24,982 nt of DNA from the IMG/VR virus record IMGVR_UViG_2551306526_000003. One strand, given 5' to 3'. Under the pieces are notes generated by a model that was given only the letters and a program-made list of their open reading frames with translations, ran no database searches and was not told where the DNA came from. The stretch comes from a virus (lineage: Duplodnaviria; Heunggongvirae; Uroviricota; Caudoviricetes). This document shows positions 1 through 24,982 of the stretch, piece by piece. Every line of letters starts with the position of its first letter. Positions within the stretch are counted from its first letter, which is position 1. A program made the position numbers and the translations under genes.

Positions 1-1284
1 TTACTTCTTCGCCTCTGCAACCACTTTACTACCCACGCCGCGGTTATTGTATTCCCACATGCGGTTGTAGTTAGTGTCATTCAGATTGCGCTGTATTTCG
101 TCGTTATCATCTACGCTGCCGGTATTACCCGCAAACGGACGATTAGAGATCACCGCATCGGCCCACGGTTTAGCCGTGTTAAAACCTTCGTTGATGGCGC
201 TATCACGGATCACCACCTGACCGTTGGTATTGGCATCAACATCCAGCGAGCGGCCCAGTTGCGCCACACCATCACCGAAAGCATTGAAACGGCTGTTTAC
301 GGCGAGGAAACCGTAGTAAATGTTGGACAGCGTAGCCGGTGCAAACACATACGCTTCTTGCTGAGTACGTGAGTTCACCACGCGGAATTCGGTGTTATCG
401 AACACCACTGCGCCGCGACCAGAAACGATATCCACATCCCCTTCAATGTAGCTGTTGGTCACCAGCGTACGCGGCTGACGATTCGTTTCCAGACGGTTCT
501 GCACACCGCTGTTGGTGACAAAGAAGGTGTTCTGACGACCGAGAATGTTAACGTTGTTAATCTGTACCTGGTCACCATCAGTACGCAGTGCCACCGCCGG
601 ATGGTTACCTGCATCTACGCTATCGCCCAGCGTGTTTTCGATGGTCAGATTTTGCAGTTGCAGGCCATTGTTTTGTGACCAGAAGACCGCAGAGCAGAGA
701 ACACCGATACTGTCGCTGCGTTTGCTCTGGCAGCTATCGTACATATACCACGCTGGTTTACCTGGCATATATTTGCCGCGCGGGTTGACGTCGTGACGCC
801 AGTCGGCAGGGCTCATGCCACCATCAAGGGAAAGCCCAATCTTCACATCAATCGGTTTTTCACCTGTACCGTACAGAGTAATTCCACCCGGAGCGGCAGG
901 GACATATACCGTTCCCTGATACTCACCAGGCATCACGGCAATATACTGGCGCTTGTTGGTACGCTTGATAATTGCCGCATCTACCGCCGCCTGAATCGTG
1001 GTATGCGTTACACCTTGAGTGCCCGCCGGGCCGACAACAAAGTCAGGTTGCGCAGGCAGGGTAATCGGGGAAGGATTCCACGCTGCTGCACCTGGTGTCA
1101 GGGATGCAAAATAGTGTTGAGCATCGAAATTCTGCGCTTCTTTTGCCGACAGAATCGGGCGAGAAGAGGTACCAGGCGCGGTTTGATCAGAAGGACGTTG
1201 ATCGGGCGGGGTTGAGCTACAGGCGGTCAGCGTCACGCCAAAAGCCAATGCCAGCGCCAGACGGGAAACTGAAAATGTGTTCAC
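1..1284 (-). CDS. ybhC: YbhC-like outer-membrane lipoprotein (pectinesterase-fold, putative acyl-CoA thioesterase); complete 427 aa, GTG start; chromosomal gene flanking lambda attB
   Basis: Full ORF from track; lipoprotein signal (LTAC lipobox); sequence matches my recollection of E. coli YbhC; lies 47 bp from the att core, as expected for the ybhC side of lambda attB. Confidence 0.85.
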   Translation of the reverse strand: MNTFSVSRLALALAFGVTLTACSSTPPDQRPSDQTAPGTSSRPILSAKEAQNFDAQHYFASLTPGAAAWNPSPITLPAQPDFVVGPAGTQGVTHTTIQAAVDAAIIKRTNKRQYIAVMPGEYQGTVYVPAAPGGITLYGTGEKPIDVKIGLSLDGGMSPADWRHDVNPRGKYMPGKPAWYMYDSCQSKRSDSIGVLCSAVFWSQNNGLQLQNLTIENTLGDSVDAGNHPAVALRTDGDQVQINNVNILGRQNTFFVTNSGVQNRLETNRQPRTLVTNSYIEGDVDIVSGRGAVVFDNTEFRVVNSRTQQEAYVFAPATLSNIYYGFLAVNSRFNAFGDGVAQLGRSLDVDANTNGQVVIRDSAINEGFNTAKPWADAVISNRPFAGNTGSVDDNDEIQRNLNDTNYNRMWEYNNRGVGSKVVAEAKK

Positions 1285-1330
1285 AGGTTGCTCCGGGCTA
1301 TGAAATAGAAAAATGAATCCGTTGAAGCCT

Positions 1331-1345
1331 GCTTTTTTATACTAA
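1331..1345. other. attL: attL core (B-O-P') of lambda-type prophage; 15-bp common core GCTTTTTTATACTAA with bacterial B arm to the left and phage P' arm (about 1346-1418) to the right
   Basis: Exact lambda att core; right flank GTTGGCATTATAAAAAAGCATTGCTTATCAATTTGTTGCAACGAACAGGTCACTATCAGTCAAAATAAAATCATTATTTGATTTC matches the lambda P' arm running into the int 3' end; left flank is ybhC-proximal host DNA. Confidence 0.9.
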
Positions 1346-1418
1346 GTTGGCATTATAAAAAAGCATTGCTTATCAATTTGTTGCAACGAACAGGTCACTA
1401 TCAGTCAAAATAAAATCA

Positions 1419-2489
1419 TTATTTGATTTCAATTTTGTCCCACTCCCTGCCTCTGTCATCACGATACTGTGATGCCATGGTGTCCGACTTATGCCCGAGA
1501 AGATGTTGAGCAAACTTATCGCTTATCTGCTTCTCATAGAGTCTTGCAGACAAACTGCGCAACTCGTGAAAGGTAGGCGGATCCCCTTCGAAGGAAAGAC
1601 CTGATGCTTTTCGTGCGCGCATAAAATACCTTGATACTGTGCCGGATGAAAGCGGTTCGCGACGAGTAGATGCAATTATGGTTTCTCCGCCAAGAATCTC
1701 TTTGCATTTATCAAGTGTTTCCTTCATTGATATTCCGAGAGCATCAACATGCAATGCTGTTGGGATGGCAATTTTTACGCCTGTTTTGCTTTGCTCGACA
1801 TAAAGATATCCATCTACGATATCAGACCACTTCATTTCGCATAAATCACCAACTCGCTGCCCGGTAACAACAGCCAGTTCCATTGCAAGTCTAAGCCAAC
1901 ATGGTGATGATTCTGCTGCTTGATAAATTTTCAGGTATTCGTCAGCCGTAAGTCTTGATCTCCTTACCTCTGATTTTGCAGCGCGAGTGGCTGCGACCGG
2001 GTTTGTTGTTATATGGCCTTCAGCTATAGCCTCTCGGAATGCATCGCTCAGTGTTGATCTGATTAACTTGGCTGATGCCGCCTTGCCCTCGTCTATGTAT
2101 CCATTGAGCATTGCCGCAATTTCTTTTGTGGTGATGTCTTCAAGTGGAGCATCAGGCAGACCCCTCCTTATTGCTTTAATTTTGCTCATGTAATTTATGA
2201 GTGTCTTCTGCTTGATTCCTCTGCTGGCCAGGATTTTTTCGTAGCGATCAAGCCATGAATGTAACGTAACGGAATTATCACTGTTGATTCTCGCTGTCAG
2301 AGGCTTGTGTTTGTGTCCTGAAAATAACTCAATGTTGGCCTGTATAGCTTCAGTGATTGCGATTCGCCTGTCTCGGCCTAATCCAAACTCTTTACCCGTC
2401 CTTGGGTCCCTGTAGCAGTAATATCCATTGTTTCTTATATAAAGGTTAGGGGGTAAATCCCGGCGCTCATGACTTCGCCTTCTTCCCAT
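1419..2489 (-). CDS. int: Lambda integrase (tyrosine recombinase), 356 aa
   Basis: Protein MGRRRSHERRDLPPNLYIRNNGYYCYRDPRTGKEFGLGRD... essentially identical to lambda Int as I recall it; correct length and position next to the P' arm. Confidence 0.95.
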   Translation of the reverse strand: MGRRRSHERRDLPPNLYIRNNGYYCYRDPRTGKEFGLGRDRRIAITEAIQANIELFSGHKHKPLTARINSDNSVTLHSWLDRYEKILASRGIKQKTLINYMSKIKAIRRGLPDAPLEDITTKEIAAMLNGYIDEGKAASAKLIRSTLSDAFREAIAEGHITTNPVAATRAAKSEVRRSRLTADEYLKIYQAAESSPCWLRLAMELAVVTGQRVGDLCEMKWSDIVDGYLYVEQSKTGVKIAIPTALHVDALGISMKETLDKCKEILGGETIIASTRREPLSSGTVSRYFMRARKASGLSFEGDPPTFHELRSLSARLYEKQISDKFAQHLLGHKSDTMASQYRDDRGREWDKIEIK

Positions 2490-2685
2490 TTCTGATCCTC
2501 TTCAAAAGGCTACCTGTTACTGGTCGATTTAAGTCAACCTTTACCGCTGATTCGTGGAACAGATACTCTCTTCCATCCTTAACCGGAGGAGGGAATATCC
2601 TGCACTCGCGTACCCATCGACGAACTGTTTCAAGGCTTCTTGGGCGTCGCTGGCGTGCGTTCCACTCCTGAAGTGTCAAGTACAT
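2467..2685 (-). CDS. xis: Lambda excisionase, 72 aa; overlaps int start by 23 bp as in lambda
   Basis: MYLTLQEWNARQRRPRSLETVRRWVRECRIFPPPVKDGREYLF... matches lambda Xis; canonical xis-int overlap. Confidence 0.9.
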   Translation of the reverse strand: MYLTLQEWNARQRRPRSLETVRRWVRECRIFPPPVKDGREYLFHESAVKVDLNRPVTGSLLKRIRNGKKAKS

Positions 2686-3068
2686 CGCAAAGTCTCCGCA
2701 ATTACACGCAAGAAAAAACCGCCATCAGGCGGCTTGGTGTTCTTTCAGTTCTTCAATTCGAATATTGGTTACGTCTGCATGTGCTATCTGCGCCCACAGC
2801 ATCCAGTGGTCATAGCAGTCGCTGATGTTCTCGGCTTCGATAACTCTGTTGAATGGTTCTCCATTCCATTCACCTGTAACTCGGAAGTGCATTTATCATC
2901 GCCATAAAACAAAACTCGCCGTAGCGAGTTCAGATAAAAGAAATCCCCGCGAGTGCGAGGATAGTTACTTGTTCATATTATTAATCGTCAATGTATTTTG
3001 AGCATTGTGGGCAATCATCGATCCCACAATACGATTCATATGCATCCTTTATTGCGTCGCGGGCTTCA

Positions 3069-3073
3069 GTAAG
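3069..3073. repeat. Left copy of the 5-bp target-site duplication GTAAG flanking IS2
   Basis: Identical pentamer directly abutting both IS2 termini (3069-3073 and 4404-4408). Confidence 0.85.
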
Positions 3074-3164
3074 TAGACTGGCCCCCTGAATCTCCAGACA
3101 ACCAGTATCACTTAAATAAGTGATAGTCTTAATACTAGTTTTTAGACTAGTCATTGGAGAACAG

Positions 3165-3529
3165 ATGATTGATGTCTTAGGGCCGGAGAAACGCAGACGG
3201 CGTACCACACAGGAAAAGATCGCATTGTTCAGCAGAGCTTTGAACCGGGGATGACGGTCTCCCTCGTTGCCCGGCAACATGGTGTAGCAGCCAGCCAGTT
3301 ATTTCTCTGGCGTAAGCAATACCAGGAAGGAAGTCTTACTGCTGTCGCCGCCGGAGAACAGGTTGTTCCTGCCTCTGAACTTGCTGCCGCCATGAAGCAG
3401 ATTAAAGAACTCCAGCGCCTGCTCGGCAAGAAAACGATGGAAAATGAACTCCTCAAAGAAGCCGTTGAATATGGACGGGCAAAAAAGTGGATAGCGCACG
3501 CGCCCTTATTGCCCGGGGATGGGGAGTAA
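3165..3529 (+). pseudogene. insC: IS2 orfA (insC) with an apparent 1-nt deletion: the first 29 codons (ATG 3165, [20 protein letters not shown]...) run into TGA at 3252-3254, while the remaining 92 codons (3251-3529) are in another frame
   Basis: 29 + 92 = 121 aa, the full InsC length, but the two parts are in different frames. I recall the canonical sequence as ATCGCAATTGTT where the window has atcgcattgtt (about 3219-3229). Confidence 0.6.
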
Positions 3530-4392
3530 GCTTAGTCAGCCGTTGTCTCCGGGTGTCGCGTGCGCAGTTGCACGTCATTCTCAGACGAACCGATGACTGG
3601 ATGGATGGCCGCCGCAGTCGTCACACTGATGATACGGATGTGCTTCTCCGTATACACCATGTTATCGGAGAGCTGCCCACGTATGGTTATCGTCGGGTAT
3701 GGGCGCTGCTTCGCAGACAGGCAGAACTTGATGGTATGCCTGCGATCAATGCCAAACGTGTTTACCGGATCATGCGCCAGAATGCGCTGTTGCTTGAGCG
3801 AAAACCTGCTGTACCGCCATCGAAACGGGCACATACAGGCAGAGTGGCCGTGAAAGAAAGCAATCAGCGATGGTGCTCTGACGGGTTCGAGTTCTGCTGT
3901 GATAACGGAGAGAGACTGCGTGTCACGTTCGCGCTGGACTGCTGTGATCGTGAGGCACTGCACTGGGCGGTCACTACCGGCGGCTTCAACAGTGAAACAG
4001 TACAGGACGTCATGCTGGGAGCGGTGGAACGCCGCTTCGGCAACGATCTTCCGTCGTCTCCAGTGGAGTGGCTGACGGATAATGGTTCATGCTACCGGGC
4101 TAATGAAACACGCCAGTTCGCCCGGATGTTGGGACTTGAACCGAAGAACACGGCGGTGCGGAGTCCGGAGAGTAACGGAATAGCAGAGAGCTTCGTGAAA
4201 ACGATAAAGCGTGACTACATCAGTATCATGCCCAAACCAGACGGGTTAACGGCAGCAAAGAACCTTGCAGAGGCGTTCGAGCATTATAACGAATGGCATC
4301 CGCATAGTGCGCTGGGTTATCGCTCGCCACGGGAATATCTGCGGCAGCGGGCTTGTAATGGGTTAAGTGATAACAGATGTCTGGAAATATAG
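3487..4392 (+). CDS. insD: IS2 transposase orfB (InsD), 301 aa in the -1 frame; A6G slippery heptamer a-aaa-aag at 3481-3487 for the programmed -1 frameshift that makes the InsCD fusion
   Basis: Track [26 protein letters not shown]... matches IS2 InsD; ends with the DDE region and ...[29 protein letters not shown]. Confidence 0.9.
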
Positions 4393-4403
4393 GGGCAAAT
4401 CCA

Positions 4404-4408
4404 GTAAG
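4404..4408. repeat. Right copy of the 5-bp target-site duplication GTAAG flanking IS2
   Basis: See left copy. Confidence 0.85.
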
Positions 4409-4711
4409 AGTATTGAATAAGTTGCAGCTATTATCTTTTTGATATAGGTAAGTTCCTAATTTATAAGCAGAAGAAGCATCATTTCCGCTGTCTAAAATTA
4501 CATCGTTATGGATTCTGCACCTTGCAAGAACTCCTGATCCCATAAGGGTCTGCATAGCCCATTGCTCTTGATCTTCACACAAATCATGAATGCTCATTTC
4601 AACACCTCTCTTCACGTTTCACACACGTTAAGATTAACAGTGTTTTTACATGCTTTGGGAGATTTATTTTATAAAAACTCTTTTAATACAAATAGATATA
4701 ATAGTTCACTA

Positions 4712-5509
4712 TTATAGCTCCTTTAATCGAGGCGGTTCTGGTAGAGGCATCCAGTGGGTTACACCGCCAATTGGCTCATCGTCGTCGTACTCCAATGCGG
4801 CTATATAGAACCCGTCACGACGAGAATAAGAAATCCCGGACATTACAATGCCATCCGAAACAACAATAATGTCACCCGTTTCTTTCGGCATTCGCTCACT
4901 ACAGCTTATCCAACCATCCGGAGTCACCGGAAGCGAGAACGGCAGCACATCTCTGTGAACAAGTTTTTGCTGTGACAGGTTATCCAGAACTTTCTGTACT
5001 GCTGCATCACCGAATACACCAAGCGCATCTGCCATAACTCCTACAACCTGATAAGCCTCAGCGCATACCGTGGATAAACCATCCGGAATTACCGGAGAGT
5101 TGCCGGGTTCTTTAATGTGCAAGCGAGGCTCACCATCTTTTGGTTCAGGCCACTGGCGCTCCATGTTGATCTTCAATTTATCTTCCATAGCAGCGGTAAT
5201 TTCAGCATCGCTGATGCCAGCACGGCGCTGTGCATCCCACAACAGGAAATGCATATCAGCCCACTCGCTGAGATCGTCTGGTTCGGCTGCGGCTTCCAGA
5301 GCCTCTTTTGAGAGGTGTTTCAGTGGACCAATGGGGCCAACGCAGCCAAATGTGGAGTCAGACCATTTGGCATGCTCGTGGCGAATCAGTTCGCGTTCCA
5401 GTGATGCCAGTGCAATTCGTGCCAGTTCCATTTGTTCGCCACGAGTAAGCCCGTTTTCAAGCGGATTTTTAATGAACAATTCAATACGTTCTTTGGTAAT
5501 AGTGGTCAT
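4712..5509 (-). CDS. Accessory phage protein, 265 aa: N-terminal MazG-like all-alpha NTP pyrophosphohydrolase domain (DUF550, dATP/dGTP diphosphohydrolase-type) plus C-terminal DUF551-like domain
   Basis: ATG with SD AAGGA; segment KEALEAAAEPDDLSEWADMHFLLWDAQRRAG resembles the MazG-family EExxE/D-containing helix pair; architecture typical of lambdoid early-left cargo. Family names from memory, not searched. Confidence 0.55.
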   Translation of the reverse strand: MTTITKERIELFIKNPLENGLTRGEQMELARIALASLERELIRHEHAKWSDSTFGCVGPIGPLKHLSKEALEAAAEPDDLSEWADMHFLLWDAQRRAGISDAEITAAMEDKLKINMERQWPEPKDGEPRLHIKEPGNSPVIPDGLSTVCAEAYQVVGVMADALGVFGDAAVQKVLDNLSQQKLVHRDVLPFSLPVTPDGWISCSERMPKETGDIIVVSDGIVMSGISYSRRDGFYIAALEYDDDEPIGGVTHWMPLPEPPRLKEL

Positions 5510-5519
5510 TTGTTAGTCC

Positions 5520-6275
5520 TTAAACTGCTAGTTGCAATTGCATTTCAAAGCGGTCGCGTTGTTCACAATACGCAAGAGAACCAGGGCTATTGTGTGCCTC
5601 AATCCGTTCTACCATTAATGCTGCGCGTGTCTCTTTACTTGCAGGTGCATAAGCCCCAGACCAGGCTTTATCAATACCGATGTTTCGAGCGACGTTCGTA
5701 CTATCTGCGCTGGCTAAGGGTAATTTTGTGAATATCAGCGGATTTAACATGCGCAATCCATGTAGTTTCGTAACCGGCTGACCATGCCCATCAACAATGT
5801 GACGAATCAGGTCTTTCATTCTGGCTACCGCAAGAGTTGGGCGCTTTACGTCATAGTCGCCACAACTACCGATAGCCACTCGCGGAAACTCATTGCACAA
5901 ATGAATAAATCGCGCGTCACTTTCATTCATGTGCCACACTGGAACGCCAGCTAGTTTTCCGTGAGGCCACTCATTCAGAAGCGCATCATTTTCCTCCTCT
6001 CCGCCATCAATAATATCCGGGATAATGGCAAAATCGAATCCTGGGTGATTCTTCCAGCGAGCAACAAACTCGTAGTAATCGCTCCAGTCGATTTTGTTTT
6101 TGCCAGCTGCTTTCCAGGCGGTGAATGCACCGTTGTCCAGCGCGAACGACTGACAGTATTCAGCCGCGAGATTGATCTGGCCTGAATGCGCAAAACTGAT
6201 AAACGCATGTCGCCCTTTCCATGCTCTCATTGCGCACGTATCAGGAGTAATAGGCCCACCGTGGTAGTGAATCAT
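5520..6275 (-). CDS. Hypothetical enzyme with a TGT-like (tRNA-guanine transglycosylase / DpdA-like) motif pattern; 251 aa from the SD-preceded ATG at 6275 (track ORF extends to 6317)
   Basis: Strong SD AAGGAGAGTGAG-ATG at 6275, 1 nt after the upstream gene stop. Motifs (numbered from 6275): LD47NGAF vs Tgt TDSGGFQ; D81FAIIPD87 vs DIVMIFD; LHGLRM vs YLMGVG; SAD191STNVARN vs FDCVMPTRNARN, with compatible spacing. No CxCxxC...H zinc site. Motif-level only. Confidence 0.4.
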   Translation of the reverse strand: MIHYHGGPITPDTCAMRAWKGRHAFISFAHSGQINLAAEYCQSFALDNGAFTAWKAAGKNKIDWSDYYEFVARWKNHPGFDFAIIPDIIDGGEEENDALLNEWPHGKLAGVPVWHMNESDARFIHLCNEFPRVAIGSCGDYDVKRPTLAVARMKDLIRHIVDGHGQPVTKLHGLRMLNPLIFTKLPLASADSTNVARNIGIDKAWSGAYAPASKETRAALMVERIEAHNSPGSLAYCEQRDRFEMQLQLAV

Positions 6276-6276
6276 C

Positions 6277-6684
6277 TCACTCTCCTTTGATGCGAATGCC
6301 AGTAGCGCGGATTGCATCGATGACTTCAGAAACTTTGTATGCCATTACCGTTTGGTAATCATCGTGAAAATCTGTTCGATGAAGCATGCTGCTACGTTCC
6401 GGGAGCAGTATTTCCCGCGCTTCCAGTTCTGCAATGCGCTTTTTTGCTGCTTCCAGTTCATCCAGTAATTCCAGCACGGTAGCCGGATTAGCCTTGGCAA
6501 CAAAATCCCGGACTGGCTTACAATCAATCTCCGCAATGGGTTGATTCGATGTGTAGCCATGCTGTCTTGTATAACTACCGTGACGAATAACGAAAAAATC
6601 ACCATTTATTTTTTTAGCCTGCCACTTATCTTCACCGGCTTTCTCTGCCGCTTCACGCAGTGCCTGAGAGTTAATTTCGCTCAC
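6277..6684 (-). CDS. Ead/Ea22-like family protein, 135 aa, GTG start, coiled-coil segment
   Basis: Segment ANPATVLELLDELEAAKKRIAELEAR typical of Ea22-like proteins; GTGA start/stop overlap with the upstream gene; SD GAGAGG. Confidence 0.5.
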   Translation of the reverse strand: MSEINSQALREAAEKAGEDKWQAKKINGDFFVIRHGSYTRQHGYTSNQPIAEIDCKPVRDFVAKANPATVLELLDELEAAKKRIAELEAREILLPERSSMLHRTDFHDDYQTVMAYKVSEVIDAIRATGIRIKGE

Positions 6685-6902
6685 TTCGAACCTCTCTGTT
6701 TACTGATAAGCTCCAGATCCTCCTGGCAACTTGCACAAGTCCGACAACCCTGAACGACCAGGCGTCTTCGTTCATCTATCGGATCGCCACACTCACAACA
6801 ATGAGTGGCAGATACAGTCTGGTAGTTCAGACGACGCATTTTTATTGCTGTGTTGCGCTGTAATTCTTCAATTTCTGATGCTGAATCAATGATGTCTGCC
6901 AT
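6681..6902 (-). CDS. TraR/DksA-family C4-type zinc-finger protein, 73 aa
   Basis: Cys cluster THCCECGDPIDERRRLVVQGCRTCASC (CxxC ... CxxC) and size typical of phage TraR homologues. Confidence 0.75.
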   Translation of the reverse strand: MADIIDSASEIEELQRNTAIKMRRLNYQTVSATHCCECGDPIDERRRLVVQGCRTCASCQEDLELISKQRGSK

Positions 6903-6950
6903 CTTCCATTAATCCCTGAATTGTTGGTTAATACGCTTGAGGGTGAATGC

Positions 6951-6978
6951 GAATAATAAAAAAGGAGCCTGTAGCTCC
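6951..6978 (-). terminator. Intrinsic terminator on the minus strand (stem GGAGC/GCTCC, then U-tract) inside the leftward pL-type operon; candidate tL-type site
   Basis: Hairpin ggagc-ctgta-gctcc at 6964-6978; plus-strand A-run 6951-6963 gives UUUUUUAUUAUUC on the leftward transcript. Confidence 0.5.
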
Positions 6979-7000
6979 CTGATGATTTTGCTTTTCATGT

Positions 7001-7216
7001 TCATCGTTCCTTAAAGACGCCGTTTAACATGCCGATTGCCAGGCTTAAATGAGTCGGTGTGAATCCCATCAGCGTTACCGTTTCGCGGTGCTTCTTCAGT
7101 ACGCTACGGCAAATGTCATCGACGTTTTTATCCGGAAACTGCTGTCTGGCTTTTTTGATTTCAGAATTAGCCTGACGGGCAATGCTGCGAAGGGCGTTTT
7201 CCTGCTGAGGTGTCAT
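7001..7216 (-). CDS. Hypothetical early-left protein, 71 aa (MTPQQENALRSIARQANSEIKK...); track ORF runs to 7282, but the shorter start at 7216 is preferred because of ATGA coupling
   Basis: In the position of lambda orf61; the ATG at 7216 overlaps the stop of the small ORF 7213-7296. Confidence 0.5.
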   Translation of the reverse strand: MTPQQENALRSIARQANSEIKKARQQFPDKNVDDICRSVLKKHRETVTLMGFTPTHLSLAIGMLNGVFKER

Positions 7217-7296
7217 TGAACAAGTCCCATGTCGGCAAGCATAAGCACACAGAATATGAAGCCCGCTGCCAGAAAAATGCATTCAGTGGTTGTCAT
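7213..7296 (-). CDS. Candidate small hydrophobic single-TM peptide, 27 aa ([27 protein letters not shown]), translationally coupled on both sides
   Basis: ATG at 7296-7294 overlaps the TGA of the upstream ORF (7293-7295); its own TGA (7215-7213) overlaps the ATG of the 71-aa ORF; strongly hydrophobic core. Below the track size cut-off. Confidence 0.35.
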   Translation of the reverse strand: MTTTECIFLAAGFIFCVLMLADMGLVQ

Positions 7297-18409: not shown

Positions 18410-18435
18410 TTAGCCAGGTAACACAGTGTTATGAC

Positions 18436-18462
18436 AGCCCGCCGGTTCAGGCGGGCTTTTTT
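18436..18462 (+). terminator. Intrinsic terminator downstream of lom
   Basis: Stem AGCCCGCC-ggttca-GGCGGGCT followed by TTTTTT. Confidence 0.7.
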
Positions 18463-18473
18463 GTGGGGTGAAT

Positions 18474-21400
18474 ATGGCAGTAAAGATTTCAGGTGTACTG
18501 AAAGACGGTGCAGGTAAACCGGTACAGAACTGTACAATCCAGCTGAAAGCAAAACGTAACAGCACCACGGTGGTGGTGAACACGGTGGCCTCAGAAAATC
18601 CGGATGAAGCCGGGCGTTACAGCATGGACGTTGAGTACGGTCAGTACAGCGTTATTCTGTTGGTGGAAGGATTCCCGCCGTCACATGCCGGGACCATCAC
18701 CGTGTATGAAGATTCCCGACCCGGTACGCTGAATGATTTTCTCGGTGCCATGACGGAGGATGATGCCCGTCCGGAGGCTCTGCGCCGTTTTGAACTGATG
18801 GTGGAAGAGGTGGCGCGTAACGCGTCCGCGGTGGCACAGAACACGGCAGCCGCGAAGAAATCAGCCAGCGATGCCAGCACATCAGCCCGTGAGGCGGCAA
18901 CCCATGCGACTGATGCTGCAGATTCAGCACGTGCAGCCAGCACGTCAGCCGGACAGGCCGCTTCGTCGGCTCAGTCAGCGTCTTCCAGCGCAGGAACGGC
19001 ATCAACAAAGGCCACTGAAGCCTCAAAAAGTGCTGCCGCTGCAGAGTCCTCAAAAAGCGCGGCGGCTACCAGTGCCGGTGCGGCGAAAACGTCAGAAACG
19101 AATGCGGCAGCGTCACAACAATCAGCAGCCACTTCTGCATCCACCGCGACCACGAAAGCGTCAGAAGCTGCCACCTCAGCCCGGGATGCGTCGGCCTCAA
19201 AAGAGGCAGCGAAATCATCAGAAACGAACGCATCATCAAGTGCCAGTAGTGCAGCTTCCTCGGCAACGGCGGCAGGAAATTCCGCGAAGGCCGCAAAAAC
19301 GTCTGAGACGAATGCAGATAACAGCGCACAGGCGGCAGCAGACTCACAAACTGCATCAGCAAACTCCGCGACAGCAGCCAAAAAATCAGAAACCAACGCG
19401 AAAAAATAGCGAGGCAGCAGCAAAGAGCAGCGAAACCAACGCTAAAGCCAGCGAAACTAATGCTAAATCCAGTGAAACAAACGCGGCGAAATCTGCGGCG
19501 GACGCACTTAATTATCGCAACCAGGCGCAAGTAATTGTTGGCGATAATATCGGTCTTGGTGAAGTTGCCATGACCTGCACTGATATCTCTGTTGAGCCAT
19601 CAGGTTATATTGGATTTGTCAGGATTTACATCTCAGCGAAAGGTTATCCATCAGTAGCGTCTAGTGCCGGTGATAATCTTATTTCTGGTTATATAGTTAG
19701 ATCAGAAGTGTCAACAAAAAGATATTCCGGTCTATTTGTTGGTTCAGATACAAAATCATTGTATTCGTACATTTACAGCCAAAGTTCTGGCCCGCAATGG
19801 ATACGTCATACCCGCAGAGATGAATTAAGCCGCTTTGGTCAAAATGAATCAACAACTCGTATGTATGGTCCAACTGGTGATCGTTTCTTTGAAATCCATA
19901 CTAACGGGAGTTGGGGAGTTTATGATTCTTCTTCTGGACAATGGTCTCCGTTAGGTTTAGCCCAGGGCGGTACTGGTGGAAGAACTATCGAGCAAGCACG
20001 TGCGAACTTGCGGGTAATGTATGAGCAAAAAGCTGGCCTTGCTAATACTGACCTAAACACCCTTACCGGTGAATATTCTGGTTTCTATCAACAACCAACG
20101 AGCGCTTACGCAACAGAAGAATTAAATTACCCAATCGGTCTGGCGGGCGCTTTAATAGTGCTCCAAACGAGAGCCAACACTGCTTCTTCCTGCGTTCAGG
20201 TGTACTACCCTTATAATAATCCGGGAATTACTTATAGACGAATATATGAAGGAGGAAGCGGTACCTGGTCTGAATGGAAGAGAGATGTATCAACAGAAAG
20301 GGTTGAAGAGGGAAAAGAAACAACTTACGTATATTCTACGTATTCTTCAGGCGCACCACGCTTACAGGTTTCCAAATCTGGTTTGTGGGGTTGTCATAAT
20401 GGCACTGGCTGGTTGCCATTAGCTGTTGGGCAAGGAGGTACAGGTGCGACAACAGTAGAAGATGCGCGAAACAACTTAAGTCTTGGCGAAAGTAGCGCAG
20501 TTAAATTTAAAAACCTTACTTTAACCGAAGCGCTCGACACGACATTAGGACTGCTTACAAAAACAGGACGAGACTGGAACACGCAGCATACTGATAACAT
20601 TAATAAATTTATACCAATTGCAGGCAGTACAAACGGCCCGGCAGGTTCTATGGTTCTTGGCGGCATTCATGTTCAATTTAGTAAAAATTATGCTGTGCAG
20701 TTCGGAGGCCGCAATTCCGGTTTTTGGGGAAGAACAATTGAAAATGGAACGACGCAGGAATGGAAGAAATTACTAACAGTAGACGATCTCAATTCATCTA
20801 CCGATCTTGCTGTCAGGTCATTAACCACATCTAACCCGGTAAAATCTGGCGGAGGGCGAATTGATGTCCTTGGAAGCACGTCAGACTATAGCAAAATGGA
20901 TTGCTTTGTACGTGGGTTTGATAGCACCGGTAATTCTCTCGCGTGGGCGTTGGGTTCATCAGTCGGCGTAAGTAAGATGCTGTCGCTAAAAAATTTCTTT
21001 AGCGGAGCTGAGATACTGTTAAATGGTAATGACGGCGCGGTTCAACTCAAAACAGGTGCTGTTAACGGGGCTAAAGCGCAAGCGCTCACTATCAACAAGG
21101 ATGAGGTTAACTCAACTGTTGATTTAACTCTTACAAAACAAACAGGGACTGGAAATCGTTTTGTTTTACAGAACTTAGGTAATACAGAACTATCATTTGC
21201 CGCAAAAGTATGGGGATCAAGTGATCGACAAAACGTTTTTGAGGTTGGAACGTCTGCTGCGTATCTGTTTTATGCGCAAAAAACGTCAGCAGGCCAGTTG
21301 TTTGATGTAAATGGCGCTATTAATTGCACAACGCTGAATCAGTCATCAGACCGCGACCTTAAAGACGATATTCTCGTTATCAGCGACGCGACGAAAGCAA

Positions 21401-21780
21401 TCCGTAAAATGAACGGATACACCTACACGCTCAGGGAAAACGGGATGCCTTATGCTGGCGTTATTGCACAGGAAGTAATGGAGGCGATACCAGAAGCTGT
21501 GGGATCGTTTACTCATTACGGTGAAGAGTTGCAGGGACCAACGGTTGACGGCAATGAATTACGTGAAGAAACACGTTATCTGAATGTTGACTACGCCGCC
21601 GTGACGGGGTTACTTGTTCAGGTCGCCCGTGAAACAGATGGTCGCGTTACCGCGCTGGAAGAGGAAAACATAACGCTACGTAAAAATCTGGCAACAGCAG
21701 GCACCCGGATCAGCACTCTGGAAAATCAGGTAAGCGAACTGGTTGCACTTGTCCGGCAGTTAACAGGAAGCGAACATTGA
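18474..21780 (+). pseudogene. stf: Side tail fibre (stf) interrupted by a +1 frameshift in an A6 tract (19401-19406). Lambda Stf-like N-terminus with Ala/Ser-rich SETNA repeats, central GGTG fibre repeats, C-terminal intramolecular-chaperone domain
   Basis: Frame A 18474-19409 (MAVKISGVLKDGAGKPVQNCTIQLKAKRNSTTVVV...) stops at TAG 19407-19409; the repeat pattern continues seamlessly in frame B (…KNSEAAAKSSETNAKASETN…) to 21780. C-terminus ...SDRDLKDDILVISDATKAIRKMNGYTYTLRENGMPYAGVIAQEVMEAIPEAV... fits the S74 auto-processing chaperone domain as I recall it. Confidence 0.8.
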
Positions 21781-21829
21781 TATCCTTCAAGCCCTGAAGG
21801 AGGCTGTTCCCGGTACGTTCAGACTGTTG

Positions 21830-21960
21830 TTGGGCTGGAGATCGCAACGGAGGAAGAAAACTCGTTGCTGGAAGCCTGGAAAAAGTATCGGGTGTTGCTG
21901 AACCGTGTTAATACAACAACTGCACCGGATATTGAATGGCCAGTAGCACCTATAGGGTAA
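21830..21960 (+). pseudogene. tfa: 3' remnant (about 43 codons) of a tail-fibre assembly gene (tfa); no start codon
   Basis: ...[42 protein letters not shown] matches the conserved Tfa C-terminus; frame opens immediately after the stf stop. Confidence 0.6.
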
Positions 21961-22820
21961 ATTCGTAATGATTACCTAAATACGTTATTCTTTTGTTCAA
22001 AAAGTGATTTTGCTATAGGTAGGGAGTATGTTCTTGGATTAAGAATAAAAAATCGCCATGAAAGAGCTTCATGGCGAGTACATAAACGTACAAAATGTGA
22101 TGAAAGTAGAGTGGCGTAAGCCACTATATTAAGATATGACAATAGCGAAGAAAAGTAAATAACATTTTATGGACGTTTAATTGTTAATTATAAAAACTAG
22201 AGTGCCCGATATTGTTTATCTTGCTTTAAAATAATGTACTCAAACCAAATTTTTGAGCTAAAAGCTCAAATAATATAAATGCAATGATAATGTTTAATAA
22301 GACAATTAGCTTGCTTTGTATTTTCATTTCGGAATACTGTTAAGTAACTTTGATGACCCTAACAATAGATCGGAATTTTCTTAGAGTCAATGGTCAATGT
22401 TTTTGCTTGCAAAGCAAATGTTTTGGTGGTTATAAGTTGTCTTAATATAGTCACGCATGCAACTTGTTCCATGCGGAGATTAAAGATTGGAATATAACGC
22501 GAAGATGGAATTAAATTACATTTGCAATAACCAATTTATTATTACTCAATAATTACCGATATTATTATTGTAAATTAATCATTAGAGTGCAAAAAGAAAT
22601 GTAACGGCAAAATAAGAGGACGATAGCTGAGAAAAAAGCGTGCTTTCCCAATCTGGGGCAAATCACGTCTGAATGACACCTGAAAACAGGTGGTAGCCTC
22701 AAGAAGGCTTGGAATATTCTTCTTTAATGTTATGTAATTCATTGATTTTTCGTGTACGATTTTAAGACATTTATTCCAAGAAAAATTTTTAACTCTTTGA
22801 TTTTTCGACTCTGTATCATC

Positions 22821-22881
22821 GGTCTCGAAAACCGGAGTAGGGGCAACTCTACCGGGGGTTCAAATCCCCCTCTCTCCGCCA
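22821..22881 (+). tRNA. Orphan 3' partial copy (61 nt, anticodon loop through CCA) of tRNA-Ser(CGA) (serU-type); not a functional tRNA; likely att-site remnant
   Basis: GGTCTCGAAAACCGGAGTAGGGGCAACTCTACCGGGGGTTCAAATCCCCCTCTCTCCGCCA matches the 3' two-thirds of E. coli serU as I recall it; upstream sequence does not encode the acceptor/D-arm. Confidence 0.75.
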
Positions 22882-23465
22882 CTTTATCAATGACTTATCT
22901 CCCGACTTCCCGCCTTGCTTTTCCTAAACAGAACAATCGTAGAATATTCTTGAAGGGTTAGATCGTCACTGTTTTCTGTTCGATACTGTGACATTCAGCA
23001 CTTGATTCGCTATGGATCTGACAGGAAGGTTTTGAGCGAAAATTTGCAGTTATTCAGTTGTTTTCTTATCGGTCACCATTATTCTTTTAGACATTGATCC
23101 TACAAAGCTGCCGCAAAGTTGGTGGTGGGAACTGAAGTTGCGTAGAGAAGGGGTCAATACCCGGAGGCAAACATGGGCTGGCAAAAGTGTAGCGGTATTA
23201 GGCGCAGCTATTTAGCCTAGTTATGTTTTATGAAAACTTGATATCATATAAGTGTCTTACTTATTGGCTGTAAATAAGTTTTTCCTAAGGAATTGTTTCT
23301 TGAGTATCATTTGTAACTGTAACGGAATTTATAATCCTTTGCTTTATTGTTACGGTATTTTTTATCACACCCTATTTTTTATGTGGTTTTTTATACTGAA
23401 GTTTGGCAAAGTGAACTTTATATGCATATACTTCATCCTGGTTTCAGTTAAGTTGGGTGGATGAT

Positions 23466-24209
23466 ATGGCAACTACATGTTCAGTTATATTGATTTTGGA
23501 GTCCTTTGATGTTTATTTCGGAAAAGAGAGTGTGTTTCTGGAGAGAGGTTCATCTGTACTTGTCGACTCTAGCTCTAGAGATTTTTTCCTGACATATCCT
23601 GAAAGAGTGATAGTGGCGGATTTTGGCGCTGAGTTTATTAGTCGCTATTTGAAAGCTAATAACTTAAGGGATATTTCTGATTGTAGGGAATATCCATCTT
23701 ATTTAAAAATAAACTTTGCTGACTTCAGTTTAATTAAAGGATTAATTAGTTGGGCTAATCACTGTGCTGAATACATAGAAATTTTTGATGAGTCTATTGC
23801 TTTTACATGTCTCTCTGCATTTTCTTCTGAAAAACAATTTGGAGTATTTCTGTTTGAATGTTTGAAAAGCACAGGGGCTAAAGTTAAAACGATTATTCAT
23901 ACGGATTTATCTGCACCATGGCGTCTTAAGGATATATCATCAAGATTATATCTCAGCGAAAGTTTACTAAAGAGGAAATTGAAAGAAGAGGGGGTATCAT
24001 TCAGTAAGATCATACTTGATGAGAGGATGCAAATGGCTGAATATTTACTCAGCACTCGTTGTTATCCTATTAGTAAAGTAGCTAAGGTCTGTGGTTATGC
24101 CAGTGTTTCATACTTTACTTATGTATTTAGACGTTATTTTGGTGTTTCTCCAAGTCAATACTCTCAGAGCAGTTCAGAAAGTAAAATTCTTACTCACCAG
24201 GGAATCTGA
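23466..24209 (+). CDS. AraC/XylS-family transcriptional regulator (GadX/AppY/Rns-like subgroup), 247 aa from the SD-preceded ATG (track start 23457 is a GTG)
   Basis: C-terminal HTH signature ...ISKVAKVCGYASVSYFTYVFRRYFGVSPSQY and SLLKRKLKEEGVSFSKIILDERMQMAEYLL; AT-rich flanks. Confidence 0.8.
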   Translation: MATTCSVILILESFDVYFGKESVFLERGSSVLVDSSSRDFFLTYPERVIVADFGAEFISRYLKANNLRDISDCREYPSYLKINFADFSLIKGLISWANHCAEYIEIFDESIAFTCLSAFSSEKQFGVFLFECLKSTGAKVKTIIHTDLSAPWRLKDISSRLYLSESLLKRKLKEEGVSFSKIILDERMQMAEYLLSTRCYPISKVAKVCGYASVSYFTYVFRRYFGVSPSQYSQSSSESKILTHQGI

Positions 24210-24213
24210 TCAT

Positions 24214-24718
24214 TGTTCTTGCCCCCTTATTTCCAGACAGGGGGTGTATCTTAAGTTAACGTTACCCGCTGACGTCGATATTCTCGCGGAGAGCGATAAC
24301 CCAACGCACTGTGCGGATGGTTTTCATTGTAATGTTCGATCGCCACTGCAAGATTATGCAATGCCGTTCTTACATTCGGTTTCGGCATGAACGCGATGTA
24401 GTCTTCCTTCATCGTTTTCACGAACCTTTCTGCCATTCCATTACTCTGAGGACTGCTGATTGCCGTTGTGCAGGGCTCCAGATTCAACTCTCTGGCGAAC
24501 TGCCATGTTTCATGCGCTCTATACGCTGAACCGTTATCTGTCAGCCACTGGATGGACTGTTCCGGTACTTTATCGCCAAAGCGTTTTTCTATCGCTCCTA
24601 ACATGACATCCTGCACTGTCGCTTTATCGTAACCTCCCGTGCTTGCGGCCCAGTCTATGGCTTCACGATCGCAACAGTCCAGGGCGAACGTAACACGCAG
24701 TTTTGAATCGCCACGGGT
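24214..24718 (-). mobile_element. 3' fragment of an IS2-related IS3-family element (orfB C-terminal about 155 codons plus terminal inverted repeat); 5' part missing
   Basis: orfB-frame reading [76 protein letters not shown]...[15 protein letters not shown] is about 65% identical to IS2 InsD; terminus TTGCCCCCTTATTTCCAGACA resembles the IS2 end; homology stops at about 24712. Confidence 0.65.
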
Positions 24719-24766
24719 TTAACAGACACCTCAGAGTCATTTAAGATGGCTTAAAGAGAGGTGCCC

Positions 24767-24915
24767 ATGAGCGGTAAGCGTTATCCCGAAGAGTTTAAAA
24801 CTGAAGCAGTCAAACAGGTTGTTGATCGCGGTTATTCTGTTGCCAGCGTTGCAACACGTCTCGATATCACCACCCACAGCCTTTATGCCTGGATAAAGAA
24901 GTACGGTCCGGATTA
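24767..24915 (+). pseudogene. 5' fragment (about 50 codons) of an IS3-group orfA (HTH transposase N-terminus), different from IS2; truncated
   Basis: MSGKRYPEEFKTEAVKQVVDRGYSVASVATRLDITTHSLYAWIKKYGPD is a typical IS3-family OrfA N-terminus; the expected leucine-zipper continuation is absent. Confidence 0.55.
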
Positions 24916-24982
24916 CTCCACTTTTTCATCAAGCCAATCCGCCCACCACTGCATCATTTCTCTGCGCTTATCGAAATACTGA
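24913..24982 (-). CDS. C-terminal 22 codons of an unidentified minus-strand gene entering from beyond the window end (...QYFDKRREMMQWWADWLDEKVE*)
   Basis: Open frame to the window edge with stop at 24913-24915; not recognised. Confidence 0.25.
   Translation of the reverse strand, partial: QYFDKRREMMQWWADWLDEKVE

What the first reader, a model, noticed from the sequence alone, without database searches (positions are those of the whole stretch)
4712..6902. Four-gene translationally coupled accessory operon replaces lambda ea22
The order is TraR-like zinc finger (6681-6902), Ea22-like (6277-6684), TGT-like (5520-6275), DUF550/551 (4712-5509), with start/stop overlaps GTGA at 6681-6684, a 1-nt gap at 6276, and a 10-nt gap with SD at 5510-5519. 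The xis-to-exo interval is about 1.35 kb longer than in lambda by my recollection of the map, and lambda ea22 (182 aa) is absent. Early-left regions are known hotspots for anti-defence and host-takeover cargo.
Basis: partly seen in the sequence, partly recalled or inferred. Interest (0 to 1): 0.55.

Follow-up and report, generated by a model that had tools for sequence, protein, structure and literature searches.

The report
Lambda exo-xis region with lone DpdA
The four tightly packed genes are real, but two are phage lambda's own genes (orf73 and a variant of ea22), and the true extra cargo is a predicted DNA-modifying enzyme of a catalogued family plus a nucleotide-hydrolase fusion, so this is an ordinary mosaic variant of a well-studied variable region.

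Summary
The geometry is confirmed: four minus-strand ORFs at 6681-6902, 6277-6684, 5520-6275 and 4712-5509, with a GTGA overlap, a 1-nt gap and a 10-nt gap carrying a Shine-Dalgarno sequence. The domain calls are also right.

- **Lambda genes:** Lambda has the TraR-like gene (orf73, 70/73 aa identical) with the same GTGA overlap; NC_001416 simply does not annotate it. The Ea22-like ORF sits in ea22's slot and keeps lambda's first 14 and last 7 codons, so ea22 is a shorter allele, not absent.
- **True insert:** The addition is two genes. One is a compact TGT-superfamily protein, 92% identical to published phage "singleton DpdA" entries. The other is an EaA-type DUF550-DUF551 protein.
- **Interval length:** The xis-exo interval is 1350 bp longer than lambda only after removing an IS2 copy.
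- **Not a fixed unit:** Neighbours of the DpdA-like gene vary widely in 80 related loci, and DNA methyltransferases are adjacent in 20.

The DpdA-like enzyme most likely swaps guanine in DNA for a host-made 7-deazaguanine as anti-restriction. This is inferred, not shown. The prophage here is defective (no pL, N or cI; bet truncated), so expression is doubtful.

The parts
6681..6902 (-). orf73, a TraR/DksA-family zinc-finger protein. It is lambda's own exo-xis core gene, not cargo.
   Evidence: Pfam zf-dskA_traR E 4e-9 and PHROG 54 E 2.5e-25. 70/73 aa identical to the unannotated lambda ORF at 30392-30613. Inside the 97.4% lambda-collinear block 6643-8513. Lambda Orf73 binds RNA polymerase and inhibits rRNA promoters (PMC9239242).
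6277..6684 (-). Ea22 allele (135 aa) in ea22's position. It has lambda-identical ends and an exchanged middle, and its GTG start overlaps the orf73 stop (GTGA).
   Evidence: Pfam Ead_Ea22 E 3e-17. The first 14 aa and the last 7 aa (GIRIKGE) are identical to lambda Ea22. Window 6643-6684 and 6274-6302 match lambda 30354-30395 and 29844-29872.
5520..6275 (-). Compact (251 aa) TGT-superfamily protein of the phage 'singleton DpdA' group, a predicted DNA guanine/7-deazaguanine transglycosylase.
4712..5509 (-). EaA-type fusion protein (265 aa): a 38-aa N-terminal module, a DUF550 domain (PF04447, MazZ-like dATP/dGTP pyrophosphohydrolase), a linker and a DUF551 domain.
   Evidence: PF04447 E 1.1e-41 (residues 42-137) and DUF551 E 7e-14 (residues 199-260). 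48% identical to BTP1 EaA over the DUF550 part only. RefSeq splits this ORF into a 234-aa gene plus an N-terminal pseudogene stub.
5510..5519 (-). 10-nt intercistronic spacer. The Shine-Dalgarno-like AAGGA overlaps the DpdA-like stop codon.
   Evidence: Read directly from the sequence. The same 10-nt spacing between DpdA and EaA occurs in BTP1 and SPN3UB.
6274..6302 (-). Mosaic junction: the last lambda-identical 29 bp (ea22 3' codons, stop, and up to the AT of the next start codon). It also holds the Shine-Dalgarno sequence for the DpdA-like gene.
   Evidence: 100% match to lambda 29844-29872. AAAGGAGAG lies 7 nt before the ATG.
6962..6980 (-). Intrinsic-terminator-like hairpin with a T-run between orf61 and orf73, inherited from lambda.
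   Evidence: Pattern scan only. It lies inside the lambda-collinear block. Function not tested.
4409..4615 (-). 5' part of an ea8.5-like gene, the downstream boundary of the insert, interrupted by IS2. The 3' part is at 2981-3073.
   Evidence: Pfam Lambda_ea8_5 E 1e-7. Removing 3074-4408 restores a 99-aa ORF ending in the lambda-like C-terminus. Lambda homology resumes at 3027.
3074..4403 (+). IS2 copy (1330 bp) with the 5-bp target duplication GTAAG at 3069-3073 and 4404-4408.
   Evidence: Inverted repeats, sequence ends and duplication, and the RefSeq annotation of the near-identical APEC O78 locus.
7001..8320 (-). Upstream lambda core genes: orf61-like (7001-7282), orf63/orf60a (7293-7649) and exo (7640-8320).
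   Evidence: 97.4% collinear with lambda. Pfam DUF1382 and DUF1317. RefSeq annotation.

Best explanation
This is the xis-proximal part of the exo-xis (early-left, pL-driven) region of a lambda-type prophage integrated at the lambda attachment site of an APEC O78-like E. coli.

Two of the four genes are lambda's own conserved core. The first is orf73, a TraR-like protein that binds RNA polymerase and turns down rRNA and ribosomal-protein promoters. The second is ea22, present as a shorter allele made by recombination inside the gene.

The real addition relative to lambda is a two-gene mosaic insert placed exactly at the ea22 stop codon. The first gene encodes a compact TGT-fold enzyme of the phage 'singleton DpdA' group. 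It most likely excises guanine from double-stranded DNA through a covalent Asp-ribose intermediate (candidate nucleophile D191 paired with H172; D47 and D87 reading the base). It would then insert a 7-deazaguanine made by the host queuosine pathway (preQ0 or its amide ADG). The expected result is sparse marks that protect phage DNA from restriction, much like the orphan DNA methyltransferases that often sit next to its relatives. The second gene encodes an EaA-type protein whose DUF550 domain is a MazG/MazZ-like (d)NTP pyrophosphohydrolase.

In an intact phage all of these genes would be read on the N-antiterminated pL transcript, and the overlaps and short gaps allow translational coupling. 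They are independent, exchangeable modules rather than one four-part machine. In this window the prophage is defective, so the genes are probably poorly expressed or silent.

Shown here: gene structure, homology, mosaic boundaries, neighbour variability and purifying selection across species. Inferred: the enzymatic activity, its substrate, its anti-restriction role, co-transcription and translational coupling.
For: Geometry.

Collinearity with lambda and mosaic junctions at gene boundaries.

Literature: the exo-xis core of orf60a-orf63-orf61-orf73-ea22 with a variable ea22-xis segment is described in PMC8614690. Orf73 function was shown in PMC9239242.

DpdA assignment:
- PHROG 887, E 2.6e-101.
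- Pairwise homology to MED16 DpdA (E 2e-43) and to the genetically proven CAjan DpdA (E 7e-9), with LDNGAF aligned to LDSGAF, KLHG to KLHA and ADSTN to CDSSS.
- 92% identity to SPN3UB and BTP1 proteins, both listed as DpdA in Hutinet 2019.
- Candidate catalytic residues are invariant in 24 homologues down to 65% identity.
- dN/dS of 0.022.

Link to DNA modification: DNA methyltransferases of three unrelated Pfam families are the immediate same-strand neighbour in 20 of 80 loci. A QueD-like gene abuts a 39%-identical homologue in Caulobacter phage DMCA. Two phages carrying homologues 35-39% identical to the window protein, 7-11 and MED16, carry low-level dADG, at 0.02% and 0.13% of G (PMC6884629, PMC8306585).

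DUF550 domain: PF04447 E 1e-41. dGTP/dATP pyrophosphohydrolase activity was shown for a DUF5664-DUF550 fusion in a Z-genome phage (PMC12884076).

Modularity.

Defective prophage.
Against: No member of this >=65%-identity clade has been tested biochemically. I found no paper doing so.

The protein has no Pfam TGT, NCBIfam or PADLOC hit and no PDB sequence hit. It lacks the TGT CxCxxC...H zinc motif. CAjan DpdA also has no Pfam hit, so the missing Pfam hit does not discriminate.

The singleton DpdA phage Orion showed no modification, and the levels in 7-11 and MED16 were too low to block the restriction enzymes tested (PMC6884629, PMC8306585).

The methyltransferase adjacency has no background control. 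Co-transcription and coupling are inferred from spacing only.
Confidence: 0.7

Rival explanations
1. One reading: the four genes form one dedicated, co-evolved, translationally coupled accessory or anti-defence operon that has displaced lambda ea22.
For: Tight spacing and overlaps. The exact four-gene layout recurs in 84 of 5426 complete E. coli genomes and in one Stx1a phage record. The location is a known accessory hotspot (PMC8614690).
Against: orf73 and both ends of ea22 are lambda sequence at about 97% identity, and the GTGA overlap already exists in lambda. The DpdA-like gene occurs in 201 genomes against 84 with the full layout. Neighbours vary across 80 loci. IAI1 lacks the DUF550/551 gene, and SPN3UB lacks both orf73 and Ea22 next to DpdA. 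Many of the 84 genomes are 100% identical, so the count partly reflects clonal descent.
Confidence: 0.08
2. The TGT-like protein is a tRNA-guanine transglycosylase, as its PHROG and RefSeq-phage name says. It would alter the queuosine status of host or phage tRNAs to tune translation.
Against: At 251 aa it lacks the zinc subdomain and C-terminal parts of TGT, and it has no Pfam TGT hit even at E 10. It is measurably similar to DNA-acting DpdAs. DNA methyltransferases are frequent immediate neighbours. The annotation name is transferred, not tested.
Confidence: 0.1
3. The TGT-like protein works like CBASS Cap10. It would handle a 7-deazaguanine attached to a protein or other non-DNA molecule, for example to interfere with type IV CBASS or QatABCD-type defences.
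Confidence: 0.05
4. In this particular genome the cassette is a silent relic. The ORFs are intact only because the prophage decayed recently, and they do nothing for the host.
For: The prophage lacks N, pL, cI and the replication genes, since ral is followed directly by a quuD fragment and a porin gene. bet is truncated and gam deleted. IS2 disrupts the neighbouring ea8.5-like gene. Terminator-like hairpins lie between the only promoter-like site upstream (9812-9783) and the cassette.
Against: All four ORFs are intact. A near-consensus promoter-like site (11 of 12 positions) lies upstream of ral on the correct strand. Expression was not measured. This reading concerns this copy only and does not conflict with the functional assignment of the genes.
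Confidence: 0.4

Closest known systems
Bacteriophage lambda exo-xis region (orf60a-orf63-orf61-orf73-ea22 core, then ea8.5 and orf55)
   Same: Same position, strand and order. There is 97% nucleotide identity over exo-orf60a-orf63-orf61-orf73 and over both ends of ea22, and the same GTGA overlap between orf73 and ea22.
   Different: The central part of ea22 is exchanged (135 aa against 182 aa). Two extra genes lie between ea22 and ea8.5. The ea8.5 gene is a variant allele split by IS2.
Phage 'singleton DpdA' group (Hutinet et al. 2019, group 3: BTP1, SPN3UB, SfI, HK106, SEN1, 7-11; also MED16 gp38)
   Same: 92% aa identity to the BTP1 and SPN3UB entries, 67% to SfI, and 35-39% to 7-11 and MED16. 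There are no preQ0 synthesis genes nearby. The hosts make preQ0.
   Different: None in kind. This copy sits in a lambda-type rather than a P22-type or SPN3UB-type context. No member this close has been tested; only the distant 7-11 and MED16 have mass-spectrometry data.
DpdA1 of Escherichia phages CAjan and 9g (proven DNA preQ0 insertase)
   Same: Detectable homology (25% identity over 153 aa, E 7e-9) with aligned LDxGAF, KLH and DS motifs. The TIM-barrel TGT fold is shared.
   Different: CAjan DpdA is 306 aa and lies in a FolE-QueD-QueE-QueC cluster of a lytic phage that replaces about 32% of its G (PMC6884629). Here the gene is alone in a temperate phage.
Cap10 of type IV CBASS (PDB 9NTN)
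   Different: Identity is 11%. Cap10 binds a deazaguanylated CD-NTase and needs Cap9, and neither partner is present here.
MazZ / DUF550 (d)GTP-(d)ATP pyrophosphohydrolases of 2-aminoadenine (Z-genome) phages
   Same: The same Pfam domain, PF04447, is matched over its full length with E 1e-41.
   Different: There is no PurZ, DatZ or DpoZ context. Here the domain is fused to DUF551 and belongs to the widespread lambdoid and P22 EaA family, whose role is unknown.
F-plasmid TraR / lambda Orf73
   Same: It is 70/73 aa identical to lambda Orf73, and the C4 zinc finger is present.
   Different: Nothing material.

Membership tests
DpdA (DNA 7-deazaguanine transglycosylase, phage subfamilies) | Significant sequence similarity to an experimentally validated DpdA | tested here: met
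   BLASTP against CAjan DpdA gives E 7e-9 with 25% identity over 153 aa. Against MED16 DpdA it gives E 2e-43. SPN3UB YP_007011024 is 92% identical and is listed as DpdA in Hutinet 2019.
DpdA (DNA 7-deazaguanine transglycosylase, phage subfamilies) | TGT-type (beta/alpha)8 barrel fold | tested here: met
DpdA (DNA 7-deazaguanine transglycosylase, phage subfamilies) | Conserved catalytic Asp nucleophile, base-recognition Asp residues and the conserved His | tested here: met
   D47 (LDNGAF), D87, H172 (KLHG) and D191 (ADSTN) are invariant in 24 homologues. They align with LDSGAF, KLHA and CDSSS of CAjan DpdA. Assigning roles by analogy with Cap10 and TGT is inference.
DpdA (DNA 7-deazaguanine transglycosylase, phage subfamilies) | Inserts a 7-deazaguanine base into DNA | not testable with these tools
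   This needs LC-MS/MS of DNA. Only distant relatives (7-11, MED16) are associated with dADG, and only at low levels (PMC6884629, PMC8306585).
DpdA (DNA 7-deazaguanine transglycosylase, phage subfamilies) | Linked preQ0/G+ biosynthesis genes (FolE, QueD, QueE, QueC), which define the cluster-type DpdA1 rather than the singleton group | tested here: not met
   None are annotated anywhere in the prophage or among the immediate neighbours in 80 loci. This places the gene in the 'singleton' group. One distant homologue abuts a QueD-like gene.
Canonical tRNA-guanine transglycosylase (Pfam PF01702 TGT) | Match to the Pfam TGT model | tested here: not met
   No Pfam hit even at E 10. No NCBIfam hit.
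Canonical tRNA-guanine transglycosylase (Pfam PF01702 TGT) | CxCxxC...H zinc-binding subdomain | tested here: not met
   The protein ends at residue 251, and no such motif appears in its sequence.
Lambda exo-xis core gene orf73 (TraR family) | About 73 aa with a C4 zinc finger, orthologous position between orf61 and ea22 | tested here: met
Ead/Ea22 family | Pfam PF13935 match and position downstream of orf73 | tested here: met
   E 2.9e-17 against a cutoff of 27 bits, with a score of 64 bits. It shares its termini with lambda Ea22.
DUF550 / MazZ-like dATP-dGTP pyrophosphohydrolase (PF04447) | Full-length domain match above the gathering score | tested here: met
   141 bits against a cutoff of 23, covering profile positions 1-96 of 97.
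DUF550 / MazZ-like dATP-dGTP pyrophosphohydrolase (PF04447) | dGTP/dATP to dNMP plus PPi activity | not testable with these tools
   The activity is shown only for a DUF5664-DUF550 fusion of an Acinetobacter Z-genome phage (PMC12884076).
Known anti-phage defence systems (PADLOC) | Match to any PADLOC model | tested here: not met
   No hits for any of the four proteins.

The most novel reading that the evidence does not exclude
The lone DpdA of lambdoid and P22-like prophages may not be a bulk DNA modifier. One possibility is that it writes sparse, site-specific dADG or dPreQ0 marks from host queuosine intermediates, mimicking the 'self' mark of bacterial Dpd restriction systems. The other is that it acts, like Cap10, on a protein-linked deazaguanine to disarm type IV CBASS or Qat-type defences. 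Under the first possibility the adjacent MazZ-like DUF550 enzyme might adjust the purine nucleotide pool in its support.
Probability: 0.12. Interest if true: 0.6.

Novelty: already known. Interest (0 to 1): 0.22.

Why it matters
As found, it matters little. [quoted passage not shown]

Its residual value is as a convenient test bed. A lone DpdA sits in a genetically tractable lambda backbone, and 201 of 5426 complete E. coli genomes carry this allele. That makes the open question raised by Hutinet et al. 2019 directly testable: do singleton DpdAs modify DNA using host precursors, and what do they protect against?

It also shows that the RefSeq lambda record's missing orf73 annotation can mislead comparisons made from memory.

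Tried and rejected
- **Sequence searches of the TGT-like protein:** Pfam, NCBIfam and PADLOC gave no hits. This is uninformative, because the proven CAjan DpdA also has no Pfam hit.
- **PDB by sequence:** phmmer and a family profile returned nothing meaningful.
- **Obligatory DpdA-DUF550 partnership:** considered and rejected. The pair occurs in lambda-type, P22-type and SPN3UB contexts, but only within the clade whose DpdA is at least about 90% identical. IAI1 keeps DpdA without DUF550/551. Pieces of the 2401-bp query that includes DUF550/551 match in 4155 genomes, against 204 for the DpdA-like gene.
- **Longer 265-aa start for the TGT-like ORF (ATG at 6317):** considered and rejected, because homologues uniformly begin MIHYHGGP.
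- **Literature on lone DpdA in temperate enterobacterial phages:** searches found no experimental test.
- **Rfam:** no RNA family in the cassette; the only hit in the window is the lambda cIII thermoregulator.
- **Profile search of 1.84 billion representatives:** it sized the family (1525 clusters at E <= 1e-3, mostly about 250 aa) but added no functional information.
Full report
**1. The observation**

The four minus-strand ORFs are present at the stated coordinates. Reading the minus strand:
- The TraR-like ORF ends with TGA at 6683-6681, and the next ORF starts with GTG at 6684-6682, giving a GTGA overlap.
- That ORF ends with TGA at 6279-6277. G6276 follows, then ATG at 6275-6273, with AAAGGAGAG 7 nt upstream.
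- The third ORF ends with TAA at 5522-5520. Ten nucleotides follow, then ATG at 5509, with AAGGA overlapping the stop codon.

The domain assignments also hold:

| ORF | Match | E-value |
|---|---|---|
| 6681-6902 | zf-dskA_traR | 4e-9 |
| 6277-6684 | Ead_Ea22 | 3e-17 |
| 5520-6275 | PHROG 887 'queuine tRNA-ribosyltransferase' | 2.6e-101 |
| 4712-5509 | PF04447 dATP/dGTP pyrophosphohydrolase (former DUF550) | 1e-41 |
| 4712-5509 | DUF551 | 7e-14 |

An in-frame upstream ATG at 6317 would extend the third ORF, but homologues uniformly begin MIHYHGGP. The start at 6275 is therefore correct.

**2. Where the window comes from**

The first 19 kb of the window match E. coli APEC O78 at 99.99%. The element is a lambda-type prophage next to ybhC, at the lambda attachment site. 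It is defective:
- After ral come a quuD fragment and a porin gene, so N, pL, cI, cro, O and P are missing.
- bet is truncated and gam is deleted. The junction is at window 8512/8513, corresponding to lambda 32221/33180.
- An IS2 copy at 3074-4403, with target duplication GTAAG, splits an ea8.5-like gene.

**3. Comparison with lambda**

blastn gives these collinear blocks:

| Window | Lambda | Content |
|---|---|---|
| 1331-3027 | 27724-29420 | att core, int, xis, orf55, 3' end of ea8.5 |
| 6274-6302 | 29844-29872 | last codons and stop of ea22, up to 'AT' of the next start codon (100% identical) |
| 6643-8513 | 30354-32221 | first 42 nt of ea22, the 'gap' between ea22 and orf61, orf61, orf63, orf60a, exo, 3' end of bet (97.4%) |

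The gap between ea22 and orf61 is not empty. Lambda 30392-30613 encodes an intact 73-aa protein that is 70/73 identical to the window's TraR-like ORF. This is lambda Orf73, which the NC_001416 record does not annotate. It is well characterised as a TraR homologue that binds RNA polymerase, inhibits rRNA and ribosomal-protein promoters, and raises burst size (PMC9239242).

The Ea22-like ORF shares its first 14 residues and its last 7 residues (GIRIKGE) with lambda Ea22. It is therefore an ea22 allele with an exchanged middle, 135 aa against 182 aa.

The literature already describes orf60a-orf63-orf61-orf73-ea22 as the conserved core of the exo-xis region. It describes the ea22-xis segment as variable and mosaic, especially in Stx phages (PMC8614690).

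The interval is 4954 bp; subtracting 1335 bp leaves 3619 bp, against 2269 bp in lambda, a difference of +1350 bp. That excess comes from two inserted genes and a slightly longer ea8.5 allele, partly offset by the shorter ea22 allele. It does not come from a four-gene replacement of ea22.

**4. The TGT-like protein**

It has no Pfam, NCBIfam, PADLOC or PDB sequence hit. The genetically proven DpdA of phage CAjan also has no Pfam hit, so this absence does not discriminate.

Direct comparisons show homology to known DpdAs:

| Comparator | Identity | E-value |
|---|---|---|
| MED16 DpdA gp38 | 39% | 2e-43 |
| CAjan DpdA | 25% over 153 aa | 7e-9 |
| Salmonella phage 7-11 | 35% | 5e-16 |
| BTP1, SPN3UB | 92% | about 1e-150 |
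| SfI | 67% | 5e-104 |

In the CAjan alignment, LDNGAF pairs with LDSGAF, KLHG with KLHA, and ADSTN with CDSSS. The SPN3UB protein YP_007011024 and the BTP1, SfI, HK106 and SEN1 proteins are all listed as DpdA in Supplementary Data 1 of Hutinet et al. 2019. [quoted passage not shown]

D47, N48, D87, H172 and D191 are invariant across 24 homologues down to 65% identity. Their order and spacing parallel Cap10's base-reading D73/S74/D122 and catalytic H226/D248 (bioRxiv 10.1101/2025.04.06.647259). Mapping the roles residue by residue is inference.

The family is large. At least 7710 clusters at 90% identity match, and 1525 representatives at 50% identity match, mostly about 250 aa. It is under strong purifying selection, with dN/dS of 0.022 between the E. 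coli and Salmonella alleles.

**5. Is the cassette a unit?**

No. I examined 80 IMG/VR loci that encode relatives. An Ea22-family gene lies upstream in 20 of them and an EaA/D550N-family gene lies downstream in 21. Almost all of these are loci where the DpdA-like protein is at least about 90% identical. Elsewhere the neighbours belong to dozens of unrelated families.

Specific examples show the same thing:
- E. coli IAI1 carries a more complete prophage at the same site. It has orf73, the Ea22 allele and DpdA, but a DnaJ-like gene and others in place of DUF550/551. Only a 40-codon stub of the downstream gene remains.
- BTP1, a P22-type phage, has Ea22-like, DpdA and EaA.
- SPN3UB has DpdA and Eaa after its replication genes, in a different operon.

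In complete E. coli genomes, the DpdA-like allele occurs in 201 of 5426 and the exact four-gene layout in 84. Pieces of the 2401-bp query spanning the four genes and flanks match in 4155.

The most informative association is with DNA methyltransferases. A DNA methyltransferase from one of three unrelated families is the immediate same-strand neighbour in 20 of 80 loci: a C5-MTase/Dam fusion, MT-A70, and D12-class N6-MTase. In Caulobacter phage DMCA a QueD-like gene abuts a 39%-identical homologue. Both observations fit a role in DNA modification, although I have no background frequency for comparison.

**6. Mechanism**

The best-supported reading runs as follows. In an intact phage these genes lie on the N-antiterminated pL transcript, as the exo-xis genes do (PMC8614690). 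The overlaps and short gaps permit translational coupling.
- Orf73 reprograms host transcription. This has been shown for lambda.
- Ea22 has an unknown biochemical role and is reported to favour lysogeny.
- The DpdA-like enzyme exchanges guanine in DNA for a host-made 7-deazaguanine. This is inferred. E. coli makes preQ0 for queuosine, which is established knowledge.
- The DUF550 domain hydrolyses (d)NTPs to (d)NMP and PPi. This is inferred from a tested Z-genome phage fusion (PMC12884076).

The expected modification level is low. The only data come from distant singleton relatives. Phage 7-11 had dADG at 0.02% of G and MED16 at 0.13% of G. Neither level blocked the restriction enzymes tested. 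Mycobacteriophage Orion, whose host lacks preQ0 synthesis, had none (PMC6884629, PMC8306585). The anti-restriction benefit is therefore plausible but unproven.

Rival readings are less well supported. They are a tRNA-acting TGT, a Cap10-like enzyme acting on a protein conjugate, and a dedicated four-gene system; each is set out in the rivals section.

For this copy specifically, pL and N are lost. Terminator-like hairpins also lie between the only upstream promoter-like site (9812-9783) and the cassette. Low or no expression is therefore likely, though it was not measured.

**7. Novelty and verdict**

Every component belongs to a described family. Proteins 92% identical to the TGT-like one are already catalogued as singleton DpdA. 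The region is a known mosaic hotspot. The exact layout is present and annotated in dozens of RefSeq genomes.

The finding is ordinary. What remains open, and is already flagged in the literature, is what lone DpdAs do in temperate phages. This lambda-backbone copy would be a convenient system for testing that.

Noticed in passing
window 3074-4403 (target duplications at 3069-3073 and 4404-4408): An IS2 copy is inserted in an ea8.5-like gene, with the 5-bp target duplication GTAAG. Removing it restores a 99-aa ORF. Compared with the APEC O78 copy, the window lacks one A at about 3223, which frameshifts the first transposase ORF (InsC). This is either a dead IS copy or a sequencing error.
   Followed up: partly
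window 8512-8513: A 958-bp deletion relative to lambda (lambda 32222-33179) removes the 5' part of bet and all of gam, joining the bet 3' end to kil. RefSeq annotates bet as a pseudogene in the matching APEC O78 locus.
   Followed up: partly
window 9733-11217: Lambda homology ends just past ral and orf28. It is followed by a quuD fragment and an ompC/nmpC-like porin gene, so the whole N-immunity-replication-nin region is missing. The E. coli IAI1 prophage at the same site still has it.
   Followed up: partly
window 7489-7499: A run of nine C's, with a 1-nt indel relative to APEC O78 (extra C reported at window 7499) and a different sequence in lambda, puts orf60a (DUF1317) and orf63 (DUF1382) into one 118-aa ORF at 7293-7649. 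In lambda and APEC O78 they are two overlapping genes. This could be a homopolymer sequencing error or slippage.
   Followed up: partly
window 6962-6980, minus strand: A terminator-like hairpin followed by TTTTATTATT lies between orf61 and orf73, within lambda-identical sequence. It would split the exo-xis genes into two groups in the absence of N antitermination.
   Followed up: no
window 9783-9812, minus strand: A near-consensus sigma-70 promoter-like site (GTGACA, 18-nt spacer, TATAAT; 11 of 12 positions) lies in non-lambda sequence just upstream of ral, after the porin gene's terminator-like hairpin at 9980-9997. It could give residual leftward transcription in this pL-less prophage.
   Followed up: no
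window 8750-8808, minus strand: The lambda cIII thermoregulator RNA element (Rfam RF01804, 88.5 bits) is intact. It was the only Rfam hit in the window.
   Followed up: yes
L001 (lambda NC_001416) 2893-3114, equal to lambda 30392-30613: The RefSeq lambda record does not annotate orf73, although the ORF is intact and experimentally characterised.
   Followed up: yes
IMG/VR loci L027, L034, L036, L047, L048, L052, L055, L059, L060, L064, L071, L072, L074, L075, L079-L084: DNA methyltransferases of three unrelated Pfam families (a C5 DNA_methylase fused to Dam, MT-A70, and D12 N6-MTase) are the immediate same-strand neighbours of DpdA-like genes in 20 of 80 loci. In Caulobacter phage DMCA (L088 4705-5726) a QueD-like gene abuts a DpdA-like gene.
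   Followed up: partly
window 5396-5509; L085 13853-13990: The first 38 or so codons of the gene downstream of DpdA travel with DpdA, while the rest of that gene varies: DUF550+DUF551, DUF551 alone, or nothing. In IAI1 only the stub remains and is annotated as a pseudogene. The recombination joint therefore lies inside the downstream gene, not between genes.
   Followed up: partly

Follow-up and report, generated by a model that had tools for sequence, protein, structure and literature searches.

A stand-alone DpdA-like gene of the TGT superfamily in a decayed lambdoid prophage of Escherichia coli

Among phage DpdA proteins, the DpdA1 enzymes of the Queuovirinae, represented by phages CAjan and 9g, are validated preQ0 DNA transglycosylases. 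Deletion of the CAjan dpdA gene abolishes dPreQ0 in the phage DNA (Hutinet et al. 2019). In E. coli, 9g DpdA acting alone gives rise to 790 dPreQ0 per 10^6 nt in plasmids, and DpdA2 of phage nt-1, again acting alone, yields 926–1607 per 10^6 nt, a signal that is lost in a ΔqueD background. The active site of CAjan DpdA has D63 as the base and D206 as the nucleophile, with S64, F67, D105, H132, G153, G154 and F189 lining the pocket (Kot et al. 2020). The bacterial DpdA requires an ATPase, DpdB.

Hutinet et al. (2019) also recognised a 'third group' of 76 phages that possess a DpdA and have neither G+ nor preQ0 genes, and within it a γ-proteobacterial cluster of singletons; their Supplementary Data 1 names SPN3UB (YP_007011024), BTP1, SfI, HK106, SEN1, 7-11 and PEAT2. 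In relatives with a singleton DpdA, the modification found is dADG, at 0.02–0.13%, and not the expected dPreQ0. Virion DNA of phages 7-11 and MED16 contains 50 and 354 dADG per 10^6 nt, respectively, trace levels for which no knockout was compared, and in MED16 DNA the dADG affords no detectable protection against the restriction enzymes tested. No modification is present in mycobacteriophage Orion, whose singleton DpdA belongs to another cluster. A literature search found no later paper testing singleton DpdAs, and the gene goes unmentioned in the BTP1 transcriptome paper.

The DNA analysed here, referred to as the window, is 24,982 nt long and corresponds to positions 1523982–1548962 of the E. 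coli APEC O78 chromosome (NC_020163.1), bar three homopolymer indels and two mismatches. Its DpdA-like gene is intact, occupies positions 5520..6275 on the minus strand, and encodes a 251-residue protein identical to WP_000582229.1, which carries the PGAP label 'hypothetical protein'. The mechanical open reading frame reaches back to an ATG at 6317. We prefer the ATG at 6275 because a putative ribosome-binding site read from the sequence, AGGAG (6282..6286, minus strand), precedes it by 6 nt, because PGAP places the start of the identical protein at the same codon, and because the homologues all start at a sequence matching MIHYHGGP, as does the product of ATG 6275. The AGGAG lies within the 3′ end of an Ead/Ea22-like gene (PF13935; 6277..6684, minus strand) whose stop codon (6279..6277) is 1 nt from the DpdA-like ATG. 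At the other end, the stop codon of the DpdA-like gene (5522..5520) is followed after 10 nt by the ATG at 5509 of a gene on the same strand (4712..5509) that encodes PF04447 dATP/dGTP pyrophosphohydrolase (DUF550) and DUF551 domains. This neighbour is found also in BTP1 and is missing beside more distant orthologues. The DUF550 pyrophosphohydrolase was considered as a functional partner and rejected, the pairing being confined to the window, RM14721 and BTP1 and not seen in SfI or RothC; on these gene orders, it is treated as shared mosaic ancestry.

A preliminary description of this DNA had proposed, from its motifs, that the protein is a DpdA-like enzyme with the TGT fold, and the assignment to the DpdA family is correct. 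The protein matches PHROG 887 (phrog_887, 'queuine tRNA-ribosyltransferase') with an E value of 2.6e-101. BLASTP aligns it with CAjan DpdA at E 7e-9, with 25% identity across 153 residues and with LDNGAF and SADST opposite LDSGAF and SCDSS, and hhalign of the window family against the CAjan family gives a probability of 96% and E 4.3e-9 over 169 columns. Closer matches are the DpdAs of MED16 (39% identity, E 2e-43) and Salmonella phage 7-11 (35% identity, E 8e-32), together with gp87 of Arthrobacter phage Sonali (30% identity, E 3e-15). Nearer still are orthologues on the list of Hutinet et al. (2019), those of SPN3UB and BTP1 being 92.4% and that of SfI 67% identical to the window protein. 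These alignments point to significant homology with phage DpdAs that are characterised or embedded in a precursor pathway. The assignment is already known in the sense that the stand-alone group and the 92% identical orthologues were catalogued in 2019.

The sequence searches did not recover a link to TGT itself: the match to the PF01702 profile that the preliminary description had led us to look for is absent, Pfam and NCBIfam scans of the 251-residue protein giving no match even at E ≤ 10. A PADLOC scan of the protein also gave no match, PDB sequence searches with the single protein and with family profiles returned nothing meaningful, and aligning the family profile by hhalign with E. coli Tgt as a single sequence returned nothing. 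The validated CAjan DpdA likewise lacks a Pfam or PDB sequence match, so that the silence of these two resources is no evidence against membership of the DpdA family.

The order of the TGT motifs is preserved, as had been proposed, DSGGF, FDE, LMGVG and FDCV of TGT corresponding to DNGAF, IPD, LHGLR and ADST in the window protein, and the four motifs picked out from the sequence (LDNGAF, DFAIIPD, LHGLRM and SADSTNVARN) lie where they had been placed. In a joint alignment, CAjan residues D63, D206, S64, F67, D105, H132, G153, G154 and F189 are opposite D47, D191, N48, F51, D87, H115, G136, S137 and L174. The residues concerned, all encoded on the minus strand, are distributed along the chain as follows. 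LDNGAF (residues 46–51; 6123..6140) supplies D47 (6135..6137), aligned with the CAjan general base and with D89 of Tgt; at N48, TGT and the Queuovirinae DpdA have Ser. DFAIIPD (residues 81–87; 6015..6035) ends in D87 (6015..6017), which follows strand β4 and aligns with the base-recognition residue D105. The pocket residue H132 is matched by H115 (5931..5933), within an invariant PVWH, and the pocket pair G153–G154 by G136–S137 in IGSCG (residues 136–140; 5856..5870). LHGLRM (residues 171–176; 5748..5765), on strand β7, places H172 and L174 opposite H187 and F189, respectively. Finally, SADSTNVARN (residues 189–198; 5682..5711), on strand β8, contributes D191 (5703..5705), which aligns with the CAjan nucleophile and with D264 of Tgt. 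D47 and D191, the two residues that the preliminary description had singled out as catalytic, are those that match the general base and the nucleophile of CAjan DpdA.

Four short motifs alone are weak evidence, and it is their conservation that takes them beyond chance. In an alignment of 60 homologues, ranging from 35% to 93% identity, the invariant positions are D47, N48, G49, A50, F51, P86, D87, P112, W114, H115, E118, G136, G139, H172, R175, A190, D191 and S192. The predicted catalytic nucleophile (D191), the general acid/base (D47) and the base-recognition Asp and His (D87 and H115) are accordingly present in all 60. Against the orthologue from Salmonella phage SPN3UB (92% protein identity), dN/dS is 0.021, with pN 0.044 and pS 0.70, synonymous sites being near saturation. 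These values indicate a real protein under strong purifying selection, the motifs first noticed being its most constrained parts. The absence of the Tgt zinc subdomain, also noticed at the outset, extends to the family: there is no CxCxxC...H and no conserved Cys in the 60-homologue alignment, whereas E. coli Tgt has CDCYTC...H.

An AlphaFold2 model calculated from the 60-sequence alignment has a mean pLDDT of 83.5 and a pTM of 0.84. It is made up of eight β/α units, bearing out the expected TIM barrel and consistent with a TGT-type (β/α)8 barrel. A Foldseek search of the PDB recovered only generic TIM barrels, the best of them at E 5e-3; TGT ranked 30th. Among the viral models of BFVD there are 27 matches at E ≤ 1e-3, an unnamed Vibrio phage nt-1 protein included, and all of the named ones are phage 'queuine tRNA-ribosyltransferase' entries. 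The structural margin is modest alone; joined with the sequence links, the predicted fold settles the placement in the TGT superfamily.

The relatives occur as single-gene cassettes in many temperate phages, where they lie in early regions. Lambdoid and P22-like phages have the gene between exo and xis, mostly after an Ea22-like gene; in SPN3UB and RothC it is part of the nin region, and in a P2-like Aeromonas prophage it follows gpA. Some family members are longer, P0074 being an Ea22-like read-through and P0150 and P0181 having only a weak HTH-like tail. In one lambdoid contig the gene overlaps an MT-A70 adenine methylase gene, and in Pseudomonas phage Epa33 it adjoins a C5-cytosine methylase gene. 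In T1-like phages (Phleasolo, P0136 and P0126), a homologue of 37–42% identity is translationally coupled to a small membrane-protein gene, the end of which it overlaps; the membrane protein matches Pfam Vut_1 and the putative preQ0 transporter of CAjan (Vut_1/YhhQ type). As for co-occurrence with que genes, the homologue of Caulobacter phage DMCA follows a QueD gene, and Sonali gp87 is preceded by a ParB-like gene and followed by QueC, QueD, QueE and FolE. These gene orders tie the wider clade to 7-deazaguanine precursors and DNA modification.

We think it fairly likely that the protein is a stand-alone phage DpdA that would place a host 7-deazaguanine in DNA; within the TGT superfamily it represents a minimal TIM barrel without the zinc subdomain. 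The substrate, the DNA target and any benefit to the phage are inferred, the mechanism by homology with TGT, bacterial DpdA and CAjan DpdA. During lytic growth of an intact phage, the enzyme would flip a guanine out of double-stranded DNA. D191 would then displace guanine from the flipped-out nucleotide to form a covalent intermediate, and D47 would deprotonate the incoming 7-deazaguanine base, closing the glycosidic bond, with the base read by D87, H115 and G136. As the phage is without biosynthesis genes, this base would have to be host-derived, coming from the queuosine pathway; preQ0, made by FolE, QueD, QueE and QueC, is the likely substrate, and the intermediate ADG is a possible one. 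The enzyme would be expected to leave 7-deazaguanine at few positions in phage DNA, probably within a specific motif, and not to replace guanine in bulk. No queC, queD, queE or folE is annotated in the window, in agreement with the preliminary description, and the dependence on host preQ0 that it proposed is plausible. Of 5426 E. coli genomes, 5425 carry queC, and 9g DpdA and nt-1 DpdA2, each acting solo, draw on the preQ0 of E. coli. For the window protein the host could supply the precursor; relatives are coupled to a transporter or lie within a QueCDE–FolE cluster.

Whether the copy in the window is expressed is a separate matter. The gene belongs to a lambdoid prophage at the lambda attachment site, adjoining ybhC, which has decayed extensively: bet is truncated, gam is missing, a fusion joins the terminase gene to a tail-tip fragment, and an IS2 element lies at about 3165..4393. 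The preliminary description had the gene co-transcribed with ral. The ral gene (9419..9619, minus strand) is indeed upstream on the same strand, but it is the last surviving gene of the early-left operon; beyond it, and abutting it, is a quuD fragment, and N, pL, cI, cro, cII, O, P and the nin genes are absent. Moreover, three terminator-like hairpins (9284–9263, 8844–8825 and 6980–6962) lie on the same strand between ral and the DpdA-like gene. With the native promoter missing and no N to override these hairpins, the gene is probably silent in this prophage copy. We regard it as an evenly balanced question whether the gene is a silent passenger in the full sense, an intact open reading frame in a decayed prophage that is untranscribed and has no current role in the host. 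The losses and the hairpins speak for it. On the other side, a strong promoter-like site (9812..9783, 11 of 12 positions) lies upstream of ral on the same strand and is the sole candidate driver, and prophages that have retained N and the immunity region carry copies with 100% identity to the open reading frame. One of these is in RM14721, where the annotated left arm through quuD retains N, the repressor, the replication genes and the nin genes; the allele is present in 204 of 5426 complete E. coli genomes. From this identity it would follow that the decay is recent and that the protein, if made, is functional. Silence in any case bears on expression of the APEC O78 copy and not on the identity of the protein.

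Within the stand-alone DpdA reading, the nature of the base deserves comment. The pocket of this clade is fixed in a form of its own, N48, S137 and L174 standing against S64, G154 and F189 of the CAjan type, each near-invariant within its own clade, and these changes may point to a different base specificity. It is possible, although we hold it unlikely, that the clade with DNGAF installs another host 7-deazaguanine, for example the QueC intermediate ADG, at rare specific sites. If true, this would explain the dADG of 7-11 and MED16 with no need of any DpdC-like gene. Sparse marks of this kind would be no bulk block to restriction and might instead be a self/non-self or regulatory signal, or serve a specific anti-defence function.

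The same pocket differences, and the almost complete lack of DNA modification in phages with a singleton DpdA, could alternatively be taken to mean that the enzyme handles 7-deazaguanine and does not install it in DNA, acting by transfer or removal on another substrate. It might, for instance, handle a protein-linked nucleobase in the manner of Cap10, excise dPreQ0 or dADG, or interfere with Dpd, type IV CBASS or QatABCD systems. The protein has a His some 20 residues before the nucleophile Asp (H172/D191), as has Cap10 (H226/D248). However, the pair is common to CAjan DpdA (H187/D206), a proven DNA modifier; no Cap9/QueC-like or CD-NTase gene is nearby and PADLOC is silent; sequence homology is to phage DpdAs, with none detectable to Cap10; and the coupling of relatives to a precursor transporter or a preQ0 pathway suggests that a free base is used. 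We judge a role outside DNA installation to be unlikely.

The preliminary description had gone further and suggested an anti-restriction function. This is its least supported part and a weak extrapolation, given relatives with dADG in trace amounts and the lack of detectable protection in MED16. The window also contains no DpdB-like partner for the DpdA.

A tRNA-guanine transglycosylase that retunes host or phage tRNA modification during infection is improbable. The PHROG and RefSeq phage label 'queuine tRNA-ribosyltransferase' would favour it, as would the fold and catalytic residues shared with TGT, but the label is inherited through remote homology and is borne also by CAjan DpdA, a DNA enzyme. 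Against the 375 residues of E. coli Tgt, the protein has 251 and is without the zinc subdomain, the C-terminal parts and a PF01702 match. Its nearest characterised relatives act on DNA, and elsewhere the gene has DNA methyltransferase genes, and genes of recombination or replication, for neighbours. It is scarcely credible that the motifs are due to chance and that the protein is a TIM-barrel enzyme unrelated to TGT, for example an aldolase or a glycoside hydrolase. This reading could draw on the generic PDB barrels (E ≥ 5e-3, TGT ranking 30th) and on the lack of Pfam and PDB sequence matches, but it conflicts with the significant homology to the CAjan, Sonali, MED16 and 7-11 DpdAs, with named BFVD matches at E ≤ 1e-3 that are all phage TGT/DpdA, and with a set of invariant residues that coincides exactly with the catalytic residues of TGT/DpdA.

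Temperate enterobacterial phages commonly carry a stand-alone DpdA gene, and the present allele is still a 'hypothetical protein' in PGAP. For the window, the practical value of the assignment lies in better annotation, and in the reminder that the prophage harbouring the gene is dead. More generally, a lambdoid phage of E. coli or Salmonella would be the most tractable system for the role of a precursor-less DpdA, with fewer than 0.2% of guanines modified, because host que mutants, inducible prophages and panels of defence systems are available.

Among the known systems, Cap10 of type IV CBASS (PDB 9NTN), encoded in a defence operon, has the N-terminus of a CD-NTase as its target and the QueC-like Cap9 as its partner. 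The window has no gene for a Cap9 or a CD-NTase and no effector operon of this kind; structural resemblance is the sole link, with no similarity detected at the level of sequence. Tgt and ArcTGT (PF01702) have the same predicted fold, but the window protein is about 125 residues shorter and has neither the Pfam match nor the CxCxxC...H zinc subdomain of that family, from which it would be set apart on both counts. With the bacterial DpdA of the Dpd restriction-modification system (S. Montevideo, PDB 7UI4) it would share the proposed double-displacement chemistry and the two catalytic Asp residues. That protein differs in its 413 residues, its DpdA-specific insertions and its structural zinc site, as well as in requiring the ParB-like ATPase DpdB and acting with DpdC–K; none of the partners DpdB–K is encoded in the window, and the protein does not fall within the bacterial group.

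With DpdA1 of the Queuovirinae, the window protein has in common the TIM-barrel core without the TGT zinc motif, and D63, D105, H132, G153, H187 and D206 of CAjan have their counterparts in D47, D87, H115, G136, H172 and D191. The two differ in that identity is 21–25%, that CAjan DpdA has 306 residues with N- and C-terminal extensions, and that its phage, with about 30% of G modified, also supplies FolE, QueD, QueE, QueC and a transporter, encoded alongside. The singleton phage DpdAs (Hutinet et al. 2019) of SPN3UB, BTP1, SfI, HK106, SW9/SEN1 and 7-11, and also that of MED16, belong to the same orthologous group as the window protein, from which they differ in nothing essential, the copy studied here being distinguished by its defective E. 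coli prophage and its 'hypothetical protein' label. Like it, they are mostly found in temperate lambdoid or P22-like phages as an early accessory gene beside Ea22-like genes, with no preQ0 genes in the phage and a full queuosine pathway in the host.

The window prophage (1..24982) is a decayed remnant, most notably at 8317..8520, 9419..9946, 15763..17743 and 3165..4393. The bet gene is truncated and gam is missing from the annotated prophage, a tail-tip fragment is joined to a terminase fragment, and an IS2 insertion close to the xis-proximal accessory genes truncates an ea8.5-like open reading frame. A fragment of quuD directly adjoins ral, which means that N and pL, together with the genes for immunity and replication and the nin genes, have been deleted. 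Three genes of the lysogenic-conversion type survive, at 10135..11217 (minus strand), 13009..13302 (minus strand) and 17810..18409 (plus strand); their products are a porin of the OmpC family, Bor and an outer-membrane protein of the Lom/Ail family.

Within the quuD fragment lies a strong σ70-like site, GTGACA-18-TATAAT (9783..9812, minus strand; 11 of 12 positions), oriented towards ral and the early-left genes. By chance, it may have given the orphaned operon a substitute promoter.

Comparison with Escherichia coli APEC O78 (NC_020163.1) revealed three single-base homopolymer indels in the window, at 7499, 3225 and 19406, which look like sequencing or assembly differences. The additional C at 7499 joins the DUF1317 and DUF1382 genes, usually separate and overlapping, as a single 118-residue open reading frame (7293..7649), and the indel at 19406 falls within an A-run in the tail-fibre gene. 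GenBank OR850331.1 (1719 bp, 'Staphylococcus phage SA 1298 Kay') carries a copy 92.4% identical to the window's DpdA-like protein; because the remaining phage records at this identity, BTP1 among them, are all Salmonella phages, it is probably mislabelled or contaminated.

The gene downstream of the DpdA-like gene (4712..5509, minus strand) encodes a PF04447 dATP/dGTP pyrophosphohydrolase (DUF550) domain together with DUF551. The juxtaposition of a purine-dNTP hydrolase and a guanine-exchanging enzyme is suggestive, and the order Ea22-like, DpdA-like, DUF550 is seen again in the P22-like phage BTP1 (eaA). Among the loci compared, this order is absent from phages SfI and RothC, and the linkage may reflect shared ancestry only.

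In the base pocket, the preQ0-inserting CAjan DpdA is lined by S64, G154 and F189, whereas the DNGAF-motif clade of the window protein has N48, S137 and L174 (codons 6132..6134, 5865..5867 and 5754..5756, minus strand), each fixed in 59–60 of the 60 aligned members. Chemically analysed members of this clade contain dADG and not dPreQ0. T1-like phages (Drexlerviridae-type) have a gene for a Vut_1/YhhQ-type transporter of about 155 residues whose end is overlapped by the DpdA-like gene (5522..6825 in locus L003, 7537..8858 in L012 and 7528..8840 in L011), and the pair makes up a two-gene 'salvage and insert' module without biosynthesis genes. Arthrobacter phage Sonali carries a second 'queuine tRNA-ribosyltransferase' gene, gp81; its DpdA, gp87, is preceded immediately by the ParB-like gp86 (region 1812..3292) and followed by QueC-QueD-QueE-FolE, and the gp86/gp87 arrangement resembles that of DpdB and DpdA in bacteria.

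What the first reader, a model, noticed from the sequence alone, without database searches (positions are those of the whole stretch)
7213..7296. Unannotated 27-aa hydrophobic peptide gene wedged between two early-left genes with ATGA overlaps on both sides
The [30 protein letters not shown] starts with an ATG overlapping the upstream stop (ATGA at 7296-7293) and ends with a TGA overlapping the downstream ATG (7216-7213). Double translational coupling argues it is expressed. A single-TM peptide in the kil/early-left neighbourhood could be a small membrane toxin, division inhibitor or anti-defence peptide. It is below the ORF-track cut-off.
Basis: seen in the sequence. Interest (0 to 1): 0.5.

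Follow-up and report, generated by a model that had tools for sequence, protein, structure and literature searches.

The report
Hidden 27-codon lambdoid phage peptide gene
A 27-codon reading frame between two early genes of lambda-like prophages, hidden because the neighbouring gene orf61 was annotated over it, mutates like a real protein-coding gene and probably makes a tiny membrane peptide while passing ribosomes on to orf61.

Summary
Window 7213-7296 (minus strand) is a 27-codon [30 protein letters not shown]. Its ATG overlaps the orf63 stop (ATGA, 7296-7293) and its TGA overlaps the start of the 71-aa form of orf61 (ATGA, 7216-7213). The window is the exo-xis (early-left) region of an E. 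coli lambdoid prophage. The same ORF lies in phage lambda at 30925-31008 (complement).

It lies in 3,144 of 5,426 complete E. coli genomes and 175 phage records. None of the RefSeq or phage records I opened annotates it, though a few GenBank/UniProt entries list it as hypothetical.

Across 433 gapless copies, 16 of 33 distinct substitutions are synonymous in this frame against 24% expected (P=0.002). Seven of the eight commonest are synonymous. The frame of the published 93-aa Orf61 extension looks neutral (8/25), and distant Orf61 homologues begin at the 71-aa start.

The ATGA junction survives with three different upstream genes. The orf61 start behind it has a weak ribosome-binding site.

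Best reading: a translated, selected, hydrophobic micro-peptide that also relays ribosomes to orf61. Translation, membrane location and function were not shown. It is a new member of a known kind.

The parts
7213..7296 (-). 27-codon ORF (81 nt plus TGA) encoding [27 protein letters not shown]; corresponds to lambda 30925-31008 (complement)
   Evidence: Synonymous excess only in this frame: 16 syn / 17 nonsyn of 33 distinct variants in 433 copies against 0.244 expected, P=0.0023; codon-position counts 8/7/18.
7293..7296 (-). ATGA overlap 1: orf63 stop TGA (7295-7293) and small-ORF start ATG (7296-7294)
   Evidence: The junction NNNNNNATGA is kept in 431 of 433 copies despite variable upstream sequence and three different upstream genes; 2 copies have ATAA.
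7303..7310 (-). Shine-Dalgarno-like GAGAGAGA, 7-14 nt before the small-ORF ATG
   Evidence: Duplex with the 16S 3' end is -5.6 kcal/mol. In the methyltransferase context the same slot holds GGGAGG, -10.3 kcal/mol.
7213..7216 (-). ATGA overlap 2: small-ORF stop TGA (7215-7213) and orf61 (71-aa form) start ATG (7216-7214)
   Evidence: Variants are CAATGA in 384 copies, CAGTGA (GTG start) in 45 and TAATGA in 4; all keep stop and start overlapping.
7001..7216 (-). orf61, 71-aa form (MTPQQENAL...FKER), the conserved protein; weak own SD (GGGA at 7225-7228)
   Evidence: Homologues at 29-47% identity in Klebsiella, Yersinia, Vibrio, Erwinia and Enterobacter phages align from residue 1, and their annotated CDS start there. 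SD duplex -3.9 kcal/mol. True-frame synonymous excess.
7217..7282 (-). Supposed N-terminal extension of the '93-aa Orf61' (MHFSGSGLHILCAYACRHGTCS), read in another frame across the small ORF; rejected as coding
   Evidence: 4 syn / 22 nonsyn and 8/25 in this frame. No usable SD. Absent from distant homologues and from PhiR5_1-type loci.
7293..7484 (-). orf63 (DUF1382), the upstream gene; in this window fused in frame to orf60a (ORF 7293-7649) through a G-tract
6909..7004 (-). Next small ORF (31 aa, MNMKSKIIRELQAPFLLFAFTLKRINQQFRD); its ATG overlaps the orf61 stop (ATGA), extending the chain of overlapping stop-start junctions
   Evidence: Probably the 31-aa 'orf2313' reported from lambda ribosome profiling according to PMC8614690; that identification is my inference.

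Best explanation
The 84-nt interval is a real, translated small gene of the pL early-left operon of Escherichia lambdoid phages. Shown: the ORF, its two ATGA junctions, its conservation, and a substitution pattern typical of amino-acid-level purifying selection. Inferred mechanism: ribosomes that finish the upstream gene (orf63, or a Dam-like methyltransferase in another mosaic) at UGA restart on the overlapping AUG, helped by a moderate (GAGAGAG) or strong (GGGAGG) Shine-Dalgarno sequence. They make a 27-residue, very hydrophobic peptide with acidic residues at both ends and no basic residues. The peptide probably sits in the inner membrane. They then terminate on the second AUGA and restart on orf61, whose own Shine-Dalgarno is weak. 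The ORF would therefore be both a micro-protein gene and the relay that couples Orf61 synthesis to the upstream gene. Origin, inferred: an 80-nt insertion directly after the ancestral SD and ATGAC start of orf61, flanked by a repeated ATGACA. The small ORF inherited orf61's original ribosome-binding site. The peptide's cellular target is unknown. My most likely guess is that it modulates a host inner-membrane protein early in lytic growth, possibly together with Orf61, with which it is always linked.
For: 1) Substitutions. In 433 gapless copies, 16 of 33 distinct substitutions are synonymous in this frame against 24.4% expected (P=0.0023). For variants seen in at least 2 loci the split is 14/11 (P=0.0007). 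Codon positions 1/2/3 carry 8/7/18 variants. The other two sense frames give 8/25 each, dN/dS about 1. The earlier 303-copy set gave 14/12 (P=0.0012), and synonymous variants were more frequent than nonsynonymous ones (Mann-Whitney P=0.005). Seven of the eight variants seen in at least 10 loci are synonymous. 2) Empirical null. None of 150 off-frame 81-nt windows across orf63, the small ORF and orf61 fell below P=0.21, against 0.002 for the small ORF in frame in that run. 3) Peptide identity. 385 of 433 copies encode the identical peptide although the DNA carries common synonymous differences at six sites. 4) Integrity. 303 of 305 copies were intact. 5) Junctions. ATGA is kept behind orf63 alleles with different C-termini (GGTATGA, GGCATGA, TTGCATGA), behind a 185-aa N6-adenine methyltransferase (GGGAGGCTGCATGA), and in Escherichia sp. 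E1V33. 6) Ribosome-binding sites. Small ORF -5.6 or -10.3 kcal/mol, orf61 71-aa start -3.9, 93-aa start -3.8 and badly spaced. Where the small ORF is absent, orf61 has its own GAGG or GGAGG. 7) Ancestral junction. The methyltransferase C-terminus ...LARREAA* and the junction GGGAGGCYGCATGAC are shared between the E. coli methyltransferase-small-ORF junction and the methyltransferase-orf61 junction of Enterobacter phage CobraSix. 8) Hydrophobicity is in the top 0.5% of shuffles. 9) Prevalence: 3,144 of 5,426 complete E. coli genomes and 175 phage records including lambda, 434, 933W, VT2-Sakai and Phi24B; phage 21 also carries it.
Against: No direct evidence of translation was available. The lambda ribosome-profiling paper is not held, and a review of it lists only a 7-aa and a 31-aa extra ORF in this region. 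The family is narrow and young: every copy is at least 92.6% identical at peptide level, it is confined to Escherichia lambdoid elements, and no distant homologue exists. The test therefore rests on only 33 variants, P is about 1e-3, and some contigs were fetched twice. Exceptions exist: 2 copies have ATA in place of ATG, 4 have Q27stop, 1 has a 1-nt deletion (low-coverage metagenome), and E1V33 has a 14-nt deletion that fuses the ATG to the orf61 frame. Orf61 does without the ORF in 13 of 216 E. coli-type loci and in all distant homologues. The same test gives no signal for orf63, a protein with an NMR structure, so its power is limited. One antisense frame reaches P=0.019, most simply a shadow frame that shares third positions. 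The peptide lacks the basic flanking residues typical of membrane-anchored small proteins.
Confidence: 0.6

Rival explanations
1. Relay only. The ORF is translated, but only the passage of ribosomes matters, delivering them to the SD-poor orf61 start. The peptide is an inert by-product that is rapidly degraded.
For: Weak orf61 SD behind the ORF, against a good SD where the ORF is absent. The ORF looks like a recent 80-nt insertion that displaced orf61 from its ribosome-binding site. It is always linked to orf61. It has no homologues and no known domain. The neighbouring 31-aa coupled ORF shows no synonymous excess.
Against: A pure relay needs only an open frame. It does not predict the excess of synonymous change, the third-position bias, or the rarity of nonsynonymous variants.
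Confidence: 0.17
2. Untranslated spacer. The ORF and both ATGA overlaps are chance features of an intergenic insertion, and orf61 initiates on its own.
For: The chance of such a bridging ORF is about 0.6% per junction, not negligible across a whole window. AT-rich or T-rich frames readily give hydrophobic peptides. The review of the lambda ribosome-profiling study does not list it.
Against: Frame-specific synonymous excess. The ORF is intact in about 99% of copies. The ATGA is retained across three upstream gene contexts, with a strong GGGAGG in one. Lambda's annotated orf61 covers the ORF, so profiling reads there would have been credited to orf61 (inference).
Confidence: 0.1
3. The region encodes the N-terminus of Orf61: the 93-aa form starting at ATG 7282 as in Phi24B vb_24B_7c, or lambda's 61-aa orf61. 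The 27-codon frame is an accidental overlap.
For: This is the published and partly the database annotation. PHROG 303 models the 93-aa form. E1V33 carries an in-frame 93-aa ORF with a good SD.
Against: In that frame 22 of 26 and 25 of 33 variants are nonsynonymous. There is no SD at 7282. Homologues at 29-47% identity and PhiR5_1-type loci start at the internal Met directly after another gene. A common allele turns that Met into GTG, still a start codon. Lambda's 61-aa frame exists only because of a T-to-G change and an extra A in an A-run. The published AlphaFold and RoseTTAFold models disagree on the position of residues 1-23, and those residues were left out of the model statistics (PMC8614690). 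The E1V33 frame results from a 14-nt deletion not found in any complete E. coli genome.
Confidence: 0.06
4. The conserved element is not this ORF but something on the other strand or at RNA level: the antisense 61-aa ORF 7229-7414, a small RNA, or a structured regulatory element.
For: The antisense frame that contains the 7229-7414 ORF shows a weak synonymous excess (11/15, P=0.019).
Against: That frame shares third positions with the sense frame, so it is an expected shadow. It has a stop inside the small-ORF interval and excludes the commonest synonymous sites at codons 24 and 27. No plus-strand promoter-like site lies near it. There is no Rfam match. The RNA folds less well than its shuffles, z=+1.5.
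Confidence: 0.03

Closest known systems
Small hydrophobic inner-membrane proteins of E. coli (Hemm/Storz class, e.g. YohP 27 aa, KdpF 29 aa, AcrZ 49 aa; from my own knowledge) and the predicted enterobacterial intergenic microproteins of 'The Cryptic Bacterial Microproteome' (PMC11188072)
   Same: Fewer than 50 residues, one hydrophobic helix-length segment, missed by annotation, and recognised through purifying selection. That study reports 67,297 such clusters, mostly hydrophobic.
   Different: Phage-borne, in the middle of an operon, with ATGA overlaps on both sides. It has no basic flanking residues. The peptide is not in that study's held supplementary tables. Membrane location is untested.
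Gene pairs coupled by termination-reinitiation at 4-nt ATGA overlaps (Huber et al. 2019, cited in PMC11188072)
   Same: The upstream stop and downstream start share ATGA at both ends, and the downstream orf61 start has a weak SD.
   Different: Here a whole micro-ORF sits between two larger genes as a double relay. Coupling efficiency was not measured.
Lambda orf61 (NP_040613, 61 aa) and Phi24B vb_24B_7c / 933W 'Orf61' (93 aa)
   Same: They occupy the same DNA. The published orf61 deletions, two-hybrid constructs and models all include this interval.
   Different: They use a different reading frame. The conserved Orf61 is the 71-aa protein that starts at the second ATGA. The small ORF is a separate gene upstream of it.
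Type I toxin peptides (Ibs, ShoB, DinQ, TisB; from my own knowledge)
   Same: Size of 18-35 aa, extreme hydrophobicity, and frequent prophage association.
   Different: There is no antisense RNA gene, promoter or structured leader. It is translated from within a polycistronic operon. It carries acidic rather than basic or polar termini. Toxicity is untested.
The 31-aa ORF downstream of orf61 (probably lambda 'orf2313' of Liu et al. 2013, as cited in PMC8614690)
   Same: A tiny ORF in the same chain of overlapping stop-start junctions, with ATGA or GTGA overlapping the orf61 stop.
   Different: That ORF was reported as translated but shows no synonymous excess (8/16, P=0.18). The 27-aa ORF shows the excess but has no reported translation.

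Membership tests
Protein-coding gene under purifying selection | Excess of synonymous over nonsynonymous change, specific to one frame | tested here: met
   16/17 against 24.4% expected, P=0.0023; other sense frames 8/25; codon positions 8/7/18. No off-frame window reaches this.
Protein-coding gene under purifying selection | ORF intact (start, no premature stop, no frameshift) across homologous copies | tested here: met
   303 of 305 intact. In the larger set, 2 of 433 have ATA starts and 4 have Q27stop.
Protein-coding gene under purifying selection | Direct evidence of translation (ribosome footprints at the start codon, detected peptide) | not testable with these tools
   Liu et al. 2013 is not held. 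No paper or supplement contains the peptide.
Single-pass small membrane proteins | Hydrophobic segment long enough to span or embed in the bilayer | tested here: met
   C6-L20 has KD mean 2.87. The 21-residue segment C6-V26 has a summed Hessa dG of -0.14 kcal/mol. GRAVY is 1.62, top 0.5% of shuffles.
Single-pass small membrane proteins | Basic residues flanking the helix (positive-inside rule) | tested here: not met
   No Lys or Arg; E5 and D22 only.
Single-pass small membrane proteins | Membrane localisation | not testable with these tools
   The peptide is too short for the structure tool (30 aa minimum) and no experiment is available.
Termination-reinitiation coupled genes | Stop and start codons overlap (ATGA, GTGA or TAATG) | tested here: met
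   Both junctions in the window. Kept in 431 of 433 upstream and 433 of 433 downstream junctions.
Termination-reinitiation coupled genes | Downstream gene depends on upstream translation | tested here: inconclusive
   The orf61 SD is weak (-3.9 kcal/mol), and is replaced by GAGG or GGAGG where the small ORF is absent. This is consistent with dependence but does not measure it.
Type I toxin-antitoxin toxin | Cis- or trans-encoded antisense RNA antitoxin with its own promoter | tested here: not met
   No plus-strand promoter-like site between 6957 and 7740, no Rfam family, no stable structure. The scans are crude.
Type I toxin-antitoxin toxin | Toxicity on expression | not testable with these tools
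   Needs an induction experiment.
N-terminus of Orf61 (93-aa or lambda 61-aa reading) | The extension is conserved in homologues and evolves as coding sequence | tested here: not met
   Distant homologues and PhiR5_1-type loci start at the internal Met. 8 syn / 25 nonsyn in that frame.
Known phage host-takeover, defence or anti-defence families (Kil, PADLOC, PHROGs, Pfam, NCBIfam) | Sequence similarity to a described family | tested here: not met
   Only sub-threshold noise: MtrF E=0.034, phrog_21538 E=0.68. Nothing in Pfam, PADLOC or the PDB.

The most novel reading that the evidence does not exclude
The 27-residue peptide, not Orf61, is the active product behind at least part of the published 'orf61' phenotypes (more lysogens and more surviving hosts after deletion, delayed induction, poorer Phi24B adsorption). 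Every published orf61 deletion removed it. In lambda itself the 71-aa orf61 is frameshifted while the peptide is intact. It would be a phage-specific membrane micro-protein that tunes the lysis-lysogeny decision, alone or as an obligate partner of Orf61.
Probability: 0.15. Interest if true: 0.6.

Novelty: new member of a known kind. Interest (0 to 1): 0.45.

Why it matters
Lambda is the best-studied temperate phage, and the exo-xis region is one of its last poorly understood parts. If the reading here is right, the textbook gene 'orf61' is mis-drawn. Lambda's 61-aa version is a chimera of two frames. The 93-aa Stx-phage version carries 22 residues that are not protein. A separate 27-codon gene lies underneath.

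Deletion mutants, two-hybrid baits, over-expression constructs and structure models built on those annotations (PMC6213356, PMC8614690) would then need re-reading. The element is also very common, in 58% of complete E. coli genomes and in Shiga-toxin phages. A cheap experiment, a silent start-codon knock-out, could separate the roles of the peptide and of Orf61. As a class, however, small hydrophobic peptides and ATGA-coupled ORFs are well known.

Tried and rejected
- Family and structure libraries for the peptide (Pfam, NCBIfam, PHROGs, PADLOC, PDB) gave nothing above noise.
The structure tool needs at least 30 aa.
- tblastn of the peptide against 50,697 phage records found only near-identical copies, so no deep conservation test is possible.
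- I looked downstream of distant orf63 homologues (P1-like element, ZX5, PA2, CobraSix) and upstream of distant orf61 homologues (Klebsiella, Yersinia, Vibrio, Erwinia, Enterobacter phages) for a divergent copy. None was found.
- The one scan of species-representative genomes returned mainly lambda-identical contamination contigs, plus Escherichia sp. E1V33.
- RNA-level explanations were rejected: no Rfam hit, folding no better than shuffles, no promoter or terminator in the interval.
- The lambda ribosome-profiling paper (Liu et al. 2013) could not be read.
- The supplements of the EHEC small-gene study and of the enterobacterial microproteome study do not contain the peptide. No paper holds the sequence or the UniProt accession.
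- orf63 was meant as a positive control for the substitution test. It showed no signal, so I used orf61 and off-frame windows as controls instead.
- A sliding-window run was contaminated downstream of lambda's 1-nt insertion. I use it only for the off-frame null.

Full report
**What the window is.** The region is the early-left 'exo-xis' block of an Escherichia coli lambdoid prophage, transcribed on the minus strand.
- An 801-nt stretch around the finding is 97.8-99.4% identical to lambda, HK630, DE3 and other lambda-like phages, and 181 phage records match in all, many of them Stx phages. It is 99.9% identical to prophages of APEC-type E. coli.
- The gene order is exo (7640-8320), then orf60a and orf63 (here one fused 118-aa ORF, 7293-7649).
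- Next come the 27-codon ORF (7213-7296) and orf61 (7001-7216, or 7001-7282 in the long reading).
- Last come a 31-aa ORF (6909-7004) and the TraR-like orf73 (6681-6902).

**The observation.** It holds exactly.
- ATGA at 7296-7293 joins the orf63 stop to the small-ORF start.
- ATGA at 7216-7213 joins its stop to the ATG of MTPQQENAL...
- An in-frame TGA five codons upstream, with no start codon in between, makes 7296 the only start.
- A bridging ORF with ATGA at both ends arises by chance at about 0.6% of junctions. The layout alone is suggestive, not decisive.
- The peptide [27 protein letters not shown] is strongly hydrophobic: GRAVY 1.62, top 0.5% of composition-matched shuffles, core C6-L20, two acidic and no basic residues.

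**Annotation status.**
- RefSeq lambda, the curated 434, 21, O276 and ST2-8624 records, recent lambda re-annotations and the PGAP annotation of E. coli ACN002 all leave this interval empty or cover it with 'orf61'.
- The exact peptide is nevertheless in the protein collection, seen on 981 contigs. It appears as 'hypothetical protein' in some GenBank assemblies and as UniProt A0A0A2SGE8_ECOLX, with four single-residue variants.
- No paper in the library mentions it.
- A review of the region says that lambda ribosome profiling added only a 7-aa and a 31-aa ORF here. The primary paper is not held.

**What 'orf61' really is.** Three incompatible annotations exist.
- Lambda's 61-aa orf61 (30839..31024) starts 20 nt inside orf63. 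It reads across the small ORF in another frame and ends early.
- The alignment shows why. Lambda carries a T-to-G change that removes a stop (TGA to GGA), and an extra A in an A-run that frameshifts the downstream gene.
- Stx phages and PhiR11_1 are annotated with a 93-aa form from ATG 7282. PGAP and the 434 and 21 curators use a 71-aa form from ATG 7216.
- The 71-aa form is the conserved protein. Homologues at 29-47% identity in Klebsiella, Yersinia, Vibrio, Erwinia and Enterobacter phages align from its residue 1.
- Their annotated CDS begin there, often directly after a methyltransferase with an ATGA overlap.
- In PhiR5_1-type E. coli phages a 250-aa gene is followed 8 nt later by the 71-aa gene with its own GAGG.
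- The published AlphaFold and RoseTTAFold models of the 93-aa form disagreed about residues 1-23, which were left out of the model statistics (PMC8614690).

**Is the 27-codon frame coding?** I collected 486 loci. They came from IMG/VR and metagenomes, through anchors in orf61 that do not condition on the small ORF, and from annotated records. I counted each distinct substitution once.
- In 433 gapless copies there are 33 distinct variants. Sixteen are synonymous in the small-ORF frame against 24.4% expected (P=0.0023, dN/dS about 0.34).
- For variants seen in at least two loci the split is 14/11 (P=0.0007).
- Codon positions 1/2/3 carry 8/7/18 variants.
- The other two sense frames, including that of the 93-aa extension, give 8/25 each, dN/dS about 1.
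- An earlier 303-copy set gave 14/12 (P=0.0012), against 4/22 in the 93-aa frame. orf61's true frame behaved alike (25/33, P=0.0017).
- Seven of the eight variants present in at least 10 loci are synonymous. Synonymous variants are more frequent than nonsynonymous ones (P=0.005).
- 385 of 433 copies encode the identical peptide.
- None of 150 off-frame 81-nt windows across the three genes fell below P=0.21.
- The best antisense frame reaches only P=0.019. It shares third positions with the sense frame and is interrupted by a stop.

Caveats:
- The whole family is at least 92.6% identical and variants are few.
- Some contigs were fetched twice.
- orf63, a protein with an NMR structure, shows no signal in the same test, so power is limited.
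- The 31-aa neighbour also shows none (8/16).

**Integrity and junctions.**
- The ORF was intact in 303 of 305 copies in the first 323-locus set. The exceptions are a 1-nt deletion in a low-coverage metagenome contig and a 14-nt deletion in Escherichia sp. E1V33. The E1V33 deletion fuses the ATG to the orf61 frame. That allele occurs in no complete E. coli genome.
- In the larger set, 2 copies have ATA in place of ATG and 4 have Q27stop, which still overlaps the orf61 ATG as TAATG.
- The upstream ATGA persists although the last codons of orf63 vary (DQV*, DPA*...). It also persists when orf63 is replaced by a 185-aa N6-adenine methyltransferase (GGGAGGCTGCATGA).
- The downstream junction is CAATGA, CAGTGA (a GTG start) or TAATGA.
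- In every locus found through the small-ORF core, orf61 follows. orf61 without the small ORF occurs in 13 of 216 loci.

**Initiation signals.**
- Duplex energies with the 16S 3' end are -5.6 kcal/mol for the small ORF behind orf63 and -10.3 behind the methyltransferase.
- They are -3.9 for the 71-aa orf61 start, and -3.8 with wrong spacing for the 93-aa start.
- Where the small ORF is absent, orf61 has GAGG or GGAGG at normal spacing.

**Origin.**
- The methyltransferase C-terminus (...LARREAA*) and the junction GGGAGGCYGCATGAC are shared between the E. coli methyltransferase-small-ORF junction and the methyltransferase-orf61 junction of Enterobacter phage CobraSix. Klebsiella phages show the same GGAGG-N4-ATGAC layout.
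- The small ORF begins ATGACA, and 80 nt later orf61 begins ATGACA.
- The simplest reading is an 80-nt insertion just after the ancestral orf61 start. The small ORF then inherited orf61's ribosome-binding site, and orf61 was left dependent on reinitiation. This is inference.

**Other explanations.** There is no Rfam family, no stable RNA structure (z=+1.5), and no promoter or terminator in the interval.

**Mechanism and confidence.** I consider the following most likely.
- The ORF is translated by reinitiation after orf63 or the methyltransferase.
- It yields a selected 27-residue hydrophobic peptide, probably in the inner membrane.
- It hands ribosomes to orf61.

My subjective estimates:

| Claim | Estimate |
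|---|---|
| Translated and under peptide-level selection | about 0.75 |
| Relay role | about 0.55 |
| Membrane location | about 0.6 |
| Full statement (all three together) | 0.6 |

The target is unknown. Published orf61 deletions (more lysogens and survivors, delayed induction; PMC6213356) removed this ORF too. In lambda the 71-aa gene is frameshifted while the peptide is intact, so part of those phenotypes could belong to the peptide. That is speculation, at about 0.15.

**Comparison and novelty.** It works like the many small hydrophobic bacterial micro-proteins and like ATGA-coupled genes. It is not a member of any described family and lacks the hallmarks of type I toxins. It is a new member of a known kind. 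Its practical consequence is a re-annotation of lambda orf61.

Noticed in passing
lambda NC_001416 30839..31024 (L001 1885-2070); window 7128-7315 equivalent: Lambda's annotated orf61 is a frame chimera. A T-to-G change (TGA to GGA) opens an upstream frame, and an extra A in an A-run (A7 against A6) frameshifts the conserved 71-aa gene. In lambda the true Orf61 is therefore truncated after about 29 residues.
   Followed up: yes
window 7485-7500 (G-tract just upstream of the orf63 ATG at 7484): A homopolymeric G-tract differs in length between the window (GT+G9), ACN002 (T+G9), PhiR11_1 (G8) and lambda (GAGGGG). In the window it puts orf60a in frame with orf63, giving a 118-aa fusion ORF 7293-7649. 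This could be a slippage-prone tract or a sequencing error.
   Followed up: partly
window 6909-7004 (minus strand); L120 1604-1705: The 31-aa ORF after orf61 starts with ATGA (GTGA in most copies) overlapping the orf61 stop. It contains a terminator-like hairpin (6980-6962). A similar peptide (…RPFLLLAFTFNRINRLFEE) lies upstream of the zinc-finger gene in Enterobacter phage CobraSix and in E1V33. It shows no synonymous excess (8/16), so the conserved feature may be the hairpin or DNA rather than the peptide.
   Followed up: partly
L011 702-797 (Yersinia phage vB_YenM_06.16-1, OM046622.1 1865-1957 complement): An unannotated, non-homologous 31-aa transmembrane-like ORF (MKRKISDGAWFWIYLIGYTVAATLYIVSNAG) fills the same slot. 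Its ATG overlaps the methyltransferase stop (ATGA) and it ends 3 nt before the GTG start of the orf61 homologue. Only five near-identical Yersinia phages carry it, so selection could not be tested.
   Followed up: partly
window 7293-7484 (orf63): orf63 (DUF1382, with a published NMR structure) shows no frame-specific synonymous excess in the same population sample (16 syn / 33 nonsyn, P=0.11). Its last three or four codons differ between alleles. This suggests relaxed or diversifying evolution.
   Followed up: no
L017-L030 (GTDB genome contigs): Several ~48.4-kb contigs and many shorter ones, 100% identical to the lambda orf61 match, sit in assemblies of Shewanella, Pseudomonas, Bradyrhizobium, Paenibacillus, Kitasatospora, Oceanobacillus and others. 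This is almost certainly lambda control-DNA contamination. 'Campylobacter phage CJLB-4' (MW057783.1, 48,361 bp) is likewise lambda-like.
   Followed up: no
window 8317-8788: Only the C-terminal part of bet is present next to kil. The 99.9%-identical ACN002 prophage has bet annotated as a pseudogene missing its N-terminus, directly after kil, with no gam between. The prophage is probably defective in recombination functions.
   Followed up: no
window 7001-7216: Many PGAP and GenBank records name Orf61 'cell division protein ZapA'. The Pfam ZapA match is only E=0.014, 16.1 bits against a gathering score of 23.8. The name looks unsupported.
   Followed up: partly
NZ_CP027587.1 2036556-2036596 (hit H220): An isolated 41-nt perfect copy of the small-ORF / orf61 junction (query positions 68-108) lies beside a Q antiterminator gene in E. 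coli 2013C-4974. It may be a recombination scar.
   Followed up: no

Follow-up and report, generated by a model that had tools for sequence, protein, structure and literature searches.

The question raised by this locus is whether the side tail fibre gene of a prophage has really been cut in two or only appears so in one sequence record. In the window, that is the whole stretch of 24,982 nucleotides analyzed here, the reading frame which in all relatives runs continuously from the N-terminal anchor to the distal end of the fibre is broken by a TAG codon next to a run of six A. A preliminary description of this DNA had offered a true mutation, a slippage-prone site or a sequencing error as possible origins. 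The comparisons reported here favor an error over a mutation, while the slippage-prone or programmed site found no support. Base-calling or assembly most probably introduced the extra A into this record as an indel error, and the source organism probably carries an intact stf gene of 1,101 codons.

The break occurs in the sequence GCG AAA AAA TAG (19398-19409), within the in-frame context GCC AAA AAA TCA GAA ACC AAC GCG AAA AAA TAG, and the coordinates first given for the six A and for the end of the first frame proved correct. The upstream part of the gene (Table 1) translates to 311 aa with the C-terminus ...AAKKSETNAKK* and encodes the tail-attachment domain along with most of the Ala/Ser-rich shaft. 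The downstream part, which from 19402 reads ...KNSEAAAKSSETNAKASETNAKSSETN... and is open up to 21780, encodes the remaining shaft, the distal receptor-binding region, an S74 chaperone and the native stop. Passage from the first frame to the second requires a +1 (or -2) ribosomal shift; a -1 shift, as read from the sequence, reaches a nearby stop and not the downstream frame. When one A is removed, 18474-19409 is joined to the frame ending at 21780 and the repeat pattern continues across the junction, as the preliminary description had anticipated. The product of the resulting 1,101-codon ORF is 100% identical to WP_015364453.1, a 1,101-aa protein annotated as intact in six related genomes, and the junction is thus not a chance coincidence of frames. 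Compared with the intact allele of the relatives, the stf DNA of the window shows 1-4 synonymous substitutions and the one A. The break had been placed in a "SETNA repeat array", a fair name for seven motifs (aa 207-337) of which only the last three form a strict tandem; the fourth (19386-19400) immediately precedes the A-run. Runs of six or more A occur 17 times in the window, and such a run is by itself unremarkable.

Table 1. Features of the disrupted stf gene, its neighbors and the private differences of the window (window coordinates).
Feature	Position	Strand	Remarks
Terminase large-subunit 5' fragment fused to the 3' end of tail-tip gene J	15763..17743	+	Fusion at ~16808
lom, intact (Ail/Lom outer membrane protein)	17810..18409	+	Upstream of stf as in lambda
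Intrinsic-terminator-like hairpin between lom and stf	18436..18457	+	Rho-independent terminator annotated there in mEp460
stf 5' part, frame A	18474..19409	+	311 codons and premature TAG
Region with seven SETNA motifs	19092..19485	+	21-nt tandem array of the last three at 19428-19484
A6 run with the extra A	19401..19406	+	A5 in each homologue examined
Premature TAG, product of the frameshift	19407..19409	+	Sequence and frame-A translation
stf 3' part, +1 frame	19402..21780	+	Identical to aa 310-1101 of WP_015364453.1
R-type pyocin fibre-like segment	20059..20493	+	6cl5, aa 529-673, E=2.4e-6; weak similarity
Peptidase_S74 intramolecular chaperone domain	21346..21501	+	PF13884, aa 958-1009, E=8.6e-12
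tfa (tail fibre assembly) fragment	21829..21960	+	N-terminus missing
Private difference: one A lost, AA to A (GCAATTG to GCATTG)	3224		In IS2 orfA (3165-3530)
Private difference: extra C after C9-A, CCCCCCCCCATTT to CCCCCCCCCACTTT	7499		7489-7499; in minus-strand ORF 7293-7649
Private difference: A5 to A6	19401		Splits stf
Private difference: G-to-A	21081		Synonymous, in stf

Judged by its sequence, the split gene belongs to the lambda-type side tail fibre genes (stf) and is a single gene of ordinary make-up. This identity, already proposed from the letters of the DNA, was confirmed by a Pfam match of the restored protein to phage_tail_N, the "prophage tail fibre N-terminal" domain (PF08400; aa 1-134, E=4.5e-72, 240.8 bits for a cut-off of 26.6), and by 87% identity to lambda orf-401 over aa 1-284. 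The 311-aa upstream product is sufficient for the same domain match (aa 1-134, E=4.8e-73), and aa 1-94 match a "Tail fiber protein" chain of known structure (PDB 9e7m, E=2.8e-51). The N-terminal domain is followed by an Ala/Ser/Thr-rich shaft, by the pyocin fibre-like segment and by the S74 domain, which scores 45.6 bits for a cut-off of 22. This last domain begins with SDRDLK, in which Ser and Lys, a candidate self-cleavage dyad, are five residues apart, a spacing that is presumably the same in endosialidase and T5 pb1. NCBIfam returned no family for the intact Stf or for a distal part of 736 aa, and PGAP names an stf allele with an N-terminal deletion "pyocin knob domain-containing". The gene order, J fragment, lom and stf, is shared with lambda and with phage mEp460. 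To all appearances, the copy in the window is a disrupted, or mis-sequenced, member of the lambda-type Stf proteins. Among the window and its relatives, the stf substitutions at 20958, 21081, 21111 and 21153 are all synonymous and fall within 200 nt, a pattern that may reflect purifying selection acting on the distal fibre or a short tract acquired by recombination from another stf copy.

The gene lies in a prophage that, from its gene content, is defective and resides in an APEC O78-like E. coli host. Aligned with E. coli APEC O78 (NC_020163.1, 1523982-1548962), the window shows five differences over 24,982 vs 24,981 nt. It contains ybhC, a lambdoid prophage and the low-GC segment that comes before ybhB-bioA in the relatives, the prophage being situated between ybhC and bioA, in the region of lambda integration. 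The fusion of the terminase fragment to the end of J, common to all relatives examined, is best read as the scar of a single deletion which removed all head and tail (morphogenetic) genes. Bet and the Q antiterminator are present only as fragments, and an IS2 is inserted in the prophage. Late transcription of stf is probably poor because Q is truncated. Terminator-like hairpins are found 5' of both lom and stf, at positions annotated as terminators in mEp460, and a promoter scan returned sites no more numerous than expected by chance. Only a remnant of tfa is left downstream of the fibre gene, which may be explained by the self-chaperoning S74 end of Stf.

Other parts of the prophage are worth describing in their own right. 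Despite its inability to form virions, it has kept intact genes for an OmpC-like porin (10135-11217, minus strand), Bor (13009-13302, minus strand) and Lom (17810-18409, plus strand); accessory (moron) genes are typically kept in this way by domesticated prophage remnants. From 21960 to 24210 extends a very AT-rich stretch (GC 29-38%), almost devoid of ORFs until the low-GC gene of an AraC-family regulator (23457-24209), which is followed by IS and integrase fragments at the right prophage end. A second IS2, inserted at about 21950, is present in some relatives. A 9-bp indel at 14045-14053 (TTATCGTTT) separates the window and APEC O78 from NZ_CP082087.1 and NZ_OW848980.1. In one relative only (NZ_CP035860.1), 14 substitutions are clustered at 12240-12740 in rrrD/rzpD, apparently a tract brought in by recombination from a different lambdoid lysis cassette.

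The preliminary description had called for a comparison with intact homologues. This comparison shows that the two frames are one gene and that the sixth A is, among the sequences searched, unique to this record. A 41-mer spanning the A6 run, with a design in which a megablast match could be seeded by A6 genomes alone, had zero matches in 5,426 complete E. coli genomes, while the corresponding A5 40-mer, used as a control, was found at 1,299 places in 990 of these genomes. A pattern accepting either length retrieved A5 in 21/21 metagenome contigs and 37/37 IMG/VR contigs, with a long ORF through the site in most of these 58 contigs. Altogether, A6 was seen at 0 of about 1,357 homologous sites, and the length of the run is not polymorphic among strains, each other copy examined being A5. 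With a 91-nt query, no identical copy was obtained among the 1,828 genomes with a match (best 90/91), and the close homologues listed among the matches all measure 3,312 nt, vs 3,313 in the window. No entry for the truncated 311-aa product exists in a collection of 153 billion gene positions. A scan of GTDB species-representative genomes, in which neither A5 nor A6 was found, is uninformative on the allele.

The extra A is not the only peculiarity of this record. Four private differences, and no more, set the window apart from the seven relatives used for comparison (Table 1): three are single-base indels and the fourth is a synonymous SNP. This total (4 in 25 kb) is similar to the divergence between relatives. 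IS2 orfA, DUF1317 and stf, all intact in near-identical relatives, are each altered by one of the indels. The deletion at 3224 cuts the IS2 orfA product short after 20 residues, and the insertion at 7499 fuses DUF1317 to DUF1382 into a single 118-aa ORF, for which a look-up of the exact product was empty. Like the 41-mer at 19401, those at 3224 (any IS2 copy included) and 21081 had no match in the 5,426 complete E. coli genomes. The 41-mer at 7499 had none in complete genomes either, a weaker result obtained without a positive control and with a C9 tract possibly masked by the BLAST low-complexity filter; in NZ_OW848980.1 this tract is C8, with a PGAP frameshift flag. Among themselves, the relatives differ by 10-24 substitutions, the 9-bp indel, an IS2 insertion, a 1,276-bp deletion and one single-base indel, in the C9 tract. 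The spectrum of the window differs from that of the relatives in Fisher's test (p=0.033 for core sites, 0.004 for all sites). Assuming that ~10% of real mutations are indels, the probability of 3 or more indels in 4 events is P=0.004.

This private spectrum of three gene-breaking single-base indels points to an error of base-calling or assembly over a genuine null mutation, frame-breaking singleton indels in otherwise invariant genes being a classic error signature. With the flow chemistry of 454 and Ion Torrent, homopolymer over-calls and under-calls are typical errors, as is a spurious base which echoes an adjacent long homopolymer. The three indels of the window look like such miscalls (an over-call, an under-call and a long-homopolymer echo), although two of the three are located outside long homopolymers, which, like the total number of private differences, runs counter to this reading. 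It has also been proposed that BLAST-validated singleton frameshifts are expected to be sequencing errors and not genuine mutations (Antonov et al., 2013; PMC3711429). The comparisons show which gene this is, that it differs by one base, that this base was seen nowhere else and that the private differences have a skewed spectrum; that the cause is technical is what we infer. The single A gained in the record (A5 to A6) shifts the frame at codon 311 and gives rise to the TAG, in what is very unlikely to be a programmed event. A genuine mutation is the main alternative and, in our judgment, a less likely but still plausible one: a recent and private +1 replication slippage from A5 to A6, for which the A-run is a natural hotspot, would have made stf a pseudogene in one strain. 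Its product would be a 311-aa N-terminal fragment lacking the receptor-binding part, and would have no consequence in a prophage that cannot build tails. Since the prophage has no head or tail genes and retains Q only in part, selection is unlikely to act on stf and a null allele would cost nothing. Decay of stf also has precedents, in the frameshift of lambda PaPa and in relatives of this very prophage, where it occurred independently: NZ_CP129279.1 and five similar genomes share a 1,276-bp deletion (window 18304-19570) reaching from the 3' end of lom into stf, and in strain PigCaeca_1 an IS1 is inserted in stf. The unique substitution at 21081 further indicates that the window is a distinct sequence and not a mere copy of APEC O78. 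Against a real mutation, the A6 allele was seen nowhere else, and single-base indels that break otherwise invariant genes make up three of the four private changes. Real mutation would be very unlikely to produce this spectrum where repair is proficient (P about 0.004), and it remains unlikely even for a mismatch-repair mutator (P about 0.03-0.08).

All readings other than error and real mutation are, even taken together, very improbable. It could be argued that the A-run is functional, with programmed +1 frameshifting at AAA_AAA_UAG, transcriptional slippage or phase variation giving rise to both a short and a full-length fibre. Both frames are indeed long and their junction is seamless, and a stop codon in the A site beside lysine codons can in principle favor low-level +1 slippage. 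Such recoding is nevertheless highly doubtful: the two-frame layout exists in no homologue, all ~1,357 sites having A5 and one ORF, and the run comprises only 6 bases. By comparison, transcriptional slippage sites are 8-9 bases or longer and programmed sites have conserved motifs of 7 nt or more (PMC1088944, PMC3711429). No Shine-Dalgarno-like stimulator was found upstream of the A-run, the RNA around the site folds no better than shuffled sequence does (z=0.18), and an Rfam scan of 18300-22200 gave no match. No support was thus found for programmed frameshifting, and a phase-variable contingency locus was rejected on the invariant length of the tract, A5 in every other copy examined. If A6 were nevertheless real, AAA_AAA_UAG might, in what we regard as a remote scenario, allow low-level +1 ribosomal slippage (through re-pairing of tRNA-Lys and slow reading of the stop) or slippage of RNA polymerase; the relic prophage would then harbor a leaky "pseudo-pseudogene" whose main product is a 311-aa fragment of anchor and shaft, with full-length fibre made only in traces. 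Least credible of all is that the two frames are separate genes, one for an N-terminal anchor protein and the other for a distal fibre protein. This could be suggested by the 736-aa "pyocin knob domain-containing S74 family peptidase" annotated by PGAP in the genomes with the lom-stf deletion (GZM7 group), starting at an ATG equivalent to window 19570, but that ORF is a remnant of the 1,276-bp deletion. The downstream frame has no start codon between the TAG and 19570, and in every intact relative, as in the viable phage mEp460, one CDS crosses the site with identical residues, ...KKSETNAKNSEAAAK... The homologues therefore refute this last reading.

An indel error in the record remains the preferred explanation, and whether error or mutation, the finding is an ordinary one of little biological weight, in a well-known type of gene. 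For annotation, the two ORFs should be treated as one frameshifted stf gene and not as two genes. Moreover, three frame-breaking single-base indels in 25 kb suggest that similar errors may be numerous throughout the source assembly. Were the mutation real, it would represent one more routine step of decay in a prophage already unable to make virions. Its sole conceivable effect would be on incoming lambdoid phages acquiring the tail-fibre DNA of defective prophages by recombination (PMC3945230).

Several known systems help to situate this locus. With its +1 change of frame at a stop codon beside an A-run, the site recalls prfB-type +1 frameshifting and slippage on A/T-runs, but it differs from them by its lack of conservation, of a CUU_UGA-like motif and of an upstream Shine-Dalgarno stimulator, and by having only 6 A. 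The closest intact counterpart is that of APEC O78, which has the same prophage at the same chromosomal site as the window. There, A5 instead of A6 leaves one 1,101-codon ORF (NC_020163.1, 1542455-1545760) encoding WP_015364453.1, a "prophage tail fiber N-terminal domain-containing protein" also present in other strains.

At its distal end, Stf can be compared with fibres and spikes such as the endosialidase of phage K1F and the L-shaped fibre protein pb1 of T5, which likewise have a C-terminal Peptidase_S74 domain, and fibres of T5-like phages, e.g., slur09 and BB1, are 40-63% identical to its distal part. In contrast to these proteins, the N-terminal anchor of the window Stf is lambda-type, and its self-cleavage is only predicted.

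The parallel that first comes to mind is lambda PaPa, in which a frameshift in stf abolishes the side fibres (PMC12617516, PMC3945230) and separates orf-401 from orf-314 (Hendrix and Duda, 1992, as cited in PMC12617516). The two cases share the same gene family, the position after J and lom, and a single-base frameshift yielding two ORFs. However, as the preliminary description had correctly noted, the break is positioned differently: the lambda lesion falls where the 401 codons of orf-401 end, in a segment particular to lambda and without an aligned counterpart in the window Stf, whereas that of the window is at codon 311, in the SETNA shaft, the homology to lambda stopping at aa 284. The lambda lesion has been verified experimentally and is fixed in laboratory stocks. 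The tips also differ, that of lambda Stf being Tfa-dependent and T4 gp37-like, while the window Stf has the S74 chaperone instead.

The nearest phage homologue is found in mEp460, a viable lambdoid phage (NC_019716 gp20, 1,202 aa), where one CDS downstream of J and lom encodes it. Identity to the window Stf is 81% over aa 1-515, with no residue changed through the frameshift site, and 90% over the last 425 aa, S74 domain included. The central part differs by mosaic exchange, and the window stf is accordingly a standard mosaic side tail fibre gene. The phage is complete and plaque-forming, with one continuous reading frame across the site where the window has its sixth A.

Follow-up and report, generated by a model that had tools for sequence, protein, structure and literature searches.

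Aberrant excision can give rise to specialised transducing phages, lambda bio and lambda gal among them, which take flanking host DNA along. Lambdoid phages that integrate into the tRNA gene serU cross over within its anticodon stem-loop region. The phage brings its own copy of the tRNA 3' part at the int end, and the host's original 62-nt 3' part stays at the tail-fibre end, beside the AT-rich terminal DNA of the phage. Two genes also enter the present account. YncL (b4598) is a 31 amino acid, stress-induced small inner-membrane protein of E. coli, the over-production of which depolarises the membrane and condenses the nucleoid (PMC12542507). The regulator PatE has been assigned to OI-8 of E. 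coli O157:H7 (PMC10877973). The DNA considered here is a viral sequence of 24,982 nucleotides, which as a whole is called the window. Positions 21961-23159 are very probably the transplanted attR junction of a serU-integrating lambdoid phage, with a spacer that also carries a YncL-like minus-strand unit.

The window comes from the lambda attachment site, between ybhC and ybhB-bioA. The locus reads ybhC, lambda core, int and xis, and later stf, a tfa remnant (tfa'), the spacer, the serU fragment (serU'), an AraC-family gene, IS remnants, a second lambda core, ybhB and bioA (Table 1). This second core has one mismatch and adjoins ybhB, about 225 bp past the end of the window (27950-27964 of the retrieved locus L006). 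The int and xis genes by the first core have the length and position seen in phage ev099, with an int of 356 amino acids in both. The core itself, GCTTTTTTATACTAA at 1331-1345, means that the resident prophage uses the lambda site and not serU. At the position of tfa', a full-length tfa is found in ev099, in phage mEp332 and in the native serU prophage described below. The original prediction looked to an intact serU with an adjacent integrase elsewhere in the genome. In ACN002, which is 100% identical over the region, serU is indeed intact 1.2 Mb away, but it is unoccupied and has no integrase beside it. Nor was a partner attL (intact serU with the cognate integrase) found at the other end of the element, where the lambda core stands instead. 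With no partner attL, and with native serU elsewhere and unoccupied, the fragment is a displaced fossil rather than an active prophage boundary.

Table 1. Features of the window that bear on the origin and content of the serU junction
Feature	Position	Strand	Basis
Lambda att core (attL) of the resident defective prophage	1331..1345	+	exact GCTTTTTTATACTAA; 0/100 shuffles match
tfa', C-terminal remnant of the tail-fibre assembly gene, directly 5' of the spacer	21829..21960	+	pseudogene annotation in APEC O78 and ACN002
"Spacer", AT-rich right-end DNA of a serU-integrating lambdoid phage	21961..22819	+	G+C; colinearity with serU prophages
Intrinsic-terminator-like hairpin and T tract, ~150 nt 3' of the small ORF	22043..22077	-	11-pair stem, 5 G-C, then TTTTTTATTC
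Candidate small membrane protein gene, YncL-like, 33 aa, MKIQSKLIVLLNIIIAFILFELLAQKFGLSTLF	22226..22327	-	profile, BLASTP and conservation
Promoter-like site TTGACT, 17 nt, TATTGT, ~35 nt 5' of the small ORF	22362..22390	-	consensus scan, 9/12
Phage arm (P arm) of the serU att site, common to different serU-integrating lambdoid prophages	22625..22819	+	M7424 identity
Two 18-nt direct repeats, 55 bp apart: TAATTCATTGATTTTTCG (22735-22752) and TAACTCTTTGATTTTTCG (22790-22807)	22735..22807	+	
Displaced host serU 3' part, tRNA-Ser(CGA) nt 29-90; attR core and B' side	22820..22881	+	100% identity to K-12 serU
Host chromosome, 278 bp, normally 3' of serU (towards yodB/zinT)	22882..23159	+	identity to native loci
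Last 55 bp of an IS630-family element	23160..23214	+	92.9% match to transposase gene end and ~22 bp beyond
AraC-family regulator, PatE orthologue (Z0321, O157:H7 OI-8); cargo gene linked to the serU block	23466..24209	+	

The tRNA fragment runs from the anticodon stem to CCA and matches nt 29-90 of K-12 serU at 62 of 62 positions. It had been described beforehand as the 61-nt 3' part of a serU-type tRNA, a description that was right as to serU and one nucleotide short. As had been expected, ARAGORN called no tRNA in the window, and the same tool called the intact gene in the retrieved locus L016; only nt 29-90 of 90 are present, and a complete serU cloverleaf is lacking. Its variable arm holds the host-type A...T pair, and the phage-donated half at the attL of HCP5S3_I2 holds G...C. 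With its 5' 28 nt missing and the cognate integrase absent from this locus, the fragment is presumably inert today.

Where such a fragment is made could be seen at native serU. When window positions 22200-23159 together with the native continuation towards zinT were used as the query, 131 of 5,426 complete genomes matched the joined spacer, fragment and flank. In these E. coli genomes the same three parts form the right end (attR) of a lambdoid prophage at native serU, which bears out the earlier claim that the fragment is the distal att copy of a serU-integrating element. HCP5S3_I2 reads mtfA, intact serU, int, a 46-kb prophage, stf, tfa, spacer, serU' and zinT, and the right end of this prophage is colinear with the window from 21835 at 98.7% identity. 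The integrase of the serU phage is of the WP_182589518 type and has a DUF4224 partner. The phage-donated half at attL is marked by the compensatory change of A-T to G-C, and the host form is kept by the attR fragment and by the window's copy alike. The 278-bp flank and the spacer are contiguous at native serU loci. The phage arm is shared more widely: 22625-22819 agrees at 99% with the final 196 bp of a native serU prophage in strain M7424 whose other parts are different, and 22704-22881 has 93% identity in phage SerU-LTIIb. Within it, the two 18-nt direct repeats are candidate arm-type integrase binding sites, and the 11-mer TTGATTTTTCG has exact copies only at these repeats, both in the window and in locus L016. 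All parts of an attR are present here, namely a tRNA 3' segment beginning in the anticodon stem, a serU-prophage terminus to its left and native serU downstream DNA to its right. The "spacer" is no gap between two elements but the right end of the serU phage itself.

The right-hand side of the block records its later travels. Fragment and flank together (22820-23159) are 97.1% identical to K-12 and 97.35% identical to ACN002's own locus, and identity reaches 99.1-99.3% in serU-lysogenic strains, where the alignments also include the phage arm. Homology to every native locus stops at 23159, and since the flank joins there to the inside of an IS, the junction is an illegitimate (deletion) one; it recurs in O157:H7 OI-8 and in the phages ev099, mEp332 and PhiR70_1, and roughly 524 genomes have the serU'-IS630' join. 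Beyond it stands the PatE orthologue, which shares 245 of 247 residues with its O157:H7 counterpart, encoded at thrW, and has YdeO and GadX as its best NCBIfam relatives. The whole block, 21835-24982, is colinear and 99.1% identical in the three phage genomes, where it lies, with the IS630 remnant and patE, in a dispensable region between tfa and attP and the lambda-type int/xis (356-aa int). The defective gal-bio prophage of the window has the same arrangement. Its presence in deposited phage genomes marks the block as imported phage cargo, not a scar made here. Two of the three phages were isolated on laboratory E. coli hosts. Native serU was followed by the IS630'-patE module in none of the 5,426 genomes, which ruled out independent captures by way of such a module behind native serU.

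A course of events can be proposed from these arrangements. In an earlier host, the right end of a serU prophage and 278 bp of the chromosome beyond it would have been picked up, either by aberrant excision of the lambda bio type or by illegitimate or IS-associated recombination, and the block would then have entered lambda-site lambdoid phages by homologous exchange in the tail-fibre region. Aberrant excision and recombination followed by deletion would lead to the same end state and be indistinguishable in it. The right junction lies within the IS630 remnant, and the first joint has therefore been lost to IS-mediated events that came later.

The AT-rich part of the block was at first taken to be non-coding. 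It is AT-rich, with a G+C content of 0.29-0.33 over 21900-22800 against 0.42-0.62 in the tail-fibre gene upstream, but a conserved 33-codon ORF on the minus strand does not fit the label of non-coding DNA. The accompanying claim that no ORF of 60 aa or more is present holds for ORFs wholly within 21961-22820; the single one touching the region, a 69-aa GTG ORF at 22752-22961, crosses the tRNA fragment and has no family match. ORFs of 55 and 37 aa in the spacer are annotated as hypothetical proteins in two phage records. PHROGs and Pfam gave nothing for any small ORF of the spacer, these two included, and both are probably spurious calls. The three inverted repeats listed in the original prediction were all found, CGCCATGA/TCATGGCG at 22054-22061 and 22069-22076, TTGAGCT-aaa-AGCTCAA within the small ORF at 22253-22269 (one base from where it had been placed) and TTTGCTTGCAAAGCAAA at 22402-22418. 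As a class they do not exceed chance, with 2 terminator-like sites against 1.1 +/- 1.3 in shuffles. No covariance model of Rfam 15 matched 21961-22881 at the gathering threshold, and at E <=1 there were only tRNA-derived partial matches over the fragment and a sub-threshold IS009 match upstream, at 21720-21920. The spacer is 99.0-99.6% identical across ev099, mEp332 and PhiR70_1, and its left 563 bp also stand 3' of tfa' in a prophage adjoining a truncated ydfJ.

The evidence that the 33-codon ORF encodes a protein comes from similarity and from variation. The NCBIfam YncL model (NF000537) matched at E 1.3e-5 and 25.0 bits, below its curated cut-off of 35. BLASTP aligned the peptide with K-12 YncL without gaps from Met1 (11 of 28 residues identical), and hhalign against a profile of 10 YncL orthologues gave 95.5% and E 1.6e-8. 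The similarity score of 60 was reached by none of 20,000 shuffles (20.2 +/- 4.1), and the likeness goes from end to end and beyond amino-acid composition. Judged by sequence, the product is not a YncL equivalog and at most a diverged paralogue. In 47 of 47 viral contigs that were picked out only by their flanking sequence, the ORF is unbroken. Variable sites are about three-fold rarer in it than in its flanks (6.9% against 19.7%, p=0.0013) and fall mostly at third codon positions; five of only seven, in a small set of closely related copies, are synonymous, where about 20% would be expected (P=0.0045). Intactness, low variation and synonymous bias together indicate that the frame is kept as coding sequence.

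The gene has gone unannotated in RefSeq and in phage records, although it is present in some 800 complete E. coli genomes and in three or more deposited phage genomes. Every copy found lay 3' of tfa, in phages or prophages of E. coli, and the ORF has no PHROG or Pfam match. A scan of 1.84 billion representative proteins returned only the peptide itself and one frameshifted variant; in a library of this size, similarity at the level of YncL cannot reach significance. A tblastn search of the phage collection came back empty, though ev099 and other phages contain the peptide identically, and this blank is most likely an artefact of the low-complexity filter or of the short query.

The signals around the ORF are suggestive of a unit. 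The AT-rich part would hold, on the minus strand, a promoter-like site, the ORF for a predicted single-helix membrane peptide and an intrinsic terminator, and the ORF is read as a "moron", an accessory gene of the phage. Across about 55 copies the -10 hexamer does not vary. Promoter-like sites are not enriched in the region, however (6 against 6.7 +/- 2.2 expected), and, being no more frequent than in shuffles, they carry little weight. The terminator hairpin is the first of the inverted repeats above; it makes a good terminator on the minus strand, and both halves of its stem are invariant. The predicted peptide would insert in the inner membrane and, by analogy with over-produced YncL, could lower the membrane potential.

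Against this it might be held that the frame arose by chance and that its conserved core acts as RNA or DNA, as an sRNA or as AT-rich DNA bound by H-NS. A Shine-Dalgarno sequence was not found at the ORF, which also counts against efficient translation; the AT-rich DNA is of a kind prone to H-NS binding; the fold of the 317-nt minus-strand RNA is more stable than those of its shuffles (z-score -4.4); and there is the lack of annotation and of a PHROG or Pfam family. Composition does not account for the end-to-end likeness to YncL, however, nor would a chance frame be expected to have its variable sites mostly at third codon positions, with 5 of 7 synonymous. In addition, an A24D variant breaks the hairpin inside the ORF and has no compensating change, and no Rfam family matched at threshold. 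A chance frame is on this evidence unlikely, and the small protein is the preferred reading.

The fragment itself may have had a later history. In O157:H7, OI-8 (CP-933H, Sp1) contains window positions 22819-24687 at 99.2% identity, with the same serU', flank, IS630', patE and IS3-family transposase remnant. Unlike the window, it lies at the thrW locus in a different defective prophage, its left arm is a LEM-3-like GIY-YIG module, and both the AT-rich spacer and the YncL-like ORF are missing. It could be supposed from this that the ectopic serU' is still active, as a secondary attachment or recombination site at which serU phages land in patE prophages or swap arms with them. The block in OI-8 is joined to its different left arm exactly at the first base of the fragment, and in 3-5 genomes the LEM-3-like arm truly forms the right end at native serU. 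As none of the 5,426 genomes has IS630'-patE behind native serU, at least one arm exchange must have taken place at the ectopic copy, and there is a precedent in Sp10, which integrates into the attR of Rac (PMC2669165). RecA-dependent recombination in the shared 340 bp of fragment and flank would, however, give the same swap with no integrase involved, and a complete prophage stood at the ectopic site in none of the genomes examined. The O157:H7 junction was accordingly dropped as proof of ectopic integrase activity, homologous recombination in the shared 340 bp being sufficient, and continued activity of the fragment is improbable. Joining both ideas, one may picture the spacer as a working phage module, with a predicted YncL paralogue that tunes membrane potential or stress state, next to a fossil attR that still serves as a landing pad. 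This is a speculative picture, and we hold it to be doubtful. If it were true, the YncL paralogue could have a part in lysogenic conversion, superinfection exclusion or lysis timing, and the landing pad would explain how one patE block comes to stand behind two unrelated phage ends.

Far less probable is the original proposal that a second integrative element once sat at this very spot and left its distal att scar in place. The fragment does have the exact form of a distal tRNA att site, from anticodon stem to CCA, and IS and "integrase core" remnants lie 1.4-2 kb downstream of it. These remnants are pieces of IS3/IS2 transposases and not of a tyrosine recombinase, however. The locus is not serU but the lambda site, the 5' half of serU is missing from it, and ACN002 has an intact serU at a distance of 1.2 Mb; next to the fragment come 278 bp that belong 3' of native serU, and the whole block occurs in phage genomes. 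With native serU unoccupied, the flank closer to serU lysogens and the block in phages, the scar is one from the serU of another strain that was moved here as cargo. Least credible of all is that the resident phage or its ev099-like relatives integrate at serU and have the fragment as their attP core: many temperate phages, among them Klebsiella and Citrobacter phages, have this 62-64-nt serU segment as attP, and Salmonella ST64B has a segment at 84%, but lambda att cores bound the prophage at gal-bio, its int equals that of ev099 in length, host flank (B' side) and not a phage P' arm and int follows the fragment, and the variable-arm pair is host-type.

Taken as a transplanted attR, the region is an unremarkable fossil att site whose origin can be traced, together with a modestly new small-protein candidate. 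It shows that orphan tRNA fragments are unreliable markers of local integration, as one made elsewhere now rides another phage, and boundary or island callers that use them as att markers would set a false boundary at 22820. It is also a datable natural case of host DNA fixed in circulating lambdoid phages, and PatE, the acid-resistance regulator of O157:H7 OI-8, is linked through it to a mobile block that three or more deposited phage genomes contain. A phage-borne YncL paralogue would offer a cheap route to the function of this small-protein family.

Set beside the known systems, the predicted peptide is like YncL in its length, its single hydrophobic helix and the frame M-x-x-x-S-K/R-x-x-V-L-x-N...A..LF.L...K/R-F-G. 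Among the chromosomal YncL proteins of Escherichia, Citrobacter and Intestinirhabdus identity is 84-94%, whereas the phage copy reaches only about 39%. It also lacks the AAGGTGG ribosome-binding site, present in 24 of 24 chromosomal yncL orthologues, and falls under the equivalog cut-off. The junction has the order of the attR of prophages in tRNA genes (the anticodon-loop tyrosine-integrase class), with phage arm, displaced tRNA 3' segment and host flank in succession. It differs from the native serU attR in that it is not at serU, has neither a paired attL nor a cognate integrase, and lies inside the genome of another phage, 2.3 kb from the lambda-type attR belonging to that phage. With lambda bio and lambda gal it shares a hybrid att site and adjacent host DNA within a phage genome, on the tail-fibre (b-region) side. 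In contrast to those phages, only 278 bp of host DNA and no host genes are left, the original illegitimate joint has been replaced by the IS630-remnant junction, and the block has become fixed in a naturally circulating phage family with a different integrase.

E. coli APEC O78 and ACN002 match the window at 99.96-100% identity. The window's lambda att core and the gene order from ybhC to ybhB-bioA place the AT-rich spacer and the tRNA fragment that follows it inside a prophage at the classical gal-bio lambda site, and not at the serU locus. A second lambda core, with one mismatch, lies about 225 bp past the window end, adjoining ybhB-bioA, and the DNA before it is recognisable as what we take, from its likeness to the published lambda attP, to be the lambda P arm. 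The spacer and fragment are about 2.3 kb from the resident prophage's own attR. In this prophage a truncated terminase gene abuts a truncated J-like gene, so nearly all of the head and tail genes have been deleted. An OmpC-like porin gene (10135-11217, minus strand) is found between the remnant of the quuD antiterminator gene and the lysis genes, with bor downstream of the latter.

Features of the resident prophage and of the spacer (window coordinates)
Feature	Position	Strand	Remark
End of ybhC	window start		
Lambda att core GCTTTTTTATACTAA	1331-1345		
int and xis	after lambda core		arrangement as in phage ev099
Truncated terminase large-subunit gene abutting truncated tail-tip (J-like) gene	15763-17743		fusion of the two marks the lambdoid prophage as defective
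lom, side tail-fibre gene, tail-fibre assembly gene remnant	remnant ends at 21960		left of spacer
First inverted repeat	22054-22076	-	minus-strand terminator, about 150 nt downstream of 33-aa ORF
33-aa ORF MKIQSKLIVLLNIIIAFILFELLAQKFGLSTLF	22226-22327	-	found among the spacer's short frames
Second inverted repeat	22253-22269		inside 33-aa ORF
Promoter-like site TTGACT, 17 nt, TATTGT	22390-22362	-	precedes 33-aa ORF
Third inverted repeat	22402-22418		
Two 18-nt direct repeats, 55 bp apart	22735-22752, 22790-22807		where arm-type integrase sites are expected
AraC-family gene and IS remnants	right of spacer and fragment		

The original prediction described the spacer as AT-rich and free of ORFs of 60 aa or more, and this was borne out: G+C is 0.29-0.33 across 21961-22819 versus 0.42-0.62 in the upstream tail-fibre gene, and no such ORF lies wholly within it. 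A 69-aa GTG frame crossing the tRNA fragment (22752-22961) has no family match. The three reported inverted repeats were also found, and as a class they are at chance level (2 terminator-like sites vs 1.1 +/- 1.3 in shuffles). The fragment itself, at 22820-22881, was correctly assigned to tRNA-Ser(CGA), being identical to nt 29-90 of K-12 serU, which begin in the anticodon stem (5' strand) and reach the CCA, but is 62 nt long, not 61. ARAGORN calls no complete tRNA anywhere in the window, as expected, and the sole Rfam match there at gathering threshold is the lambda cIII thermoregulator (8750-8808, minus strand, 88.5 bits). A sub-threshold match to IS009, a candidate E. coli sRNA family, covers 21720-21920 (89.7 bits vs a gathering score of 117, E 1.4e-20); since both the tail-fibre gene's end and the tfa remnant fall under this match, what the model captures may largely be a tfa segment that recurs in prophages.

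The description of the spacer as non-coding probably does not hold. Its 33-aa minus-strand ORF aligns with 28 of the 30 positions of the NCBIfam YncL model (E 1.3e-5, 25 bits, under the curated cut-off of 35) and, ungapped from Met1, with K-12 YncL at 11/28 identical residues; the alignment score of 60 exceeds all 20,000 of 20,000 composition-preserving shuffles (20.2 +/- 4.1), and hhalign against a profile of chromosomal YncL orthologues gives 95.5% probability (E 1.6e-8). When viral copies were gathered by a search anchored solely on flanking non-ORF sequence, the frame was intact in 47 of 47 contigs. Over about 55-60 copies, variable positions number 7/102 in the ORF versus 91/461 in flanking DNA (Fisher p=0.0013); synonymous changes account for five of these seven sites, against about 20% expected (P=0.0045), and an independent copy in strain A37 carries three synonymous changes and one replacement. 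An A24D variant breaks the inverted repeat within the ORF without compensation. Counting against a real gene are the sub-cut-off score, the lack of a Shine-Dalgarno (AAGGTGG occurs in 24/24 chromosomal yncL genes examined), the lack of any PHROG or Pfam match and the absence of the ORF from the annotation of all records. YncL is a stress-induced inner-membrane peptide which, when over-produced, depolarises the membrane and causes the nucleoid to condense (PMC12542507). The phage ORF is a diverged paralogue, not an equivalog, and by analogy with YncL is best read as an accessory ('moron') gene that would act at the membrane. Other short minus-strand frames (22575-22742, 22359-22472, 22739-22882), which the ev099 and PhiR70_1 records list as hypothetical proteins, and a 'capsid protein' pseudogene that some RefSeq genomes place over the att arm or tRNA fragment, have no family match; the frames are probably spurious calls.

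The source of the fragment can be traced to native serU. From 22821, 339 bp match this locus in essentially every E. coli, comprising the tRNA 3' part and the 278 bp normally downstream of serU (97% identity to K-12), and the homology stops at 23159. On the other side, a lambdoid prophage that occupies native serU in strain M7424 ends in DNA 99% identical to the spacer's final 196 bp (22625-22819). When window 22200-23159 was fused to the DNA that leads on towards zinT at the native locus, this composite query was covered over its whole length in 131 complete genomes, among them HCP5S3_I2, with the order mtfA, intact serU, integrase, 46-kb lambdoid prophage, J, lom, stf, tfa, AT-rich DNA, 62-nt fragment, flank and zinT. 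Its integrase-end tRNA (attL; 1515-1604 of its serU locus, L016) differs from the host allele by a compensatory replacement of A-U with G-C in the stem of the variable arm, while the tail-end fragment and the window fragment both have the host-form pair. The fragment is, then, the displaced host 3' part of serU, and the spacer belongs to the serU phage itself, as its right end, with the crossover between tRNA nt 29 and about nt 46. The G-C pair marks the phage-donated half of the rebuilt serU and is a handy marker of the crossover interval; the tRNA-Ser(CGA) that lysogens express therefore differs slightly from the host form. The two 18-nt direct repeats are candidate arm-type integrase sites. 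Of a serU attR the fragment retains the tRNA 3' segment, phage arm and host flank; no attL partner with its cognate integrase accompanies it. It is a fossil that has been displaced and marks no boundary.

If the original prediction was partly right about what the fragment is, it was wrong about where and how it arose, which it attributed to a second element scarring this spot. Native serU, sought elsewhere in the genome, is intact in ACN002 (zinT-yodB-serU-mtfA), and no integrase adjoins it there. The window copy of the flank is 97.35% identical to ACN002's own versus 99.1-99.3% to strains lysogenic at serU; it came from another lineage. Moreover, three deposited phage genomes (ev099, mEp332 and PhiR70_1) contain a colinear counterpart of 21835-24982 at 99.1% identity, flanked by tfa on one side and by a 356-aa int and xis on the other. 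Lambda-site phages therefore carry the block as cargo in their dispensable arm, and the window prophage is a defective version of this layout. The host flank meets the last 55 bp of an IS630-family element at 23159/23160, at a point inside the element, so this is a deletion-type junction. None of 5,426 genomes has native serU followed by the IS630 remnant and patE, which argues for one capture event and then spread.

Beyond the IS630 remnant lies the gene for an AraC-family protein that shares 245/247 residues with the AraC-like regulator in O157:H7 OI-8, namely PatE (Z0321), an activator of acid-resistance genes (PMC10877973). The block of serU fragment, flank, IS630 remnant, patE and IS3 remnant is common to the window prophage, the three phage genomes and OI-8 (99.2%); the regions concerned are 23160-24703 in the window and 5999-7865 in the thrW locus of O157:H7 strain 8368 (L002). 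The upstream DNA of the patE orthologue is made up of the IS630 remnant plus transplanted serU flank, and the region's best promoter-like site (23403-23432, plus strand; TTGGCA, 18 nt, TATACT; 10/12 matches) is just upstream of the gene. In OI-8 the block belongs to a different defective prophage, at thrW, with a different left arm, a LEM-3-like GIY-YIG module joined exactly at the fragment's first base. In 3-5 genomes this arm also forms a true right end at native serU, and elsewhere it ends in just a 13-19-nt anticodon stem-loop. The module lies downstream of tail-fibre assembly genes in 817 genomes, its end being the serU stem-loop copy (CGGTCTCGAAA(A)C) followed by unrelated DNA, as in the ST131 prophage near ssrA (L012 4195-4225) and GSH8M-2 (L013 4195-4215). 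The stem-loop has the appearance of a further att core directed at serU, borne at non-serU loci. Since the same patE block stands behind two left arms, each a native serU right end, at least one arm swap occurred at the ectopic copy of the fragment. The swap could have been integrase-mediated, for which there is a precedent in Sp10, which uses the attR of Rac (PMC2669165); equally, RecA may have produced it within the 340 bp in common.

The probable history would begin with a lambdoid phage integrating at serU, whose attR junction and adjacent host DNA would have been captured by lambda-bio-type aberrant excision or by illegitimate recombination. An IS-associated deletion would then have trimmed the captured DNA, and homologous exchange in the tail-fibre region would have moved the block into phages with a lambda-type integrase. 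The mosaic breakpoints that about 60 related copies show, at 22503-22558, 22639 and 22709, are consistent with frequent recombination in this arm. For the most part this is ordinary phage mosaicism whose history is well resolved; modestly new are the YncL-like candidate gene carried by phages and the fact that one fossil att/patE block recurs behind two different phage ends. The block resembles a product of specialised transduction, but just 278 bp of its host DNA remain, and the natural phages in which it is fixed use a different integrase.
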